Virus record (IMG/VR): IMGVR_UViG_3300027301_000003
Span: 1 to 64,000 of that record
Direction: 5' to 3' (one strand)
Source: a virus
DNA: 64,000 nt
Below the pieces are notes generated by a model. That model saw only the letters and a list, made by a program, of their open reading frames with translations. It had not been told where the DNA came from and made no database searches. The position numbers were made by a program, and so were the translations under genes. Shown one piece after another: positions 1 through 64,000 of the stretch (position 1 is the stretch's first letter; each line of letters starts with the position of its first letter).

Positions 1-41
1 ACTTTAGATAATGCTACAATTTGAGTTTCATTTAGTTTCAT
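1..41 (-). CDS. 5' part of a small early ORF (MKLNETQIVALSK...) running off the window start
   Basis: ATG at 39-41 on the minus strand with AGGA upstream; open to position 1. Confidence 0.45.
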   Translation of the reverse strand, partial: MKLNETQIVALSK

Positions 42-75
42 GATTTAATCCTGATTGATTATCGGTTAATATTAA

Positions 76-115
76 CCCCATAATACCCTAGAATATAATC
101 TAAGATATTATGAGA
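76..115 (-). promoter_or_regulatory. 17-bp intergenic RNA hairpin, RNase III-site-like
   Basis: Minus strand TCTCATAATATCTTAGA / TCTAGGGTATTATGGGG pairs fully with G.U. Confidence 0.55.
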
Positions 116-120
116 GAATA

Positions 121-342
121 TTATTGTTTTGAATAATCCCTTAGTGCTTTAATATATTCTCGCTTATTGGGTTTATTATCTATATTCCCTTTCCATGCTA
201 CGACAATAATACCATTTGATTTTGTACCCTGATATATTCCCTTATTATCTTTTGTACCCGCATATACATGTTGTCCGGGTTGAATATATCGGATTAATTC
301 ATTAGGGATATTCCAGATATTAAATGCTTGAATATATTTCAT
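121..342 (-). CDS. hypothetical pre-early protein, 73 aa
   Basis: ORF with GGAG RBS, co-oriented with neighbours. Confidence 0.75.
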   Translation of the reverse strand: MKYIQAFNIWNIPNELIRYIQPGQHVYAGTKDNKGIYQGTKSNGIIVVAWKGNIDNKPNKREYIKALRDYSKQ

Positions 343-356
343 TTGATTATCTCCAA

Positions 357-587
357 TTAATCCGATAATACTTTATTATTTGCCATATATTCGATTTCCT
401 TGTATGCGGTATTAATTGCATCCTCTTTGTCATCAGTATAATACCAAGTATTATCTGACATAATCCGTTTATTTTCATCATAATATTTAACCACATATTC
501 ATTATAATCTGCATTATAATAAACTTTAGCTTGAAAACCGATACTCTTATTAATCGTTGAAATGAGTCGCATGATATAATCTTTCAT
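357..587 (-). CDS. hypothetical pre-early protein, 76 aa
   Basis: ORF track; tightly packed in the leftward cluster. Confidence 0.75.
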   Translation of the reverse strand: MKDYIMRLISTINKSIGFQAKVYYNADYNEYVVKYYDENKRIMSDNTWYYTDDKEDAINTAYKEIEYMANNKVLSD

Positions 588-600
588 TTTCGGACAATAT

Positions 601-644
601 TATCCGACATAATGCACTATATTATTAATGCATTATATCTGATA
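601..644 (-). promoter_or_regulatory. intergenic RNA hairpin, RNase III-site-like
   Basis: Minus strand GATATAATGCATTA / TAGTGCATTATGTC. Confidence 0.5.
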
Positions 645-647
645 TTA

Positions 648-905
648 TCAGGATTTTACTTTAGCGAATTGTCGCAGATATTTATTTGATTTAAACTGCA
701 TTTTCCAGTCTAGATTATGTTTTGCATTATCAATTCGAAAATTAATAATCGGTTTATCATTATTATCAAAACCCATAAACTGACCCCGATAATATAATGA
801 TTGATTATTAAGGGATAATCCAGTAATCCACTGCCCAATTTTCAAGGCTTTGAATTGATTATATTGATTATCTGATTTAATAAATACAGTTTTTGTATAT
901 TTCAT
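648..905 (-). CDS. hypothetical pre-early protein, 85 aa
   Basis: ORF track; upstream GAGATAATCAAATG context identical to 121..342. Confidence 0.75.
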   Translation of the reverse strand: MKYTKTVFIKSDNQYNQFKALKIGQWITGLSLNNQSLYYRGQFMGFDNNDKPIINFRIDNAKHNLDWKMQFKSNKYLRQFAKVKS

Positions 906-932
906 TTGATTATCTCATTTTGAGAATCGGCC

Positions 933-984
933 AATATTAGCCCGATAATACCCTATATTATATAAGATATTATCAGATAATATT
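933..984 (-). promoter_or_regulatory. intergenic RNA hairpin, RNase III-site-like
   Basis: Minus strand AATATTATCTGATAATATCTTATAT / ATATAGGGTATTATCGGGCTAATATT. Confidence 0.55.
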
Positions 985-1066
985 AAACTAAATAACTGAT
1001 TATTGGGCAAACCATAAACCAGATTATCACGTTGATTTTAATCATTAGTTTATCTGTATTATCCAT
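983..1066 (-). CDS. 27-aa hydrophobic peptide (MDNTDKLMIKINVIIWFMVCPIISYLV)
   Basis: Read manually; AGGA RBS overlapping the end of the upstream gene; one TM-like stretch. Confidence 0.5.
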   Translation of the reverse strand: MDNTDKLMIKINVIIWFMVCPIISYLV

Positions 1067-1070
1067 TTTA

Positions 1071-1262
1071 TTATTCCTGATTAATATAAGACTGCATTAA
1101 TTCGAATATATCATTATTACTAGGTGCGATATTAACTGCAAGTGCAATAATAAGAGATAATTTGTTATAATCCATGTCTTCAATTGCTTTAATGGTTACA
1201 TAATCCAGTTGATTATCTTTAATTGATTTTCTCAGATAATCCAATGATATATTTGTTTTCAT
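1071..1262 (-). CDS. hypothetical pre-early protein (likely start MKTNISL)
   Basis: ORF track 1071..1334, trimmed to the ATG after AAAGG. Confidence 0.65.
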   Translation of the reverse strand: MKTNISLDYLRKSIKDNQLDYVTIKAIEDMDYNKLSLIIALAVNIAPSNNDIFELMQSYINQE

Positions 1263-1526
1263 TTTGAAACCTTTAGTTTGTGAGTTTTGGGGTAATGTAT
1301 ACTTTAATTTGCATACATTATAGAAAACTCTCAATTTTTAAAGAACTGAGTACTTTTGTTTCTAGTACTCTAGGTGTGCCCTATCGCTTCACCATGTAAT
1401 TGATTATACAGATATTTCCGTTGTTTTTCTGCAACAATGCAAATATTTTTATAGGGATAAACCCTATGTAAACTTTGGTTTCTCATTTTGTGCTTTATCT
1501 TATAAATAATGCACGCGCACGCGAAG

Positions 1527-1543
1527 AGCAAAAATCGTGCCAG
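1527..1543 (-). promoter_or_regulatory. sigma54 (RpoN) -24/-12 motif
   Basis: CTGGCACGATTTTTGCT matches consensus YTGGCACGRNNNTTGCW exactly. Confidence 0.7.
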
Positions 1544-1652
1544 TATTACACTGATAAAATGAATACTGTATAAAAAACCATGCCCCTAGAATCGATTTTA
1601 AGGCTGTTTTTAGCCGTTTTCCTTGTCTCTGGTACTACCCCATTAGAAAAAG

Positions 1653-1782
1653 TTGTCCACACCACTAGTGCTAGTTGTCCACATTTTGACTCTTATATAA
1701 GACTGATAACCTGTGCATAAGTATGGCATGAATCCTGCTATCCTGTGCATAACTTTTCACCCTGTGGACAACCTGTGGACAA
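1653..1782. promoter_or_regulatory. cluster of six DnaA-box-like 9-mers
   Basis: TTGTCCACA (+) at 1653 and 1675; TTATGCACA (-) at 1712 and 1744; TTGTCCACA (-) at 1763 and 1774. Confidence 0.7.
1724..1739 (+). promoter_or_regulatory. second sigma54-like -24/-12 motif
   Basis: TGGCATGAATCCTGCT, GG-N10-GC spacing correct. Confidence 0.5.
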
Positions 1783-1785
1783 CTC

Positions 1786-1957
1786 AAATATATCAGTCTA
1801 TGCTTATATACGGATATTCTTATATAAGTCAACCCTTATATAAGTAAACGCTTATATAACCCTTCGCTTATATAATGAATTGCTTATATAAGTCAACCCT
1901 TATATAATTGTTCGCTTATATAAGTAAACGCTTATATAATGACTGACTGATATATTT
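1786..1957. repeat. array of nine CTTATATA(A) palindromic cores at exact 16-bp period, bracketed by a 13-bp inverted repeat
   Basis: Cores at 1803, 1819, 1835, 1851, 1867, 1883, 1899, 1915, 1931; AAATATATCAGTC (1786-1798) / GACTGATATATTT (1945-1957). Confidence 0.9.
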
Positions 1958-1959
1958 TG

Positions 1960-2072
1960 TGACTGTAGAGTCATAATTTGAACTCTCCGGTCACTTTACG
2001 ACTGAACCGTCTAGTTTCTGACTGAACGGTCTAGTCGGCGACTGAACGGTATAGTAAGTGACTGCTCGGTCG
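1960..2072. repeat. ~20-bp-period array of imperfect palindromes GACTG-NN-CGGTC
   Basis: GACTGAACCGTCTAGT at 2000, GACTGAACGGTCTAGT at 2020, GACTGAACGGTATAGT at 2040, GACTGCTCGGTC at 2060; degenerate units at 1961 and 1981. Confidence 0.8.
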
Positions 2073-2117
2073 GCGCAGCCGGATTAACTTTAGGTCTTTC
2101 GCTTGAGAATTACCAAG

Positions 2118-2200
2118 GCGGGTTTTTAGAAAAATTAGGCAAGCGGGTTTTTGGGTAAAAATTCCAAGTAAACCTAAAAGCGGGTTTTCAAAATAAAAAG
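2118..2200. repeat. three GCGGGTTTT units with interspersed A/T tracts
   Basis: Copies at 2118, 2143, 2180. Confidence 0.6.
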
Positions 2201-2201
2201 C

Positions 2202-2232
2202 AAAAAAAAAACCCGAGAAATTAATCTCGGGT
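2202..2232 (-). terminator. intrinsic terminator ending the leftward early transcripts
   Basis: ACCCGAGA..TCTCGGGT stem followed by a T9 run on the minus strand. Confidence 0.85.
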
Positions 2233-2254
2233 AAATACTTCATCACTCTCTCTC

Positions 2255-2677
2255 TCACTTCACCAATATATAACCTTTCTTGTAACTTCCAACTCGCATA
2301 TTCATGTAGTACGCACAATGGAAATAGTCGCTTTGACTATCTGATTCATCCCAATGGTCAACAAGCATGATAGCCTTGGCTTTCTCCATGTACTCCAGAG
2401 CTTTACCGCTGAATTGAGTATCCAGATAGTAATGATTGATCTGAATGCCTTGCTCAAGCTTTACCCAAGCAATAGTCTGCTCAACATCACGATGGATGCG
2501 TTTACTTGCAATTGTCTCGCAGTAGTTATTCAGAAAGTCAATGCTACCTTCTGCAACGGTAAGATTCAAGCACAAACCACCTTTACCGCTGAGTGTACTC
2601 TTTACACCGTACTCTTTATTGAGTGCTTTGAGAGCAGTACGAGCCTTGGTGATAACTTCTTCAGATACGTAAGCCAT
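2255..2677 (-). CDS. conserved phage early protein, LPD29-like C-terminus (DxSDSQSDYFH)
   Basis: ORF with AAGGA RBS; motif recognition. Confidence 0.7.
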   Translation of the reverse strand: MAYVSEEVITKARTALKALNKEYGVKSTLSGKGGLCLNLTVAEGSIDFLNNYCETIASKRIHRDVEQTIAWVKLEQGIQINHYYLDTQFSGKALEYMEKAKAIMLVDHWDESDSQSDYFHCAYYMNMRVGSYKKGYILVK

Positions 2678-2709
2678 GATTGTTTCCTTGGTTTGTTTCG
2701 ATGATTGAA

Positions 2710-2961
2710 TTATAGCACAGAATTTAGAGTTTGAGCCTCTGTTACAAATTCTTCTTCTACCAGAAAAGTACTACCAACTTCCCTTAGCTCTTCACCAATG
2801 TATGTAGGCAAATCACTAATGATGCTGTGCTGCACTTTACCACCGTATTTTACACGAGTTTCTTGCACAATGCCAGTTACCCATGCGCTGTCTAGGTATT
2901 TAGCAATGATCCATTGACCTTGGCGATCAAAGTTAGAGCCAGCGTTGTATTTGCATTTCAT
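2710..2961 (-). CDS. hypothetical protein (start MKCKYNAG)
   Basis: ORF track 2710..3123, trimmed to the ATG with GGAG RBS. Confidence 0.65.
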   Translation of the reverse strand: MKCKYNAGSNFDRQGQWIIAKYLDSAWVTGIVQETRVKYGGKVQHSIISDLPTYIGEELREVGSTFLVEEEFVTEAQTLNSVL

Positions 2962-2992
2962 GATGTTCTCCAGAAGTTGAGCTTTAATTATA

Positions 2993-3280
2993 TCACAGCT
3001 TTTCGTACTCTGCGTACCAATTTTCCATAAAATCACTGCAGATATAATCCACAACTGTTTCATCATCTTCAAGACCGTAAGGGATAATCTGTGCCCATCC
3101 GATGCGTTCACCACCAACAGCAAGCCGAATGACTACATTTGCTTCCTCTACGGATTCAATCGCTTCAATGATATTCTGGTACTTTGTACTGTGACTTACC
3201 TGCCACTCTTCACCATCCCATACACTGCAGGTATGACCTTGAGCTAATGCATGTTTGACGAGGTGTTTGTATGCTTTCAT
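2993..3280 (-). CDS. hypothetical early protein
   Basis: ORF with GGAG RBS. Confidence 0.7.
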   Translation of the reverse strand: MKAYKHLVKHALAQGHTCSVWDGEEWQVSHSTKYQNIIEAIESVEEANVVIRLAVGGERIGWAQIIPYGLEDDETVVDYICSDFMENWYAEYEKL

Positions 3281-3386
3281 GATGTACTCCAAGTTGTTTG
3301 CGATGGAAAATCACAACCCCGTTGGGATTGCTCTGATTGAATTATACACGAGAAAATCACTTCAAACGCAAACTACAAGAAATATT

Positions 3387-3584
3387 TCAATCAGACAACC
3401 CTTGGTTTTCTTGCTGTAGCTCTGCAAGGTCAGCATCACCATTCCACAGCTTTGCCTCTTCAATACCCGCTAGAAGGGCTGTTTTGATACCTAGAAGGAC
3501 CATCATCCGAGTCTCTTCTGGTGACATATCAAAGGTAAATACTGCACTACCATCTTCGTTTTCTTTAGCTAAAATAACATCCAT
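3387..3584 (-). CDS. hypothetical protein, 65 aa
   Basis: AAGGAG RBS. Confidence 0.7.
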   Translation of the reverse strand: MDVILAKENEDGSAVFTFDMSPEETRMMVLLGIKTALLAGIEEAKLWNGDADLAELQQENQGLSD

Positions 3585-3594
3585 GATTTTCTCC

Positions 3595-3804
3595 TTAAAG
3601 TAATTTATGCAAACTTAAATTTGCATTTTGCCATGCATTCCAACGCTCTTGCTGATGTTCTTGATCTGAGATACAAACACCTGAAATACTTGGACGATAA
3701 GCATCAATTTGAGCTTTGATGATTTCGATGCATTGCTGCAGTTCTTCCTTTTGCATCTCATAGAAGAACTTACCATTGAAAGAATTGCGGGTGATTCTAT
3801 TCAT
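3595..3804 (-). CDS. hypothetical protein, 69 aa
   Basis: ORF coupled to upstream gene (ATGA overlap). Confidence 0.6.
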   Translation of the reverse strand: MNRITRNSFNGKFFYEMQKEELQQCIEIIKAQIDAYRPSISGVCISDQEHQQERWNAWQNANLSLHKLL

Positions 3805-4022
3805 TCCATATCCATTCCTAGTTTACAAACAACATCATACCAGAAATCCGTACCTTGTAGTGTATTTTCCCACACAACAACATCCCAAATGTCACCTGAT
3901 GGTTCAAACCCAGTAAGTTTACGCATTGGACCTTGCATATAATCTGCAGCATCTTTATTGATTTCTGCAACTCTTGCAATCAACTCTTGGTAATCTAGTT
4001 CATCTTGTGCTTCATCATTCAT
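3801..4022 (-). CDS. hypothetical protein
   Basis: ORF track trimmed to the ATG after AGGAG. Confidence 0.65.
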   Translation of the reverse strand: MNDEAQDELDYQELIARVAEINKDAADYMQGPMRKLTGFEPSGDIWDVVVWENTLQGTDFWYDVVCKLGMDME

Positions 4023-4151
4023 AATCATTCTCCTGTTGATGTGTTTGTTTAGCCTTGCGTTTCCTATTGAGGTGCTTCTGTACAGCTTTACGCATAACAA
4101 TAGCCACCAGATAGTTTCTTTGCTTGAGCTTGAGCTTTTTACTCTTCTTGC

Positions 4152-4523
4152 TCATACTCCCTGTTCCTCTGCAATTATAGCAGCAAATTTCAACCATCCG
4201 TATCGTACTTGTTGATTTTTTGCAATAAATTCACCATTGTCGTTGAAAGCATTGATGGAACCCATAGGGCAACCCATAGCTTTTAAACCCTCAAAGCAAC
4301 GATTGATAAGTTCATCACGCTCACCTTCGGATAAAATCTCATGTTTATTATAAAGTTCCCATACAGCTTCACTTACAGCACAGCATGAGAATTTCTCTTT
4401 GCTTCCACCACGATTCCAGCACTGCTCTTCTTTACTGGCAAGTTTCTTGTCTGCAGCGTAGTGCAAGATTTCAGCGATAGTAAAAGATTTACGAAGTGAA
4501 GATTTTTCAGTGTATTCTTTCAT
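4152..4523 (-). CDS. hypothetical protein, 123 aa
   Basis: AAGGAG RBS, ATGA overlap. Confidence 0.7.
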   Translation of the reverse strand: MKEYTEKSSLRKSFTIAEILHYAADKKLASKEEQCWNRGGSKEKFSCCAVSEAVWELYNKHEILSEGERDELINRCFEGLKAMGCPMGSINAFNDNGEFIAKNQQVRYGWLKFAAIIAEEQGV

Positions 4524-4849
4524 GCTTTCTCCTTAATTGTATCCTTGAGATATTCTACCAGAAACAAACACATATTTGCTCTTGGTTCCCATTCTTTTGG
4601 TGAATATGTATATTTACCGTAAGAAAGTTCATCTGTTTCATCGAATAGGTGCATCATATCATTGTAAGAATACTTGTATCCTAGATCATTCATTGCTTTA
4701 CAAATACCACAACCGATATTAACTTTCTTTGGGTCAATACTACATGACTGATGCTTTCCATTAAAGTACAACTCAGCAACTTCAGTAAGACCTTTGATAA
4801 GTCTTTTTCGTGCAGTAATAGACAGTTTTTTATTGCGTCCGAATTTCAT
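4520..4849 (-). CDS. hypothetical protein, 109 aa (CxxC)
   Basis: Coupled ORF. Confidence 0.7.
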   Translation of the reverse strand: MKFGRNKKLSITARKRLIKGLTEVAELYFNGKHQSCSIDPKKVNIGCGICKAMNDLGYKYSYNDMMHLFDETDELSYGKYTYSPKEWEPRANMCLFLVEYLKDTIKEKA

Positions 4850-5181
4850 TGTGTTACTTTCTTTGCAATGTAAAGAGCAATACGAGTTGATACAGGTAGT
4901 ACTTTCCGGTAATAGTCAGTTTCATGATTATCTTTTTCTTGTACACCCAATGCTGTCAACAATACATTGGCATGTTCAATTTGATCTTTAGCTTCATCAC
5001 GAGCGTCTGATGCATATTTTAGACTATTTTCTGTATCAGAAAGTTTCTTTTGAAGTTCAGCAATTTGTTTAATCTGAGCTTTGTTATTGATGTACAAATT
5101 TGTAACTTGTACTTCATCTAGTGCAAGCGTTACTGTTTCAGGTTCATCACCTTGAATTACAATGTTAATTGTTTGCATCAT
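4846..5181 (-). CDS. hypothetical coiled-coil protein
   Basis: GGAG RBS; heptad pattern. Confidence 0.7.
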   Translation of the reverse strand: MMQTINIVIQGDEPETVTLALDEVQVTNLYINNKAQIKQIAELQKKLSDTENSLKYASDARDEAKDQIEHANVLLTALGVQEKDNHETDYYRKVLPVSTRIALYIAKKVTQ

Positions 5182-5190
5182 CTACTCCAA

Positions 5191-5454
5191 TCAAACAGCT
5201 ACAGCTTCAATACCTTGCATACGCAAACCAATGATTGTACTGCGGTTTACACTGCGATAACCTTTGTTTTGCACATCATAGATGCTGATGTATTCGTTGG
5301 CATCTACATTGGGTTTACCACCCTTGAGATACTTCTTTACACCAAGGCGACCGTTGAGAACACGAGTGCTGCCATCTTGTTTGATGAAAGTAACAGTAAC
5401 CATCTTACCGTTTGAATTGTCGATCATGCTAGCGAAAACTTTAGAGCTTGACAT
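5191..5454 (-). CDS. Sm-like/SH3 beta-barrel (WYL_2-like) phage protein
   Basis: VTFIKQDGSTRVLNG...YDVQNKGYRSVN motif. Confidence 0.6.
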   Translation of the reverse strand: MSSSKVFASMIDNSNGKMVTVTFIKQDGSTRVLNGRLGVKKYLKGGKPNVDANEYISIYDVQNKGYRSVNRSTIIGLRMQGIEAVAV

Positions 5455-5503
5455 TGAGGTTCCTTTCAGTTGTTGAAGATTAGATTATACCAGAGATTTT
5501 TAC

Positions 5504-5944
5504 TTATTCACCAAACTTTTCAATCTTTTTGAAGACTGCTACAACTCGCTTACCTGCAGGATTGTCGAAGGTGTCGATGATCTTACCATTGACTACAGCA
5601 ACAGCATGACCAGTGGTATTCACGATGTACTCACCGAAAGCAAGCTTAGGGAGAATCTTAGCGAGTGTAACACCCGCATCTGCTTCACGTTTGGCAATAC
5701 GAGCAGCATAACGAGCAGCACCTGTTGTACCATGCACAGTATCCAGAACAAAGCCAGCTTCCGTATAAGCCTTGAGCATTGTACCAAAGAAAGCACCACA
5801 GCGATCTTTCCTACCGTGTTTCTTGAGCAAAGCGTGAGCATTGTCATAGTGCATACCAGAAGCATTGCTCAGAGCACGAACAGTGCAATCACGGGTTTCA
5901 CCGTCAGAAGTAGCACCACGAGTAACAGCTTGAATCTTTTGCAT
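5504..5944 (-). CDS. putative papain/C39-like cysteine peptidase
   Basis: DCTVRAL (Cys), GHAVAV (His), downstream IIDT (Asp). Confidence 0.5.
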   Translation of the reverse strand: MQKIQAVTRGATSDGETRDCTVRALSNASGMHYDNAHALLKKHGRKDRCGAFFGTMLKAYTEAGFVLDTVHGTTGAARYAARIAKREADAGVTLAKILPKLAFGEYIVNTTGHAVAVVNGKIIDTFDNPAGKRVVAVFKKIEKFGE

Positions 5945-5969
5945 CTTTAACTCCATCAGTTGGTTTGTG

Positions 5970-5988
5970 AGCCTTGATTGTAGCACAG
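5970..5988 (-). promoter_or_regulatory. early extended -10 promoter (TGcTACAAT); identical 19-mer at 7100-7118
   Basis: CTGTGCTACAATCAAGGCT; variants near 1401, 2703, 2981, 3335, 5478, 6790, 7509, 15690. Confidence 0.65.
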
Positions 5989-6053
5989 AAAAATAGACTG
6001 CACAGATAACCCTACAGTCTACTCAAGATTTATTTACCTTAGTTCGTTTGCAC

Positions 6054-6434
6054 TCACCACCAGCTATCATAATACACAGCAAAACCTTGGTCAATTTTAG
6101 CCAACGCTTTATGTGCAAATTCGATATCTTGGTTTGCAATTTCATCATCGTAATCGTACTGATGACCCCAAAAGAAACCAACCTTAGCTTTCAACTTATG
6201 GACTTGAGCGTCTTCGATCAATAACTCTAAATCCCCTTTGGTAAGTCGCAGAGGAATGCAGTTGAAACTTTCTGCAGTACCACGTTTATTAGTATACACA
6301 CTTTCCATCCAAGCATGTAAAGCATTGTGTTTACGCCAGTACATAAACTCTTCTTTTACAGCACCTTCAGCAATTTCAAAGTCACCCTTAGCATCAGCCA
6401 AAGGAACAGCAAAAGCATACATATCAAGACCCAT
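6054..6434 (-). CDS. conserved phage protein (MGLDMY...YWRK...YYDSWW family)
   Basis: Recognisable widespread phage motif; AAGGAG RBS. Confidence 0.75.
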   Translation of the reverse strand: MGLDMYAFAVPLADAKGDFEIAEGAVKEEFMYWRKHNALHAWMESVYTNKRGTAESFNCIPLRLTKGDLELLIEDAQVHKLKAKVGFFWGHQYDYDDEIANQDIEFAHKALAKIDQGFAVYYDSWW

Positions 6435-6450
6435 GATTTTCTCCTTAAAA

Positions 6451-6759
6451 TTAGATTGTACCAGAATTTAAAGCAACCAAAGCGTAATCTACTGCTTTAT
6501 TTCGATTGTAGCTGTCGTAATTCCGAATAGGACTACGATTGTTTGTGTGCCTGTACGTGTGCTTAGGATCAGTACCGTACTTATCTTTGTAAGCATTGAA
6601 GAACAAAGAAGCATCACAGTCTTCTTCAAGGTAAGCTGTAGCTCCACGCATGTAGCTGTAGCTGCTAATCTGAGTAATGATACCAAGTTGCATCAACTCT
6701 TCGATCTTAACAGCAAGCCAACCATGACCGGGATCAGCGTAGAATTTATAAGTCTTCAT
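6451..6759 (-). CDS. conserved phage early protein (DPGHGWL...YLEEDCD family)
   Basis: Recognisable motif; AGGAG RBS. Confidence 0.75.
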   Translation of the reverse strand: MKTYKFYADPGHGWLAVKIEELMQLGIITQISSYSYMRGATAYLEEDCDASLFFNAYKDKYGTDPKHTYRHTNNRSPIRNYDSYNRNKAVDYALVALNSGTI

Positions 6760-6775
6760 CGTATTCTCCTAAATA

Positions 6776-7081
6776 TCAGTTGCATTTGAGCTTAGAGTAT
6801 AGCACAGGTTCACTCTCATTGTACTTGTTGTGCTTTTTTATTTTCCAGATTTGAAACACAGCTTTACCGTATTCGTCTTCATCAACGCAAACGTAAGCTA
6901 CAGTCTTCAGTACACGAGCGAATCGTACACCATCAAGTACATCAACTTCATGCATAAAACCCTGCTCAATAGCCCAAAGGTTATCTGTCTTTCTGTACGT
7001 GAAGTACTTACCGAAGTCACACTCTTGGAATTCACCTTCGTTGAAAACATGATTGCCGTTTGCATCTTGAAATTTCATCAT
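6776..7081 (-). CDS. hypothetical protein
   Basis: ORF trimmed to the ATG after AGGAG. Confidence 0.65.
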   Translation of the reverse strand: MMKFQDANGNHVFNEGEFQECDFGKYFTYRKTDNLWAIEQGFMHEVDVLDGVRFARVLKTVAYVCVDEDEYGKAVFQIWKIKKHNKYNESEPVLYSKLKCN

Positions 7082-7124
7082 AAGTATCTCCTGTGTTGAA
7101 GCCTTGATTGTAGCACAGTTTTTA

Positions 7125-7484
7125 TCATCGTGCAAAGATTTGAGCTTTTTTATCACGGCAAATCATAAAAACTTCCTTTGCGTTAAACACTGCAGTTTTG
7201 TTCATGGCTGTTACAAACGAATTGTACAGATAAGGATTGTACGTGATCTTTTCACCACAGATAGCAGCTTCAGCACTTGACTTCAGTTCACCAATGACGT
7301 AAGCATGTACGTTCTTGCGCTTCTCTTGCAGTACTCGATTGCGTCCAGCTTGCGATACTTTAAACATTGCGTTTTCAATTGTAACATCATCAGAGTAGTC
7401 AATCACTCTTCCTTTGTTAGCTCCCTCCAAAGCTTTGATGCTGAAGGTCTTCTTGTGCAGGTTGAAATAGACAGCGACTTTCAT
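7125..7484 (-). CDS. conserved phage protein (VYFNLHKK...KRKNVHA...YNPY family)
   Basis: Recognisable motif; GGAG RBS. Confidence 0.75.
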   Translation of the reverse strand: MKVAVYFNLHKKTFSIKALEGANKGRVIDYSDDVTIENAMFKVSQAGRNRVLQEKRKNVHAYVIGELKSSAEAAICGEKITYNPYLYNSFVTAMNKTAVFNAKEVFMICRDKKAQIFAR

Positions 7485-7525
7485 TTGTAACTCCAATGCA
7501 ATTGTTGAAGCCTTGATTATACAAC

Positions 7526-7559
7526 AAAAAATCCGCACAGGTTGATACCCATGCGGAAA
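7526..7559 (-). terminator. intrinsic terminator
   Basis: TCCGCA..TGCGGA stem plus T-tract on the minus strand. Confidence 0.55.
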
Positions 7560-7570
7560 TAAAGGTTATT

Positions 7571-7720
7571 CTACCACCTATGAAGAACACCAGCAATAAT
7601 GAATACGTTTGTAACAACAGCTTGAGTCATCAAAAGAATACGAATCCAAGCAATTTTGTTAGCTTCTTCATCAGTATTACCTGTTTTCTCACCGAGTGCT
7701 TTTGCTATTAGTCTGAACAT
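7571..7720 (-). CDS. small membrane protein (KALGEKTG..D.EA.KIA.IR family)
   Basis: ORF track 7571..7768; likely start MFRLIAK. Confidence 0.55.
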   Translation of the reverse strand: MFRLIAKALGEKTGNTDEEANKIAWIRILLMTQAVVTNVFIIAGVLHRW

Positions 7721-8258
7721 TTTTCTCTTTATCTTTGTAGAACACATGACCACCAATTCTAGCAGCAACTTTCTTGGTTTTTGTCCAATAGTTTTTTACA
7801 TAAGTTGCAGCATAGAAACGCACTGAATGATCTAGTACGGGTTCAAATTCACCAGCAATGACTTTATCAGCTACCTCTTCAACCTTAGCATAAGCTTTAG
7901 CTTCCATTGGTTTGAAGTTAGTTTTGATGATTTCAACATCTGGTTTCCTCAGTAATGTATAGCTAAATTGTTTATGCTGATGAATGACACCACAGTATGT
8001 ACTAGGGTAATCGGGGTGATTTTTACGATTCTCAATTACTGTAGCTACAGCTTGAATACCGTACAATGACTGATTACCTGCTTCATACCACAGTGCATTC
8101 TTAAGGCAGTTCTTTTCAGCTTCCTTCTCTTGCCTGACCAAATCCTTGCGTACCTCTTCAAGTTCTTGCAGTTGTTGGTACTCACGGTATTGATCTGTAA
8201 ACCACATTGCTACAAAGAATATAGCAAAGTAAACTGACCAGCGTTTGATAATGTTCAT
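7689..8258 (-). CDS. cell wall hydrolase, SleB/Hydrolase_2 family, N-terminal membrane anchor
   Basis: CL..A.WYEA, AVATVIENR, QFS, IGGHVFY motifs. Confidence 0.85.
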   Translation of the reverse strand: MNIIKRWSVYFAIFFVAMWFTDQYREYQQLQELEEVRKDLVRQEKEAEKNCLKNALWYEAGNQSLYGIQAVATVIENRKNHPDYPSTYCGVIHQHKQFSYTLLRKPDVEIIKTNFKPMEAKAYAKVEEVADKVIAGEFEPVLDHSVRFYAATYVKNYWTKTKKVAARIGGHVFYKDKEKNVQTNSKSTR

Positions 8259-8605
8259 TGAAACTCTCCACGCTTTTGCTCACGTTGCTTACTAAAGTCC
8301 TTCTTATTCTTTTGCTTCTTGGTTGGTTTCAGATCATCCTCATAACCACCATCATCAAACTTGCGTTTAGTGCGTTTGTTATTTTGCAAAAATGAACCTT
8401 GTGACATAATCTTTCCTTGTGTTTAGTTTGCTTCTTCCAGCTCTAGCACCATTGCTACAGCATCTTCGAATTGTACACCCTTTGCGATGAATTCTACATC
8501 TTCTGTGAAATAATTTACGACAATTACATCATATAAACGTTGTACTGTAGTATTGCGAATAATTAGAACTTCTTTATCACTGTGCATTTGATTCTCCTAG
8601 ATGTA

Positions 8606-8638
8606 AAACAAAGAAAGACCCTAGAGTGAACTAGGGTA
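8606..8638 (-). terminator. intrinsic terminator
   Basis: ACCCTAG..CTAGGGT stem plus T-rich tail on the minus strand. Confidence 0.65.
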
Positions 8639-8903
8639 TTGAGCTTAACGCTGACTGTTCATCCGAAAACAAGCTTTGTCTGCATCCGTCTTCAGACCAT
8701 GCATGGATACATCACGGTACTCTTGCATGTCAAACACTTTCCAGTAACCGTTGTTCCATTTTACTACGTATTTCATTCTTCGTTCCTTTCATGGTTATAT
8801 TCATGCCAGCTATCAAAAGATTGTAACACCTGATAGCTGTCCTCTTCTGTCACATACTCTAGATCACCCTCAGAGAACCTAGATTGTACATCAAATTTTG
8901 GTT

Positions 8904-9377
8904 TCAACTCCATAGTGATTGAAAATATTTACCAAATAATTCACAACCTTTTTGTATGCGCTCGTGGTGTGCGTTAAGACCTTGCATATCAACTTTCATA
9001 GCATTGACCTGTTCCATTACACCCTTAGTTTCATCAACTTCAGAACAATCATAGAATTGATCGTCAGTGTTATCAGAGCAAAGTTGCTGCATACTCCAAA
9101 TCATTTCATCCAGTGCATAATCCCATCGTGGATACCAATTATCATCAATGTCCCATTCGTTTTTTGTAGGTGCTGCTGCAGTAGTACGTAAATGTTCAGG
9201 AACATCTATATCATCTACATTAGGTGCTCCCTGCTTATCTTCCTTCATTTTCTGCAGCAATGGTACAATAATCAGCGCCAGCGTATGGTCAGCACTCCAA
9301 GTATCCCAAGGATCAATCTTGACGCTAATCTTGCGTTCTTTATCACCCTTTGGATAACGTCCGATATTTACTTTCAT
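8904..9377 (-). CDS. conserved phage protein (DTWS.DHTLA.II.P.L family)
   Basis: Recognisable motif; AAGGAG RBS. Confidence 0.75.
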   Translation of the reverse strand: MKVNIGRYPKGDKERKISVKIDPWDTWSADHTLALIIVPLLQKMKEDKQGAPNVDDIDVPEHLRTTAAAPTKNEWDIDDNWYPRWDYALDEMIWSMQQLCSDNTDDQFYDCSEVDETKGVMEQVNAMKVDMQGLNAHHERIQKGCELFGKYFQSLWS

Positions 9378-9379
9378 AT

Positions 9380-9829
9380 TTACTCCTTCGCTCTTACAAC
9401 GGGTTTATCACCACCAAATAATGAATAGTGCTCACGAATAACTTCCAGTTTACCTTCTCTGTGCATACTTTCAATATTCACCAGCAAGAACAGATATTGT
9501 AGCATAGAAGTTAGACTATCGGGGTCAACCTCTAGTTCACCTTCTCCTAAAGCTAAGATAAAGCACAACAGGCATAAACTCTGCAAGTCTTCTTCTGCTT
9601 GCTGCGACAATACATTGAACTGCTTGAAATTAGCCGTATGAATGTACTCCAGAGCACTTGTCATTTCATAGATTTCAACGTCATCTAGTTTTTCAAAGTA
9701 CTCACCAGCAGGTAGAAACCCTGAGTGCTTTACTTCAAAAGCAGCTTTGAGTACCCAATTGGGAAGTTTCTTATTGCCAAGAATCTTATCAATACTAATG
9801 AGTCGAAAGTTTTTAACTGCTTCGTTCAA
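9380..9829 (-). CDS. hypothetical protein, 149 aa
   Basis: ORF track. Confidence 0.7.
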   Translation of the reverse strand: MNEAVKNFRLISIDKILGNKKLPNWVLKAAFEVKHSGFLPAGEYFEKLDDVEIYEMTSALEYIHTANFKQFNVLSQQAEEDLQSLCLLCFILALGEGELEVDPDSLTSMLQYLFLLVNIESMHREGKLEVIREHYSLFGGDKPVVRAKE

Positions 9830-9955
9830 AGCATTGCCTCTTCATAGTCATCTGTAGAAAATACATCTTTAGTATTGTACTGTTTGGAATCCATCAGTTC
9901 TTGTGAAGCTTCTGTTCTTGCACCATTGACAGTAGGGAAAGGCCAAACAACTTTT

Positions 9956-10273
9956 TCATTCTGTTGGTTCTGCATAGTGTTCCTTTAAATGCTGTTGAAG
10001 TATACTGTCGGTTGCAACTGACAACCTGAACGCAGTATAGCACAACTTTTCACCTTCTGTATTGAACATGCGTGAAATTTTCATCTGTTTCACTTTCATT
10101 GTTCCAAGACCTCGAAGCTTTACATCCGTACCTTCAGCAAGTAATACCTGAATATTACCCACTAAGTGATTCAGCACATCTTCTACTTCGTATTGATAGT
10201 AGCCAGAGGACTTAGCTACCATTTCAATCAGTTGTTTGTACTTTTTTGACTTACGTTTTTGTTTATCACCCAA
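9956..10273 (-). CDS. HU/IHF-like DNA-binding protein
   Basis: LIEMVAKSSG...L.EG.DVKLRGLGTMKV pattern. Confidence 0.7.
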   Translation of the reverse strand: MGDKQKRKSKKYKQLIEMVAKSSGYYQYEVEDVLNHLVGNIQVLLAEGTDVKLRGLGTMKVKQMKISRMFNTEGEKLCYTAFRLSVATDSILQQHLKEHYAEPTE

Positions 10274-10476
10274 GGGAATACCTCCATTGCTCTAGGAAAT
10301 ACCAATGCATTCCAGATTTCTCTAGTTTCAGCATATGCAATTTCATTCAGTACATAATGAATCTTGTACATACGATTATCACCGAATACACTAAACATAT
10401 CACCTTCTTTTAACTGCTCAAGTTTCAAAGGTTCTGTTAGCATAACCCAATCGTTTATATCATGTTCATTCAACAT
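10228..10476 (-). CDS. hypothetical protein, 82 aa
   Basis: GGAGG RBS. Confidence 0.65.
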   Translation of the reverse strand: MLNEHDINDWVMLTEPLKLEQLKEGDMFSVFGDNRMYKIHYVLNEIAYAETREIWNALVFPRAMEVFPWVINKNVSQKSTNN

Positions 10477-11134
10477 TAAACACCTCCGAGATAGCTTCAG
10501 CTACTTTCTGAGCCAGTACAATATGCTCTAGCTGTGTACCATTAGCTTTACGTACTTCAATGTAGTGGATAAAACTACGAATGGTTCCTTGTACGTACAA
10601 ACGAGACATAGTGCAACCCTCTGGTAGTACAGCACGAGCTTGCTCCTTAGCGATACCATTGGCAATAGCGAAGGCATAAGCATTTTGTGCAGTCTCAATA
10701 ACCTTGTTCTGGTAATTCTCCCATAGCGATTGCAATGCTAGATTTTCAGTAATAACGGAGTTCTGACGATTCTTAGGGTCTTGCAGTCGTGCTTCCCTAG
10801 TAACAAACGTCAAGTCCTTCGTGGGGTCTGCATAGCGTTGACTAAACTCCTGAAATGTAAAACTGCGGTGACGTAATAGCTGACGAGCAATATCACGAGT
10901 TGTTTCAATCTCAATAGTTGCACTAGCCATTTCAAACGGACTAAAGTGCTTGTGCTTTAGCAGATAAGTAATCAGCTTATCAGAGGTTTCCATGTTCAGT
11001 TGGTTACTTGGGTTAGACACCCTAGCGCAATAAGCCACAAGGTCTTTAATGGTCTTAAACTGCCCTTTGAACTCTTCGGTAGCCTGTGAGTAAGCAATTA
11101 GCTTTGCGGTGGTGTAATCTTCAATCTTTTGCAT
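10466..11134 (-). CDS. thyX: flavin-dependent thymidylate synthase
   Basis: HFSPFE and RHRSFTFQEFSQRY ThyX signature. Confidence 0.95.
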   Translation of the reverse strand: MQKIEDYTTAKLIAYSQATEEFKGQFKTIKDLVAYCARVSNPSNQLNMETSDKLITYLLKHKHFSPFEMASATIEIETTRDIARQLLRHRSFTFQEFSQRYADPTKDLTFVTREARLQDPKNRQNSVITENLALQSLWENYQNKVIETAQNAYAFAIANGIAKEQARAVLPEGCTMSRLYVQGTIRSFIHYIEVRKANGTQLEHIVLAQKVAEAISEVFNVE

Positions 11135-11702
11135 CAATAACCTTTCTGTGTTGATCTGCTGAGTAAATATCTTCATGTTGCATAAAAGCAACTACTTCGT
11201 CTTCTGTGATGAACTTGTGCTCTCCGTATAGATTATATGCGGAATCTAAGCCTACGTCAAGCATTTTTCCACGATAATCTTTAAAATTACCATGAGAATG
11301 ACCATGTAGATGCCATGAACCATGACTTTGACGATGCCACGATGCAATAGGGAAGTGAAATAGTACTGTAGGAATATCCTGCAGCTTAATTTCCTTGTAA
11401 TCATACCATGCTTGAATCAAGTTATCTTTTACAAGTTGATCTAGGTGCTCTCTACGATCATGATTACCCTTGATGAAAATCTTTTGACCGTTTAGCTGCT
11501 TAGTAAACTTTGCAATATCATCGTAATTTTTAGCAAAGGAATAGTCACCTAATGAGTAAACAACGTCACCTTTAGTGACTTGACTATTCCACAAATGCAC
11601 CAACCATTCATCATGATTTTCTTGAGTTGTATCTACGCTTCTATTTGTAAATTCAACAATTCTTTTGTGTGCCATATGTAGGTCACTCGTAAAAATTCGC
11701 AT
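11121..11702 (-). CDS. calcineurin-like metallophosphoesterase
   Basis: SDLH, LGD, GNHD, HGHSH motifs. Confidence 0.9.
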   Translation of the reverse strand: MRIFTSDLHMAHKRIVEFTNRSVDTTQENHDEWLVHLWNSQVTKGDVVYSLGDYSFAKNYDDIAKFTKQLNGQKIFIKGNHDRREHLDQLVKDNLIQAWYDYKEIKLQDIPTVLFHFPIASWHRQSHGSWHLHGHSHGNFKDYRGKMLDVGLDSAYNLYGEHKFITEDEVVAFMQHEDIYSADQHRKVIDAKD

Positions 11703-12273
11703 AATTTGCTCCATTTTGATTACATTTATCAATGAAATATTTCCTGCATTCACTAGCAAGAATCAGTGCCAACTCTTTACCATATTTACTTATTGGAAAA
11801 TGAAAGGTTATTGGTTTTCCAGATGGAAATTCCCTGTAAGATGCAGAGTATGCATACAACACATCATCTATGTTTAACTCCGAAACTCCTGTAAAACCTG
11901 ATTTATTGTTTTCTTGTAATTTTTTACCCGTGTGACTCGAACATTTTCTCATGTTTTCTGATTGATGCACTACTTCAAGATTTTCTAAAAGATTATTAAA
12001 AGGATTGTTATCAATATGATTAATAACTAAAGCATCATCGTACTCGCTATCATACATAGCACATAAAATTCTGTGAACTTTGTAAAGTTTTCCTTGATAT
12101 CGCACATCCCATGTTTTAGCTTTCAATTTATTTTCATCACTCCAAGCCTTGGAACCAGCAACATCTCCACAATTCTTTTTACCACATTTTACTAGCCAAC
12201 GTAAACCGGATGGTGATTCTGGATCATAATAAAAAATTTTATTCCACTCTATATCTGCATAATTTATCTTCAT
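11683..12273 (-). CDS. HNH homing endonuclease with AP2-like C-terminus
   Basis: VHRI...INHIDNNPFNN..NL; NKSGFTGV. Confidence 0.85.
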   Translation of the reverse strand: MKINYADIEWNKIFYYDPESPSGLRWLVKCGKKNCGDVAGSKAWSDENKLKAKTWDVRYQGKLYKVHRILCAMYDSEYDDALVINHIDNNPFNNLLENLEVVHQSENMRKCSSHTGKKLQENNKSGFTGVSELNIDDVLYAYSASYREFPSGKPITFHFPISKYGKELALILASECRKYFIDKCNQNGANYANFYE

Positions 12274-12274
12274 A

Positions 12275-12538
12275 TCATTCCTTAAAATCTTCTTCGATTA
12301 AGTTAGCAGTATACAAATACAGATTATGTCTATCTTTACTAATCTCGTGCAATTCTTTGAGTAAAGTTACAACTTCTTGTATTGTTTCTTTGCGAGTTTG
12401 TTTCTGCAGCAAATCAGCAAATACTTTAAACTCCTGTTCATAATCACAGGACCAATCAATAGGTTCCTCTGCGTCTTCTTCTGGAGAAAAGAAACAGAAA
12501 CCAGCTTCTTGTGCTAGTAGTTTGATTTTATCTTGCAT
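12275..12538 (-). CDS. hypothetical protein, 87 aa
   Basis: ORF track. Confidence 0.65.
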   Translation of the reverse strand: MQDKIKLLAQEAGFCFFSPEEDAEEPIDWSCDYEQEFKVFADLLQKQTRKETIQEVVTLLKELHEISKDRHNLYLYTANLIEEDFKE

Positions 12539-12722
12539 TGTTACCTTTCATTTGTCCTTTAAGTCTAAGATACTCTTCGTCTTCTAGTTCACGAGCACCT
12601 ACACAAGCTTTGTTAATCTGCTTTTCAGTTGCACGATTACCAAGGCGAATAAGACCACAACGACCACAGTATACAAACATACCTTTGGCGTGTAGCGTTC
12701 TGTTGAAGTTGTGACCTTGCAT
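12528..12722 (-). CDS. small Zn-binding protein (H..CxxC..C)
   Basis: ORF with AAGGAG RBS. Confidence 0.6.
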   Translation of the reverse strand: MQGHNFNRTLHAKGMFVYCGRCGLIRLGNRATEKQINKACVGARELEDEEYLRLKGQMKGNNAR

Positions 12723-13601
12723 TTATGCTCCTTTTAAATTCTCAAGAATTAATCTGCGTTGTTGATCGCTCATACCTAACCAAGCATCTTTATTTATATT
12801 ACTCACGATCAGGCGAGGTACATCATACCACATCTCTGGTAGAGTATTTGCAATTTCAAAGCCGTTTTTGTACATCAATTCTACATTCTTTGCTTGCATA
12901 CGCATTAGCTTCTTTTTACCAATGTAGTAATCGGTCTTTAGTTTACAGCAGTTATTGTAATCATAAGTACCATCAGCTTGCATAGGATAAAGCATAAAGC
13001 CTTCACCACGATCTGACTTTGCGATTTCTAATGCTTGCTCTAATGTACAACGAATGGCTTCACCAAATGGAGTAAAATCACCAGTGTCTTTATTACGAGA
13101 ACCTAAGAAATGCAAACCTTGGCGTTCTTGCACAATATGAGGGTCTTGTGGTAATACAACTTCAAATAAACAACTATATTGGTCATCAATCACAATATTA
13201 TATAAATCATTATAATCATTCGAGATCAATTCCTTAGCCCACATAGCGTAATCACTTGTAGTAGTACCTGTAGTACTAACCAAGAGTTCACCATCATGCA
13301 GAGTAGCACAAGCCATGAAACCATTGACTTTCTTGTACATTTCAACTGGAGTATCCAAAGGAACATCTTTCCAGTAATTGCGCTCAAGGTAATTGAAGCT
13401 TTTACGTGGAGCAGCTTGTACGAGTTCTTTCGTAGCGTTTGAATACACATGACCTCTGCACTCTAGCAGATCAGTTATTTGATACCAGAGATATTCATAC
13501 ATGGCTTTACGAGCGTACTTGAACGTAGTGTACTTACCATCGTTTTTCAGAGTAGCAAGACCACGCATTACTAAATTGATTTGTTGATCATAGTTTAACA
13601 T
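12723..13601 (-). CDS. T4 Rnl1-like RNA ligase
   Basis: ECRG, KSFNY, KVNG (motif I), FEV, EGF, KLK motifs. Confidence 0.8.
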   Translation of the reverse strand: MLNYDQQINLVMRGLATLKNDGKYTTFKYARKAMYEYLWYQITDLLECRGHVYSNATKELVQAAPRKSFNYLERNYWKDVPLDTPVEMYKKVNGFMACATLHDGELLVSTTGTTTSDYAMWAKELISNDYNDLYNIVIDDQYSCLFEVVLPQDPHIVQERQGLHFLGSRNKDTGDFTPFGEAIRCTLEQALEIAKSDRGEGFMLYPMQADGTYDYNNCCKLKTDYYIGKKKLMRMQAKNVELMYKNGFEIANTLPEMWYDVPRLIVSNINKDAWLGMSDQQRRLILENLKGA

Positions 13602-13612
13602 TATTTACTCCT

Positions 13613-14023
13613 TTACAGTCGTACACTGAATTTCCTTTTCATCTGTTCGACTTTAGCATCAGGACAACCGTGAACGTTCTTACCACCGTGACGATTCTCA
13701 ACAATGATACTCACGAAGTTAGCTTCAGTATCTCGTGCAATTGTAGCATAAGTTTCCACTTCCCACTCAGCGCAAGATGTATTTGATACTGCAACTGACA
13801 TTCCTTCGTACAAAGCTAACCATGTATTGCGCTTGCATTGCTGATGAGCATCTTCTAGTTTTGTAGGATCAAACTGATATACACCCGCTTCTGTAAAATA
13901 GTCATCAGCTTCATACATGCGTTGTACTAAGCGATTTTTGAATAGTTGCCAAGCAAAAGATGACTTACCACTTCCGGGTACGCCACGTATTAGATACAAA
14001 GTAGGTTTCATTTTATCCACCAA
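13613..14023 (-). CDS. P-loop polynucleotide kinase-like protein (AAA_33)
   Basis: RGVPGSGKS, EADDYF, VSNT, NVHGCP. Confidence 0.85.
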   Translation of the reverse strand: MVDKMKPTLYLIRGVPGSGKSSFAWQLFKNRLVQRMYEADDYFTEAGVYQFDPTKLEDAHQQCKRNTWLALYEGMSVAVSNTSCAEWEVETYATIARDTEANFVSIIVENRHGGKNVHGCPDAKVEQMKRKFSVRL

Positions 14024-14217
14024 TGTAAAAGACCAAACAAATAGATAGCTGCAGAAGCAGCTTCCACTAAAATCAAAGCTTTATCTTTGTAGTTAAAGCC
14101 CACGATACACCAGAGTATACCACCAATTGCACCAAAGATTAGATTCAATGGAAAAATATTTAATGCAGTTAGCAGCATACCGATCATATAGAAGATTGTA
14201 CCGGACCATCTAAGCAT
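14008..14217 (-). CDS. small multi-pass membrane protein
   Basis: Hydrophobic 69 aa. Confidence 0.65.
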   Translation of the reverse strand: MLRWSGTIFYMIGMLLTALNIFPLNLIFGAIGGILWCIVGFNYKDKALILVEAASAAIYLFGLLHWWIK

Positions 14218-14647
14218 GTTGTTCTACCACAACACCTGCAAGTTGCAACAGATCAGTGCCACCTTGATCACGATACGTATCTTTGTACACCAAGCGTGTA
14301 ATGCCAGCTTGAATCATCATGGCAGCGCAAGGTACACAAGGAGAAAGAGTTACATACATTGTAGCACCAATACAACTTACGCCTTCACGAGCAGCTTTTA
14401 AGATGCAGTTGAGTTCAGCATGAATTACTTCTGGTTTTGTTACTAAGTATGTATCACCGTTTGAATCCCATTTTACATTTTCACATTCATTACGAAGCCC
14501 TGCAGGAGTACCGTTGTAACCAGTGAGAGTAACCCCTTGACTAGTGACTAAAACGGCTCCTACCTGTGCTCTAATGGCTTTGGATAACCTTGCATGAAGC
14601 ATTGCTGTACCCATGTAGGTTTCATCTAATTGTTTTTGATCAGCCAT
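14210..14647 (-). CDS. dCMP deaminase
   Basis: GYNG, HAE, SPCVPC motifs. Confidence 0.9.
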   Translation of the reverse strand: MADQKQLDETYMGTAMLHARLSKAIRAQVGAVLVTSQGVTLTGYNGTPAGLRNECENVKWDSNGDTYLVTKPEVIHAELNCILKAAREGVSCIGATMYVTLSPCVPCAAMMIQAGITRLVYKDTYRDQGGTDLLQLAGVVVEQHA

Positions 14648-14906
14648 GTACTTTTACTACTTTCGTAGGATCAACCTTAACGTGCTCTTTTTTATTAAGT
14701 AAAGCAACAGCTTCTTCATATGTATCTAGTGTGCAGAACTTTTCTACATTACCGTAGAAGTTCCACCAGTGGATTTCATCATCATTAGCAAATGTGTGCT
14801 TTTCTTTGTACTTCCAAACACCACCCCATTTACGTACAGCAAACTTACCATTAGCGAACTCCACAATGTGAGCTTTGAACGGATTGTATAGTTTAGGCAA
14901 TTTCAT
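14640..14906 (-). CDS. hypothetical protein, 88 aa
   Basis: Coupled ORF. Confidence 0.65.
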   Translation of the reverse strand: MKLPKLYNPFKAHIVEFANGKFAVRKWGGVWKYKEKHTFANDDEIHWWNFYGNVEKFCTLDTYEEAVALLNKKEHVKVDPTKVVKVHG

Positions 14907-15237
14907 ATTCTTTGATTCCTTCTTCAGATGTATAACGAACGATCTTTACTCCAAATCCTTTGAGCATAGCTTTGCAAGTTGGACATGGTGCAGCTACTGC
15001 CATTGTACCATCATTATGAAACCGCTGCACAAAGATACTATGAATATTTTTGCGACCTGATGCAAGTACAGCAGAGAGTTCAGCGTGAAGTTTGTCCTTT
15101 TGTTCAGACTCTCCAGCTTTAACTGCAAAGTGCTTCATCAAGGGATGACTACGGCTGTAATCATTTACACCTGTACCAAGCACTTTACCTTTGCGGTCAA
15201 AGCACGTAGCAACAATTTCATAGCGTTTGCGTGTCAA
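14893..15237 (-). CDS. second cytidine/deoxycytidylate deaminase-fold protein
   Basis: LHAE and APCPTC Zn motifs; probable TTG start at 15237. Confidence 0.8.
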   Translation of the reverse strand: MTRKRYEIVATCFDRKGKVLGTGVNDYSRSHPLMKHFAVKAGESEQKDKLHAELSAVLASGRKNIHSIFVQRFHNDGTMAVAAPCPTCKAMLKGFGVKIVRYTSEEGIKEYEIA

Positions 15238-15238
15238 T

Positions 15239-15661
15239 TTAGCGCCCCATCTGCTTTTTAAGCTTGTGTTGGATACGTGCAAGAGCTTTGTGCCCTTTCT
15301 TAATCTTGCGTTGTTGTGTACGGTATTCATTCATTACATTGAAGTATGGTTCACTATCTTTATCATCAGGATTACTCTTTTCCCAACACTGTTGAATGCG
15401 AAGCTTTAGATTTCTTAGTTGTAGCTCATCGTTGGCTAGAACCAATGCTAGACCATCTGTTAGAAGCTGCAGTTCAGCTTGTGTAAGTTCTCGTGAAGGT
15501 CCGGGATAAAGGTATGTGTTTTTCAATAGAACAGGTTCCTGTACTGGTTTACCTTGCATTGCTCGTTCAGCTTTCTCCCATACGATTTCAGCCAGAGCTA
15601 GTTCACCATCTTCTAGACCAAGGTGGTTGATCATGTGATAGAATTCGTTCTTGAGTAGCAT
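15239..15661 (-). CDS. hypothetical coiled-coil protein
   Basis: ORF trimmed to the ATG after AAAGGA. Confidence 0.7.
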   Translation of the reverse strand: MLLKNEFYHMINHLGLEDGELALAEIVWEKAERAMQGKPVQEPVLLKNTYLYPGPSRELTQAELQLLTDGLALVLANDELQLRNLKLRIQQCWEKSNPDDKDSEPYFNVMNEYRTQQRKIKKGHKALARIQHKLKKQMGR

Positions 15662-15695
15662 GTTAGTTCCTTTCGGTTTGGTTGTGAAGGCTCTA

Positions 15696-15724
15696 CTGTA
15701 GCACAAGCTTTAGCACAATGCAAC
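15696..15724 (-). promoter_or_regulatory. leftward sigma70-type promoter
   Basis: TTGCAT-17-TACAGT with extended TG. Confidence 0.55.
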
Positions 15725-15756
15725 AAATAATTTAAAAAATATTTTGCAGATAGGGC

Positions 15757-15785
15757 TTGACAAGACTTGCCGATGTTGGTAGAAT
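15757..15785 (+). promoter_or_regulatory. rightward sigma70 promoter for the replication arm
   Basis: TTGACA-17-TAGAAT with TG extension. Confidence 0.8.
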
Positions 15786-15926
15786 TCGGTTCAGGGGTCA
15801 GGGGCAGCAGAGGGACAAGCGAGAGTTGACAAGCTCAAGTTTCAAAAACTCAGTTTCAATTTAAGTATAACTTAAGTTATAACTGCAGTTAAGCACAAGT
15901 TTAAACAGAAGGTAAAGGAGTAAGTT

Positions 15927-16163
15927 ATGAATGAAATGAATGAAAAGCCTACAGTATGCTACTTAGGAGTACCGCAGTTTTCTGATTGGGGTGAGCACAA
16001 GGTAGCACATCTGCAGTACGTCATCGGTCATCCAGCTTTAGGTAATTGCAGCAATGTAAGAACATCAAGTGTACAGGAAGTACTAAATGATGGTACAATC
16101 ATTACTCGCAATACAATCTACAAAGCAATTTCACAGGAGAAGCTCAATGCGCTTAAAAGCTAA
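15927..16163 (+). CDS. hypothetical protein (HP.LG...VRTSSV family)
   Basis: AAGGAG RBS. Confidence 0.7.
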   Translation: MNEMNEKPTVCYLGVPQFSDWGEHKVAHLQYVIGHPALGNCSNVRTSSVQEVLNDGTIITRNTIYKAISQEKLNALKS

Positions 16164-16320
16164 GGATGTTAAAAATATCCGTCTAACATGGCAAGAAGTC
16201 AAAAGTGATGGTACAATCTCATCTCGTACTTACGCTTGTGATGATAAAAGTGCAAGCTGGCATCTGATGCAAATGCGTAAGAGTCCTAGCCTTCGTAATA
16301 TTAAGATGGAGAAACTATGA
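16147..16320 (+). CDS. hypothetical protein
   Basis: ORF track 16087..16320; likely start MRLKAKD after AGGAG. Confidence 0.55.
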   Translation: MRLKAKDVKNIRLTWQEVKSDGTISSRTYACDDKSASWHLMQMRKSPSLRNIKMEKL

Positions 16321-25467: not shown

Positions 25468-25826
25468 AAGGAAATAACATGCTTAATGATAAAGTTGTAG
25501 CTTTGCTTGCAGAAGCTGATAATAGTGTACTCACAGATTTCTTCAATTGTGAATTTCAAGTTAAACCTTGGGATTGGGACTCAGAAGAAATCATAGAATT
25601 TCGTAATGTACTTTTAAATGCAGGTATTGCTTTTGAAGAAGTAGATCGTTACGGCGGTGAAGATCAAGGTTCTGATTACTGGTCTGTGTATTCATTCAGT
25701 GATGGTATGCAAGTTGTATTCATTAAATTCCAAGGTTGGTACGCTTCATACGAAGGTTCCACCTATGAGGAATTTTTTGAGGTAACTCCTGTAGAGAAAA
25801 CCATCACTGTATTTGAAAAGAAATAA
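25464..25826 (+). CDS. conserved phage protein (GGEDQGSDYW...GWYASYEG family)
   Basis: ORF; probable ATG at 25479. Confidence 0.75.
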   Translation: MKGNNMLNDKVVALLAEADNSVLTDFFNCEFQVKPWDWDSEEIIEFRNVLLNAGIAFEEVDRYGGEDQGSDYWSVYSFSDGMQVVFIKFQGWYASYEGSTYEEFFEVTPVEKTITVFEKK

Positions 25827-25829
25827 AGC

Positions 25830-25872
25830 ATCATAAATGATATCTAATGTTATCTTAGGTATTGTTTATGAT
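25830..25872 (+). promoter_or_regulatory. 18-bp RNA hairpin before tRNA, processing-site-like
   Basis: ATCATAAATGATATCTAA / TTAGGTATTGTTTATGAT with G.U pairs on the plus strand. Confidence 0.5.
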
Positions 25873-25878
25873 ACATAA

Positions 25879-25953
25879 GGGTCAGTAGCTTAAAGGTGAA
25901 GCCCTCGACTCATAATCGAGATAGTGCTGGTTCAAGTCCAGTCTGACCCACCA
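25879..25953 (+). tRNA. tRNA with CAT anticodon, probably tRNA-Ile2 (lysidine) rather than Met
   Basis: Acceptor GGGTCAG/CTGACCC plus ACCA; CGA-CTCATAA-TCG anticodon arm and GCTGGTTCAAGTCCAG T-arm resemble E. coli ileX. Confidence 0.85.
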
Positions 25954-25956
25954 AAT

Positions 25957-26047
25957 GGACATGATGTGTCAATTACCTGATGCTGGTATGAAACTTCCTA
26001 ATAGCATAGGAGGGAGAAGCGGGTTAGATTCCCGTTGTTGTCCACCA
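25957..26047 (+). ncRNA. atypical tRNA-like RNA with T-arm and CCA end
   Basis: GGACA/TGTCC-ACCA; GCGGG-TTAGATT-CCCGT; no canonical D/anticodon arm. Confidence 0.6.
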
Positions 26048-26067
26048 AAAATAACGTCAATAAACTA

Positions 26068-26096
26068 TTGACAAAGCATTTGCAGTTTGCTATAAT
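26068..26096 (+). promoter_or_regulatory. consensus sigma70 promoter
   Basis: TTGACA-17-TATAAT with TG extension. Confidence 0.9.
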
Positions 26097-26158
26097 TGCA
26101 CTTCGGTCACTATCTCCGTTATGATAGAGTCTTTTATTAATAGTCGAAAGGAAATATT

Positions 26159-26803
26159 ATGCAAAAACTAACAGGTATGCTTCTCTATGTTCAACTAAAT
26201 AAGCCAGCAAAAGCTTATGTCAAGGCAGGAGAGCCAGTGAAACCAGATGAATGGAAAGCTTCAGTAGCTATTACAGATGAAGATGTAGTAGATGAGTACG
26301 AAGAGTTTGCCAAAGGTATTGATGCCAAAACATCCATCAAGAAAGTAAAGACCACTGAATTTGAAGGTATCTACAAAGTAGCACCTCCAGAAGATGCAGG
26401 TAAGAACATTTGGGTGGTAACTCTACGCAAGTCAACTCAGCTAGGTAAAACTGGCAAAGAAGTACCTGATTTGTACAAGCCAAAAGTCTTTGAGAAAGTC
26501 GGTAAAGCACTAGTTGATGTTACCAACAGCAAACTACCTGCGAATGGTTCTTACGGTTCAATCAGTATTGACAAGTTTGAGCGCACCAATGGTACAGCAT
26601 CATTGTATCTAAAGAACGTACTAGTCACTTCAATGATTGAATACGTTGCTGAATCAGGTCCAGAATATGAACCCGGAAGCGAATTCGATGATGAGCCTAA
26701 AGCAGAAGCTGCACCAGCACCAAAAGCTAAAGCAGAAGTTAAACCCAAAGCTCGTGCTAAGGTTGAAGTTGCTGTTGAAGACGAAGATGAAATCCCGTTC
26801 TGA
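26159..26803 (+). CDS. single-stranded DNA-binding protein, T7 gp2.5-like
   Basis: ANGSYG motif; acidic tail ending DEIPF; replication context. Confidence 0.7.
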   Translation: MQKLTGMLLYVQLNKPAKAYVKAGEPVKPDEWKASVAITDEDVVDEYEEFAKGIDAKTSIKKVKTTEFEGIYKVAPPEDAGKNIWVVTLRKSTQLGKTGKEVPDLYKPKVFEKVGKALVDVTNSKLPANGSYGSISIDKFERTNGTASLYLKNVLVTSMIEYVAESGPEYEPGSEFDDEPKAEAAPAPKAKAEVKPKARAKVEVAVEDEDEIPF

Positions 26804-26816
26804 TTGAAAGGTTGAT

Positions 26817-27026
26817 ATGACAAAACAAACTAGGGATATTATGACAATTGTAGCGTTACTTACTTTTGCCGTGTTACTGATCATCTTTGGACCTCTTGCT
26901 ATCATTTGGTCGTTGAACACCTTGTTCCCGATCTTAGCAATTCCATTTGGTTTCTATCAGTGGGCAGCAGTAGTTCTATTGAACTTGACGATTTTCAGCA
27001 AAGCAGTTTTTACTCGAAAGGATTAA
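26817..27026 (+). CDS. small membrane protein
   Basis: Hydrophobic; WSLNTLFP motif. Confidence 0.65.
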   Translation: MTKQTRDIMTIVALLTFAVLLIIFGPLAIIWSLNTLFPILAIPFGFYQWAAVVLLNLTIFSKAVFTRKD

Positions 27027-27027
27027 T

Positions 27028-27246
27028 ATGAATCAGAAAGAAGCAATCGCAAAACTAGTTCGTATTTATACTGAAGAGCAATCACTAGCTGAAGAAGCTA
27101 AGGAAATCAAGGATGAAGCTAAAGAATCAGGTCTTGATCCAGCAATTGTTAGTGCAGTAGCAAAAGCAATCGTTAAAAATAAGGTTGATGAACTGAAAGC
27201 TAAATCAGATGAAATTCTGAAAGCTATCGACATTAGCCGAAGCTAA
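27028..27246 (+). CDS. small dsDNA-binding protein (T4 DsbA/GapR-like)
   Basis: E.KEIKDEAKESGLDP pattern. Confidence 0.55.
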   Translation: MNQKEAIAKLVRIYTEEQSLAEEAKEIKDEAKESGLDPAIVSAVAKAIVKNKVDELKAKSDEILKAIDISRS

Positions 27247-27252
27247 TATTTT

Positions 27253-27281
27253 ACCCCGAGGCTAATACCCTTGGGGTTTTT
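27253..27281 (+). terminator. intrinsic terminator
   Basis: ACCCCGAGG..CCTTGGGGT plus T-tract. Confidence 0.8.
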
Positions 27282-27295
27282 CGTTAAGGAGGATT

Positions 27296-28279
27296 ATGAG
27301 TAAAAGACTCTTAATTGTAGATGGTGATTTAGTAGCGTACAAACATGCCGCTGCTGCTGAAACTCGATCAGTTATTGCAAAGCATTTAAAGTCAGGTAGA
27401 GAAAAAGAGTTCGGTACAAGAACAGAATTCAAGAAGTTTTTAGCTGATAAAGAGATTGAGTTTAAACCCGAAGCTTATGAAATCACAGATCATCAACATC
27501 CTATGGATATTTCAATTGCTATAGGTACTGCAAATAAAAGTATCAGTGCTTTACTTGAAAATACTTGGTGTGATGAACTTGAGATTTATATTGGTGGTGG
27601 TCAAACATTTAGGCATAAACTACCTTTACCTTCACCGTACAAAGACAATAGGGACCAGTTGATTAAACCAGTGCATTTGACAGCAATTAGAAATCATCTA
27701 AGACGCAAGTACAAAGCAAAGGTTATTGAGAATGGTATGGAAGTGGATGATGTGGTTACAATACGTGCCTATGAATGCCTTCAAAACGGTCAGGAAGCGG
27801 TGTTAGCAAGCGTAGATAAGGATAGCTATCAGTGTCAAGGAATCCATCTATTTAACTGGACTGATGACAATCCTAAGATTCACCTGATACCAACGATTGG
27901 ACATTTACGTAAAGTAAAAACTACAGTCAAAGGTGATGGTTTAATCTTCTTAGCACTGCAGGTATTATCCGGTGACTTAGCTGATACATATAAACCTTAT
28001 GAATTATCCAAAGTAAGTTATGGTCCAATTAAAGCAATGAAAGCTTTAGAAGGTTGCACAACTGAACAGGAGATTTTACGAAAGGTTATTTCGGAGTTTA
28101 AACGCCTGTATCCTGAACCTTTTGATTACACTGATTGTCATGGTGTATTTCATGAAGAAGCTGATTGGTTTGATATGCTGCAGATGTACTGGACTTGTGC
28201 CTACATGAAACGCAGTTGGGATGACGTTAGCAGCTTTATGCAGTTCGCAATGGAAAGAGGGGTTAATCCTTATGAATGA
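27296..28279 (+). CDS. 5'-3' exonuclease (T7 gp6/FEN-like)
   Basis: IVDGD, YKDNR, EVDD, SVDKD, GD.AD. Confidence 0.85.
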   Translation: MSKRLLIVDGDLVAYKHAAAAETRSVIAKHLKSGREKEFGTRTEFKKFLADKEIEFKPEAYEITDHQHPMDISIAIGTANKSISALLENTWCDELEIYIGGGQTFRHKLPLPSPYKDNRDQLIKPVHLTAIRNHLRRKYKAKVIENGMEVDDVVTIRAYECLQNGQEAVLASVDKDSYQCQGIHLFNWTDDNPKIHLIPTIGHLRKVKTTVKGDGLIFLALQVLSGDLADTYKPYELSKVSYGPIKAMKALEGCTTEQEILRKVISEFKRLYPEPFDYTDCHGVFHEEADWFDMLQMYWTCAYMKRSWDDVSSFMQFAMERGVNPYE

Positions 28280-28466
28280 AGAAAGTTTAGTTTATCGTTT
28301 GAGAAAACGCTCTGAGATTCGCAGAAGTATTCAGAATAGAAAGTCAGTACAAGAGGGTAAACCTGATCGTATTGCGGATTTACTTGAAGAAGCTGCCGAT
28401 GAAATTGATAGGCTGGAATCATTAGCTGATCGCTTGTATAAAAGATTGGATACAAATGACGATTGA
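28272..28466 (+). CDS. conserved small phage protein (LVYRLRKR.EIRR.I..RKSV)
   Basis: ORF track 28221..28466; likely start MNEESL. Confidence 0.65.
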   Translation: MNEESLVYRLRKRSEIRRSIQNRKSVQEGKPDRIADLLEEAADEIDRLESLADRLYKRLDTNDD

Positions 28467-28896
28467 CGAAAAAGAATACCAAAAATTATACAGGGAAAAG
28501 CATAAACTGAAAGCAAAAGAATATGCTAAACAGTACTATCTTAAAAATAAAGACACAATGCTTAAATCGAATCTTGAAAGAAAACATTCAAATCCTGAAA
28601 GAATTTTATGGCAAAGTGCAAAAGACAGATCAGTTAAATTCAACTTACCATTTGATATAGAAGTATCGGATGTGGTTATACCAAGTCATTGTAAAATACT
28701 TGGCATTCCTTTATTTAAAGGTATTGGTAAACCAACAGCGAATTCACCTAGCTTAGACAGGATTGATCCAAAACTTGGCTATACAAAGACTAATATTCAA
28801 ATAATAAGTTTTAAAGCAAATACAATAAAGTCAAATGCTTCTAAAGAAGAATTAATTGTGTTTTCATATTGGATTTTGGAGAATTATCTTGACTGA
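28456..28896 (+). CDS. putative HNH-type homing endonuclease
   Basis: P.HC.ILG, SPSLDRIDP..GY...NI..IS..AN..K. Confidence 0.75.
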   Translation: MTIDEKEYQKLYREKHKLKAKEYAKQYYLKNKDTMLKSNLERKHSNPERILWQSAKDRSVKFNLPFDIEVSDVVIPSHCKILGIPLFKGIGKPTANSPSLDRIDPKLGYTKTNIQIISFKANTIKSNASKEELIVFSYWILENYLD

Positions 28897-29401
28897 AGAT
28901 TTATACAATGCATCAGATAAGAAAAGAGTTAGGGAACTACTCACAGCGGAGCAGTCCAATCTTTGTGCAATAACCGGACTACCAATTGAACCAAAACAAC
29001 ATATTCTAGAGCATTCACATGATGATCAGATGTTTATAAGAGGTGTCACTAGTAGACAAGCCAACAGTGCTCTTGGTGTAATTGAAAAAATGTGGACCAG
29101 ATATATGAAGTGGTGGTATAATGGCACTCTTAGTAATTTTTTACGACAATGTGCTGACTATCTTGAAAAAGAACATGATTCTCGCTGGCGACATGATATG
29201 TGGATACGCAAAGTTAACACCGAATTTAATAAGCTAAAGGAAGCACAAAAAGATAAAGTACTGTTATCTTTAGGTCAAACAGCAGGTAAGAATGCTACTG
29301 AACGCAAGAAGTTATTTCAGAAAATGCTATTGACACGAACTCACAGTTATGATACAATCCGCAACATCATCAATAATACAAAGGAATATTATGAAGATTA
29401 A
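28889..29401 (+). CDS. recombination endonuclease VII-like nuclease
   Basis: EQ..LCAIT, LEHSH, IRG....ANSALG; TTG start with GGAG RBS. Confidence 0.75.
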   Translation: MTEDLYNASDKKRVRELLTAEQSNLCAITGLPIEPKQHILEHSHDDQMFIRGVTSRQANSALGVIEKMWTRYMKWWYNGTLSNFLRQCADYLEKEHDSRWRHDMWIRKVNTEFNKLKEAQKDKVLLSLGQTAGKNATERKKLFQKMLLTRTHSYDTIRNIINNTKEYYED

Positions 29402-29576
29402 AATCATCAAATGCACCAATCGTTCTCTTTGGTACAATAAACACATAGGTGAAGAGTTTGAAGTAAGATTTGTCGATGATAAGTCCTACTGGACAAGAGA
29501 ACGAGATGGAGTATTCAATGCTCTGAATTGGATATACAAACATGATGCAACTGTAACGGAAGGAAACTTAGAATGA
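29391..29576 (+). CDS. hypothetical protein (MKIKIIKC...WY...IGEEF)
   Basis: ORF track 29349..29576; AAGGA RBS before the ATG at 29391. Confidence 0.6.
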   Translation: MKIKIIKCTNRSLWYNKHIGEEFEVRFVDDKSYWTRERDGVFNALNWIYKHDATVTEGNLE

Positions 29577-29785
29577 TGCGAGTTGAGCATACTATCAAAA
29601 TAGTTTTATCCGAAAATAATGAAGTTGTACTAACAAAAGATCAAGCTGAAGAATTATATACAGCATTAACAAATGCTTTAAATAAAACTTCAAGTTTGTA
29701 TTATCAACCAAACCATCGTGGTAACAATAACATGTTATTAGCAGGTGGACCAATCGTAGCACAAGGAGCACAAGGAGCAACATGA
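29573..29785 (+). CDS. hypothetical protein, 70 aa
   Basis: Coupled ORF. Confidence 0.55.
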   Translation: MMRVEHTIKIVLSENNEVVLTKDQAEELYTALTNALNKTSSLYYQPNHRGNNNMLLAGGPIVAQGAQGAT

Positions 29786-30741
29786 AGCATTCAGATACAA
29801 TCGTAGAGCAAGTCGTAAGAATGACAGGTGCTGGAATGAGTAGTCGATACGTTGCAGAGCAGCTAGGTATCAGTAAGACCAGTGTTAACGATATTTGGAA
29901 TCGTTGGATTGCTAATCCTAAGCCTTTCTATAATGCAGAAGAAGTAGCATTTAAGCAAAAAGAAGGACCAAAGATTTTAGTATTTGATACTGAAACTGCA
30001 GCAGCTACTGCGCTTACATTTGGTCGATTCAAAGTTAATCTATCACAAGACAATATCTTAGATAATGGTGGTTGGTTACTATGTGCTTGCTGGCGCTGGT
30101 TAGGTAGCAATACTACAGAAAGTATTCACCTTACACCTGAAGAAGTACTAGAAAAAGATGACTCCAGAATTGTAGCAAAGCTGTTTGAATTGTATGAAGA
30201 AGCTGATGCGGTGTTAGCTCATAACTCACAAGGCTTTGATCATAAGGTTGTACAAACACGAGCAGTCTACAATGGCTTTCCTCCGCTACCACAAGTTAAA
30301 GTACTAGATACTCTACAACTGGTAAAGAAGTACTTAAAGCTACCTAGTAATCGCTTGGATGCAATTGGTGAATTCTTCGGTCTAGGTCGCAAGATCAGCA
30401 CTGGTGGTATTTCACTATGGCGTAAAGTTCAAGAAGGTGATGAAGAAGCGATGGAACAGATGGTAGAATACTGCCTACAAGACGTTGATTTGTTGTATGA
30501 TGTTTATCTGCGTACTCGTCAACTAGGTCGTGCAGGTTCTGATTTCAATGCAGCTTTGTACTTTGATGATGATCTTATGCGTTGTCGTGTATGCGGTAGT
30601 TCAGACGTTGAAGTTACAGGTCGTACAATCGAAACATCTTTGAATGTCTTTGATGAAGTTCGCTGTAATGAATGCGGTGCTGTACATCGTCATCGTGAAT
30701 CAAAAACATCAAAACAAAAGCGAAAGAACTTGTTGATGTAA
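29782..30741 (+). CDS. DEDD/RNase H-like 3'-5' exonuclease with N-terminal HTH and C-terminal Zn ribbon
   Basis: FDTET, HNSQGFD, YCLQDV; CxxC..CxxC. Confidence 0.85.
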   Translation: MKHSDTIVEQVVRMTGAGMSSRYVAEQLGISKTSVNDIWNRWIANPKPFYNAEEVAFKQKEGPKILVFDTETAAATALTFGRFKVNLSQDNILDNGGWLLCACWRWLGSNTTESIHLTPEEVLEKDDSRIVAKLFELYEEADAVLAHNSQGFDHKVVQTRAVYNGFPPLPQVKVLDTLQLVKKYLKLPSNRLDAIGEFFGLGRKISTGGISLWRKVQEGDEEAMEQMVEYCLQDVDLLYDVYLRTRQLGRAGSDFNAALYFDDDLMRCRVCGSSDVEVTGRTIETSLNVFDEVRCNECGAVHRHRESKTSKQKRKNLLM

Positions 30742-30797
30742 CGAAACTGTGCTATACTAGCAATACAACACTTCGTTGATTACAATTTGAGTTCACA

Positions 30798-30823
30798 CCC
30801 CGGTTAACAGCCGGGGATTTTTT
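30798..30823 (+). terminator. intrinsic terminator
   Basis: CCCCGGT..GCCGGGG plus T6. Confidence 0.75.
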
Positions 30824-30841
30824 GTCACTAAAAGGAGAAAC

Positions 30842-31345
30842 ATGATTTACGATTACAACATTTCGGATTTTCAAGATGATTGCTATGCTTTCAATAGCGT
30901 TGCAGGTAAAGATAGTCTTTGTACTTTAAAAGATATTGAGTTTCAGTACAACTTAATCTTAGAGGAAACTAAAGAGATTAAAGAAAAAGGTATTGATCAT
31001 AACAATGCCAAAGAAGTAGTTGATGGTGTAGTAGATGTAATGGTTACTGCACTTGGATTGATGCAAAAGCTAGAGTATCTTGGTGTAGACATGAACAAAG
31101 CTATGCGAGATACGGCGTACAATAACTTAACAAAGTATCCTTCTGATGAGTACATTGCTATTCAAACTGCACAAAAGTACGAGCAAGAAGGTAAGCAAGT
31201 TACTGTTGACTACAAAGCTGAATATGAATTGTTTGTGATCAAAGATTTGAAAGATAAGGTAATGAAACCTATTGGTTTTGAGAGCAATGATCTGAGCAAT
31301 TGCATCCCTGAAGATTTACTACTGAATGGTTTTAAGGAGGACTGA
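30842..31345 (+). CDS. MazG-like NTP pyrophosphohydrolase
   Basis: LILEETKE..EVVDGVVD..NNLTK..KVMKP. Confidence 0.8.
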   Translation: MIYDYNISDFQDDCYAFNSVAGKDSLCTLKDIEFQYNLILEETKEIKEKGIDHNNAKEVVDGVVDVMVTALGLMQKLEYLGVDMNKAMRDTAYNNLTKYPSDEYIAIQTAQKYEQEGKQVTVDYKAEYELFVIKDLKDKVMKPIGFESNDLSNCIPEDLLLNGFKED

Positions 31346-31347
31346 AC

Positions 31348-31914
31348 ATGAGTTTCAATAATATTACAGTTATTGGTAAAGAATATACACCTGTATTGGA
31401 TATAGATGGTACACAAGGTTGTTATTCATGTGCATTTCGTAATGACAGCAGAGGTTGCAGGGAGGCAAATTTGATTATGAACTGTTCAGATACTGATGCA
31501 TTTTTTGTACCAGCTTCTGCTGTGGACTTACGATCAGCTACTCAACAAATGCAAGATTGGCAACCTACGAATACTGTTACAGTTACCGAAAACCAACCAG
31601 CAGGTACTAAGTATGATCAAGATAAGTTGCAATACAGCTTAATTCCAGCGTATGCTTTAGAACAAATTGCTAAGAATCTTACAGTTGGTCTAAAGAAGTA
31701 CAAAGAGCGTAATAACTGGAAGAAAGTACAGGATGCAGAACAGCGTTATCTAGATGCTCTTTATAGGCATTTAGAGGCACATAGGAGAGGCGAAGTATAT
31801 GACCCTGATAGTAGCGTACCAGATATGCCACATCTCGCTGCTGTAGCCGTTAATGCAATGTTCTTGCTTGAATTCATGCTTGACCCACAACTTAAACAAA
31901 AGGATAACAAATGA
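31348..31914 (+). CDS. dATP/dGTP diphosphohydrolase-domain protein (DUF5664-like) with N-terminal Cys-rich region
   Basis: GTKYDQDK, G.KKY..RNNW, ALYRHL, DPDS..PHLA. Confidence 0.8.
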   Translation: MSFNNITVIGKEYTPVLDIDGTQGCYSCAFRNDSRGCREANLIMNCSDTDAFFVPASAVDLRSATQQMQDWQPTNTVTVTENQPAGTKYDQDKLQYSLIPAYALEQIAKNLTVGLKKYKERNNWKKVQDAEQRYLDALYRHLEAHRRGEVYDPDSSVPDMPHLAAVAVNAMFLLEFMLDPQLKQKDNK

Positions 31915-32046
31915 TCGTATTGCAAGTAATTAGTGCGTTAGTTCTAATATTTATTATCGCTATCATGTACGCAGTTGCTATTAAATTAGTAAATGAACAT
32001 CGTGAACTGCAAAATAAAAAGGATGATATTGACGATCAAGATAACC

Positions 32047-32075
32047 TTGATTTAACCAATAAGCAGTGATATAAT
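32047..32075 (+). promoter_or_regulatory. sigma70 promoter for the RNR operon
   Basis: TTGATT-17-TATAAT. Confidence 0.7.
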
Positions 32076-32107
32076 AGGACTCTCGTTTATTCTGAAAGGT
32101 AGTAACA

Positions 32108-32518
32108 ATGAATAAAAAACCAACACGCCCAAATGCAATTGTAGCTTTATGTATTATTTCTGAATCGGAGATTATAAAAGTAATGCCAAATTACTCCAGT
32201 GCATTTGAGGACAAGGATGAAGAATTTAAGAACTTTCTTTATTCTTTAGGAATGAATGTAGATAGACCATACCAAAGGCAAGATGCACTACAGCACAGGA
32301 ATCGTTTTAACGAAATTGTTGTATGCAGTCGATGGGTTGGTGAGGAACGATTAGATGAAGCTTGGATTAAAAGTGGTTACGCAAGTAGACCAGCAATTGA
32401 TAAAGCTAGTGGAAGTAAATTAACAGAAGATATTTATCGTGCTCGATATGAAACTGAAGATGCTCAAGCATTGTTGGAATCCAGAGATAAATATGCTACA
32501 ACAACAGAGGAAGACTAA
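32108..32518 (+). CDS. hypothetical protein, 136 aa
   Basis: ORF track. Confidence 0.7.
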   Translation: MNKKPTRPNAIVALCIISESEIIKVMPNYSSAFEDKDEEFKNFLYSLGMNVDRPYQRQDALQHRNRFNEIVVCSRWVGEERLDEAWIKSGYASRPAIDKASGSKLTEDIYRARYETEDAQALLESRDKYATTTEED

Positions 32519-33514
32519 ATGCTAGAAAAATACTTGTTACCTATCAATGAACGACAGGAACCAGTTGAGTTTGCAGATCAGCAATTGAAAGTATTCTGGT
32601 TACCGGATGAAATCAAAGTAGAGAAAGATATTCAAGATGTATTGGTGAACTTCACACCTGCAGAAAAACATGCAGTGATCACTACATTGAAACTATTCAG
32701 TATCTACGAAACACACGCTGGTTCAGAGTATTGGGGTGGACGGTTTAAGAATATGTTTAATGGTGCAGAGTTTCATAGAATGGCTTCGGTCTTCTCTATG
32801 TTTGAACTAGCTGTTCATGCACCGTTTTACAATAAGATCAATCAGCTATTGCACATTGATACACCTGAATTTTATACATCGTATCTAAATGATCCTGTAT
32901 TAAATCAAAGAGTAGAGCACATTGGTGAAATCATTGATCATCCTGATGACTTAATTTCACTAGCAGCTTTTTCAATGGTGGAGGGTGTAATCTTGTATTC
33001 ATCCTTTGCATTCCTAAAGCACTATCAGTCTCAAGGTAAGAATAAGCTAATGAACATTGTGCGTGGGATTAACTTCTCAGTGCGTGATGAAAATATGCAC
33101 TCTACTGGTGGAGCTTGGGCTTTCAAGTACAAGTTAGAGCAGTTAAAACAAAAGTTGTCACCTGAAGCATTTGAGTTACATAAACTAGCAATTGAAGCAC
33201 AAGTTCGACTAGTAGCACAAAAGCTTTATGAGCACGAATGCCAGATTATTGCTAAGTTATTTGAGCAAGGTGAGATCAAAGGTATTACTGCACATCAGCT
33301 TGAGAACTTTGTACAATCTAGGGTTAATGAATGCTTGAAGCAATTGGGGTTTGCAAAAGAGTACGATGTGAAGTACAATCCTATTTCGGAATGGTTCTAC
33401 AAGGGTATCAACGATTACACCTTCAATGACTTCTTCAGTGGTATGGGTAATCAGTATCATCGCAGTTGGGATAGTGCAGATTTTGTATGGAAAAAGGAGA
33501 ATGTAAATGAGTAA
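32519..33514 (+). CDS. nrdB: ribonucleotide reductase class I beta subunit
   Basis: FWLPDE, E..VH..FY, EGV.LYSSF, RDENMH. Confidence 0.95.
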   Translation: MLEKYLLPINERQEPVEFADQQLKVFWLPDEIKVEKDIQDVLVNFTPAEKHAVITTLKLFSIYETHAGSEYWGGRFKNMFNGAEFHRMASVFSMFELAVHAPFYNKINQLLHIDTPEFYTSYLNDPVLNQRVEHIGEIIDHPDDLISLAAFSMVEGVILYSSFAFLKHYQSQGKNKLMNIVRGINFSVRDENMHSTGGAWAFKYKLEQLKQKLSPEAFELHKLAIEAQVRLVAQKLYEHECQIIAKLFEQGEIKGITAHQLENFVQSRVNECLKQLGFAKEYDVKYNPISEWFYKGINDYTFNDFFSGMGNQYHRSWDSADFVWKKENVNE

Positions 33515-33701
33515 AGTTGTAAATAAAAATTGCATAGAATTACGCAAATCTACTAGTGGTAATTGGGTTCAAATGATTATCAATCATCGCATTGTTTTTC
33601 AAGGTCCACGTATACCTGACTTCATTTGGTTAGATGTATTGGCAGACACAAACTTTGATGTTTCAGAAACCCAATATGATCCCGAAGAGGAATTTGAATG
33701 A
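33507..33701 (+). CDS. hypothetical protein, 64 aa, between nrdB and nrdA
   Basis: AAGGAG RBS; overlaps both neighbours. Confidence 0.6.
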   Translation: MSKVVNKNCIELRKSTSGNWVQMIINHRIVFQGPRIPDFIWLDVLADTNFDVSETQYDPEEEFE

Positions 33702-35392
33702 GTAATATTTACAAAGAACTAAGTGAAGAGCGCAAGAAACTACAGGAGCAAGATTTAGTTCCTCAGTGGTATACAACTGCAGGTTATCAGATGTTCAAAG
33801 ATAAATATGAATATCAAACTGAAGGTCGTTCTGTACGTGGTCAATTTGAGAGGATAGCCCGTACTGCAGCAAAACACGTTCCTATGCTTCCTAATGCTGA
33901 ATCAGAGTTCTTTAAACTGCTTTGGAACGGTTGGTTGTCTCCTAGCACCCCTGTACTAGCTAACATGGGAACAAGCCGTGGAATGCCCGTTTCGTGCTCA
34001 GGAACCATTGCTGATGATTCGGTGGATGGTTTCTACACGAACTTGCATGAAGTTGCTATGTTGACTAAATACGGTTTTGGTACAGCAACTGACCTCAGTT
34101 CTATTCGTCCTCGTGGTTCAAAGATTAGCGTAGGTGGTAAAGCCTCTGGTGTTCTACCTGTGATTAAAGAGCATGTTAACGCTATGCGTAATATCGCACA
34201 AGGTACTGCACGTAGAGGTGCTTGGGCTTTCTATCTAGATATCGAACATGGTGACTTCAACGAAATCTCTGATCATATCTTAGCTGAACCCGATGATTTG
34301 AATGCAGGTTGGACCATTCGACAATCATTCATTGATCGTTTGGAAGCAGGTGACCGTGATGCTATTGAACGCTTTCAGAAAGCCATGAAGATCAAGATGG
34401 TGACTGGTAAAGGTTACTTCTTCTTTATTGACAAAGCTAATGCTAAACGTCCAGTTACTTATGTAGATCATGGACTAAAGATTAATAACTCTCAGCTATG
34501 TTCTGAGATTATGCTGTTCAATGATTTAGATCATACTTACACTTGCGTACTATCTTCAATGAATGCAGCTAAGTACAGAGAATGGCAGCACACCAATGCA
34601 GCTTATTGGGCAACAGTCTTTTTAGATTGTGTAGCTTCTGAATTCATCGAAAGAGCAGAAGGTATTAACGGTCTAGAGAAAGCTGTACGATTCACTAAGA
34701 AGAGCCGAGCACTTGGTTTAGGTCTATGTGGTATCCATACGCTGTTTATGCAAGAGATGCTACCGTTTGAAGGCTTTGATGCACATAGGTTAAGTCAAGA
34801 GATTCAAGCTAGTATTTGGGAACAAGCTCAAGGTGCTACTAAAGCTATGGCTGCACTATTAGGTGAACCAGAGTGGTGTAAAGGTTATGGTATTCGTAAT
34901 ACGCACTTGATTGCTATTGCACCAACTAAATCAACTGCTTTACTAATGGGTGGTGTATCAGAAGGTATTAACCCTGATCCAGCTATGAGTTACAATCAGA
35001 TGACTTCTGCAGGTGAAATTGATCGCTTGAATCCTGTACTACTTGAGCTAATGAAAAAGAAGGGTGTCTACACCAAGAAACATGTGCAAGAGATTACAGA
35101 TAAGCAAGGTTCCGTTCAGCACGTAGAATGGCTAACCGATGATGAAAAGCAAGTATTTAAAACTGCTTTTGAAATCAACCAGAAAGCTGTGCTAAGATTA
35201 GCATCTGCACGTAGTCGATACATTGATCAATGGCAGTCTCTAAACCTGTTCTTTGCAGCAGATGAAGACCCTGCTTGGATCGCTGAAGTTCACGCTGAAG
35301 CTTTCCGTGACCCTAATATCTTAGCGTTGTATTATATTTATACTCAAGCTGGTGTACAAGCCAGTAAGGGTGAATGCGAAGCTTGTCAATGA
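33698..35392 (+). CDS. nrdA: ribonucleotide reductase class I alpha subunit, no ATP cone
   Basis: SPSTP, VSC, RRGA, SQLCSEI, APTKS, C-terminal CEACQ. Confidence 0.95.
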   Translation: MSNIYKELSEERKKLQEQDLVPQWYTTAGYQMFKDKYEYQTEGRSVRGQFERIARTAAKHVPMLPNAESEFFKLLWNGWLSPSTPVLANMGTSRGMPVSCSGTIADDSVDGFYTNLHEVAMLTKYGFGTATDLSSIRPRGSKISVGGKASGVLPVIKEHVNAMRNIAQGTARRGAWAFYLDIEHGDFNEISDHILAEPDDLNAGWTIRQSFIDRLEAGDRDAIERFQKAMKIKMVTGKGYFFFIDKANAKRPVTYVDHGLKINNSQLCSEIMLFNDLDHTYTCVLSSMNAAKYREWQHTNAAYWATVFLDCVASEFIERAEGINGLEKAVRFTKKSRALGLGLCGIHTLFMQEMLPFEGFDAHRLSQEIQASIWEQAQGATKAMAALLGEPEWCKGYGIRNTHLIAIAPTKSTALLMGGVSEGINPDPAMSYNQMTSAGEIDRLNPVLLELMKKKGVYTKKHVQEITDKQGSVQHVEWLTDDEKQVFKTAFEINQKAVLRLASARSRYIDQWQSLNLFFAADEDPAWIAEVHAEAFRDPNILALYYIYTQAGVQASKGECEACQ

Positions 35393-35613
35393 TTTATAAA
35401 ATAATCAGAAACTCACACAATTATGAACGGTATGATCAAAATGACGAAGAAACATTGTATAGTACCAATCATAAATCTACTTTAGTATTTGTAGGTTGTA
35501 AAATGAAAGTTGTGAAAGAAAAACTAAAAGAGATGAAAGATGCTGAAGAAGTACATGGTGATCATCACTGTGTTTATTTTGAATTTGTAAAGGAAAACGT
35601 ATGCAAAAACTAG
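35389..35613 (+). CDS. hypothetical protein
   Basis: ORF track 35374..35613; ATGA overlap with nrdA. Confidence 0.55.
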   Translation: MIYKIIRNSHNYERYDQNDEETLYSTNHKSTLVFVGCKMKVVKEKLKEMKDAEEVHGDHHCVYFEFVKENVCKN

Positions 35614-35843
35614 TAGTATTTAAAGCTCATTGGTGTGCTCCATGTAAAATGCTTAGTAAAGTAATCCAAGATACTGATCTAGGTATTCCAGTAGAAACAG
35701 TAGACATTGATGCTGACCCTACAGCTACAACTGAATACGATATTCGTGGAGTACCAACTTTACTTCTCATGAGCGATAATCAAGTCATGCGGCGTAAGTC
35801 AGGTTACATGAATGCTGAACAATTAAAAGAGTTTGTTGCGTAA
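35601..35843 (+). CDS. thioredoxin
   Basis: WCAPC, GVPT. Confidence 0.9.
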   Translation: MQKLVVFKAHWCAPCKMLSKVIQDTDLGIPVETVDIDADPTATTEYDIRGVPTLLLMSDNQVMRRKSGYMNAEQLKEFVA

Positions 35844-35854
35844 AGTACAGACGT

Positions 35855-35897
35855 AAAAATGCCCGGAGTCCTGTAAAGGATATCCGGGTTTTCTTTT
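35855..35897. terminator. bidirectional terminator between converging arms
   Basis: A5-CCCGGA..TCCGGG-T-rich. Confidence 0.75.
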
Positions 35898-36364
35898 TAC
35901 ATATGAATACCGTTTAGATACACGGTTTTACCATTTTGTTTAACTGCTGTTAATACTTGGCATTTTAGATTGTCAGGATTATATGATACATGTACCCAAC
36001 CTGAGTTTGGTAATCCTTGTGTATAAAACTCAAGAATAACTTGCGTGAACTTAAAGTTCTCTATGATATAATTAGCAAGATCACCATTAGCCATACCTGC
36101 GATTTCAATATCAGCAGCTTGACCTTTGCAATGATCAGAAGTAGCACTACCACCTACTGCTGTATTAACTGCAGGGGAGCGATAACCGCTATTAATCTTT
36201 AGAGGCTTACCTAGTTTTTCACGTAATGGTTGCAATACATTATCTACTAGGATTTGCATATTAGCGATAATCTCAGGAGTTGGTGTATTATCAATACCTT
36301 TACTAATTGCAGTACCAGAGTATGTTAGTTCAGCTAAGGAAAAGTTCTTCGACAACTGTGTCAT
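35897..36364 (-). CDS. endolysin, peptidase M15A
   Basis: LSKNFSLAE, SGYR, S.H..G.AADI, WVHVS. Confidence 0.9.
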   Translation of the reverse strand: MTQLSKNFSLAELTYSGTAISKGIDNTPTPEIIANMQILVDNVLQPLREKLGKPLKINSGYRSPAVNTAVGGSATSDHCKGQAADIEIAGMANGDLANYIIENFKFTQVILEFYTQGLPNSGWVHVSYNPDNLKCQVLTAVKQNGKTVYLNGIHM

Positions 36365-36376
36365 ATATTCTTTCTA

Positions 36377-36829
36377 TTATTTTGCAGAGGATGTAGGCCA
36401 TGATTGAATCAACGTTCTGGCATCAAGGGCGTGACCATCAGCTTTTCTCGCCATTTCTTCAAGAGCAACTGAACACTCTCCGAATACGGTTGTTGCGGTT
36501 GCTGCGTAGTCTCTAACGGAGGTGCAGGTAGAACTATTGATGGTGGCACTATTACGGGTGTTGTAGTCCCGCACCCAATTAAGCTCAGACTGAGCAGCAG
36601 AGGCAGCAGCAGCGTTTTGTTTAGCTTTGACTTGTGCTTGTTGTAGTGCAGCATCTTTTTTCCTTTGCAATTCTGTTGATTGATCTAAAACTTGTTGTGT
36701 AGCGGTAGCTAAAGCTTTGGAATGCTGAGTATGAATATCACTGATAACAGAATCCATACGCCAACCTTGGACCAAGAAACCCGCAACGAAAGCACAAGCA
36801 GTTAAGCCAGCAGTGATATAGTAATTCAT
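36377..36829 (-). CDS. Rz-like inner membrane spanin
   Basis: N-terminal TM followed by coiled coil; next to endolysin. Confidence 0.8.
   Translation of the reverse strand: MNYYITAGLTACAFVAGFLVQGWRMDSVISDIHTQHSKALATATQQVLDQSTELQRKKDAALQQAQVKAKQNAAAASAAQSELNWVRDYNTRNSATINSSTCTSVRDYAATATTVFGECSVALEEMARKADGHALDARTLIQSWPTSSAK
36409..36654 (-). CDS. Rz1-like outer membrane lipoprotein spanin embedded in Rz
   Basis: Signal peptide with lipobox LIGC, then Pro-rich; alternative frame inside Rz. Confidence 0.75.
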   Translation of the reverse strand: MLHYNKHKSKLNKTLLLPLLLSLSLIGCGTTTPVIVPPSIVLPAPPLETTQQPQQPYSESVQLLLKKWREKLMVTPLMPER

Positions 36830-36830
36830 A

Positions 36831-37169
36831 TTATTCCTTATTATCCTTATTCATAGTACCACGAATATAAGCTGTAGCTGCCATGAATGCAACAACGATA
36901 GTACCCATTGCAGCAGAGAATGTAGTTGCTAAACCCATTATTAGATTAACTTTTTCAGAACTAACAAAAGGTAGTGTCATTAATATAATAGTTAAAAATG
37001 GTAAGAATAAAGCTGCCCATGCCATTAATCGCTGTTGATCAGCTAATTTATCCATGTTATCTATTTGTAGCATTCTTTCGCTGCGATTTAATTCATCGTC
37101 AGTTACAATACCGTCATGGTCTGCATCAAATTGTTCATAAATGGAATTTGCTTCTAGTTTTTTTGACAT
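36831..37169 (-). CDS. holin-like protein, two TMs, N-terminal EF-hand-like loop
   Basis: DADHDGIVTDDE; two hydrophobic segments; lysis context. Confidence 0.6.
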   Translation of the reverse strand: MSKKLEANSIYEQFDADHDGIVTDDELNRSERMLQIDNMDKLADQQRLMAWAALFLPFLTIILMTLPFVSSEKVNLIMGLATTFSAAMGTIVVAFMAATAYIRGTMNKDNKE

Positions 37170-37177
37170 AATGCACC

Positions 37178-37657
37178 TTAAGTCATTAATTGATATACTA
37201 CCATAAATAATAGATAAGCTAAATACAAAGCAATTGCAAGCATTGAATACAAGAATATATTTTCTATGACTTGTTTCTTGTGCGCTATTTGCAGTTTCTT
37301 ATCTCTGATTCTCTTGGCTATAATAGCTCTTCTTTCATCTATCATTTCTCGATAAGCAGCTTCACCGTAAGCCATCTTCACTAGCATCATTAACTCATAT
37401 TCTTGTTTAATTACTGCTCTGCGTCTTACTAGGTTATCTAGGGCTTCTTGCTCTACGGAACCTTTGCTGATTAACTTCTTAAATATTGAAGGATTTTGTA
37501 CTTCTTCTTCGGATTGCTTTACATCAGATACTGCAGTGAAGAATTTACCCAATGCTCCAGAAACTTCATGTAATTCTCTACCAACTTCAATACCTTGCTT
37601 TACTGCATTATAAGCAGCAGTTGCTATTGCAAAAGCACTTACCGGATCAATCATCAC
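37178..37657 (-). CDS. membrane-anchored coiled-coil protein
   Basis: MIDPVSA N-terminus; C-terminal TM. Confidence 0.65.
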   Translation of the reverse strand: MMIDPVSAFAIATAAYNAVKQGIEVGRELHEVSGALGKFFTAVSDVKQSEEEVQNPSIFKKLISKGSVEQEALDNLVRRRAVIKQEYELMMLVKMAYGEAAYREMIDERRAIIAKRIRDKKLQIAHKKQVIENIFLYSMLAIALYLAYLLFMVVYQLMT

Positions 37658-37881
37658 ACACCCAATATAAGTTTAATTACATTAGTAATACCCATTGCTT
37701 GTGACAATACCACTACTACAGCACCTATCGCTAAATACTTGATTTGATTTAATGTATTTTCTATACCAGTTAAGGAGTTGCGTAAATCAGTTGAAATATC
37801 CTGAAGTTTCTTTAGTTCTTCAGCATGATCTTCTACTCTTAACTCTAACTTAATAACACGGTGTTCAATTTGTTCAGACAT
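37654..37881 (-). CDS. XhlA-like/holin-like membrane protein
   Basis: Coiled coil plus C-terminal TM. Confidence 0.6.
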   Translation of the reverse strand: MSEQIEHRVIKLELRVEDHAEELKKLQDISTDLRNSLTGIENTLNQIKYLAIGAVVVVLSQAMGITNVIKLILGV

Positions 37882-37911
37882 ACTACTACTTTCAGACTAC
37901 TTAAGGATATA

Positions 37912-37940
37912 AACGAAAATAGGCCACCCGAAGGTGACCT
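37912..37940 (-). terminator. intrinsic terminator
   Basis: AGGTCACC-TTCG-GGTGGCCT plus T-rich tail. Confidence 0.75.
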
Positions 37941-38163
37941 AGCAATGATTTATTATATCATTAATGTTGATGAAAATCAAGGGTTATTTATCTTCGATTA
38001 CTACTTCTGGTTCAACTTTATTGAGTTGTTCTTCAGTTTGTAATTTAAACTTCATGCACAGAGGATAGACCCCGGATTTAGTTGGTAAGTCACCTAAGAT
38101 TTCTAGTACTTTTTGTACGTCCTCTAGTTCTAATTGAATGTTTAATGATTTCATATTTCTCCT

Positions 38164-38442
38164 TTAATTGGTTATATTGGCAAAAACATTTACAAACACA
38201 GTGCCATCTTCCAATGCTTCAATTTCATGCCATTCGTTTGCGACAAGATTTACAGGCTGAGTGTCTTTAGTCATTACCAACTCACGACCCTCTTTGCGAA
38301 CAATGCAACACCCTGAGTGACACATTGTAAGGTGTGAATACAGATGTTCGTGCTTTGGTAACCCTTCGCCTTTTTTGGTGTGGTAGACATTCAGGGTTGT
38401 GCCGTTTTGTGTGACAACAAAGCGTGGGGCTACTGTGTTCAT
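38164..38442 (-). CDS. cupin-fold protein
   Basis: H.H...H, WHEIEALEDGTVF. Confidence 0.8.
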   Translation of the reverse strand: MNTVAPRFVVTQNGTTLNVYHTKKGEGLPKHEHLYSHLTMCHSGCCIVRKEGRELVMTKDTQPVNLVANEWHEIEALEDGTVFVNVFANITN

Positions 38443-38690
38443 AGCGTCTGAGCACCTTCCGTAACAGGCTGCACAGGCTCTGGTGGAGGGATATATTCAG
38501 CGATTGGACCATATGTTCCATCAACAATGTCTGCAAATATTGCACGACCATGTGACTCAACGTCATTTGGTGATGCAGTGAATGGTAAAACCTCATCGCC
38601 AAATTGTGATGTTGTGATTTCACAATTTATTGCAGTGTGTTCTGCGTTGCCCCACACGGGGTTTGTCAGGGAGTTAAGTGTTGCTTGCAT
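38439..38690 (-). CDS. tail fibre assembly/chaperone-like protein
   Basis: PFTASPND.E.HGR.IF..G.YGPIAEY motif. Confidence 0.7.
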   Translation of the reverse strand: MQATLNSLTNPVWGNAEHTAINCEITTSQFGDEVLPFTASPNDVESHGRAIFADIVDGTYGPIAEYIPPPEPVQPVTEGAQTL

Positions 38691-38701
38691 AATTTTTCCT
38701 C

Positions 38702-39073
38702 TTAAGAAATTCTTAGCCAAAGACTAAGCCTACCATCACCAACTGCACCACAACCTCCATCTACTACGCCAGCCGAAAAACCCATCAATCGCCATGTTCC
38801 AGCTACAGCGGGAGTTACTGTCGAACTCCCGGCGTAGTTACCACCCGCTAAAGCTGCACCACCATATCGCAAGCCAGTTCCCGCCAAAGTTGTTCCCGGT
38901 GTTCTAGTTGCGTTTGCCGCAAGATTAACATCAACCATAAACGCATACGTTCCAACTGCTCCAACAGCAGCCCCTGCGGTTGCGTTTAAAACAGTGGTTG
39001 ATGTTATAGCAGTGCTCTGTGTTGTACCATCATTAAAGACAATACCATTAGTACCATTAATAGTAACTGCCAT
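38702..39073 (-). CDS. short tail fibre/receptor-binding-like protein
   Basis: GAVGTYA, GTWRLMG, LWLRIS motifs. Confidence 0.65.
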   Translation of the reverse strand: MAVTINGTNGIVFNDGTTQSTAITSTTVLNATAGAAVGAVGTYAFMVDVNLAANATRTPGTTLAGTGLRYGGAALAGGNYAGSSTVTPAVAGTWRLMGFSAGVVDGGCGAVGDGRLSLWLRIS

Positions 39074-39074
39074 A

Positions 39075-39329
39075 TTACTCTCCAGCTAAAGCAGTAGGTA
39101 TAGCAGCTTTTAGTTCTTCAGGTGTAGTTGCATATACCACAACAGGGTCAGTTGTTGCATCTCTTAGAGCTTGCTTTTTAGCTCCAATCTCAGCTTGCTT
39201 TGCTGTATCACCAGCTTCAATGGCTCTCATCATTTCGATATCAAGAGCAGCTAAAAGTGGAGCACGTTCTGCACGAATCATATCTTTTTTGATTTCCAAT
39301 GCTTTTTGCATGTTTACAATAATAGGCAT
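39075..39329 (-). CDS. tail assembly chaperone-like protein
   Basis: IR.ER..LL..LD...KQALRD. Confidence 0.6.
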   Translation of the reverse strand: MPIIVNMQKALEIKKDMIRAERAPLLAALDIEMMRAIEAGDTAKQAEIGAKKQALRDATTDPVVVYATTPEELKAAIPTALAGE

Positions 39330-39333
39330 AACT

Positions 39334-39522
39334 TTACTCCATTGTCCAAGCGTTACGGAAAGTACGATCTTGTGGGATATCTGCAGCATCTACAATTTCG
39401 TAAGGAGTACCGTGTGGTACATCTTTGGCTGCAATTTGTTGAATAGTTAAACCAGATTCAGGTGCTGGAATGATAACCGCAACGCCTCCATCTGGTGTTT
39501 TATAAATGATTCTATTTGTCAT
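39334..39522 (-). CDS. tail-associated small protein
   Basis: AAKDVP.G...DRTFRNAW motif. Confidence 0.65.
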   Translation of the reverse strand: MTNRIIYKTPDGGVAVIIPAPESGLTIQQIAAKDVPHGTPYEIVDAADIPQDRTFRNAWTME

Positions 39523-39554
39523 TATATTTCCTTTATGTTAAAGTTGACGATTAA

Positions 39555-39947
39555 TTAGCGGAAGATGGATATACACACAATGTTGCAGTCGATTGGACCA
39601 GACGAGTTCCCCTGCTTCCAAAATCCACGTAGAGCACTTGTAGTAGGAGGAAAAGATGTTCTTGAGTTAAAACATTGACCACCAACCACTGTGTCAATAT
39701 TGTCTCCACTCGATCCTGAAGCTGTGAAGCAATAGTTAGCATCTGTCATAGCATTAGTAAAGTTTACAGTATAATCACCAGTACCATTATCAGTAATACT
39801 ACTTACATTAAAAGCTGCACGAATAGCTACAGTACCTGTACCGTTAAAGTTAACCCAAGCTTTTGCACTACCGTTTACTACTGTACCTACCGGAACGGTC
39901 AATGTACCCGCTACGTTTTGAAGGGTGTCTGTTTTTATTGTTGACAT
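39555..39947 (-). CDS. short tail-fibre-domain protein, paralog 1
   Basis: AKAWVNF.G...NVSSITDNG.G.Y.VNFTNAM.D. Confidence 0.7.
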   Translation of the reverse strand: MSTIKTDTLQNVAGTLTVPVGTVVNGSAKAWVNFNGTGTVAIRAAFNVSSITDNGTGDYTVNFTNAMTDANYCFTASGSSGDNIDTVVGGQCFNSRTSFPPTTSALRGFWKQGNSSGPIDCNIVCISIFR

Positions 39948-39964
39948 TTGTTGGTCCTTTTAGA

Positions 39965-40336
39965 TTAGCGGAAGATTACAACGTTTACCTGTGGTAAGTC
40001 TTGCAGTGTGTGACCATTACCAACTGACCATGTACCAATCCTTATCGAACTAGATGTCCTGAAATACGAAACTTCGGAACCGCTAACGAAATAACCAGAA
40101 AGAGTACCTGTTGGTGTATCTGCATTTGCCCATCCAGATACAGCATAATCACTGTCTACCATAGCATTAGTAAAGTTTACATTATAATTACCTACTCCAT
40201 TATCAGTAATACTTGAAACATTACCGGAAGCTCGTATTGTAATAGTACTAATACCACTAAAGTTAACCCAAGCTTTTGCTGTATATACCTCAACACCAGA
40301 TAAATTCTGGATTGTTGTGCATTTAATTGTTGACAT
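39965..40336 (-). CDS. short tail-fibre-domain protein, paralog 2
   Basis: Same motif as 39555..39947. Confidence 0.7.
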   Translation of the reverse strand: MSTIKCTTIQNLSGVEVYTAKAWVNFSGISTITIRASGNVSSITDNGVGNYNVNFTNAMVDSDYAVSGWANADTPTGTLSGYFVSGSEVSYFRTSSSIRIGTWSVGNGHTLQDLPQVNVVIFR

Positions 40337-40354
40337 TATTATTTTCCTTATTCA

Positions 40355-43300
40355 TTATACAACAGTCCATACAGAGCCACTTGATACAGTTACCGTAATA
40401 CCACTGTTAATAGTAATAGGTCCAGCACTCATTGCATTTTTACCAGTAGCAACGGTATAGTTAGTAGTTACTGCTTGACCATTCTCATAGAAAATCTGAT
40501 CAGCACCACCACCAGTTGCACCACCTCCACTTAAACCCAATGTTCTCCATGAAGTTCCATCTGTGATTATAATACAAGATTGTCCGGGTGTCAATACCTT
40601 AGTAGCTGCACCATCAATTAATTCTGCACTGTTGGGGTCAATAGTAATTGTACCTGTACCAGTATTAATGATACCTACAGAGAAACCGTTAGCTAAAGTA
40701 GCAGCAGCAGTTAAAGATACACTGAATGTACCAGAGCATAAGATAACATCACCACGATCACCAACTACTACAGTATAAGCTGCAGTCTTTGCTACAGTTT
40801 GAGCAGCAATAGCACCTAAGTTTTGTAGAGCAGCAATTTGAGTCGTAGCACCTGTACCACCTGCTGCTAATGCAACAGTACCCCATGTAGGAGCAGCAGC
40901 ACCACCTGAGAGCAATACTTGACCAGATGTACCAGCGGCACTAATAGCCATTGCAGAAGCACCAGAATAGACGATACCACCGTTTACTGCAGTTAGAGAA
41001 GCGTTAGTACCACCAGCGGCTAAAGAAACGTCTGTAGCATTCCATACACCTGTAGTGATTGTACCTACTGTAGTTGCAGCAGCGGAATTGACAGCAGCAG
41101 TTGTTACAAGTTCAGATTGTACGTTAGCTAAAAGTTTAGGTCTAACTACACCGTCTGTGCCTGTTTCTACATAATAATGGGTAGCTGCAGTTGCCGTATC
41201 TGCTGTACCAACTAAGTTTAAACTTGTAGGATAAAAAGCACCACCGTAGTTTAAACGAGTAGTACCAGTTGGAGTTGTAGTTCCACCATCAAGTTGACCT
41301 GCAGCAGCAGTTGTACCATTGTACTTTAAAGCACCAGTACTTGTTGAACCTGCAGTTAATGTAGTTGCAGATACAGTAGCAGTAGTTACTATCTCAGCTT
41401 GAGCATTAGCTAAAGTCTTAGGTCTAACAAAACCATCACTAGCTGTTTCTACAAAGTAGTGACTAGCTGCAGTTGCTGTATCACCAGCACCTAGTAAGTT
41501 CAAGTTTGTAGTATAAAAATTACCTTCGTAGTTTAAACGAGTAGTATTTACTGGAGTTGTTGTACTTGCGTTAAAAGTACCCGCAGAAATCGCAGTACCT
41601 GTTACCTGTAATAAACCACCAATTATTTGATTACCACCTAAATAAGTATCACCTCCAGCAACAAATAGTGACCAACGGCTACTAATTGTTACGTTAGTAC
41701 TTGCAACAGGAGCACCAGCAATATATAAAGTACTTGCGTTTGTATAGGTACTAGCTGAACTAGATTGTAATGTTTCTATACCTAATGAATTTGAAGCTAA
41801 ATGAGCAACAGCACCTGCTACTGTCATTGTAGTCGCAGAAGGAATAGCAATATTAATACCTGCTGTAGTAACTGGTGTAGGGATAAAACTAGAAGCGTTT
41901 GCATCCACAAATCTATTCCAAAGCATTACTGTAGTATTAAGAGTAGAAGTTCCTGTAAAGTAAGTCTTGAAACTTTTACCGGAGTTAACTGTACCTACGC
42001 TTACGTTTACAATAGCACCATCTAAGTCACCGGATGAATCAGCATCTACAGAACGAGTCAATGTCCAAGGAACTGTAGTAGAACCAATTGCTGTAACAGT
42101 ATAAACACCGTTATACTTAGGTGCATCAGTAGCAATTAAACCACCTAAAGTGCGTTGATCTTTTACAAGAACTCTGTCGTTTACAGCAACAGCCACACCG
42201 TCAATTGAAAGAGCCGCAATGACTTGTGTAAATGTAGTTGCAACAGCAGTACCAGCTACAGTAGCTGCTGCTGAAAGAACAAAAGTAGTTGCGTTCGTAA
42301 TCGAAACAACGGTAGTACCAACTGGAATATTAGCGTTACCGGATAGGACAGCACCAACTTTGATACCAGCAGTAGAAGTCGTAGTAGCAGTAGTGGAAAG
42401 AGTTGTAGTTACTGCTAGACTGAAAGTGTCATCATAACCAGTTAATACGTTAGCCGCAAAAGTACTTGCAGGTAAATCTGCAGTTGTTGCAACTCTTACG
42501 ATTTTCTTATATGAAGAATCAGCAGCATGAATACTTAGATCAAAAGAAGCCCAAGTTGGAGCAGAAGCACCATTACTTTGCAGAACTTGACCAGCAGTAC
42601 CAGCAGCAGTAGAAGCATAAGCAGTAGTGCTATTACCAAAGATAATACCACCTTGAGATGGTGCAGTTGTTGTACCTGTACCACCGTAACCAACGGCTAC
42701 CGTATTACCGTTCCATACTGAACTTGTAGATAATGTCTTATTGGTTAAAGTTTGAGCTTCGTCAGTATTAACTACAGTTCTTTGAACAGTACCGTTACCA
42801 TAAGTAAATGCACCTGATAAGTAACCTAGTCTACCTGCAGTTGTACCAGATGCTGTACCTGATAATACTGGAGTTGTTAAAGTTTTATTGGTTAATGTTT
42901 GAGTACCACTAACTGTATCAATATCCACACCGTTAGCTTGAACAGTACCTGTACCTTTGGAAACTAAATCTAAACTAATGTTGGTATCACCACCTCTAGC
43001 AGCAACAGTAGGTTTTACACCAGTTGCTGCATTAATTACAGCAACATAGTTTACAGCAGAAGCATTACTGTCGAATTCCAATAGTTCATTACCAGCAGCA
43101 TCAGCAATAAAACCCAAATCTGCAAATCTTGGAGCAGTCAAAGTTTTATTAGTTAAGGTATCTGTAGTAGCTCTACCAACTAGTGTATCAGTTGATGTAG
43201 GTAAAGTAATTGTACCAGTGTTAGTAATAGTTGAAATTACAGGAGCAGTGAGTGTTTTGTTAGTTAGCGTTTGAGTATCGCTAACAGTTACAGCAGCATT

Positions 43301-43621
43301 ACCACCAATTGTAGTACCACTAGCAAGAGCAGTAGTACCACTAGATGACAGCGTAGTAAAAGCACCTGTTGATGCAGTAGTAGCACCAACAGAGCCGTTA
43401 ATGTTGATAGAAAAAGAGGTGCTCAGAGCACCCCAAGTTGTACCGTTATATTTCTCCCAATAACGCAACGCACTATTCCATCTAATTGAGTTAGTTGGAA
43501 CGTTTGTTGCCGTAGTAACTGCAGGGTCCAAACCAACGGAAAGGTCGTCAAACCTTCCGTCAAGTTCAGAAACGAAGTTTACATACGTACTGGTTGTCTG
43601 AGGCAAGTTATGATTTGCCAT
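40355..43621 (-). CDS. long tail fibre protein, 1088 aa
   Basis: T/G/A-rich; TLTNKTL repeats; internal duplication; tail context. Confidence 0.85.
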   Translation of the reverse strand: MANHNLPQTTSTYVNFVSELDGRFDDLSVGLDPAVTTATNVPTNSIRWNSALRYWEKYNGTTWGALSTSFSININGSVGATTASTGAFTTLSSSGTTALASGTTIGGNAAVTVSDTQTLTNKTLTAPVISTITNTGTITLPTSTDTLVGRATTDTLTNKTLTAPRFADLGFIADAAGNELLEFDSNASAVNYVAVINAATGVKPTVAARGGDTNISLDLVSKGTGTVQANGVDIDTVSGTQTLTNKTLTTPVLSGTASGTTAGRLGYLSGAFTYGNGTVQRTVVNTDEAQTLTNKTLSTSSVWNGNTVAVGYGGTGTTTAPSQGGIIFGNSTTAYASTAAGTAGQVLQSNGASAPTWASFDLSIHAADSSYKKIVRVATTADLPASTFAANVLTGYDDTFSLAVTTTLSTTATTTSTAGIKVGAVLSGNANIPVGTTVVSITNATTFVLSAAATVAGTAVATTFTQVIAALSIDGVAVAVNDRVLVKDQRTLGGLIATDAPKYNGVYTVTAIGSTTVPWTLTRSVDADSSGDLDGAIVNVSVGTVNSGKSFKTYFTGTSTLNTTVMLWNRFVDANASSFIPTPVTTAGINIAIPSATTMTVAGAVAHLASNSLGIETLQSSSASTYTNASTLYIAGAPVASTNVTISSRWSLFVAGGDTYLGGNQIIGGLLQVTGTAISAGTFNASTTTPVNTTRLNYEGNFYTTNLNLLGAGDTATAASHYFVETASDGFVRPKTLANAQAEIVTTATVSATTLTAGSTSTGALKYNGTTAAAGQLDGGTTTPTGTTRLNYGGAFYPTSLNLVGTADTATAATHYYVETGTDGVVRPKLLANVQSELVTTAAVNSAAATTVGTITTGVWNATDVSLAAGGTNASLTAVNGGIVYSGASAMAISAAGTSGQVLLSGGAAAPTWGTVALAAGGTGATTQIAALQNLGAIAAQTVAKTAAYTVVVGDRGDVILCSGTFSVSLTAAATLANGFSVGIINTGTGTITIDPNSAELIDGAATKVLTPGQSCIIITDGTSWRTLGLSGGGATGGGADQIFYENGQAVTTNYTVATGKNAMSAGPITINSGITVTVSSGSVWTVV

Positions 43622-43634
43622 TGATTTCTCCTAT

Positions 43635-46600
43635 TTAATAACCTCGTACAGTCCAAGATATTGTTCCACCTACATTTGCACCTGCTGAATTGTAGTTAAA
43701 GATGTTAAACCTAGTAGGATAAGGTTTATCAAAGAAATCTACAACAGTTGTTGTTGGGTTAACACTATTTGGAGTTGTTGTAATAGATGTAACATCTACA
43801 TAATCTATATTAGGTACTACAGTAGCACCATAATCGTTTGTGCATTTCAATAGATACGAAATCTTTGAAGCTGCGTCTGCTGCATCGCATTGGATAACAA
43901 CTGGTCTAGCCATGAATTGAACTTGTGTACCTGTTCCTGTTGGGTTATTCCAATGAAAACATCTTTGCATAGTCTGAAGAGCACCTGCTGTAAACTTATA
44001 ACTTGTAGCAGAAACAACCTTAGTTCCTGACATATTATAAATACCAGAGATGCCACCATCAACAGTACCATAACTAGATGGATAGACATAACCAATCAGT
44101 AAATACCAAGTATTCAATGCAGGTAAATCTCCAGTCCAGAAATATGGGTTAGCATTCACAGTTCCAGCTAAGTTAGATATGGAATTATTATTAGCTGTAC
44201 CAAAATAGCTAACACCATTATTTGTAGTTGTTTTCACAAATACAGCAAACATGTAACCTTTAGTTGAATCAATATCTGAATAAATACTCTGGAAACCACC
44301 ATCATCATTTAATGAAGTGTCTGCATCAATACAAGTCCAGATATTTTCATTACTTGTACTTGGCCCACTAGCTGTAATAATTGTATTTTCAGCAGCAGTA
44401 CCAATTAAAGTATAACCAGAAGGTGGCATTGTCATACCAGCAGTCCATGTATAATAATCAGGAATAACGCTTCCTTGAGCATGTGATCCACCGATTGCCA
44501 ATACTGAGGAACCCGAATCAGTTTTCTGTTTAGCATCAAGTCTTACAACTAAACCGCTAATACTATAAATATTACCTGAAGTAACTTGTGTTGCGCTTAC
44601 TCTGACTTTAATATATCTAAAGTTAGTAGCGAAAGCACTTGTACCTGCAGGGAATGAAGTATATGTACTACCGTTCAATGAAGAACTAATTGTAACAGAA
44701 ATATCAGGAGAACCTGCAATATTTACACCAGAAAGAGATACTGTAATCTGACTACTACCAAGAGTTGTTCCATAGTCAAAGACTTCTTCATAGTAACCAG
44801 AGGTAGTTCCCGGTTGAATATAAATTGGAAAACCTGCATTGATTTGATCAGTAGGAGTATTCCATGATCTTGTTGTAAAGTGTCCTGAGAAACTTTCAAC
44901 AGTATCAACTGGTAATACTAAATATCCTGTGTTAGCCTCTATTATAGCATTAGATTTGGTTCCTGTAAAGGTGCTAATGTACTCTGCGTTAAAAATATAA
45001 TCAGGAGGTTGTGAAACAGTAGCAGCTAAACTAATAGGAATGGACTCATTGTTATCGGTATCTACTACAGCAATCCAATATGTGTATAAACCACCTTGAA
45101 GTTCTGTAACAGTAGTGAATGTACCAGACTTAGTACCGATTATACTTGCTGTATTCCAAGTAGCACCCTTCTTAATAAGAACGTGTGAAATTGGAAGCGA
45201 TGTAATCTGAGGTAAGTCCCAATACAACAATACGGTATTATCAATAACCTGTGCTTTTAAGTTACTAGCAGCATGAGGTGTTTCTTTAGTTACACTGATA
45301 GGAGTTCCTGTTGATTTATTACCGATTAAGTCCACTGTTCTTACTGTATAAATCTTATCACCTAACCAATCAGCGTCTTGCGTTATTGATGTAGAATTTG
45401 AGTAATTGATATTATTGTAGACAGTACCAACGGAAGTACCAGCAAGAACACCAGCAGCATTATCAATATACAATTGAGTTGCGCTAATAATCTGAGTAAC
45501 TTTTCTACCTGCAGGAATGTTTGCATTACCTGATAGAACATCACTTACAAGAATACCTTTAGTACTTGTTAGAGTTAATAAATTACTGTTTGCAGTAGTA
45601 GTAGTGGGTACAGACAATGCACCTGTAATTTCATAATGCTTTAAACCAAAAGTAGGAGAAGTATCTAACCATCTTAAAGATACAGTAGCACTTGTTAGAC
45701 TTGTATCAACGAACTGATAAGTTATACTTGCAGTATTTACAGGTGCAGCTACAGTGTATTGAAATAGTCTAGAAGATGAACTATATCTATTATCTGAATC
45801 ATACGCTCTTAGATACCAGCTTGAAGTAGTACCGCTTGTAATACCAACCATATCAACAGAAGTATTAGATGCAGAACCTTTCCAAATAAAACCAGTACCA
45901 CCCCAATTAGTATCAGAACTTCTTAGTTCATAACCAACAATAGGTAGTGATGTTTTAATATTGTCAGGCCAATCCAAAGATAACGCAGTACCTTTAATAC
46001 CGGGAGTTAAAAATGCTCCGGGTTGATTTGGAACAACTTTAGCTAATACAAAAGTTTGTGCAAGTGAAGCAAAACCAAGGTTATCGTAAGCAGTTACAGA
46101 CAAAGTAGCATTACCTAACCAATCAGCAGGTACAGCCCAATCAGTAGTGAGTCTAGTACTATTAATTGTTCTAACAGGATCAGTTGTAGTTAATGAAACT
46201 TCGTATCTTTCAATACCAAATACACTGGTTGATGGCTTAACCCATTTGAATTCAGCTAAGGAGTTGGTCAATGAAGTATTAAACGCTCCAGATAAAGTCT
46301 GCGGATTACTTGGTCTTACAGTAGTATAACTAACTGGACGAGCAACAAGTGAATAACGCAAGTCAGTATCAAATGCCCATAAGTCCCAAGTGTTAGCACC
46401 TAGAACTAGATTTGAAACAGTAACAGATGAAGCTGTACCTTTCCAAATGTAATCAGTACCTCCGGGAGAACTACCAGTTGCTCTTAGTTCATAACCAGCA
46501 ATTGGTAAACTACCTTTAACACCTTCGTTCCAAGCAATTGTTAAACCAGTTGGTGAAGCAGTTGTTGTAACAGTAGTCGGTGCAACAGGTCGAGTTTTAC

Positions 46601-49600
46601 CTATGGTAGAACTGAAGTTAGCACCTGCGTTGTTAGAGGTATCTACAGCGACAATATCTAATGTAGCATCACCTAACCAATCAGCAGCGGTTGTAAAGGT
46701 GTTAGCTGAGACATTAGCGGTTATTACAATACTTCCGGGTTTAGTGAGAGTAATATTATAAGACGAAATATCAAAAGTACCTTTGTTTCCTGTCCACTTA
46801 AAAGTAACTGTTGTACCACTTGTAGAAGTGTTAGCATAAGTTGTGACCAGAGAATCGGAAGCCAATGGTGCATTAACTACTAGATCAAAAGAAGTAGCCA
46901 ATGTACTATAAACACCTTCTGTATCAAAAGCTTTAATATAGAAAACATTTGAACCAGTGCTGAGAGAACCAATTGATGTAGTATTTGTTGCACCTCTCCA
47001 AGTTAAACCTGTTGAAGTACCCCAACCTGTGTCATTAGCTCTAATTTCATAACCAGCAATTGGAAGAGTTGTTTTAGCAATTGGTGTCCACTTAACAACC
47101 ATTTCATTAACTGAAGGTGTAAAAGTAACAGTCCCTACGTCATTAGGTGCTGATTTTACTACGTTTAAAGTTGCATTGGTAGCTGAAGAAAAGTCCAGCA
47201 TGTCAACAGTGGTTATTGCTAAAGTTGCAGTACCTGTCCAATCAGCAGCAATTGTCCAAGTAGTTGAATCCAAAGATGCTGTTACAGTACCACCAGCGGG
47301 TTTAGTTAATGTAGCAATGTACTTTTTAATTCCAAAAGTTGTAACTGCAGGAGCTATCCAATCAAATTTTACAACAGCACTGGTTGTTGAAGTATCACTA
47401 AATGTAGCAGTTAAACTTGTTGCAATCGCAGGTCTTTGTACAGTATAAGTAATCAGTGTACCAGAAGATGCATAAACATTATCAGTATCAAAAGTATTGA
47501 TGTACCAGTTATTTGCACCAGCGATTAAACCCTTTAAAGTAGCATTGGATACAGAACCTCTCCATACAAAGTTAGTGTCATTTGTACCCCAACCTGTGTT
47601 ATTCTTTCTGATTTCATAACCAGCAACAGGAAGAGTTGTCTTAGCAACATCTGCCCAATCAGCATAAACTTGTGAGTCAGATATCGTAAAGGTAACAGAA
47701 GCTGGAGCAGTTGGTCTTGATTTAGCAATTACTACACCAGTAGATGCAGCAACGGATTTATTACCAAGAATATCAATTGATTTAATTGTAACAGTAGCAT
47801 TACCTACCCAATTGGCTAAAGTAGTCCAAGTTAATCCTGAGATTTCTTGCACAACGGTAGCACTAGGTTTAACAATAGTAACTTCATACTTATTAATTGC
47901 GAATACACCTGCTGGCGCTGCTGTCCAATTTAATGTAACAGTAGAGTCAGTTGTTGATGTATCTGCATATGATGATGTAATTGTACCAGTGTAAGTTGCT
48001 GGAGCAGTTACAGTATAACTTGCTGAAACAGAAGCAACACTGTATTTTTTACCAAAATCCAAGGCTCTTACATAAAATGTTCTAACTACATTTAGGGCAG
48101 CGGGATTAGTAGTACAAGTATTAGTTGCGCCTGAGAATACTAAAGCAGAGTTATTAACTCCCCAATTTGCATCTTCAGTTCTAACTTCATAACCCTTAAG
48201 ATCAATTTCAGTATTATCATCCCACTTTAGGATTAATTTACCTGTTAAACTATCTGCAGTGATTGTCAAACCTGTAATATTTGCAGGTGGTACAGTCTTA
48301 CCTAATACAGTATGCGTTACAATAGGGGACCATGCACCAACTTTACCATCATCAGAAATATATCTGACTCTGATATCATAAGAAGCACCTTCTACAACAG
48401 AAGTAAATAATATACCTTTATCTTCTATTTTGGTGTTAATAGCATTCTGCCAAACTTTACCAGTACTAAGTTTAATTTCACCTTGTAGATATTTAATCTT
48501 TTGTAAAGAAGCATTTGTAGTATTTAAAGGTGTAATTGGTACTAGCATCTTATAGATAAAACTACTAGGTCCAACTTTTTCCATTACTTTATCATCACTA
48601 ACAATCTTAGTTGATTCTATTGTAGGAATATAAGTAATTACACTTTCTAATGAACCAGCGGGTTTTGTTATTTGACTATTAAATGCAGGGATAACTTCTG
48701 AATCTGAATTATAGATAGCTGGAGAATAATCAACTAGCGTTAATCTAGCAGACATATTATCAGATGGTTCAATTGACTGAACAATTAGATCAACTGATTC
48801 TTGATTATATTCACCAAATAATAATAAATCATCAGGATTTAAATTATCGGAAGTTGCATCATAAGCAGTAAAAACACCACCAGAATAATTTACTAATTCT
48901 AATTCCTCATAATATTCGCTTAAACCAACAGGTCTTACTGTTTTAACAAAACTAGAATTTGATTGAGTTCTAATCCTTACAGCGTAAATAGTACCAGCAA
49001 CCATTGGTAAAGCTTCATCTAATACAAGCCTTGTACCAACAGTACCAGTGTAAGCAATGACAGAAGTTATTCTACCAGAACCAACACCCCAAGTTGGAAC
49101 ATCATGCACTACCTTTACTCTATCACCACGAGTACAAATAACGTGCTCAATATCTACGTTCAGTGTATAGATTTCTGGTCTTAACTTTAATTGAGCAAGA
49201 TGGAATCTAGCATGTTTGTAGATATTCTTTGGTTCAGTAACTCCGGGTAATTCAATTGTTTCAAACAATGTAGAATTAGCGGAAGTATAACCATCATTAT
49301 ATACAATCATTTCATCAGCTTGCCAACCCTTTTCAGAATTGTTAAAGTTTACTCTGAATGCATGTGGAAGTTGAGGGAACGATCTTGTACCTTCAAAACC
49401 CCAAGAATTGTGCGGTGTAAAATGCTGTGCGATTGTTTCTTTTGGTACATCAACAACAACAGACCATTTACCATCAACCATTGTAGGTGAAGCTCTACCA
49501 GCAGCAGCAATGTCCTTTAATACTTCAAGTAAAGAATTTGGTTCTAAAATAATCTTGTCAAAGTTAAAAGCATTAGTCTTACAATATGTATACCAAGCAT

Positions 49601-52244
49601 TAATTGCTGCATCGTCAATTAGTACTGAAGAAGCTTTTGCGTTACCTTGATGCTTTAGAACGTGCCTAAACAAAGCTGCAGGGTTTCTAATAGGTTGATT
49701 TGCAACCCATACTCCACCTTGGAAATCTTCACCAAGAGTCTGTACAGTAGCAGTAACACCTTCAACTAAACCGTTGATTTGACCAGTTGAACGAATCTTC
49801 AAAGCAGAACGTGCTAATTTAATTGGACTATTGTAACTATCTTTAGGTAAAACAATAGGTCTAGTATTTGTGTAACCTGTAATAGAAGATAATATGCAGG
49901 TATCTGATGTTGTATCCGTGATGTAAGTATTGGAATTTGTTCGTTTTACTCTAACTTCATAATTTGCTCGTGATACATTAAAAGATATAGTTTTAGAATA
50001 ACCGTACTTAATAATATCTTTCAAGAAAAAAGTACTCTTTGTAAGATCAAAAGTAGGATCGTTTTCAGAAATTCTAATAATAACACCACTGGCTACACTG
50101 AAAAATCTTGCAGCAGATAAACCAGTACCCGCAGCAATATTACTTGCACAACCTGAAGAAATAACACCAGAACGAGTATCCACTACATCTGTAATTACAT
50201 TACCATAAACACAAACTTTATAGATTGTTTCTTCTTGAGATAATACAGCAGGTAAGTATTCAAAAGTAGAATTAAAACCTACACCAGAAGCCTGTTGTAA
50301 TCTAGTTAATAAAGTTCCACTTGGATTTGCATTTTTATTATTAGTTATGGAACCAGAACGCAGTACTAATTTACCTTCTGAAGTAACATTAACATAATGC
50401 CACTGATAGACGGATTCTAATTCTGCATCATTGTCAATATTATAATAAGCAGAAGATAATGTAAAGCTATCATTATATACTGTTTCAAATGCTTCATTCC
50501 AAGTTGTCTCACCCACGGGTCGTAATTGAATAGAAACACTTACTTCTCTTTGTGCGTCATCACCTCCACTGGTTAGACCATATAAACCTTGTGGGAAATT
50601 TAAAGTTACACCAATGCGATCAACTTCTTGACCAATAGTAAATTCACTCCAAGGGTTACCACCTGTGAAATATGCTGTGTCACCTGAACCAAATGGATTA
50701 TACGAACTTTGTGGATATGTACCGTTTGTATAACTACCAGTAGACACTTGGCATTTAAAAACTGTTTCACTAATAATTTGAGTTACTATTAAATCTTTAA
50801 TATCAATAATTTCATTAACTTCTTGAGTGTATGTACCACCATCGAGAGGATCAATAACATTTATTAAAACAGTTGCACCATTCCAAAAACTAAGAGTCTG
50901 AATGGGATCACCAACTTGTAAATCATGTACTTTATCTTTACCTCGTTGATCTACGGTAACTTGAAAAGTATTACCACCAGTAACAATAACTTCTGTAAGG
51001 TACTGACGTTTGCACTCAAGCTCTAAGTTAGGATTTTGCTGAGTTACATCTTGACCATAGATAGCATTGAACTTATTAATATTGGCAGAAGTGTCTTCAG
51101 CAGTACCATATAGCGTTTGATGTTCAATTTCATCATATGAAGATAAAGGAACATTGCCTAATTTTACATCAGTAACTTGTAAAGGACCATATCCCCAAAT
51201 AGCAAGCATTCTTAAATAACTGGTATCACCATCGTTCTCAACGAAAGTTTTAGCGCCAACTGGAGGGGTATAACGTAATCTTCCTAGTACAACAGGGATT
51301 GAACCGTATTGATTTTCTCTGTTTGATCCACCTTGAATTAAGTTGGTGTTCTTGAAAGCACTAGCATTACCACCACCTTGCTCTGGTGGCCTAATTGGAA
51401 ATAGTGCATTGACTAGTAAACCACCAACTATATTTACACCAGCCATAGCAATAGAAGCTGTTAAGGCCATAGTTGAACCAGCACCTGACGCAGCAACACC
51501 AGCCCAACCAGCTGAACCAAAAGAACCAGCCCCTGCCAAATATGGAGCAACATACCATGCTACAACCATAATAGCTAGTGTAGCTAATAGTCTACCAACA
51601 CCACTACCTGTTGGTACAACACGATAGTCTACGTGCTGACCTTCTTTTAGAATAGTAGTTGCCCATTGTGTTTTGGATACAGGATAACCATCTAAGAATA
51701 GAACATGATTAACGAATATTTTTGGATCAAGTTTTTGTCTTGTTTGTAGACCATCTACAATATCTTGTAAGCTTTGACCGGGATGTACAACAAGATCAAG
51801 TCTTAATGTTTTTAGTGGATTTACAACAGCATGAACGTATGACTCTACTTTACTTGTGTACTTATAGACACCTACAAGTCTTCTGCGCCATTGAGCAGAA
51901 TCAAGTTTTTCAATTGTTACACTGTTACCTTCTCGGGCATGAATGAATTTATTGTCATCAATGATAACGCCTACGTGTGACTCTGAACCATTGATTCTAA
52001 ATAAAGCTACATCACCTACAGTGTAATCATTGGATAAAGACCAACCTTCTTTATTTCGTGCAATAACCTCTTCATTATGACGAACATCATCTGAGTTTAA
52101 ATATTCTTCAGAAAAACTAGGAAGATCAATATCTTTTTGCTCTTTGTAAATTAGGCGCACCAATCCCCAACAGTCTAAACCGTCTTCATCTCTGCCGTGT
52201 AATTTGTAGGGAATACCTACATAATCATTCCACATTTTTTTCAT
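43635..52244 (-). CDS. tail tip/central fibre protein: NlpC/P60, gpI-like, gpJ-like and FN3-repeat fusion, 2869 aa
   Basis: GLDCWGL..HVG NlpC/P60; IPVVLG, NPA, GDRV.V gpJ-type motifs; repeated LP(I/V)xGYE(I/L)R units. Confidence 0.9.
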   Translation of the reverse strand: MKKMWNDYVGIPYKLHGRDEDGLDCWGLVRLIYKEQKDIDLPSFSEEYLNSDDVRHNEEVIARNKEGWSLSNDYTVGDVALFRINGSESHVGVIIDDNKFIHAREGNSVTIEKLDSAQWRRRLVGVYKYTSKVESYVHAVVNPLKTLRLDLVVHPGQSLQDIVDGLQTRQKLDPKIFVNHVLFLDGYPVSKTQWATTILKEGQHVDYRVVPTGSGVGRLLATLAIMVVAWYVAPYLAGAGSFGSAGWAGVAASGAGSTMALTASIAMAGVNIVGGLLVNALFPIRPPEQGGGNASAFKNTNLIQGGSNRENQYGSIPVVLGRLRYTPPVGAKTFVENDGDTSYLRMLAIWGYGPLQVTDVKLGNVPLSSYDEIEHQTLYGTAEDTSANINKFNAIYGQDVTQQNPNLELECKRQYLTEVIVTGGNTFQVTVDQRGKDKVHDLQVGDPIQTLSFWNGATVLINVIDPLDGGTYTQEVNEIIDIKDLIVTQIISETVFKCQVSTGSYTNGTYPQSSYNPFGSGDTAYFTGGNPWSEFTIGQEVDRIGVTLNFPQGLYGLTSGGDDAQREVSVSIQLRPVGETTWNEAFETVYNDSFTLSSAYYNIDNDAELESVYQWHYVNVTSEGKLVLRSGSITNNKNANPSGTLLTRLQQASGVGFNSTFEYLPAVLSQEETIYKVCVYGNVITDVVDTRSGVISSGCASNIAAGTGLSAARFFSVASGVIIRISENDPTFDLTKSTFFLKDIIKYGYSKTISFNVSRANYEVRVKRTNSNTYITDTTSDTCILSSITGYTNTRPIVLPKDSYNSPIKLARSALKIRSTGQINGLVEGVTATVQTLGEDFQGGVWVANQPIRNPAALFRHVLKHQGNAKASSVLIDDAAINAWYTYCKTNAFNFDKIILEPNSLLEVLKDIAAAGRASPTMVDGKWSVVVDVPKETIAQHFTPHNSWGFEGTRSFPQLPHAFRVNFNNSEKGWQADEMIVYNDGYTSANSTLFETIELPGVTEPKNIYKHARFHLAQLKLRPEIYTLNVDIEHVICTRGDRVKVVHDVPTWGVGSGRITSVIAYTGTVGTRLVLDEALPMVAGTIYAVRIRTQSNSSFVKTVRPVGLSEYYEELELVNYSGGVFTAYDATSDNLNPDDLLLFGEYNQESVDLIVQSIEPSDNMSARLTLVDYSPAIYNSDSEVIPAFNSQITKPAGSLESVITYIPTIESTKIVSDDKVMEKVGPSSFIYKMLVPITPLNTTNASLQKIKYLQGEIKLSTGKVWQNAINTKIEDKGILFTSVVEGASYDIRVRYISDDGKVGAWSPIVTHTVLGKTVPPANITGLTITADSLTGKLILKWDDNTEIDLKGYEVRTEDANWGVNNSALVFSGATNTCTTNPAALNVVRTFYVRALDFGKKYSVASVSASYTVTAPATYTGTITSSYADTSTTDSTVTLNWTAAPAGVFAINKYEVTIVKPSATVVQEISGLTWTTLANWVGNATVTIKSIDILGNKSVAASTGVVIAKSRPTAPASVTFTISDSQVYADWADVAKTTLPVAGYEIRKNNTGWGTNDTNFVWRGSVSNATLKGLIAGANNWYINTFDTDNVYASSGTLITYTVQRPAIATSLTATFSDTSTTSAVVKFDWIAPAVTTFGIKKYIATLTKPAGGTVTASLDSTTWTIAADWTGTATLAITTVDMLDFSSATNATLNVVKSAPNDVGTVTFTPSVNEMVVKWTPIAKTTLPIAGYEIRANDTGWGTSTGLTWRGATNTTSIGSLSTGSNVFYIKAFDTEGVYSTLATSFDLVVNAPLASDSLVTTYANTSTSGTTVTFKWTGNKGTFDISSYNITLTKPGSIVITANVSANTFTTAADWLGDATLDIVAVDTSNNAGANFSSTIGKTRPVAPTTVTTTASPTGLTIAWNEGVKGSLPIAGYELRATGSSPGGTDYIWKGTASSVTVSNLVLGANTWDLWAFDTDLRYSLVARPVSYTTVRPSNPQTLSGAFNTSLTNSLAEFKWVKPSTSVFGIERYEVSLTTTDPVRTINSTRLTTDWAVPADWLGNATLSVTAYDNLGFASLAQTFVLAKVVPNQPGAFLTPGIKGTALSLDWPDNIKTSLPIVGYELRSSDTNWGGTGFIWKGSASNTSVDMVGITSGTTSSWYLRAYDSDNRYSSSSRLFQYTVAAPVNTASITYQFVDTSLTSATVSLRWLDTSPTFGLKHYEITGALSVPTTTTANSNLLTLTSTKGILVSDVLSGNANIPAGRKVTQIISATQLYIDNAAGVLAGTSVGTVYNNINYSNSTSITQDADWLGDKIYTVRTVDLIGNKSTGTPISVTKETPHAASNLKAQVIDNTVLLYWDLPQITSLPISHVLIKKGATWNTASIIGTKSGTFTTVTELQGGLYTYWIAVVDTDNNESIPISLAATVSQPPDYIFNAEYISTFTGTKSNAIIEANTGYLVLPVDTVESFSGHFTTRSWNTPTDQINAGFPIYIQPGTTSGYYEEVFDYGTTLGSSQITVSLSGVNIAGSPDISVTISSSLNGSTYTSFPAGTSAFATNFRYIKVRVSATQVTSGNIYSISGLVVRLDAKQKTDSGSSVLAIGGSHAQGSVIPDYYTWTAGMTMPPSGYTLIGTAAENTIITASGPSTSNENIWTCIDADTSLNDDGGFQSIYSDIDSTKGYMFAVFVKTTTNNGVSYFGTANNNSISNLAGTVNANPYFWTGDLPALNTWYLLIGYVYPSSYGTVDGGISGIYNMSGTKVVSATSYKFTAGALQTMQRCFHWNNPTGTGTQVQFMARPVVIQCDAADAASKISYLLKCTNDYGATVVPNIDYVDVTSITTTPNSVNPTTTVVDFFDKPYPTRFNIFNYNSAGANVGGTISWTVRGY

Positions 52245-52753
52245 TAAAATAATCCCGGAAAAGAACTTGGTAAAAATGAATGCGATGGAAAAGGTTCTGT
52301 GTCTAATCCATCAACAACAAGTTGACCAGTGATTGAATCTTTAGTGTAAGTTACACCTGCTAATTTTAGACCTGCGAAATCAGCTTCTAATGTATTAACG
52401 GATGTACTCAATACTAACTCTATTAAAACTGAAGGTGGTCCTGTTAGTTGCCTAAGTTGAGGCATCACATGTCTTGTAACATCATATATTGTGATGTTTG
52501 CTCTAGGTAAAGAACCACTCTCTTCATTTGGTAAGTTAATTTGCATTGGTAAAAACGTATATGTATTACCTCGGCTGATAACCCCATAGGTTTGATCATC
52601 AGCAGTTTCGCTGATTCTCTGTGTGTAGTTATCGCAAAGCCTGATAGGAGTAGTAATACCCCCACCAGTCAATGTCAATAAGATAATTAGTGTAGAATCA
52701 CTATTCGGTGATAATACAGCTTTAAGAGCATTTGTACTTAATGCACGACTCAA
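52244..52753 (-). CDS. minor tail/baseplate hub protein (DUF1833-like)
   Basis: C-terminal EPFP..F.P..FPGLF; position. Confidence 0.75.
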   Translation of the reverse strand: MSRALSTNALKAVLSPNSDSTLIILLTLTGGGITTPIRLCDNYTQRISETADDQTYGVISRGNTYTFLPMQINLPNEESGSLPRANITIYDVTRHVMPQLRQLTGPPSVLIELVLSTSVNTLEADFAGLKLAGVTYTKDSITGQLVVDGLDTEPFPSHSFLPSSFPGLF

Positions 52754-53115
52754 GGTAATACCTCCATACTTAATGAAACAGACCAGTAACCGGGAGATAA
52801 ATATTTGATATCATAAAGTTGACCATCACCAGAAGGTATTAGTCTAACTTCAACGGAAGTATTTGTTCTAGGATGAGTAAAACCAAATCTAGCTACACCA
52901 TTGATTGTACTCTTAACAAATGTTTCCAGAGTAACAACTTGTGCATCCGTCATATCAAAATTTAAACTTAAAGTCTGAGGTCTGTTTCCTCTTTTGCGTT
53001 GTTTTGCAGGTCCAGAATCCATAGGTGATCTAACAACTAAAACACCTCCAGATTCTGAATAATTTGTATTAGGTTTCTGCGGTAATGATATGGGCCAGAT
53101 ATATGATACTGCCAT
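52750..53115 (-). CDS. distal tail protein
   Basis: WP..LP, RSPMDSGPAKQR; follows tape measure. Confidence 0.75.
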   Translation of the reverse strand: MAVSYIWPISLPQKPNTNYSESGGVLVVRSPMDSGPAKQRKRGNRPQTLSLNFDMTDAQVVTLETFVKSTINGVARFGFTHPRTNTSVEVRLIPSGDGQLYDIKYLSPGYWSVSLSMEVLP

Positions 53116-53117
53116 GA

Positions 53118-56100
53118 TTATCTCCTTACGAGTTGATTACGAGAAGAGTTAACTGCCGTATTTACAGCACTACCTTTTCTATTAACTTCAGCAGCAACCA
53201 TGTCACCAATGGTAACTTCAATTCTACGATTACCACGACTATCTACAGTTTCTTGAGTAGTTGCAGTAGCATTGCTATTGTTGTTAACTACAACCTGTAC
53301 ATTTGAAGAAGCACCAGCAGCTACAACACCTAGAGAACCATCAGCACCCCTGCGTAGAGGCATGATAGCTTCAGGTCCAGCTTCACCCATTAGACCTGTA
53401 CCTTTAGCGAATTTGAACATTGTAGGGCTATCTACGATACTATTTGTGAAAGCACCACCTTTAGCGAAACCCAATGATCCAGCAAGTTCCATTCCACCTG
53501 CATCGTTCATGAAACCACCACCACCAGTAATCATGTTCATGATACCACCGAAACCACCAAGACCTTTGTAGATGCTAGACATTTGCATCTGCATTTCCAT
53601 CCTGATTAAGTCAGCTATAATTGATTTCGTTAGATCACCAAATGATGTTTTACCAGTTAAGGCAAAGTCAGCAATAGCATCTGCCATACCTTTGAATACA
53701 TTTTCAAAAGCATTAGCATAAGCTTGTTGACGCTTGTAACCATCGCTTAGTAAATATTCTTCTCTTTTATAAACATCGTCAGCTAAAGCTTTTTTAGCAT
53801 CAGCTTGTTTTTTGTACATTAACCATTCAGAATAAGTAGTCTCTTCAGTTGCTGCAGCAATTTGTTTTTCATACTCAGCATCAGCTTGTGAAATTTTCTT
53901 TTTGTAATCAGATAGATTTTTAATTGCAGCTTTTTCATCAGCAGTTTTAAAGTCACCACCATATTGATCAGCAACTCCAGTGCGTTCAGCAGCAATACCA
54001 GCCATTACTTTAGCATTCTCAGCTTGAGCAGCAGCAAGTCTCTTAGCTTCTGGAGTAGTAGCTTCTAATGCAGCTTTTAGTTGTAGAACTTCATCTGCAC
54101 CGAATCGACCCTCTTTAGCATACTTATTAATAAGATCAATAGTTTTGTAATATTCTTTACCAAGATTTTCAGATTTACCAAGTAGTCTATTTTTTAGTTC
54201 CAATGCGTCTTCTGCTTCTTTTTCAGATTTAACTAATTTTTCATTAGCATTAGCTTGTTGATAAATAGCGTCAATTTGTTTCTTCTGTTCATCATTGAAT
54301 GACTTATAAACATCACTTTCTTTTACCTTATTCAAAGCTATTTCGGATTTTGTTAAATCCTCAACGGCTCCAATTTGAGTTTGATAAAATTTATTAGCTG
54401 TTTCAAGAGCGTTTGCAAAATCTTTTTCAGATTTTACTAATTTTTCATTAGCAGATGCAGCACCATATAGTGCCTCAATTTGATCCTTAATAACTTGTGG
54501 AGTTTTTTCCCAAAGTGGATCAGTACGCAACTTTAATAAACTAACTTCAGCTTTAGTCAAATGATCAAGAGCGCCAATTTGTGTAAGATAAGCTTCAGTA
54601 GCTTGCTTTACATTCTTTTCATCGAAGCCTTGTTGAGCTTTGATTCCTTTATTTTCATCCTTTAGACCTTTTTCTAACTTAGTAACATCAGCAGTATTCT
54701 TAGCTTTTTCATCACCAAGTTTTTTCTGAGCAGCAAGTTGTTTCTCAATACCTTCAATAACTGCTTTAGCACCTTGAATAGAATTCTTACGGTACTGATC
54801 AGTCATAAATCCATCACCAGCTTCTAAAGACCTTAATTCTTTTTGAGCTTCTGCTAATTGTTTAGCAAGAGGTACTGCACGACCGATGTTTAAAATTTCA
54901 TTCCATACCATCTTAGCACCTCTGGCTACATGGAAGAAGAAATCTTCAAGAAAACCCATATCTTGTTTGATTGCTTTAGAAGCATCTCTTAAAGCACCAG
55001 CGTATGCTTCGGTTGCTACTTTAGCAGCTTCGGTATATTTTCCAGCACGTTCTAACTGTTGAATATGTCTTAGTACTGAAACATTTATTGTTCCTAATTC
55101 TTTAGCAAAAGGAATTAAACCTTCAAGTGGTTTCTCTGATATTTTACTGAAGTTTTTAGCAAGTGTTTCTGAGCTAATACCTGTTATTCTACTGACTTCA
55201 ACAATTGTAGTAGCTACTGTTTTTAAGTTATTAGATGTAATACTACCTGCTTTAGCAATATCGGTGATAGCAGTAACATAAGCTCCTACATTACCTTTTG
55301 AACCAGCAAATGCTTCAGATAAAGCAAGAGCAGAATCTGTAGTAAGACCAAGCGAACCACCTGTAAGATTTATAGATTTAGATAGTGCTGATTCTTCTGC
55401 AATAACTTGTTTGAGAGCAACACCGTATGCAATGAAAGCAGCGATAGCACTAAAAATAGCTGTAGCAACAATACCTGTTACTATAGTACCCATAGTCATA
55501 AAGCTTTTCATTAAAGTACCATTAGAACCATCTAGCAATGCAATTTGATATCTTACATATTCTAGAGCAGAACTTGTACCCGTAATGTCCATGATGAATG
55601 TCTTAACTGATTTACCAGCAGCCATGAATGCACCAACTAATGCACCACCTACAGCAACACCTACATCTTTAACGCTACTAACCATACCTAGTGTAGCTTT
55701 AGTAAGCATGTCACCCATGTCTTTACCAGCAACACCAGCCAAAGCAAACTGATCTCGTAACTGACCACCCTGTTGTAACAAGATAGTTAAAGGTGCTTGA
55801 CCTGTGGCTAAACCAACTGCAATGTCGGTAATCTGTGGACCTAGTGCTCTTGATAGATAATCAACTTGACGATTACCTGCAGCTTTTTGAGTAGCCATCA
55901 AAGCGTTCTTATAAACTTCAAGTTGTGTAGTTACTTCAGCAGCAGTTCTACCAGATGCTCTTAATGATTGTTCAAACTTAATCAATCTATTATTAGTTGC
56001 GCTAGTTATATCACCATTGGATGCAGTCAACCGAGTAACTCTTTCCATTTCATTAGCAATAAACTCATTAGCTTTAGCAGCATCATTTTGTGATTTAATC

Positions 56101-56795
56101 TGAGCTTTTAAAACATCATTGCGTCCCTGTTCTGCAACTTTTAAAGTATTTACACTATTTGCAACACCTAGATACAAATCTTGTTGTATTTTTAACTCGG
56201 AGTTAAATTTAGTAAGACCTTCACCTTGTGTTGGATCAAGACCAACAGCCTTTACCTTACCTTTAATCTCACTAGCAATTTTACTGTACTCTTTTAATTG
56301 ATTAGTAGTTAAAAAGATACCTTTGGCAGCAAGTTCAGAACGATAATTTAAACTATCATATTCTTGTGTAATAGACCTAACTGAACCGATTGCGGAATCA
56401 AAAGGAGATTTAGATAGTTCTCTAATATTTTCTAAGATAGCTTTATAAGGTTTTAAAGCTTCTTCGGTTGTTGCACCAAGACTTCTAGCCAACTGCAATA
56501 CACCAGCTTCAGCAGATGTACTACCTTTAGCCATATCGGTATAACGATTCGTTAACTTGTCAAGTAGACTGTCTAACTTAGATGAGCTATCAGCTACCTT
56601 AGTGTCTCCTTTTACTTTATTTTCATTAGCTTTACTTGCTTTTTCTGTCGCAGTAGATACTTTAGCAGTATTAGTAGCTAAGTCTTGCATTGGCTTATTC
56701 AATTTAGATACTGCTGTACCTAATTCTGCAACTCTAGTAGCTGCTTCTTTTAATTGTGTCGTATCAACTACGAACTTTAATTCTGCTAAATCCAT
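53118..56795 (-). CDS. tail tape measure protein, 1225 aa
   Basis: QITDIAVGLATGQAPL..LLQQGGQLRD; MGEAGPEAIMPL. Confidence 0.95.
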   Translation of the reverse strand: MDLAELKFVVDTTQLKEAATRVAELGTAVSKLNKPMQDLATNTAKVSTATEKASKANENKVKGDTKVADSSSKLDSLLDKLTNRYTDMAKGSTSAEAGVLQLARSLGATTEEALKPYKAILENIRELSKSPFDSAIGSVRSITQEYDSLNYRSELAAKGIFLTTNQLKEYSKIASEIKGKVKAVGLDPTQGEGLTKFNSELKIQQDLYLGVANSVNTLKVAEQGRNDVLKAQIKSQNDAAKANEFIANEMERVTRLTASNGDITSATNNRLIKFEQSLRASGRTAAEVTTQLEVYKNALMATQKAAGNRQVDYLSRALGPQITDIAVGLATGQAPLTILLQQGGQLRDQFALAGVAGKDMGDMLTKATLGMVSSVKDVGVAVGGALVGAFMAAGKSVKTFIMDITGTSSALEYVRYQIALLDGSNGTLMKSFMTMGTIVTGIVATAIFSAIAAFIAYGVALKQVIAEESALSKSINLTGGSLGLTTDSALALSEAFAGSKGNVGAYVTAITDIAKAGSITSNNLKTVATTIVEVSRITGISSETLAKNFSKISEKPLEGLIPFAKELGTINVSVLRHIQQLERAGKYTEAAKVATEAYAGALRDASKAIKQDMGFLEDFFFHVARGAKMVWNEILNIGRAVPLAKQLAEAQKELRSLEAGDGFMTDQYRKNSIQGAKAVIEGIEKQLAAQKKLGDEKAKNTADVTKLEKGLKDENKGIKAQQGFDEKNVKQATEAYLTQIGALDHLTKAEVSLLKLRTDPLWEKTPQVIKDQIEALYGAASANEKLVKSEKDFANALETANKFYQTQIGAVEDLTKSEIALNKVKESDVYKSFNDEQKKQIDAIYQQANANEKLVKSEKEAEDALELKNRLLGKSENLGKEYYKTIDLINKYAKEGRFGADEVLQLKAALEATTPEAKRLAAAQAENAKVMAGIAAERTGVADQYGGDFKTADEKAAIKNLSDYKKKISQADAEYEKQIAAATEETTYSEWLMYKKQADAKKALADDVYKREEYLLSDGYKRQQAYANAFENVFKGMADAIADFALTGKTSFGDLTKSIIADLIRMEMQMQMSSIYKGLGGFGGIMNMITGGGGFMNDAGGMELAGSLGFAKGGAFTNSIVDSPTMFKFAKGTGLMGEAGPEAIMPLRRGADGSLGVVAAGASSNVQVVVNNNSNATATTQETVDSRGNRRIEVTIGDMVAAEVNRKGSAVNTAVNSSRNQLVRR

Positions 56796-56884
56796 AGCAT
56801 TTTCTCCTGTTGTGGATGTAAATTTCTATGTGTATAAACTACACCAATTCGTACACATAGAAGCCCTCGTTAGAAGGCTACTAT

Positions 56885-57280
56885 TTATTTCTTAGAAGCT
56901 TTCTTGCGTTCTAGTTCTGCTTCTTTTGCGTAAGAGTTCAACGCTTCCATATCGAAACGTTTGAGTAATTCAAGTTCCCATTCTTCAATCTCTATATGTA
57001 TTAGATCAAGATAGGATTTGATATCTGAATATGATATTGGGTTAACTCCAAAACCATTTGATGATCTGGAGTTATTAAGATCAATGAACCATTTCCAAAC
57101 TTGGCTGCAACTCTGAGGTAACTCTTTAAGTTCTTCTAGCTCTTTGGGTTTTACACCAGTTTGTCTCCATACGGAATTTAACTGATCACGAAGACTACCT
57201 GAATTACCGGACTTTCTACCAAGCTCAAACTCTTGTTTAGCAAAAGTTATAGCATCATCTAGTTCACTCTGATCGAAAGT
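56885..57280 (-). CDS. tail assembly chaperone C-terminal extension (gpT-like), no start codon, reached by frameshift
   Basis: 131 open codons (..WKWFIDLNNSRSSNGFGVNPISYSDI..) in the +1 frame of 57264..57677. Confidence 0.75.
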   Translation of the reverse strand, partial: TFDQSELDDAITFAKQEFELGRKSGNSGSLRDQLNSVWRQTGVKPKELEELKELPQSCSQVWKWFIDLNNSRSSNGFGVNPISYSDIKSYLDLIHIEIEEWELELLKRFDMEALNSYAKEAELERKKASKK

Positions 57281-57677
57281 TTAGCAGTTGACCCGCTTCC
57301 TCCATTACTTGGTCTTTAATCCAAGAATATTCTTTGAAGATGCGTTCTGCATTTTCTTTTGTAAAAGGTACTTCTTTACCATTTTCAGTAATGTTCTTCC
57401 AAGAGATAACTCGCACAATAGCTGATTCTACGCTTAGTTCTTCAGCTTCCTCTAGTGTCATATCATCTACGTCTTTACCACGGCGTTTAGCTTGCTGTTC
57501 ACGTAGTTTAAATTCACTGTACTTCTTGCGACCAAATGCTTTTACTGTCTTGGATTGATCACCACGTACTGTAATAAATACTCCAGTACCTTCGCCTGTA
57601 CCGGGAAGCTTTAGTTCAAATTCAAAACCAGCTTCTGCAATCTCTGTGTAATTATGTTTTGCCAAATCAAATGTCAT
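57264..57677 (-). CDS. tail assembly chaperone (gpG-like)
   Basis: Between tail tube and tape measure; SWKNI...PFT.ENA. Confidence 0.85.
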   Translation of the reverse strand: MTFDLAKHNYTEIAEAGFEFELKLPGTGEGTGVFITVRGDQSKTVKAFGRKKYSEFKLREQQAKRRGKDVDDMTLEEAEELSVESAIVRVISWKNITENGKEVPFTKENAERIFKEYSWIKDQVMEEAGQLLNFRSE

Positions 57678-57709
57678 AATAGTTCCTTTCTATTGTTAAT
57701 GAAGTACTG

Positions 57710-57738
57710 ATTATAGCATATTTTTTAGGATAAATCAA
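57710..57738 (-). promoter_or_regulatory. sigma70 promoter upstream of the tail chaperone
   Basis: TTGATT-17-TATAAT with TG extension. Confidence 0.7.
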
Positions 57739-57748
57739 GAGGTTGTAA

Positions 57749-57785
57749 TAAAGAAAAAACCCCTCGGCTTTTGACCGAAGGGTTA
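57749..57785 (-). terminator. intrinsic terminator after the major tail gene
   Basis: AACCCTTCGG..CCGAGGGGTT plus T-tract. Confidence 0.8.
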
Positions 57786-57808
57786 TATTCTCAAGTGAGT
57801 CTTAGCGA

Positions 57809-59014
57809 TTAAGCAGCAGAATCTTGAATCTGAATTGTAGTAGCAGGTAGACCTGCAGTAGTAACATCATTCAATAGAGCTTGGAAGCTAGAAGATGCAA
57901 CAATACCTAGTTCACCGTCATCTTTAGAGAAGCTACCTAGTTTAACTTTTGGTAGAGTAAAGGCAATGAAGTTAGCAGTAGCAGAACTATCAGCAGTCAT
58001 TGTTAATACAATACTAACAGGAGTTTCATCATCAAAGTAATCTCTGAAATCTGCATCTTGGAAGTAAACACTCAAGTTACCAGTAACACGAATACGACCA
58101 GTGAAAATGTCAGCAACAGAGTTGGAACCAACTACGTTTGCATTCTCAGTTGCTCTTTCGATTGCGAAATCAGCAGAAGTAACCAAAGCTACAGGAGCAC
58201 CGTTAACTAGCATCACACCGTTTACAGCAGCAAAGATACCATTGTTACCTTGAGCAGTTGGTGAAGTGAAGTATTGTGATGTACCATTTAGAGCAAGGTC
58301 TTTACCAGCAAAACCGATATCAACAGTGCTTAGACCAGTTGCTGGAAGTTGAACAGCAATGTTGTTAACTTTCATACCAGTGTAAACTTCTGATTGAGCA
58401 ATATCAGAATAGAACTCTTCTACAGTATAGGAATCATCGGTGTGACCTGTAGCTGGAACGAATGTTTGCTTACCGGGAGCAGTAATAGTTACGCTTGTAC
58501 CAGTACCTTGAGCAGTTAGTGCTACACCATTCAATGGTACAACGACTAAGTTAGTAGCGGTGATGCTTGCAACAAGTAGATTTCGTGCGTTATCTGCAAC
58601 AGTTGTTAAACCAGCAGCACGAACTACCATACCAACTTTGACACCATCAGTAATCCAAGAACCAGTTGAACGAACGATTGTGTAAGTTGTACCTGAAACA
58701 GTAACTGTACAGCTTACAGCAGAACCAAGAGTTACTGCAGCAAAATCTTTACCTACAACAGAACCCATGAAATCAGCATAAGAAGCTGCGGATAGTTCAC
58801 CGTTTAAGCTACCTTCTGCAGAACGCACACCATGACGAAAATCAGAAACTTGACGATCAGTACGAATTTCACCTGATTCATAAGCTTCTTTTGCTAGGTT
58901 AAAACTAGCAGTAACTCTACGAAGTAGTTTACCAGATGTATTACCTGCTAAAACACCCCATGTAGTTTCCTTTTTGTAACCAACTTGTTTGGCTGTACCT
59001 TTGGAGATTGGCAT
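57809..59014 (-). CDS. major tail tube protein
   Basis: ETTWG, S.EIR.DRQ, TGNLSVYF; position. Confidence 0.9.
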   Translation of the reverse strand: MPISKGTAKQVGYKKETTWGVLAGNTSGKLLRRVTASFNLAKEAYESGEIRTDRQVSDFRHGVRSAEGSLNGELSAASYADFMGSVVGKDFAAVTLGSAVSCTVTVSGTTYTIVRSTGSWITDGVKVGMVVRAAGLTTVADNARNLLVASITATNLVVVPLNGVALTAQGTGTSVTITAPGKQTFVPATGHTDDSYTVEEFYSDIAQSEVYTGMKVNNIAVQLPATGLSTVDIGFAGKDLALNGTSQYFTSPTAQGNNGIFAAVNGVMLVNGAPVALVTSADFAIERATENANVVGSNSVADIFTGRIRVTGNLSVYFQDADFRDYFDDETPVSIVLTMTADSSATANFIAFTLPKVKLGSFSKDDGELGIVASSSFQALLNDVTTAGLPATTIQIQDSAA

Positions 59015-59082
59015 ATTATTTTCCTTAATTTAAATTATCAACATTTGCAAATGTACTGATTTAGGTTCAGCAACCTTGATTA

Positions 59083-59487
59083 TCAAGAGTATACCTCTGC
59101 CACCAATTCAATTAGTACAGGACAAATCACTCTTTCAGATACAACCGTATTGCCAGCAATTTGCGGTGTTCTTAATACGTGTATTTTTACACTACCTTCA
59201 TTTAGTACTAAACCTTTTGCAAAATGCGCTCTGATTAATTCAGCACGATTTATAACTTCGGAAGTTCCCTTGTTTGCAGCACCAACAACAAATACCTGCA
59301 TTGTCATTCGTTCTCTGTGAAAGCCTGTACCAAGCACAGGATCATCTGGAGTTTGAAGAGTAAATTGCACTCTTTGGTATATTGTATTGGGTGGAGTAAA
59401 ACTAACACCTTCCCATGCTGTTGTTACAGTAGGAGTTAATGCGTTTAGTCTTCTTTCGGCTGCTCTTTTAATTTCTATGATTGCCAT
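59083..59487 (-). CDS. tail terminator (DUF4128-like)
   Basis: AWE.V.FTPP, A..IRAHF..G. Confidence 0.75.
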   Translation of the reverse strand: MAIIEIKRAAERRLNALTPTVTTAWEGVSFTPPNTIYQRVQFTLQTPDDPVLGTGFHRERMTMQVFVVGAANKGTSEVINRAELIRAHFAKGLVLNEGSVKIHVLRTPQIAGNTVVSERVICPVLIELVAEVYS

Positions 59488-60029
59488 TAACTTGCCTCAT
59501 AATATTTGTTTAGTGAAGATGCATATATACCATAGATAGCATGTAATGTAGGTTCCATAATACCATAAGGTGCTTGTTCCGATGCACCACTTTCTAGTGA
59601 TCTAACAGGAGCACCATTCTTGTATGTTTCGTAAGGCCAACCATCTGAAGCAACATATCTAACACTGTTCATTATGTAAACATCATCGCCAAGTTTATAC
59701 TTTTGACTATCATTATCAGCATTGCTTTTAATATTCAAAGCATTTTCATCAACAGCTCTCTCAGGAAATATAATCTTAGTTGGACCATTGAAAGATATTG
59801 TCCAACCACCTTTAGCTGAACCTGCCTCCGGTGGTAATGTTTTCAATCTAATGAAATTATTATATAACTTACCATAATCAGTTATATTACCAAAAGGAGT
59901 GTTCTCAATAGCTTCAAAGGTTACCTCGTAAGTAAAGATTTTCACCATACCTTCCATCTTACGAACAGCTTCTTCATGGAACTTCTTTAGGCTTTCTTCT
60001 AGTTTTGAAGTATCGCATGTAACTTGCAT
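59487..60029 (-). CDS. tail completion/neck protein (HK97 gp10-like)
   Basis: TP..G..KGGW, N...Y, LE.G.S.QAP.G. Confidence 0.7.
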   Translation of the reverse strand: MQVTCDTSKLEESLKKFHEEAVRKMEGMVKIFTYEVTFEAIENTPFGNITDYGKLYNNFIRLKTLPPEAGSAKGGWTISFNGPTKIIFPERAVDENALNIKSNADNDSQKYKLGDDVYIMNSVRYVASDGWPYETYKNGAPVRSLESGASEQAPYGIMEPTLHAIYGIYASSLNKYYEAS

Positions 60030-60031
60030 GA

Positions 60032-60388
60032 TTAACCCTTAACGGTTAGAATCTTGTATAGAATCACAAGACCATCTGCAGCGTGTTCTGTAATGGAATC
60101 TACAGTATATGTAATACTATCAATAGTAATCTTATCTTTAACTGCAGGTACAAAACTTAAATTGTTATTAGCTAAATAAAATAAAGCAGAATCTCTGCCG
60201 ATCATATTTGGAAAGTTATACTGACTAGCTCTGATGTGTTTCTTGTACATTTTAACAGAATGCGATGTTTCCGTATTGGTTGTACTACCCGTTTCAATAT
60301 CATAAGTACCTTCAGTTACAATAACATAACTGCAGGTTTTACCATGCGTATTAATTGCTTTTAGTGCTATTGCTAAGTATTTATCCAT
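60032..60388 (-). CDS. head closure protein
   Basis: G.YD..TG motif; position. Confidence 0.7.
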   Translation of the reverse strand: MDKYLAIALKAINTHGKTCSYVIVTEGTYDIETGSTTNTETSHSVKMYKKHIRASQYNFPNMIGRDSALFYLANNNLSFVPAVKDKITIDSITYTVDSITEHAADGLVILYKILTVKG

Positions 60389-60402
60389 AGTGTTTCCTTG
60401 GC

Positions 60403-60810
60403 TTAAATACCGAATGAACTAGGACGATAAGTGAATGTCTCAGCTTGTGGGTCTTTTACGATGTTGTTATCTAAGTTAGAATCATTGGCTAACATATCTT
60501 CTTTTGAGATACCGCCAGCATAACCTTGTACTTTTTCGTACATTGCATTGAGGTCAGGATTCTTGATATACATCTGCAAAGCTTGCATGTAATTCTTAGC
60601 TGCAGAAGCACCTTTGATACTAAAGATGTCAACTGTTTCGTCAGTACGCATGGAAAGCTTGAGCATGATACTCTTAGCTGCATCCATTGCTGAACGATGT
60701 AAAGCATTTGAGTTTTTAGTTAAAAAGTACGTATACTCAGCATCACTCATAATAGGGAATTCGGCTGAAGTATCACCTAGTTCATAGCGAAGGTCTTGAA
60801 TTGTAGCCAT
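60403..60810 (-). CDS. head-tail adaptor
   Basis: LRYELGD...SD.EY..FL; follows capsid. Confidence 0.75.
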   Translation of the reverse strand: MATIQDLRYELGDTSAEFPIMSDAEYTYFLTKNSNALHRSAMDAAKSIMLKLSMRTDETVDIFSIKGASAAKNYMQALQMYIKNPDLNAMYEKVQGYAGGISKEDMLANDSNLDNNIVKDPQAETFTYRPSSFGI

Positions 60811-60892
60811 TTATTATTCCTTGTATTATAAAATATCTAACATTAATCCTGTATTCTAACATGCGTAATGTTACAAAGCAAGACTAATGTTA

Positions 60893-60911
60893 GAAAGCCC
60901 CCGAAGGGGCA
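60893..60911 (-). terminator. terminator after the major capsid gene
   Basis: GCCCC-TTCG-GGGGC plus TTT. Confidence 0.7.
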
Positions 60912-60928
60912 ATCTAAGTATCTAACGA

Positions 60929-61942
60929 TTAGTTAGAAGTGGTTAGCTGAACAACAGCTTGTGGGCGGCGAATCAAGTTCAAGAAGTTAGCTTCTGATTG
61001 AATCTGAATTTCGCTGTCTTTTGGATCACGGTAAGTGAATACATAAGCTTGCTCACCAATGGTGTTAACATGTGAGAACTTGTTAGCAGGGCTAAAGTAA
61101 GTCTTGAACATGTCAGCAGTACCTTGTGGTAGCATGTAAGCTTCACCAGCAGGGATCAAAGCAGTACCGTTATAAGAACCACGGTATTCGATGTACTCAA
61201 CACCACCGTGTACGAAACGGCGATATACACCAGAACCTAGACGGTTACGGAGAGGCTCTTGAGTGCTTGTGTAGTACTTGTAAGCTTCTTTAACAGTAGC
61301 GTGGTTGATTAGCTTACCGAAGAATGCAGGTGAGCATAGTACGATAATGTTGCTAACAACTTCACCACTCTGGATTGTATCCTGAATGTGAGCGATACCT
61401 TCTTCTGACTTAGCGTTTAGGTCAGTGGTAGAAGTACCGAGTACGAAGTCGATGGACTTACGGGTGATACCGAAATCAGTGTAGAAGTTACCAGCTACAG
61501 TACCGTTAGGAGCATAGATAGCACCAACAGTGATAGCGTAGGCACGAGCAGCTTCTAGAGTTACTGAGTGGTTCATACGGATGCGCTCTAGCTTACGAGC
61601 GATAACAGCGGCTTCAGTTTCAGCTTGATCAGCAGAACCGTAAGCACGTTTACCTTGTACATCTTCAGGCTTAACAGCATCATCCATTGGGAAGTGAGGA
61701 ATAGCGAATGAACGTAGAGCACGAGTGTCGCTCTTAGCTACGTTGTTGCGCTCACCACGGATTTTGTCGGTAACTAGACCGAGTGTACCTTCGCTGGATT
61801 CAACGGTAACGCTGTGTTGAGCTACGCCTTCTTCACCGAATAGACCTAATTCATTGATCAAGCCCCATTTATTAGGAACTAAGAGTAGTTCTTCTGTGTA
61901 ATCGACTAGCTCAAATGGTTTTTCAAAACTACGAGTTTGCAT
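60929..61942 (-). CDS. major capsid protein (lambda gpE-like)
   Basis: 337 aa, PHF, FFGKLI.H..V, YF.PA, RPQAVV; highly biased codons. Confidence 0.9.
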   Translation of the reverse strand: MQTRSFEKPFELVDYTEELLLVPNKWGLINELGLFGEEGVAQHSVTVESSEGTLGLVTDKIRGERNNVAKSDTRALRSFAIPHFPMDDAVKPEDVQGKRAYGSADQAETEAAVIARKLERIRMNHSVTLEAARAYAITVGAIYAPNGTVAGNFYTDFGITRKSIDFVLGTSTTDLNAKSEEGIAHIQDTIQSGEVVSNIIVLCSPAFFGKLINHATVKEAYKYYTSTQEPLRNRLGSGVYRRFVHGGVEYIEYRGSYNGTALIPAGEAYMLPQGTADMFKTYFSPANKFSHVNTIGEQAYVFTYRDPKDSEIQIQSEANFLNLIRRPQAVVQLTTSN

Positions 61943-61978
61943 TATAATTTCCTTGTTTTATTGTTCGGTAAGTTAGTA

Positions 61979-62374
61979 TCAGACTGCATCGTTGCAGAGA
62001 ATACCCTTGGCTTCTAGAGCAGCGTATACAGCATCTTTTTCAGCAGTTAGGTTGTAGGTTGCATCTAGAACTAGACCATCCTTAGATACAATAGCTGGAC
62101 CACGTACTAGGCATAGAACCTTAGTGTCGGTAGTAGCAGCAACAGCTTGCTCAACCATTACGATAGCGTCAGCAACTTCTGAACCATCGGTAGCAGTTTG
62201 TACGGCGATTTTGTATTTACCGCCAGTGGTTACCTTACCGAGAACAGTACCGGGAACTAGAGTGGCAGCAGTACCATTATAGGTAACAGCTACACGGCAG
62301 TATGCAGACTCAGGGAAGAGTTCTTGCTTGACAACGTTAGAAAGACGTTTTGCTTCAGTTGCGATTAGTGGCAT
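61979..62374 (-). CDS. head decoration protein (gpD-like)
   Basis: GTVLGK, DGSE.A.AI, RGPAIV. Confidence 0.85.
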   Translation of the reverse strand: MPLIATEAKRLSNVVKQELFPESAYCRVAVTYNGTAATLVPGTVLGKVTTGGKYKIAVQTATDGSEVADAIVMVEQAVAATTDTKVLCLVRGPAIVSKDGLVLDATYNLTAEKDAVYAALEAKGILCNDAV

Positions 62375-62389
62375 TTTATTTCCTTTTTA

Positions 62390-63613
62390 TTACTTAGTTA
62401 CTTGCTTGGCTTTAAGTAATTTTGCCACAGCAGATTCTTTAACAGCGGTTTCTTCTTGAACGGAAGCACCTTTTTCTACGAACATCTCAGATTTTTCAAC
62501 AGTAGTCATCATTGCTTCCATAGCAGCGAGGAATGCTGTAAAATCATCTTCGGATTCTAGAGATAGAGCAGCCTTAGCGATTGCTTCTACCTTGCTCTCG
62601 TCTTTAACGATTGCTTTAACTTTTTCAGTTTTCGCTTTATTGATAGCTTCTTTTTTCTCAGCTTCAAATTGAGCGATTGTTTCCATAGCTTTTTGTAGTT
62701 GTACCTTCTGCTCATCTAGAGCTTTTTGTACAAGTTCAAATTGAGCTTTTTCAACGGTTTCGACTTTAACTTCGTCTTCCATCTTGGTTTTCTCCAATTC
62801 TTCTTTGTTAACAGAGGTAGACACCCCTTCAATATTCTCAACGCCAGCGTTTGTTGAGGTATCATTACCGTCTGCGGAAGCAGCAGGTGCAGATTCTTTT
62901 GTAAGAGACTTCTTGATCTTAGTAAGAGTACTAGCCTTGTGACCAACCAAAGTTTCAGTAGGTTCACCATCTCTGTAAATTCTAATTAGAGCAGCAGGGT
63001 TCTCTGCAGTAGCATTAATGCTAAACTCAGTACCGGGAACACCCAAAGTACCTTCGGTCATTACATGTTCAATTTTACCACTGGCTTTACCACCACTTGA
63101 GTTCCATTGCACCATGTCACCAGTTTTAGGCTTATATGCTTTTTGTAATTCTTCAAATGCTTTTTCGACTCGCTCTTGGTCGTTGAGCATTGCTAGATAT
63201 TCTGTTTCATCCAAAGAAGATAGTACATCAGCTAGACTTTCAGCTTCATGTGCGGATTTCAAAATCTCGAAAGCTTCCATCTTGGACTGAATGTAATCTT
63301 CGTAGCTTTCCATTGGTTCAGAATAGTCTTCAGATTCAGGCTTCTCGTAACCCATCATACGAGCTAGGACTTCAACGTCATCACCGTACATTCCAAAGAA
63401 CTTACGCAAGAAATCAGGTAGTTCCATAGTTACACGAACTTGTTGCATCTTTTGTACAAACTCTTCACTGAACTTATTGCTTTTTAACACAAGTGCATAG
63501 TCGTGTGTATTAGCTGGACCACCTTGTTGCTTTGAAGTCAGAGCTACGTGAGCACCTTCTTTTTCAAAACTAATATCGGATAGTTTTCTTTTAGCTTTTC
63601 GTTGTGTTGCCAT
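62390..63613 (-). CDS. capsid scaffold protein with inserted Tudor-like (HVA1/DUF2945-type) domain
   Basis: Acidic coiled coils; GDMVQWNSSGG..G.I...LVGHK.STL. Confidence 0.7.
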   Translation of the reverse strand: MATQRKAKRKLSDISFEKEGAHVALTSKQQGGPANTHDYALVLKSNKFSEEFVQKMQQVRVTMELPDFLRKFFGMYGDDVEVLARMMGYEKPESEDYSEPMESYEDYIQSKMEAFEILKSAHEAESLADVLSSLDETEYLAMLNDQERVEKAFEELQKAYKPKTGDMVQWNSSGGKASGKIEHVMTEGTLGVPGTEFSINATAENPAALIRIYRDGEPTETLVGHKASTLTKIKKSLTKESAPAASADGNDTSTNAGVENIEGVSTSVNKEELEKTKMEDEVKVETVEKAQFELVQKALDEQKVQLQKAMETIAQFEAEKKEAINKAKTEKVKAIVKDESKVEAIAKAALSLESEDDFTAFLAAMEAMMTTVEKSEMFVEKGASVQEETAVKESAVAKLLKAKQVTK

Positions 63614-63615
63614 TA

Positions 63616-64000
63616 TTAATCATCCTCTTCGATTGATTCGACAGATGCTAAAGCACCAATACTCAAACCATTAATTTCACCAGACTTGATTAATTCCCAT
63701 AGATTATCATCTAAGGATTGAATAGTAGCTAACCAAGTACCTTTTTTTACGAATTTATCACCCAATACAAAGTCAGTTGGGCAGCAGTAACTTTCACAGA
63801 ATTCAAAGGTATCGGTTTCAACTAAATGAAACAAGTTAGCTTTCATGCTGTATTTATTAAAGTTATGACAAGCTTTACGAACTTCAGCTTCACTGGTTAC
63901 ATCACCGTGAGCATCAATTTCCTCTGGAACCATTACAATAAATGTAGCTTGCCTTAGTTCCTCATCAACTGCTTTTGTAATCGGAAGCTTTACTCCCGGT
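63616..64000 (-). CDS. XkdF-like prohead protease, 5' end outside the window
   Basis: P..IDAHGD, N.FH, GTW, W..IKSGEING.SIG. Confidence 0.8.
   Translation of the reverse strand, partial: PGVKLPITKAVDEELRQATFIVMVPEEIDAHGDVTSEAEVRKACHNFNKYSMKANLFHLVETDTFEFCESYCCPTDFVLGDKFVKKGTWLATIQSLDDNLWELIKSGEINGLSIGALASVESIEEDD

Follow-up and report, generated by a model that had tools for sequence, protein, structure and literature searches.

In an IMG/VR viral contig of 74,422 bp, the initial 64 kb (hereafter the window) include a gene-free segment of ~0.75 kb, at positions 1500-2235, that stacks DnaA boxes, sigma54-type -24/-12 sites, palindromes and tandem-repeat arrays. We call this segment the hub; its most probable role is in starting replication or in control. 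Tentatively, we read it as a replication-origin-type nucleoprotein complex, a candidate lytic origin that would be activated by sigma54 transcription and/or by DnaA. The sites are clustered within the hub and are both conserved and turned over across phage lineages; we infer that DnaA and the sigma54 holoenzyme would bind there, and that transcription and replication would start there. At the level of sequence, three or more lineages among the phages of a single bacterial family conserve the hub.

The contig is a DC31-like siphovirus genome of ~74 kb. It encodes a T7-type (gp4-type) primase-helicase, PolA, ligases and a ribonucleotide reductase, together with an E-type capsid protein, a tape-measure protein and a J-like fibre of 2,869 aa; the genes for portal and TerL are found past the window end. 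Genes run leftward from 2.2 to 15.7 kb (early region), rightward from 15.9 to 35.8 kb (replication) and leftward from 74 down to 38 kb (virion). Among isolates, Limnohabitans phage DC31 is closest (TerL 96.7% identical). This lytic siphovirus forms clear plaques, has a 203-nm tail, was assembled as a circle and has a G+C content of 37.6% versus 59% for its host (PMC12195039). Neither an origin nor the hub region is mentioned in that paper.

The hub is the largest ORF-poor gap of the genome. It is also the only tandem-repeat locus scoring ≥50 in the window, no other repeat with such a score being found in 5-64 kb. The first-pass annotation had described the segment as gene-free, and this holds in the relatives: no open frame runs through the core in 13 related sequences, which have stops in every frame, and the core was accordingly rejected as a small gene. 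An Rfam search of the hub returned chance-level matches only. Motif counts, repeats and the terminator were re-examined in the window, and all the elements listed earlier were recovered in the order first given (Table 1).

Table 1. Elements of the hub and the adjoining early gene, in window coordinates.
Feature	Position	Strand	Remarks
Conserved left block	1500..1625		GCACGCGCACGCG run, ATACTGTAT palindrome, TTTAAGGC-N-TAGCC motif
P_left, sigma54-type -24/-12 site, TGGCACGATTTTTGC	1528..1542	-	points left, toward small AT-rich genes
Two forward DnaA boxes, TTGTCCACA	1653-1661, 1675-1683	+	22 bp apart
Palindrome TCTTATATAAGA	1691-1702		inside the 21-mer CTCTTATATAAGACTGATAAC, 1690..1710
Four reverse DnaA boxes	1712..1782	-	TTATGCACA at 1712 and 1744; TTGTCCACA at 1763 and 1774
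P_right, sigma54-type site, TGGCATGAATCCTGC	1724..1738	+	between two DnaA boxes, points into the arrays
16-bp-period array, palindromic CTTATATAA(G) units	1786..1957		~70% A+T
20-bp-period array, dyad-like GACTGAACGGTCTAGT units	1940..2071		4-5 copies
Three T/A-tract units GCGGGTTTT(T/C), CAAG-GCGGGTTTTT-nG-AAAAATT	2108..2196		GCGGGTTTT(T/C) words at 2115-2196; 25- and 37-bp spacing
Intrinsic terminator	2211..2232	-	8-bp stem, then T10 run
140-aa last gene of the early operon, phrog_10415	2255..2677	-	syntenic with the hub

The sites are concentrated in the hub well beyond expectation. Six of the 11 matches to TTRTNCACA in the 64 kb fall inside the 130 bp at 1653-1782, where ~0.02 would be expected in a span of this size. 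TGGCAY-N5-YTGC is matched just twice in the 64-kb window (0.45 expected): by P_left, which fits TGGCAC-N5-TTGC exactly, and by P_right, which is one to two bases off it. CTTATATAA has 15 strand-matches (1.4 expected), 14 of them in the hub. Eight exact CTTATATAA units follow each other at an exact 16-bp period over 1819-1939, and degenerate end units extend this array to 1786-1957; in the 20-bp array, where the unit is found four times in a row, the spacing is exactly 20 bp across 1999-2071.

The two edges of the hub were compared with relatives. The left block, 89.7% identical to that of DC31 and gapless, contains a weak hairpin and a T-run at 1602-1622. As an sRNA terminator, the hairpin (1602-1615) was rejected: its stem is not maintained by compensatory changes in relatives, so that it reads as a DNA motif rather than as RNA. 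The terminator at the right edge shows a compensatory C-G to T-A change in the stem in DC31 (CCCGAGA/TCTCGGG to CCTGAGA/TCTCAGG). Lying on the minus strand, it therefore ends the leftward early operon ahead of the hub, in keeping with the earlier remark that it shields the hub from early transcription. The 140-aa gene on its far side has 196 homologues, and the hub lies downstream of it in ~20 contigs; an AF2 model of its product (pLDDT 84) gave no informative or DNA-binding fold match in Foldseek or VIA-align.

Within the core, the DnaA boxes are TTWTNCACA-type 9-mers that converge on a ~28-bp A+T-rich centre holding the invariant palindrome. The six boxes are spaced 22, 37, 32, 19 and 11 bp (32, 19 and 11 bp among the reverse boxes). 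Their position and orientation are conserved, and the perfect TTATCCACA occurs at the same positions in DC31 and other relatives. By analogy to E. coli oriC and the placement of its R1 box relative to the unwinding element, both box sets would point at the A+T-rich palindrome centre. In DC31, the equivalent of 1500-2235 lies at 20.0-20.8 kb. The core is 83.4% identical to that of DC31, so that core and left block equal or exceed the flanking coding DNA (73-89%), and array copy number differs between the two phages by whole units: a 94-bp gap (~six 16-bp units) and one extra 20-bp unit.

Exact copies of the 21-mer CTCTTATATAAGACTGATAAC were found in 11 IMG/VR stretches (10 contigs), in DC31 and in one MAG-binned contig, and the alignment shows that its flanks are conserved too. 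In the aligned layout, two forward DnaA boxes precede the palindrome; a sigma54-type site then stands between two reverse boxes, and one to two more reverse boxes follow. Position, orientation and spacing of the DnaA boxes are kept in 12 contigs, with substitutions confined to permitted consensus positions. At P_right, TGGCA and TTGC are kept around a variable 5-nt spacer in 10 of the 13 aligned rows, counting L007 (AGGCA, GG kept); the same position reads TGGCACGATAGTTGCT in L013. P_left is conserved, again with a varying spacer, in DC31, L004/L016, L006, L007, L012, L049 and L054. The most distant window-type carrier, L058, keeps the order of a minus-strand sigma54 site, a DnaA cluster with the palindrome, a plus-strand sigma54 site and arrays; the T/A-tract units and the terminator, conserved among closer relatives, are missing in it.

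Every lineage with the core has one or more sigma54-type sites that face the arrays with no ORF downstream, and no ORF faces the rightward sites either in the window or in the tandem arrays of relatives. Such an arrangement fits transcriptional activation of an origin. Alternatively, the hub could be a sigma54 enhancer-promoter control region, in which the 20-bp dyads (perhaps the palindromes) would be enhancer sites and an activator would drive divergent promoters: the left one would serve the small AT-rich genes it faces and possibly a packaging or late operon, the right one would make a non-coding or antisense RNA, and the DnaA boxes would add a host growth-state input. The sites are indeed at consensus level and keep -24/-12 while the spacer varies, they are multiplied to 5-8 copies in L055 and L057, and an HNH gene, a tRNA and the terminase large-subunit gene lie in the direction in which the leftward unit runs. 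Moreover, L049 and L054 lack the DnaA core and their leftward sigma54 site therefore abuts the 20-bp array, which adjoins the upstream side of this promoter as tandem activator sites would. However, the genome encodes neither a sigma54 activator domain (PF00158) nor sigma54 itself. P_right and the tandem arrays aim at non-coding DNA, against the early operon; in L011-type contigs, the arrays are downstream of the promoter and not upstream; and the left genes are already served by a sigma70 extended -10 element, TGTATAAT, read from the sequence near 1400 on the minus strand. Neither the DnaA cluster nor the rightward promoters without genes are accounted for by this alternative, which we consider rather unlikely.

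We fetched 38 loci via the syntenic 140-aa gene to compare the region downstream of it, which proved hypervariable among them. Among relatives, arrays have been swapped, inverted, expanded or lost around a core of constant spacing, so that the module swapping in syntenic regions, which the first-pass annotation had suggested looking for, does occur. The 16-bp array has 3-4 units in DC31, 7 in L016 and none in L012; L005 has at least six units of GGTTATATAAGTGAAC, L006 a 16-bp variant and L007 an 8-bp variant, and 16-bp TTATATAA-type arrays exist in several sequence versions among relatives. The most widespread type is the 20-bp GACTG array (DC31, L038, L041, L044, L045, L049, L053 and L054), with 5-7 units of the 20-bp array in relatives; it takes the form GTGACTGnnCAGTAT in L009, L011, L013 and L014, whose layout combines 20-bp CAGTCACAAA-type repeats with DnaA boxes. 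A unit related to the T/A tracts, (A/G)GGTTTTT, is repeated in DC31, L006, L007, L012 and L055. Other arrays found in relatives are TGTAAC repeats, TTTCACGATGTGAAA palindromes and a 25-bp unit present six times.

Single site types are themselves expanded. L048 and L050, in which the left block is present but inverted, carry 7-9 tandem DnaA boxes at a ~11-bp period. In L055 and L057, the tandem consensus sigma54 sites have a ~26-bp period and stand beside an inverted core; 13 further tandem sigma54-type copies in these two fit YTGGCAY-N5-TTGCT. Such expansion suggests selection on site number, as would be expected of a host-factor sponge, whose multiplying arrays would titrate DnaA, sigma54 holoenzyme and other host proteins and thereby shut down host initiation and sigma54 responses. 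It would also be in keeping with a sponge that the sites match host proteins whereas the phage brings its own replisome. Nevertheless, the strict spacing and orientation of the core suggest a defined complex and not simple titration, six boxes per genome make a modest sink, and DnaA boxes are missing altogether in two relatives (L049 and L054). Judging from footprint size, sigma54 sites spaced at 26 bp would moreover not all be occupied by holoenzyme at once. A sponge is thus an unlikely explanation of the hub. The first-pass annotation had proposed a modular platform that loads host DNA-binding proteins and either halts or ratchets DNA entry or titrates regulators, with an origin as a further option: the platform part is supported by the comparison, because arrays swap among relatives while core spacing stays, and the injection-halting part is not.

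Which proteins might read these sites was approached from several sides. At consensus level, two of the site types match host proteins, DnaA and the sigma54 holoenzyme. No DnaA domain IV, dnaA or dnaN was found in the phage; with sigma54 and its activator also missing, the predicted sites would need host proteins as readers. The palindrome TCTTATATAAGA probably marks a DNA-binding protein, possibly one of Comamonadaceae hosts. Two phage-encoded candidates for a universal binder were rejected: the small phrog_21585 protein, considered for the palindrome, is absent from L011, L013 and L009, and the HU/IHF-like protein is missing in the records of L011 and L013. Paralogy of the two left-hand small proteins could not be demonstrated. 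Among PLSDB plasmids, no match to the core was found. A scan of the exact core word in a collection of representative bacterial genomes covering 185,579 species gave 13 matches. Eleven of these are one repeated, unrelated sequence in Treponema and related gut MAGs that resembles an IS transposase; the others are one chance match and one short phage-looking contig, binned in a MAG, with a full hub. At the level of exact words, the core thus does not copy a host oriC.

More than 20 viral contigs carry the central unit (DnaA box, TCTTATATAAGA, DnaA box), which extends to phages that are otherwise quite different. In Curvibacter phage P26059A, the palindrome with its DnaA boxes is found in a 656-bp intergenic gap, where just this central unit is kept. 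This phage has a family B polymerase (PMC5964084), and its paper does not mention the hub region. L011 and L013 are contigs of 33-39 kb with endonuclease VII, TerL, portal and major head genes; in the fetched loci, the only protein they have in common with the present phage is a 30%-identical primase-helicase. Central-unit carriers thus use different replisomes: PolA/gp4 here, PolB in P26059A and a 30%-identical gp4 in L011. DC31 and P26059A, the two isolates with the central unit, both infect Comamonadaceae, which together with the difference in replisomes points to a host-factor-dependent step. As the same 21-bp core is found with PolA, with PolB and with different virion modules, it would be a non-coding cassette that has been exchanged or convergently kept. 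In a bolder form of this idea, the hub might be a chromosome-mimic module: a host-DnaA-dependent, sigma54-gated origin that moves as a cassette between unrelated phages of one host family and is accompanied in some relatives by parS-half-like and other host-factor arrays. We regard this as quite unlikely; if true, it would tie lytic phage replication or persistence to slow-growing host physiology, as a pseudolysogenic or carrier episome.

The first-pass annotation had also likened the hub to the injection-stop signal (iss) of phage T5. There, Repeat Region 3 contains DnaA boxes, nine direct repeats and palindromes, is untranslated and is better conserved than the neighbouring ORFs; the DnaA boxes are paired 3 bp apart inside 131-bp inverted repeats (IRD'/IRC') with a 52-bp spacer (bioRxiv 10.1101/866236). 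In composition the hub resembles this region, since both are large, conserved, untranslated regions of DnaA boxes and repeats in a virulent siphovirus with its own replisome. If the hub acted as a T5-like injection stop or anchored the DNA to the membrane, DnaA bound there would catch the entering boxes, and transfer would pause until early proteins act. The T5 signal sits within a long terminal repeat, at the end that enters first. In the hub phages, neither a terminal repeat nor a sign of a fixed end was seen: the related complete genomes are circular assemblies with overlaps of 55, 63 and 127 bp, DC31 and P26059A are reported as circular contigs, the present contig has no end repeats, and the position of the hub varies among contigs with no fixed distance from their ends. 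"Direct terminal repeats" flagged for relatives were rejected as assembly overlaps of 55-127 bp. The T5 layout is absent as well: the hub boxes, at 22/32/11-bp spacing, converge on a palindrome, whereas the 3-bp pairing, the 131-bp inverted repeats and the 52-bp spacer are all missing, and the longest inverted arms at the DnaA boxes measure 11-16 nt. The T5 region has the pre-early genes A1/A2/dmp as neighbours; the left-hand ORFs of the hub match PHROGs only and no family with a named function. Sigma54 sites, present in the hub, are not reported for T5, where the role of DnaA at the iss is itself a proposal. Taken together, a T5-type injection brake is very unlikely.

The neighbourhood of the hub might also suggest a packaging recognition region (pac/cos) to whose repeats the small terminase would bind. 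The endonuclease VII, TerL and portal genes of L011-type contigs lie downstream of the hub; in the window, the terminase genes are 3-4 kb away across the contig junction; and several contigs terminate in or near the arrays. However, the distance to the terminase ranges from ~1 kb to ~8 kb, with inserted genes between, and we know of no packaging role for DnaA or sigma54 sites. Contig breaks at the arrays can be put down to the tandem repeats and to a core shared by phages that may co-occur in a sample. A packaging function is thus highly improbable.

We return to the replication-origin-type complex. Its grammar fits iteron origins: a DnaA-box cluster, phased 20-bp repeats, an A+T-rich block and T/A tracts. 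In iteron theta origins with DnaA boxes (RK2 oriV, P1 oriR, F oriS and pSC101 ori), as in the hub, a DnaA-box cluster stands beside helically phased direct repeats; these origins and lambda ori also have an A+T-rich block and intrinsic bends or IHF-type architecture, to which the moderately A+T-rich 16-bp array and the T/A tracts of the hub may correspond. The 20-bp array of the hub supplies at least three direct repeats of 17-22 bp in helical phase, and the DnaA-box cluster is adjacent to these iterons, at 160-220 bp. At lambda ori, where transcriptional activation is DnaA-regulated, promoter transcription passes the origin, as it would in the hub. Other features in favour of an origin are that no second tandem-repeat locus and no larger ORF-poor gap occur, that the terminator insulates the hub, that the DnaA-box geometry is conserved in 12 contigs and the element order even in L058, and that the central unit is common to phages with different replisomes. 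In addition, an HU/IHF-family protein is encoded by the phage, in the records of L007 and L012 (the two complete window-type relatives searched) and by P26059A.

The T7 primary origin consists of tandem promoters (1.1A/1.1B) and an AT-rich region, and T4 oriF/oriG of a middle promoter and an unwinding element. In these transcription-primed origins, as in the hub, one or more promoters fire into an A+T-rich non-coding region in a phage with its own replisome, and the tandem promoters of T7 are paralleled in relatives of the hub. Unlike T7 and T4 origins, the hub would use host sigma54-type promoters, which would require an ATP-dependent activator, and adds DnaA boxes and iterons. It also departs from iteron and lambda origins in its sigma54-type promoter, in having at least two different arrays that are swapped between relatives, and in belonging to a phage with a T7-type primase-helicase and PolA in which no Rep or O-type initiator gene was found.

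Based on these parallels, a sequence of events may be proposed. Host DnaA would occupy the six phased boxes converging on the A+T-rich centre with its palindrome, and the sigma54-type promoter wedged between two of the boxes would fire rightward into the 16-bp and 20-bp arrays. Both arrays, the 20-bp one being made of helically phased iterons, would be bound by phage or host proteins, and the complex would be shaped by the T/A-tract bends and possibly by the phage's own HU/IHF-like protein, while the terminator would exclude early read-through from the hub. DnaA, the sigma54 transcript (through an R-loop such as those at the T7, T4 and lambda origins) or both would then open the DNA, and the opened single strand would be the start for the gp4-type primase-helicase and PolA.

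Several observations weaken the origin reading and explain why we hold it tentatively. No Rep/O-type initiator or iteron-binding protein was found among the neighbours or the early genes, the neighbours having no function assigned by Pfam or PHROG, and the model of the 140-aa protein gave no match to a DNA-binding fold. L049 and L054 are without the DnaA core yet have the 20-bp array. GC and AT skew track transcription direction only, with turns at 15.4 and 36.7 kb and not at the hub. The 16-bp array and core centre are only moderately A+T-rich (~70% versus 62% for the genome), and no 13-mer-type element was recognised. Amplified sigma54 sites (5-8) or DnaA boxes (7-9) would be needless for an origin. 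Finally, we know of no need for DnaA in a phage with its own gp4-type helicase-primase replisome.

To our knowledge, it is unusual for phage DNA to carry consensus sigma54 sites or DnaA boxes in tandem arrays; no paper on such arrays, and no description of a hub of DnaA boxes and sigma54 sites in phages of this kind, was found in the literature searched. A parallel exists in the virulent phage phi29, which carries Spo0A boxes and parS/Spo0J sites: like the hub phage, it is lytic and has sites for host chromosome-associated regulators that couple development to host state. In the hub, unlike in phi29, the proteins would be DnaA and sigma54, the sites are gathered in one place and not dispersed, and the hosts are Gram-negative freshwater bacteria. 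What DnaA boxes do at the T5 injection-stop site is disputed, and the hub gives an independent case to compare; in uncultured phages, it could be used as a marker to predict hosts. Phages with the hub are abundant freshwater phages. If the hub is an origin or a master switch, a lytic phage with a complete replisome would hand initiation or its timing to two host sensors: DnaA, which would report replication capacity, and sigma54, which would report nutrient or stress state.

The window encodes an HU/IHF-family DNA-bending protein (see the table), and this family is also represented in both complete window-type related contigs searched and in Curvibacter phage P26059A; searches of the L011 and L013 records did not find it. 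In these two records and in two further loci (L009 and L014), several features lie between ~+370 and +680 relative to the core word, an exact conserved sequence within the DnaA-box cluster. The 20-bp array is followed by a G-run (GGGGGGGAGGGG). Beyond the G-run, CTTAATTGGGGACAGA words recur and there are promoters with the consensus TTGACA-17-TATAAT, in the direction of the genes for endonuclease VII, TerL and portal.

Additional motifs were apparent in the relatives. In IMGVR_UViG_3300048573_000051 (L007/L047), GCTTATATAAGC palindromes occur in a second array, of 49 bp x 4.6, at the end of the contig. This array is to the left of the core, at a distance of ~1.4 kb, and the break in the circular assembly falls within it. 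L009 has a perfect match to the LexA-type motif CTGT-N8-ACAG upstream of its core, and between ~+190 and +250 relative to the core word it carries four parS half-site-like ATGTTTCACG direct words. Counting from the stop codon of the 140-aa gene that ends the leftward early operon, L057 contains TTTCACGATGTGAAA palindromes at 1273-1305 bp.

Exactly at the junction of the window's contig (74422/1), the closest isolate, Limnohabitans phage DC31, has ~3.6 kb of extra genes (L001:763-4345). The contig, whose completeness is estimated at 95% by CheckV, may lack a segment there. One of the two HNH endonuclease genes listed in the table sits between the left-hand genes of the hub, the gene-free stretch bearing the core, and the tRNA-Glu and terminase genes.

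The left block, with 27% GC, consists of small minus-strand genes. A repeated element in this block, with a GGTTAATATTAACC-type palindrome inside it and one CTTATATAA word in its second copy, may be a promoter or terminator of the block. Finally, downstream of the leftward sigma54 site, an extended -10 element (TGTATAAT) precedes the first left-hand gene by ~140 nt, and this arrangement suggests that the left-hand gene unit is under dual sigma70/sigma54 control.

Coordinates of genes and elements in the window and its contig
Feature	Position	Strand	Remarks
Repeated intergenic element, ~70 nt	window 55-123 and 920-985		within left block; copies 81-87% identical
Extended -10 element	window 1400-1420	-	
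HU/IHF-family protein gene	window 9956-10273	-	PF00216, E 1e-9
HNH endonuclease gene	window 11683-12273	-	
HNH endonuclease gene	L037:9504-9986 = genome 73504-73986	-	L037, beyond the window
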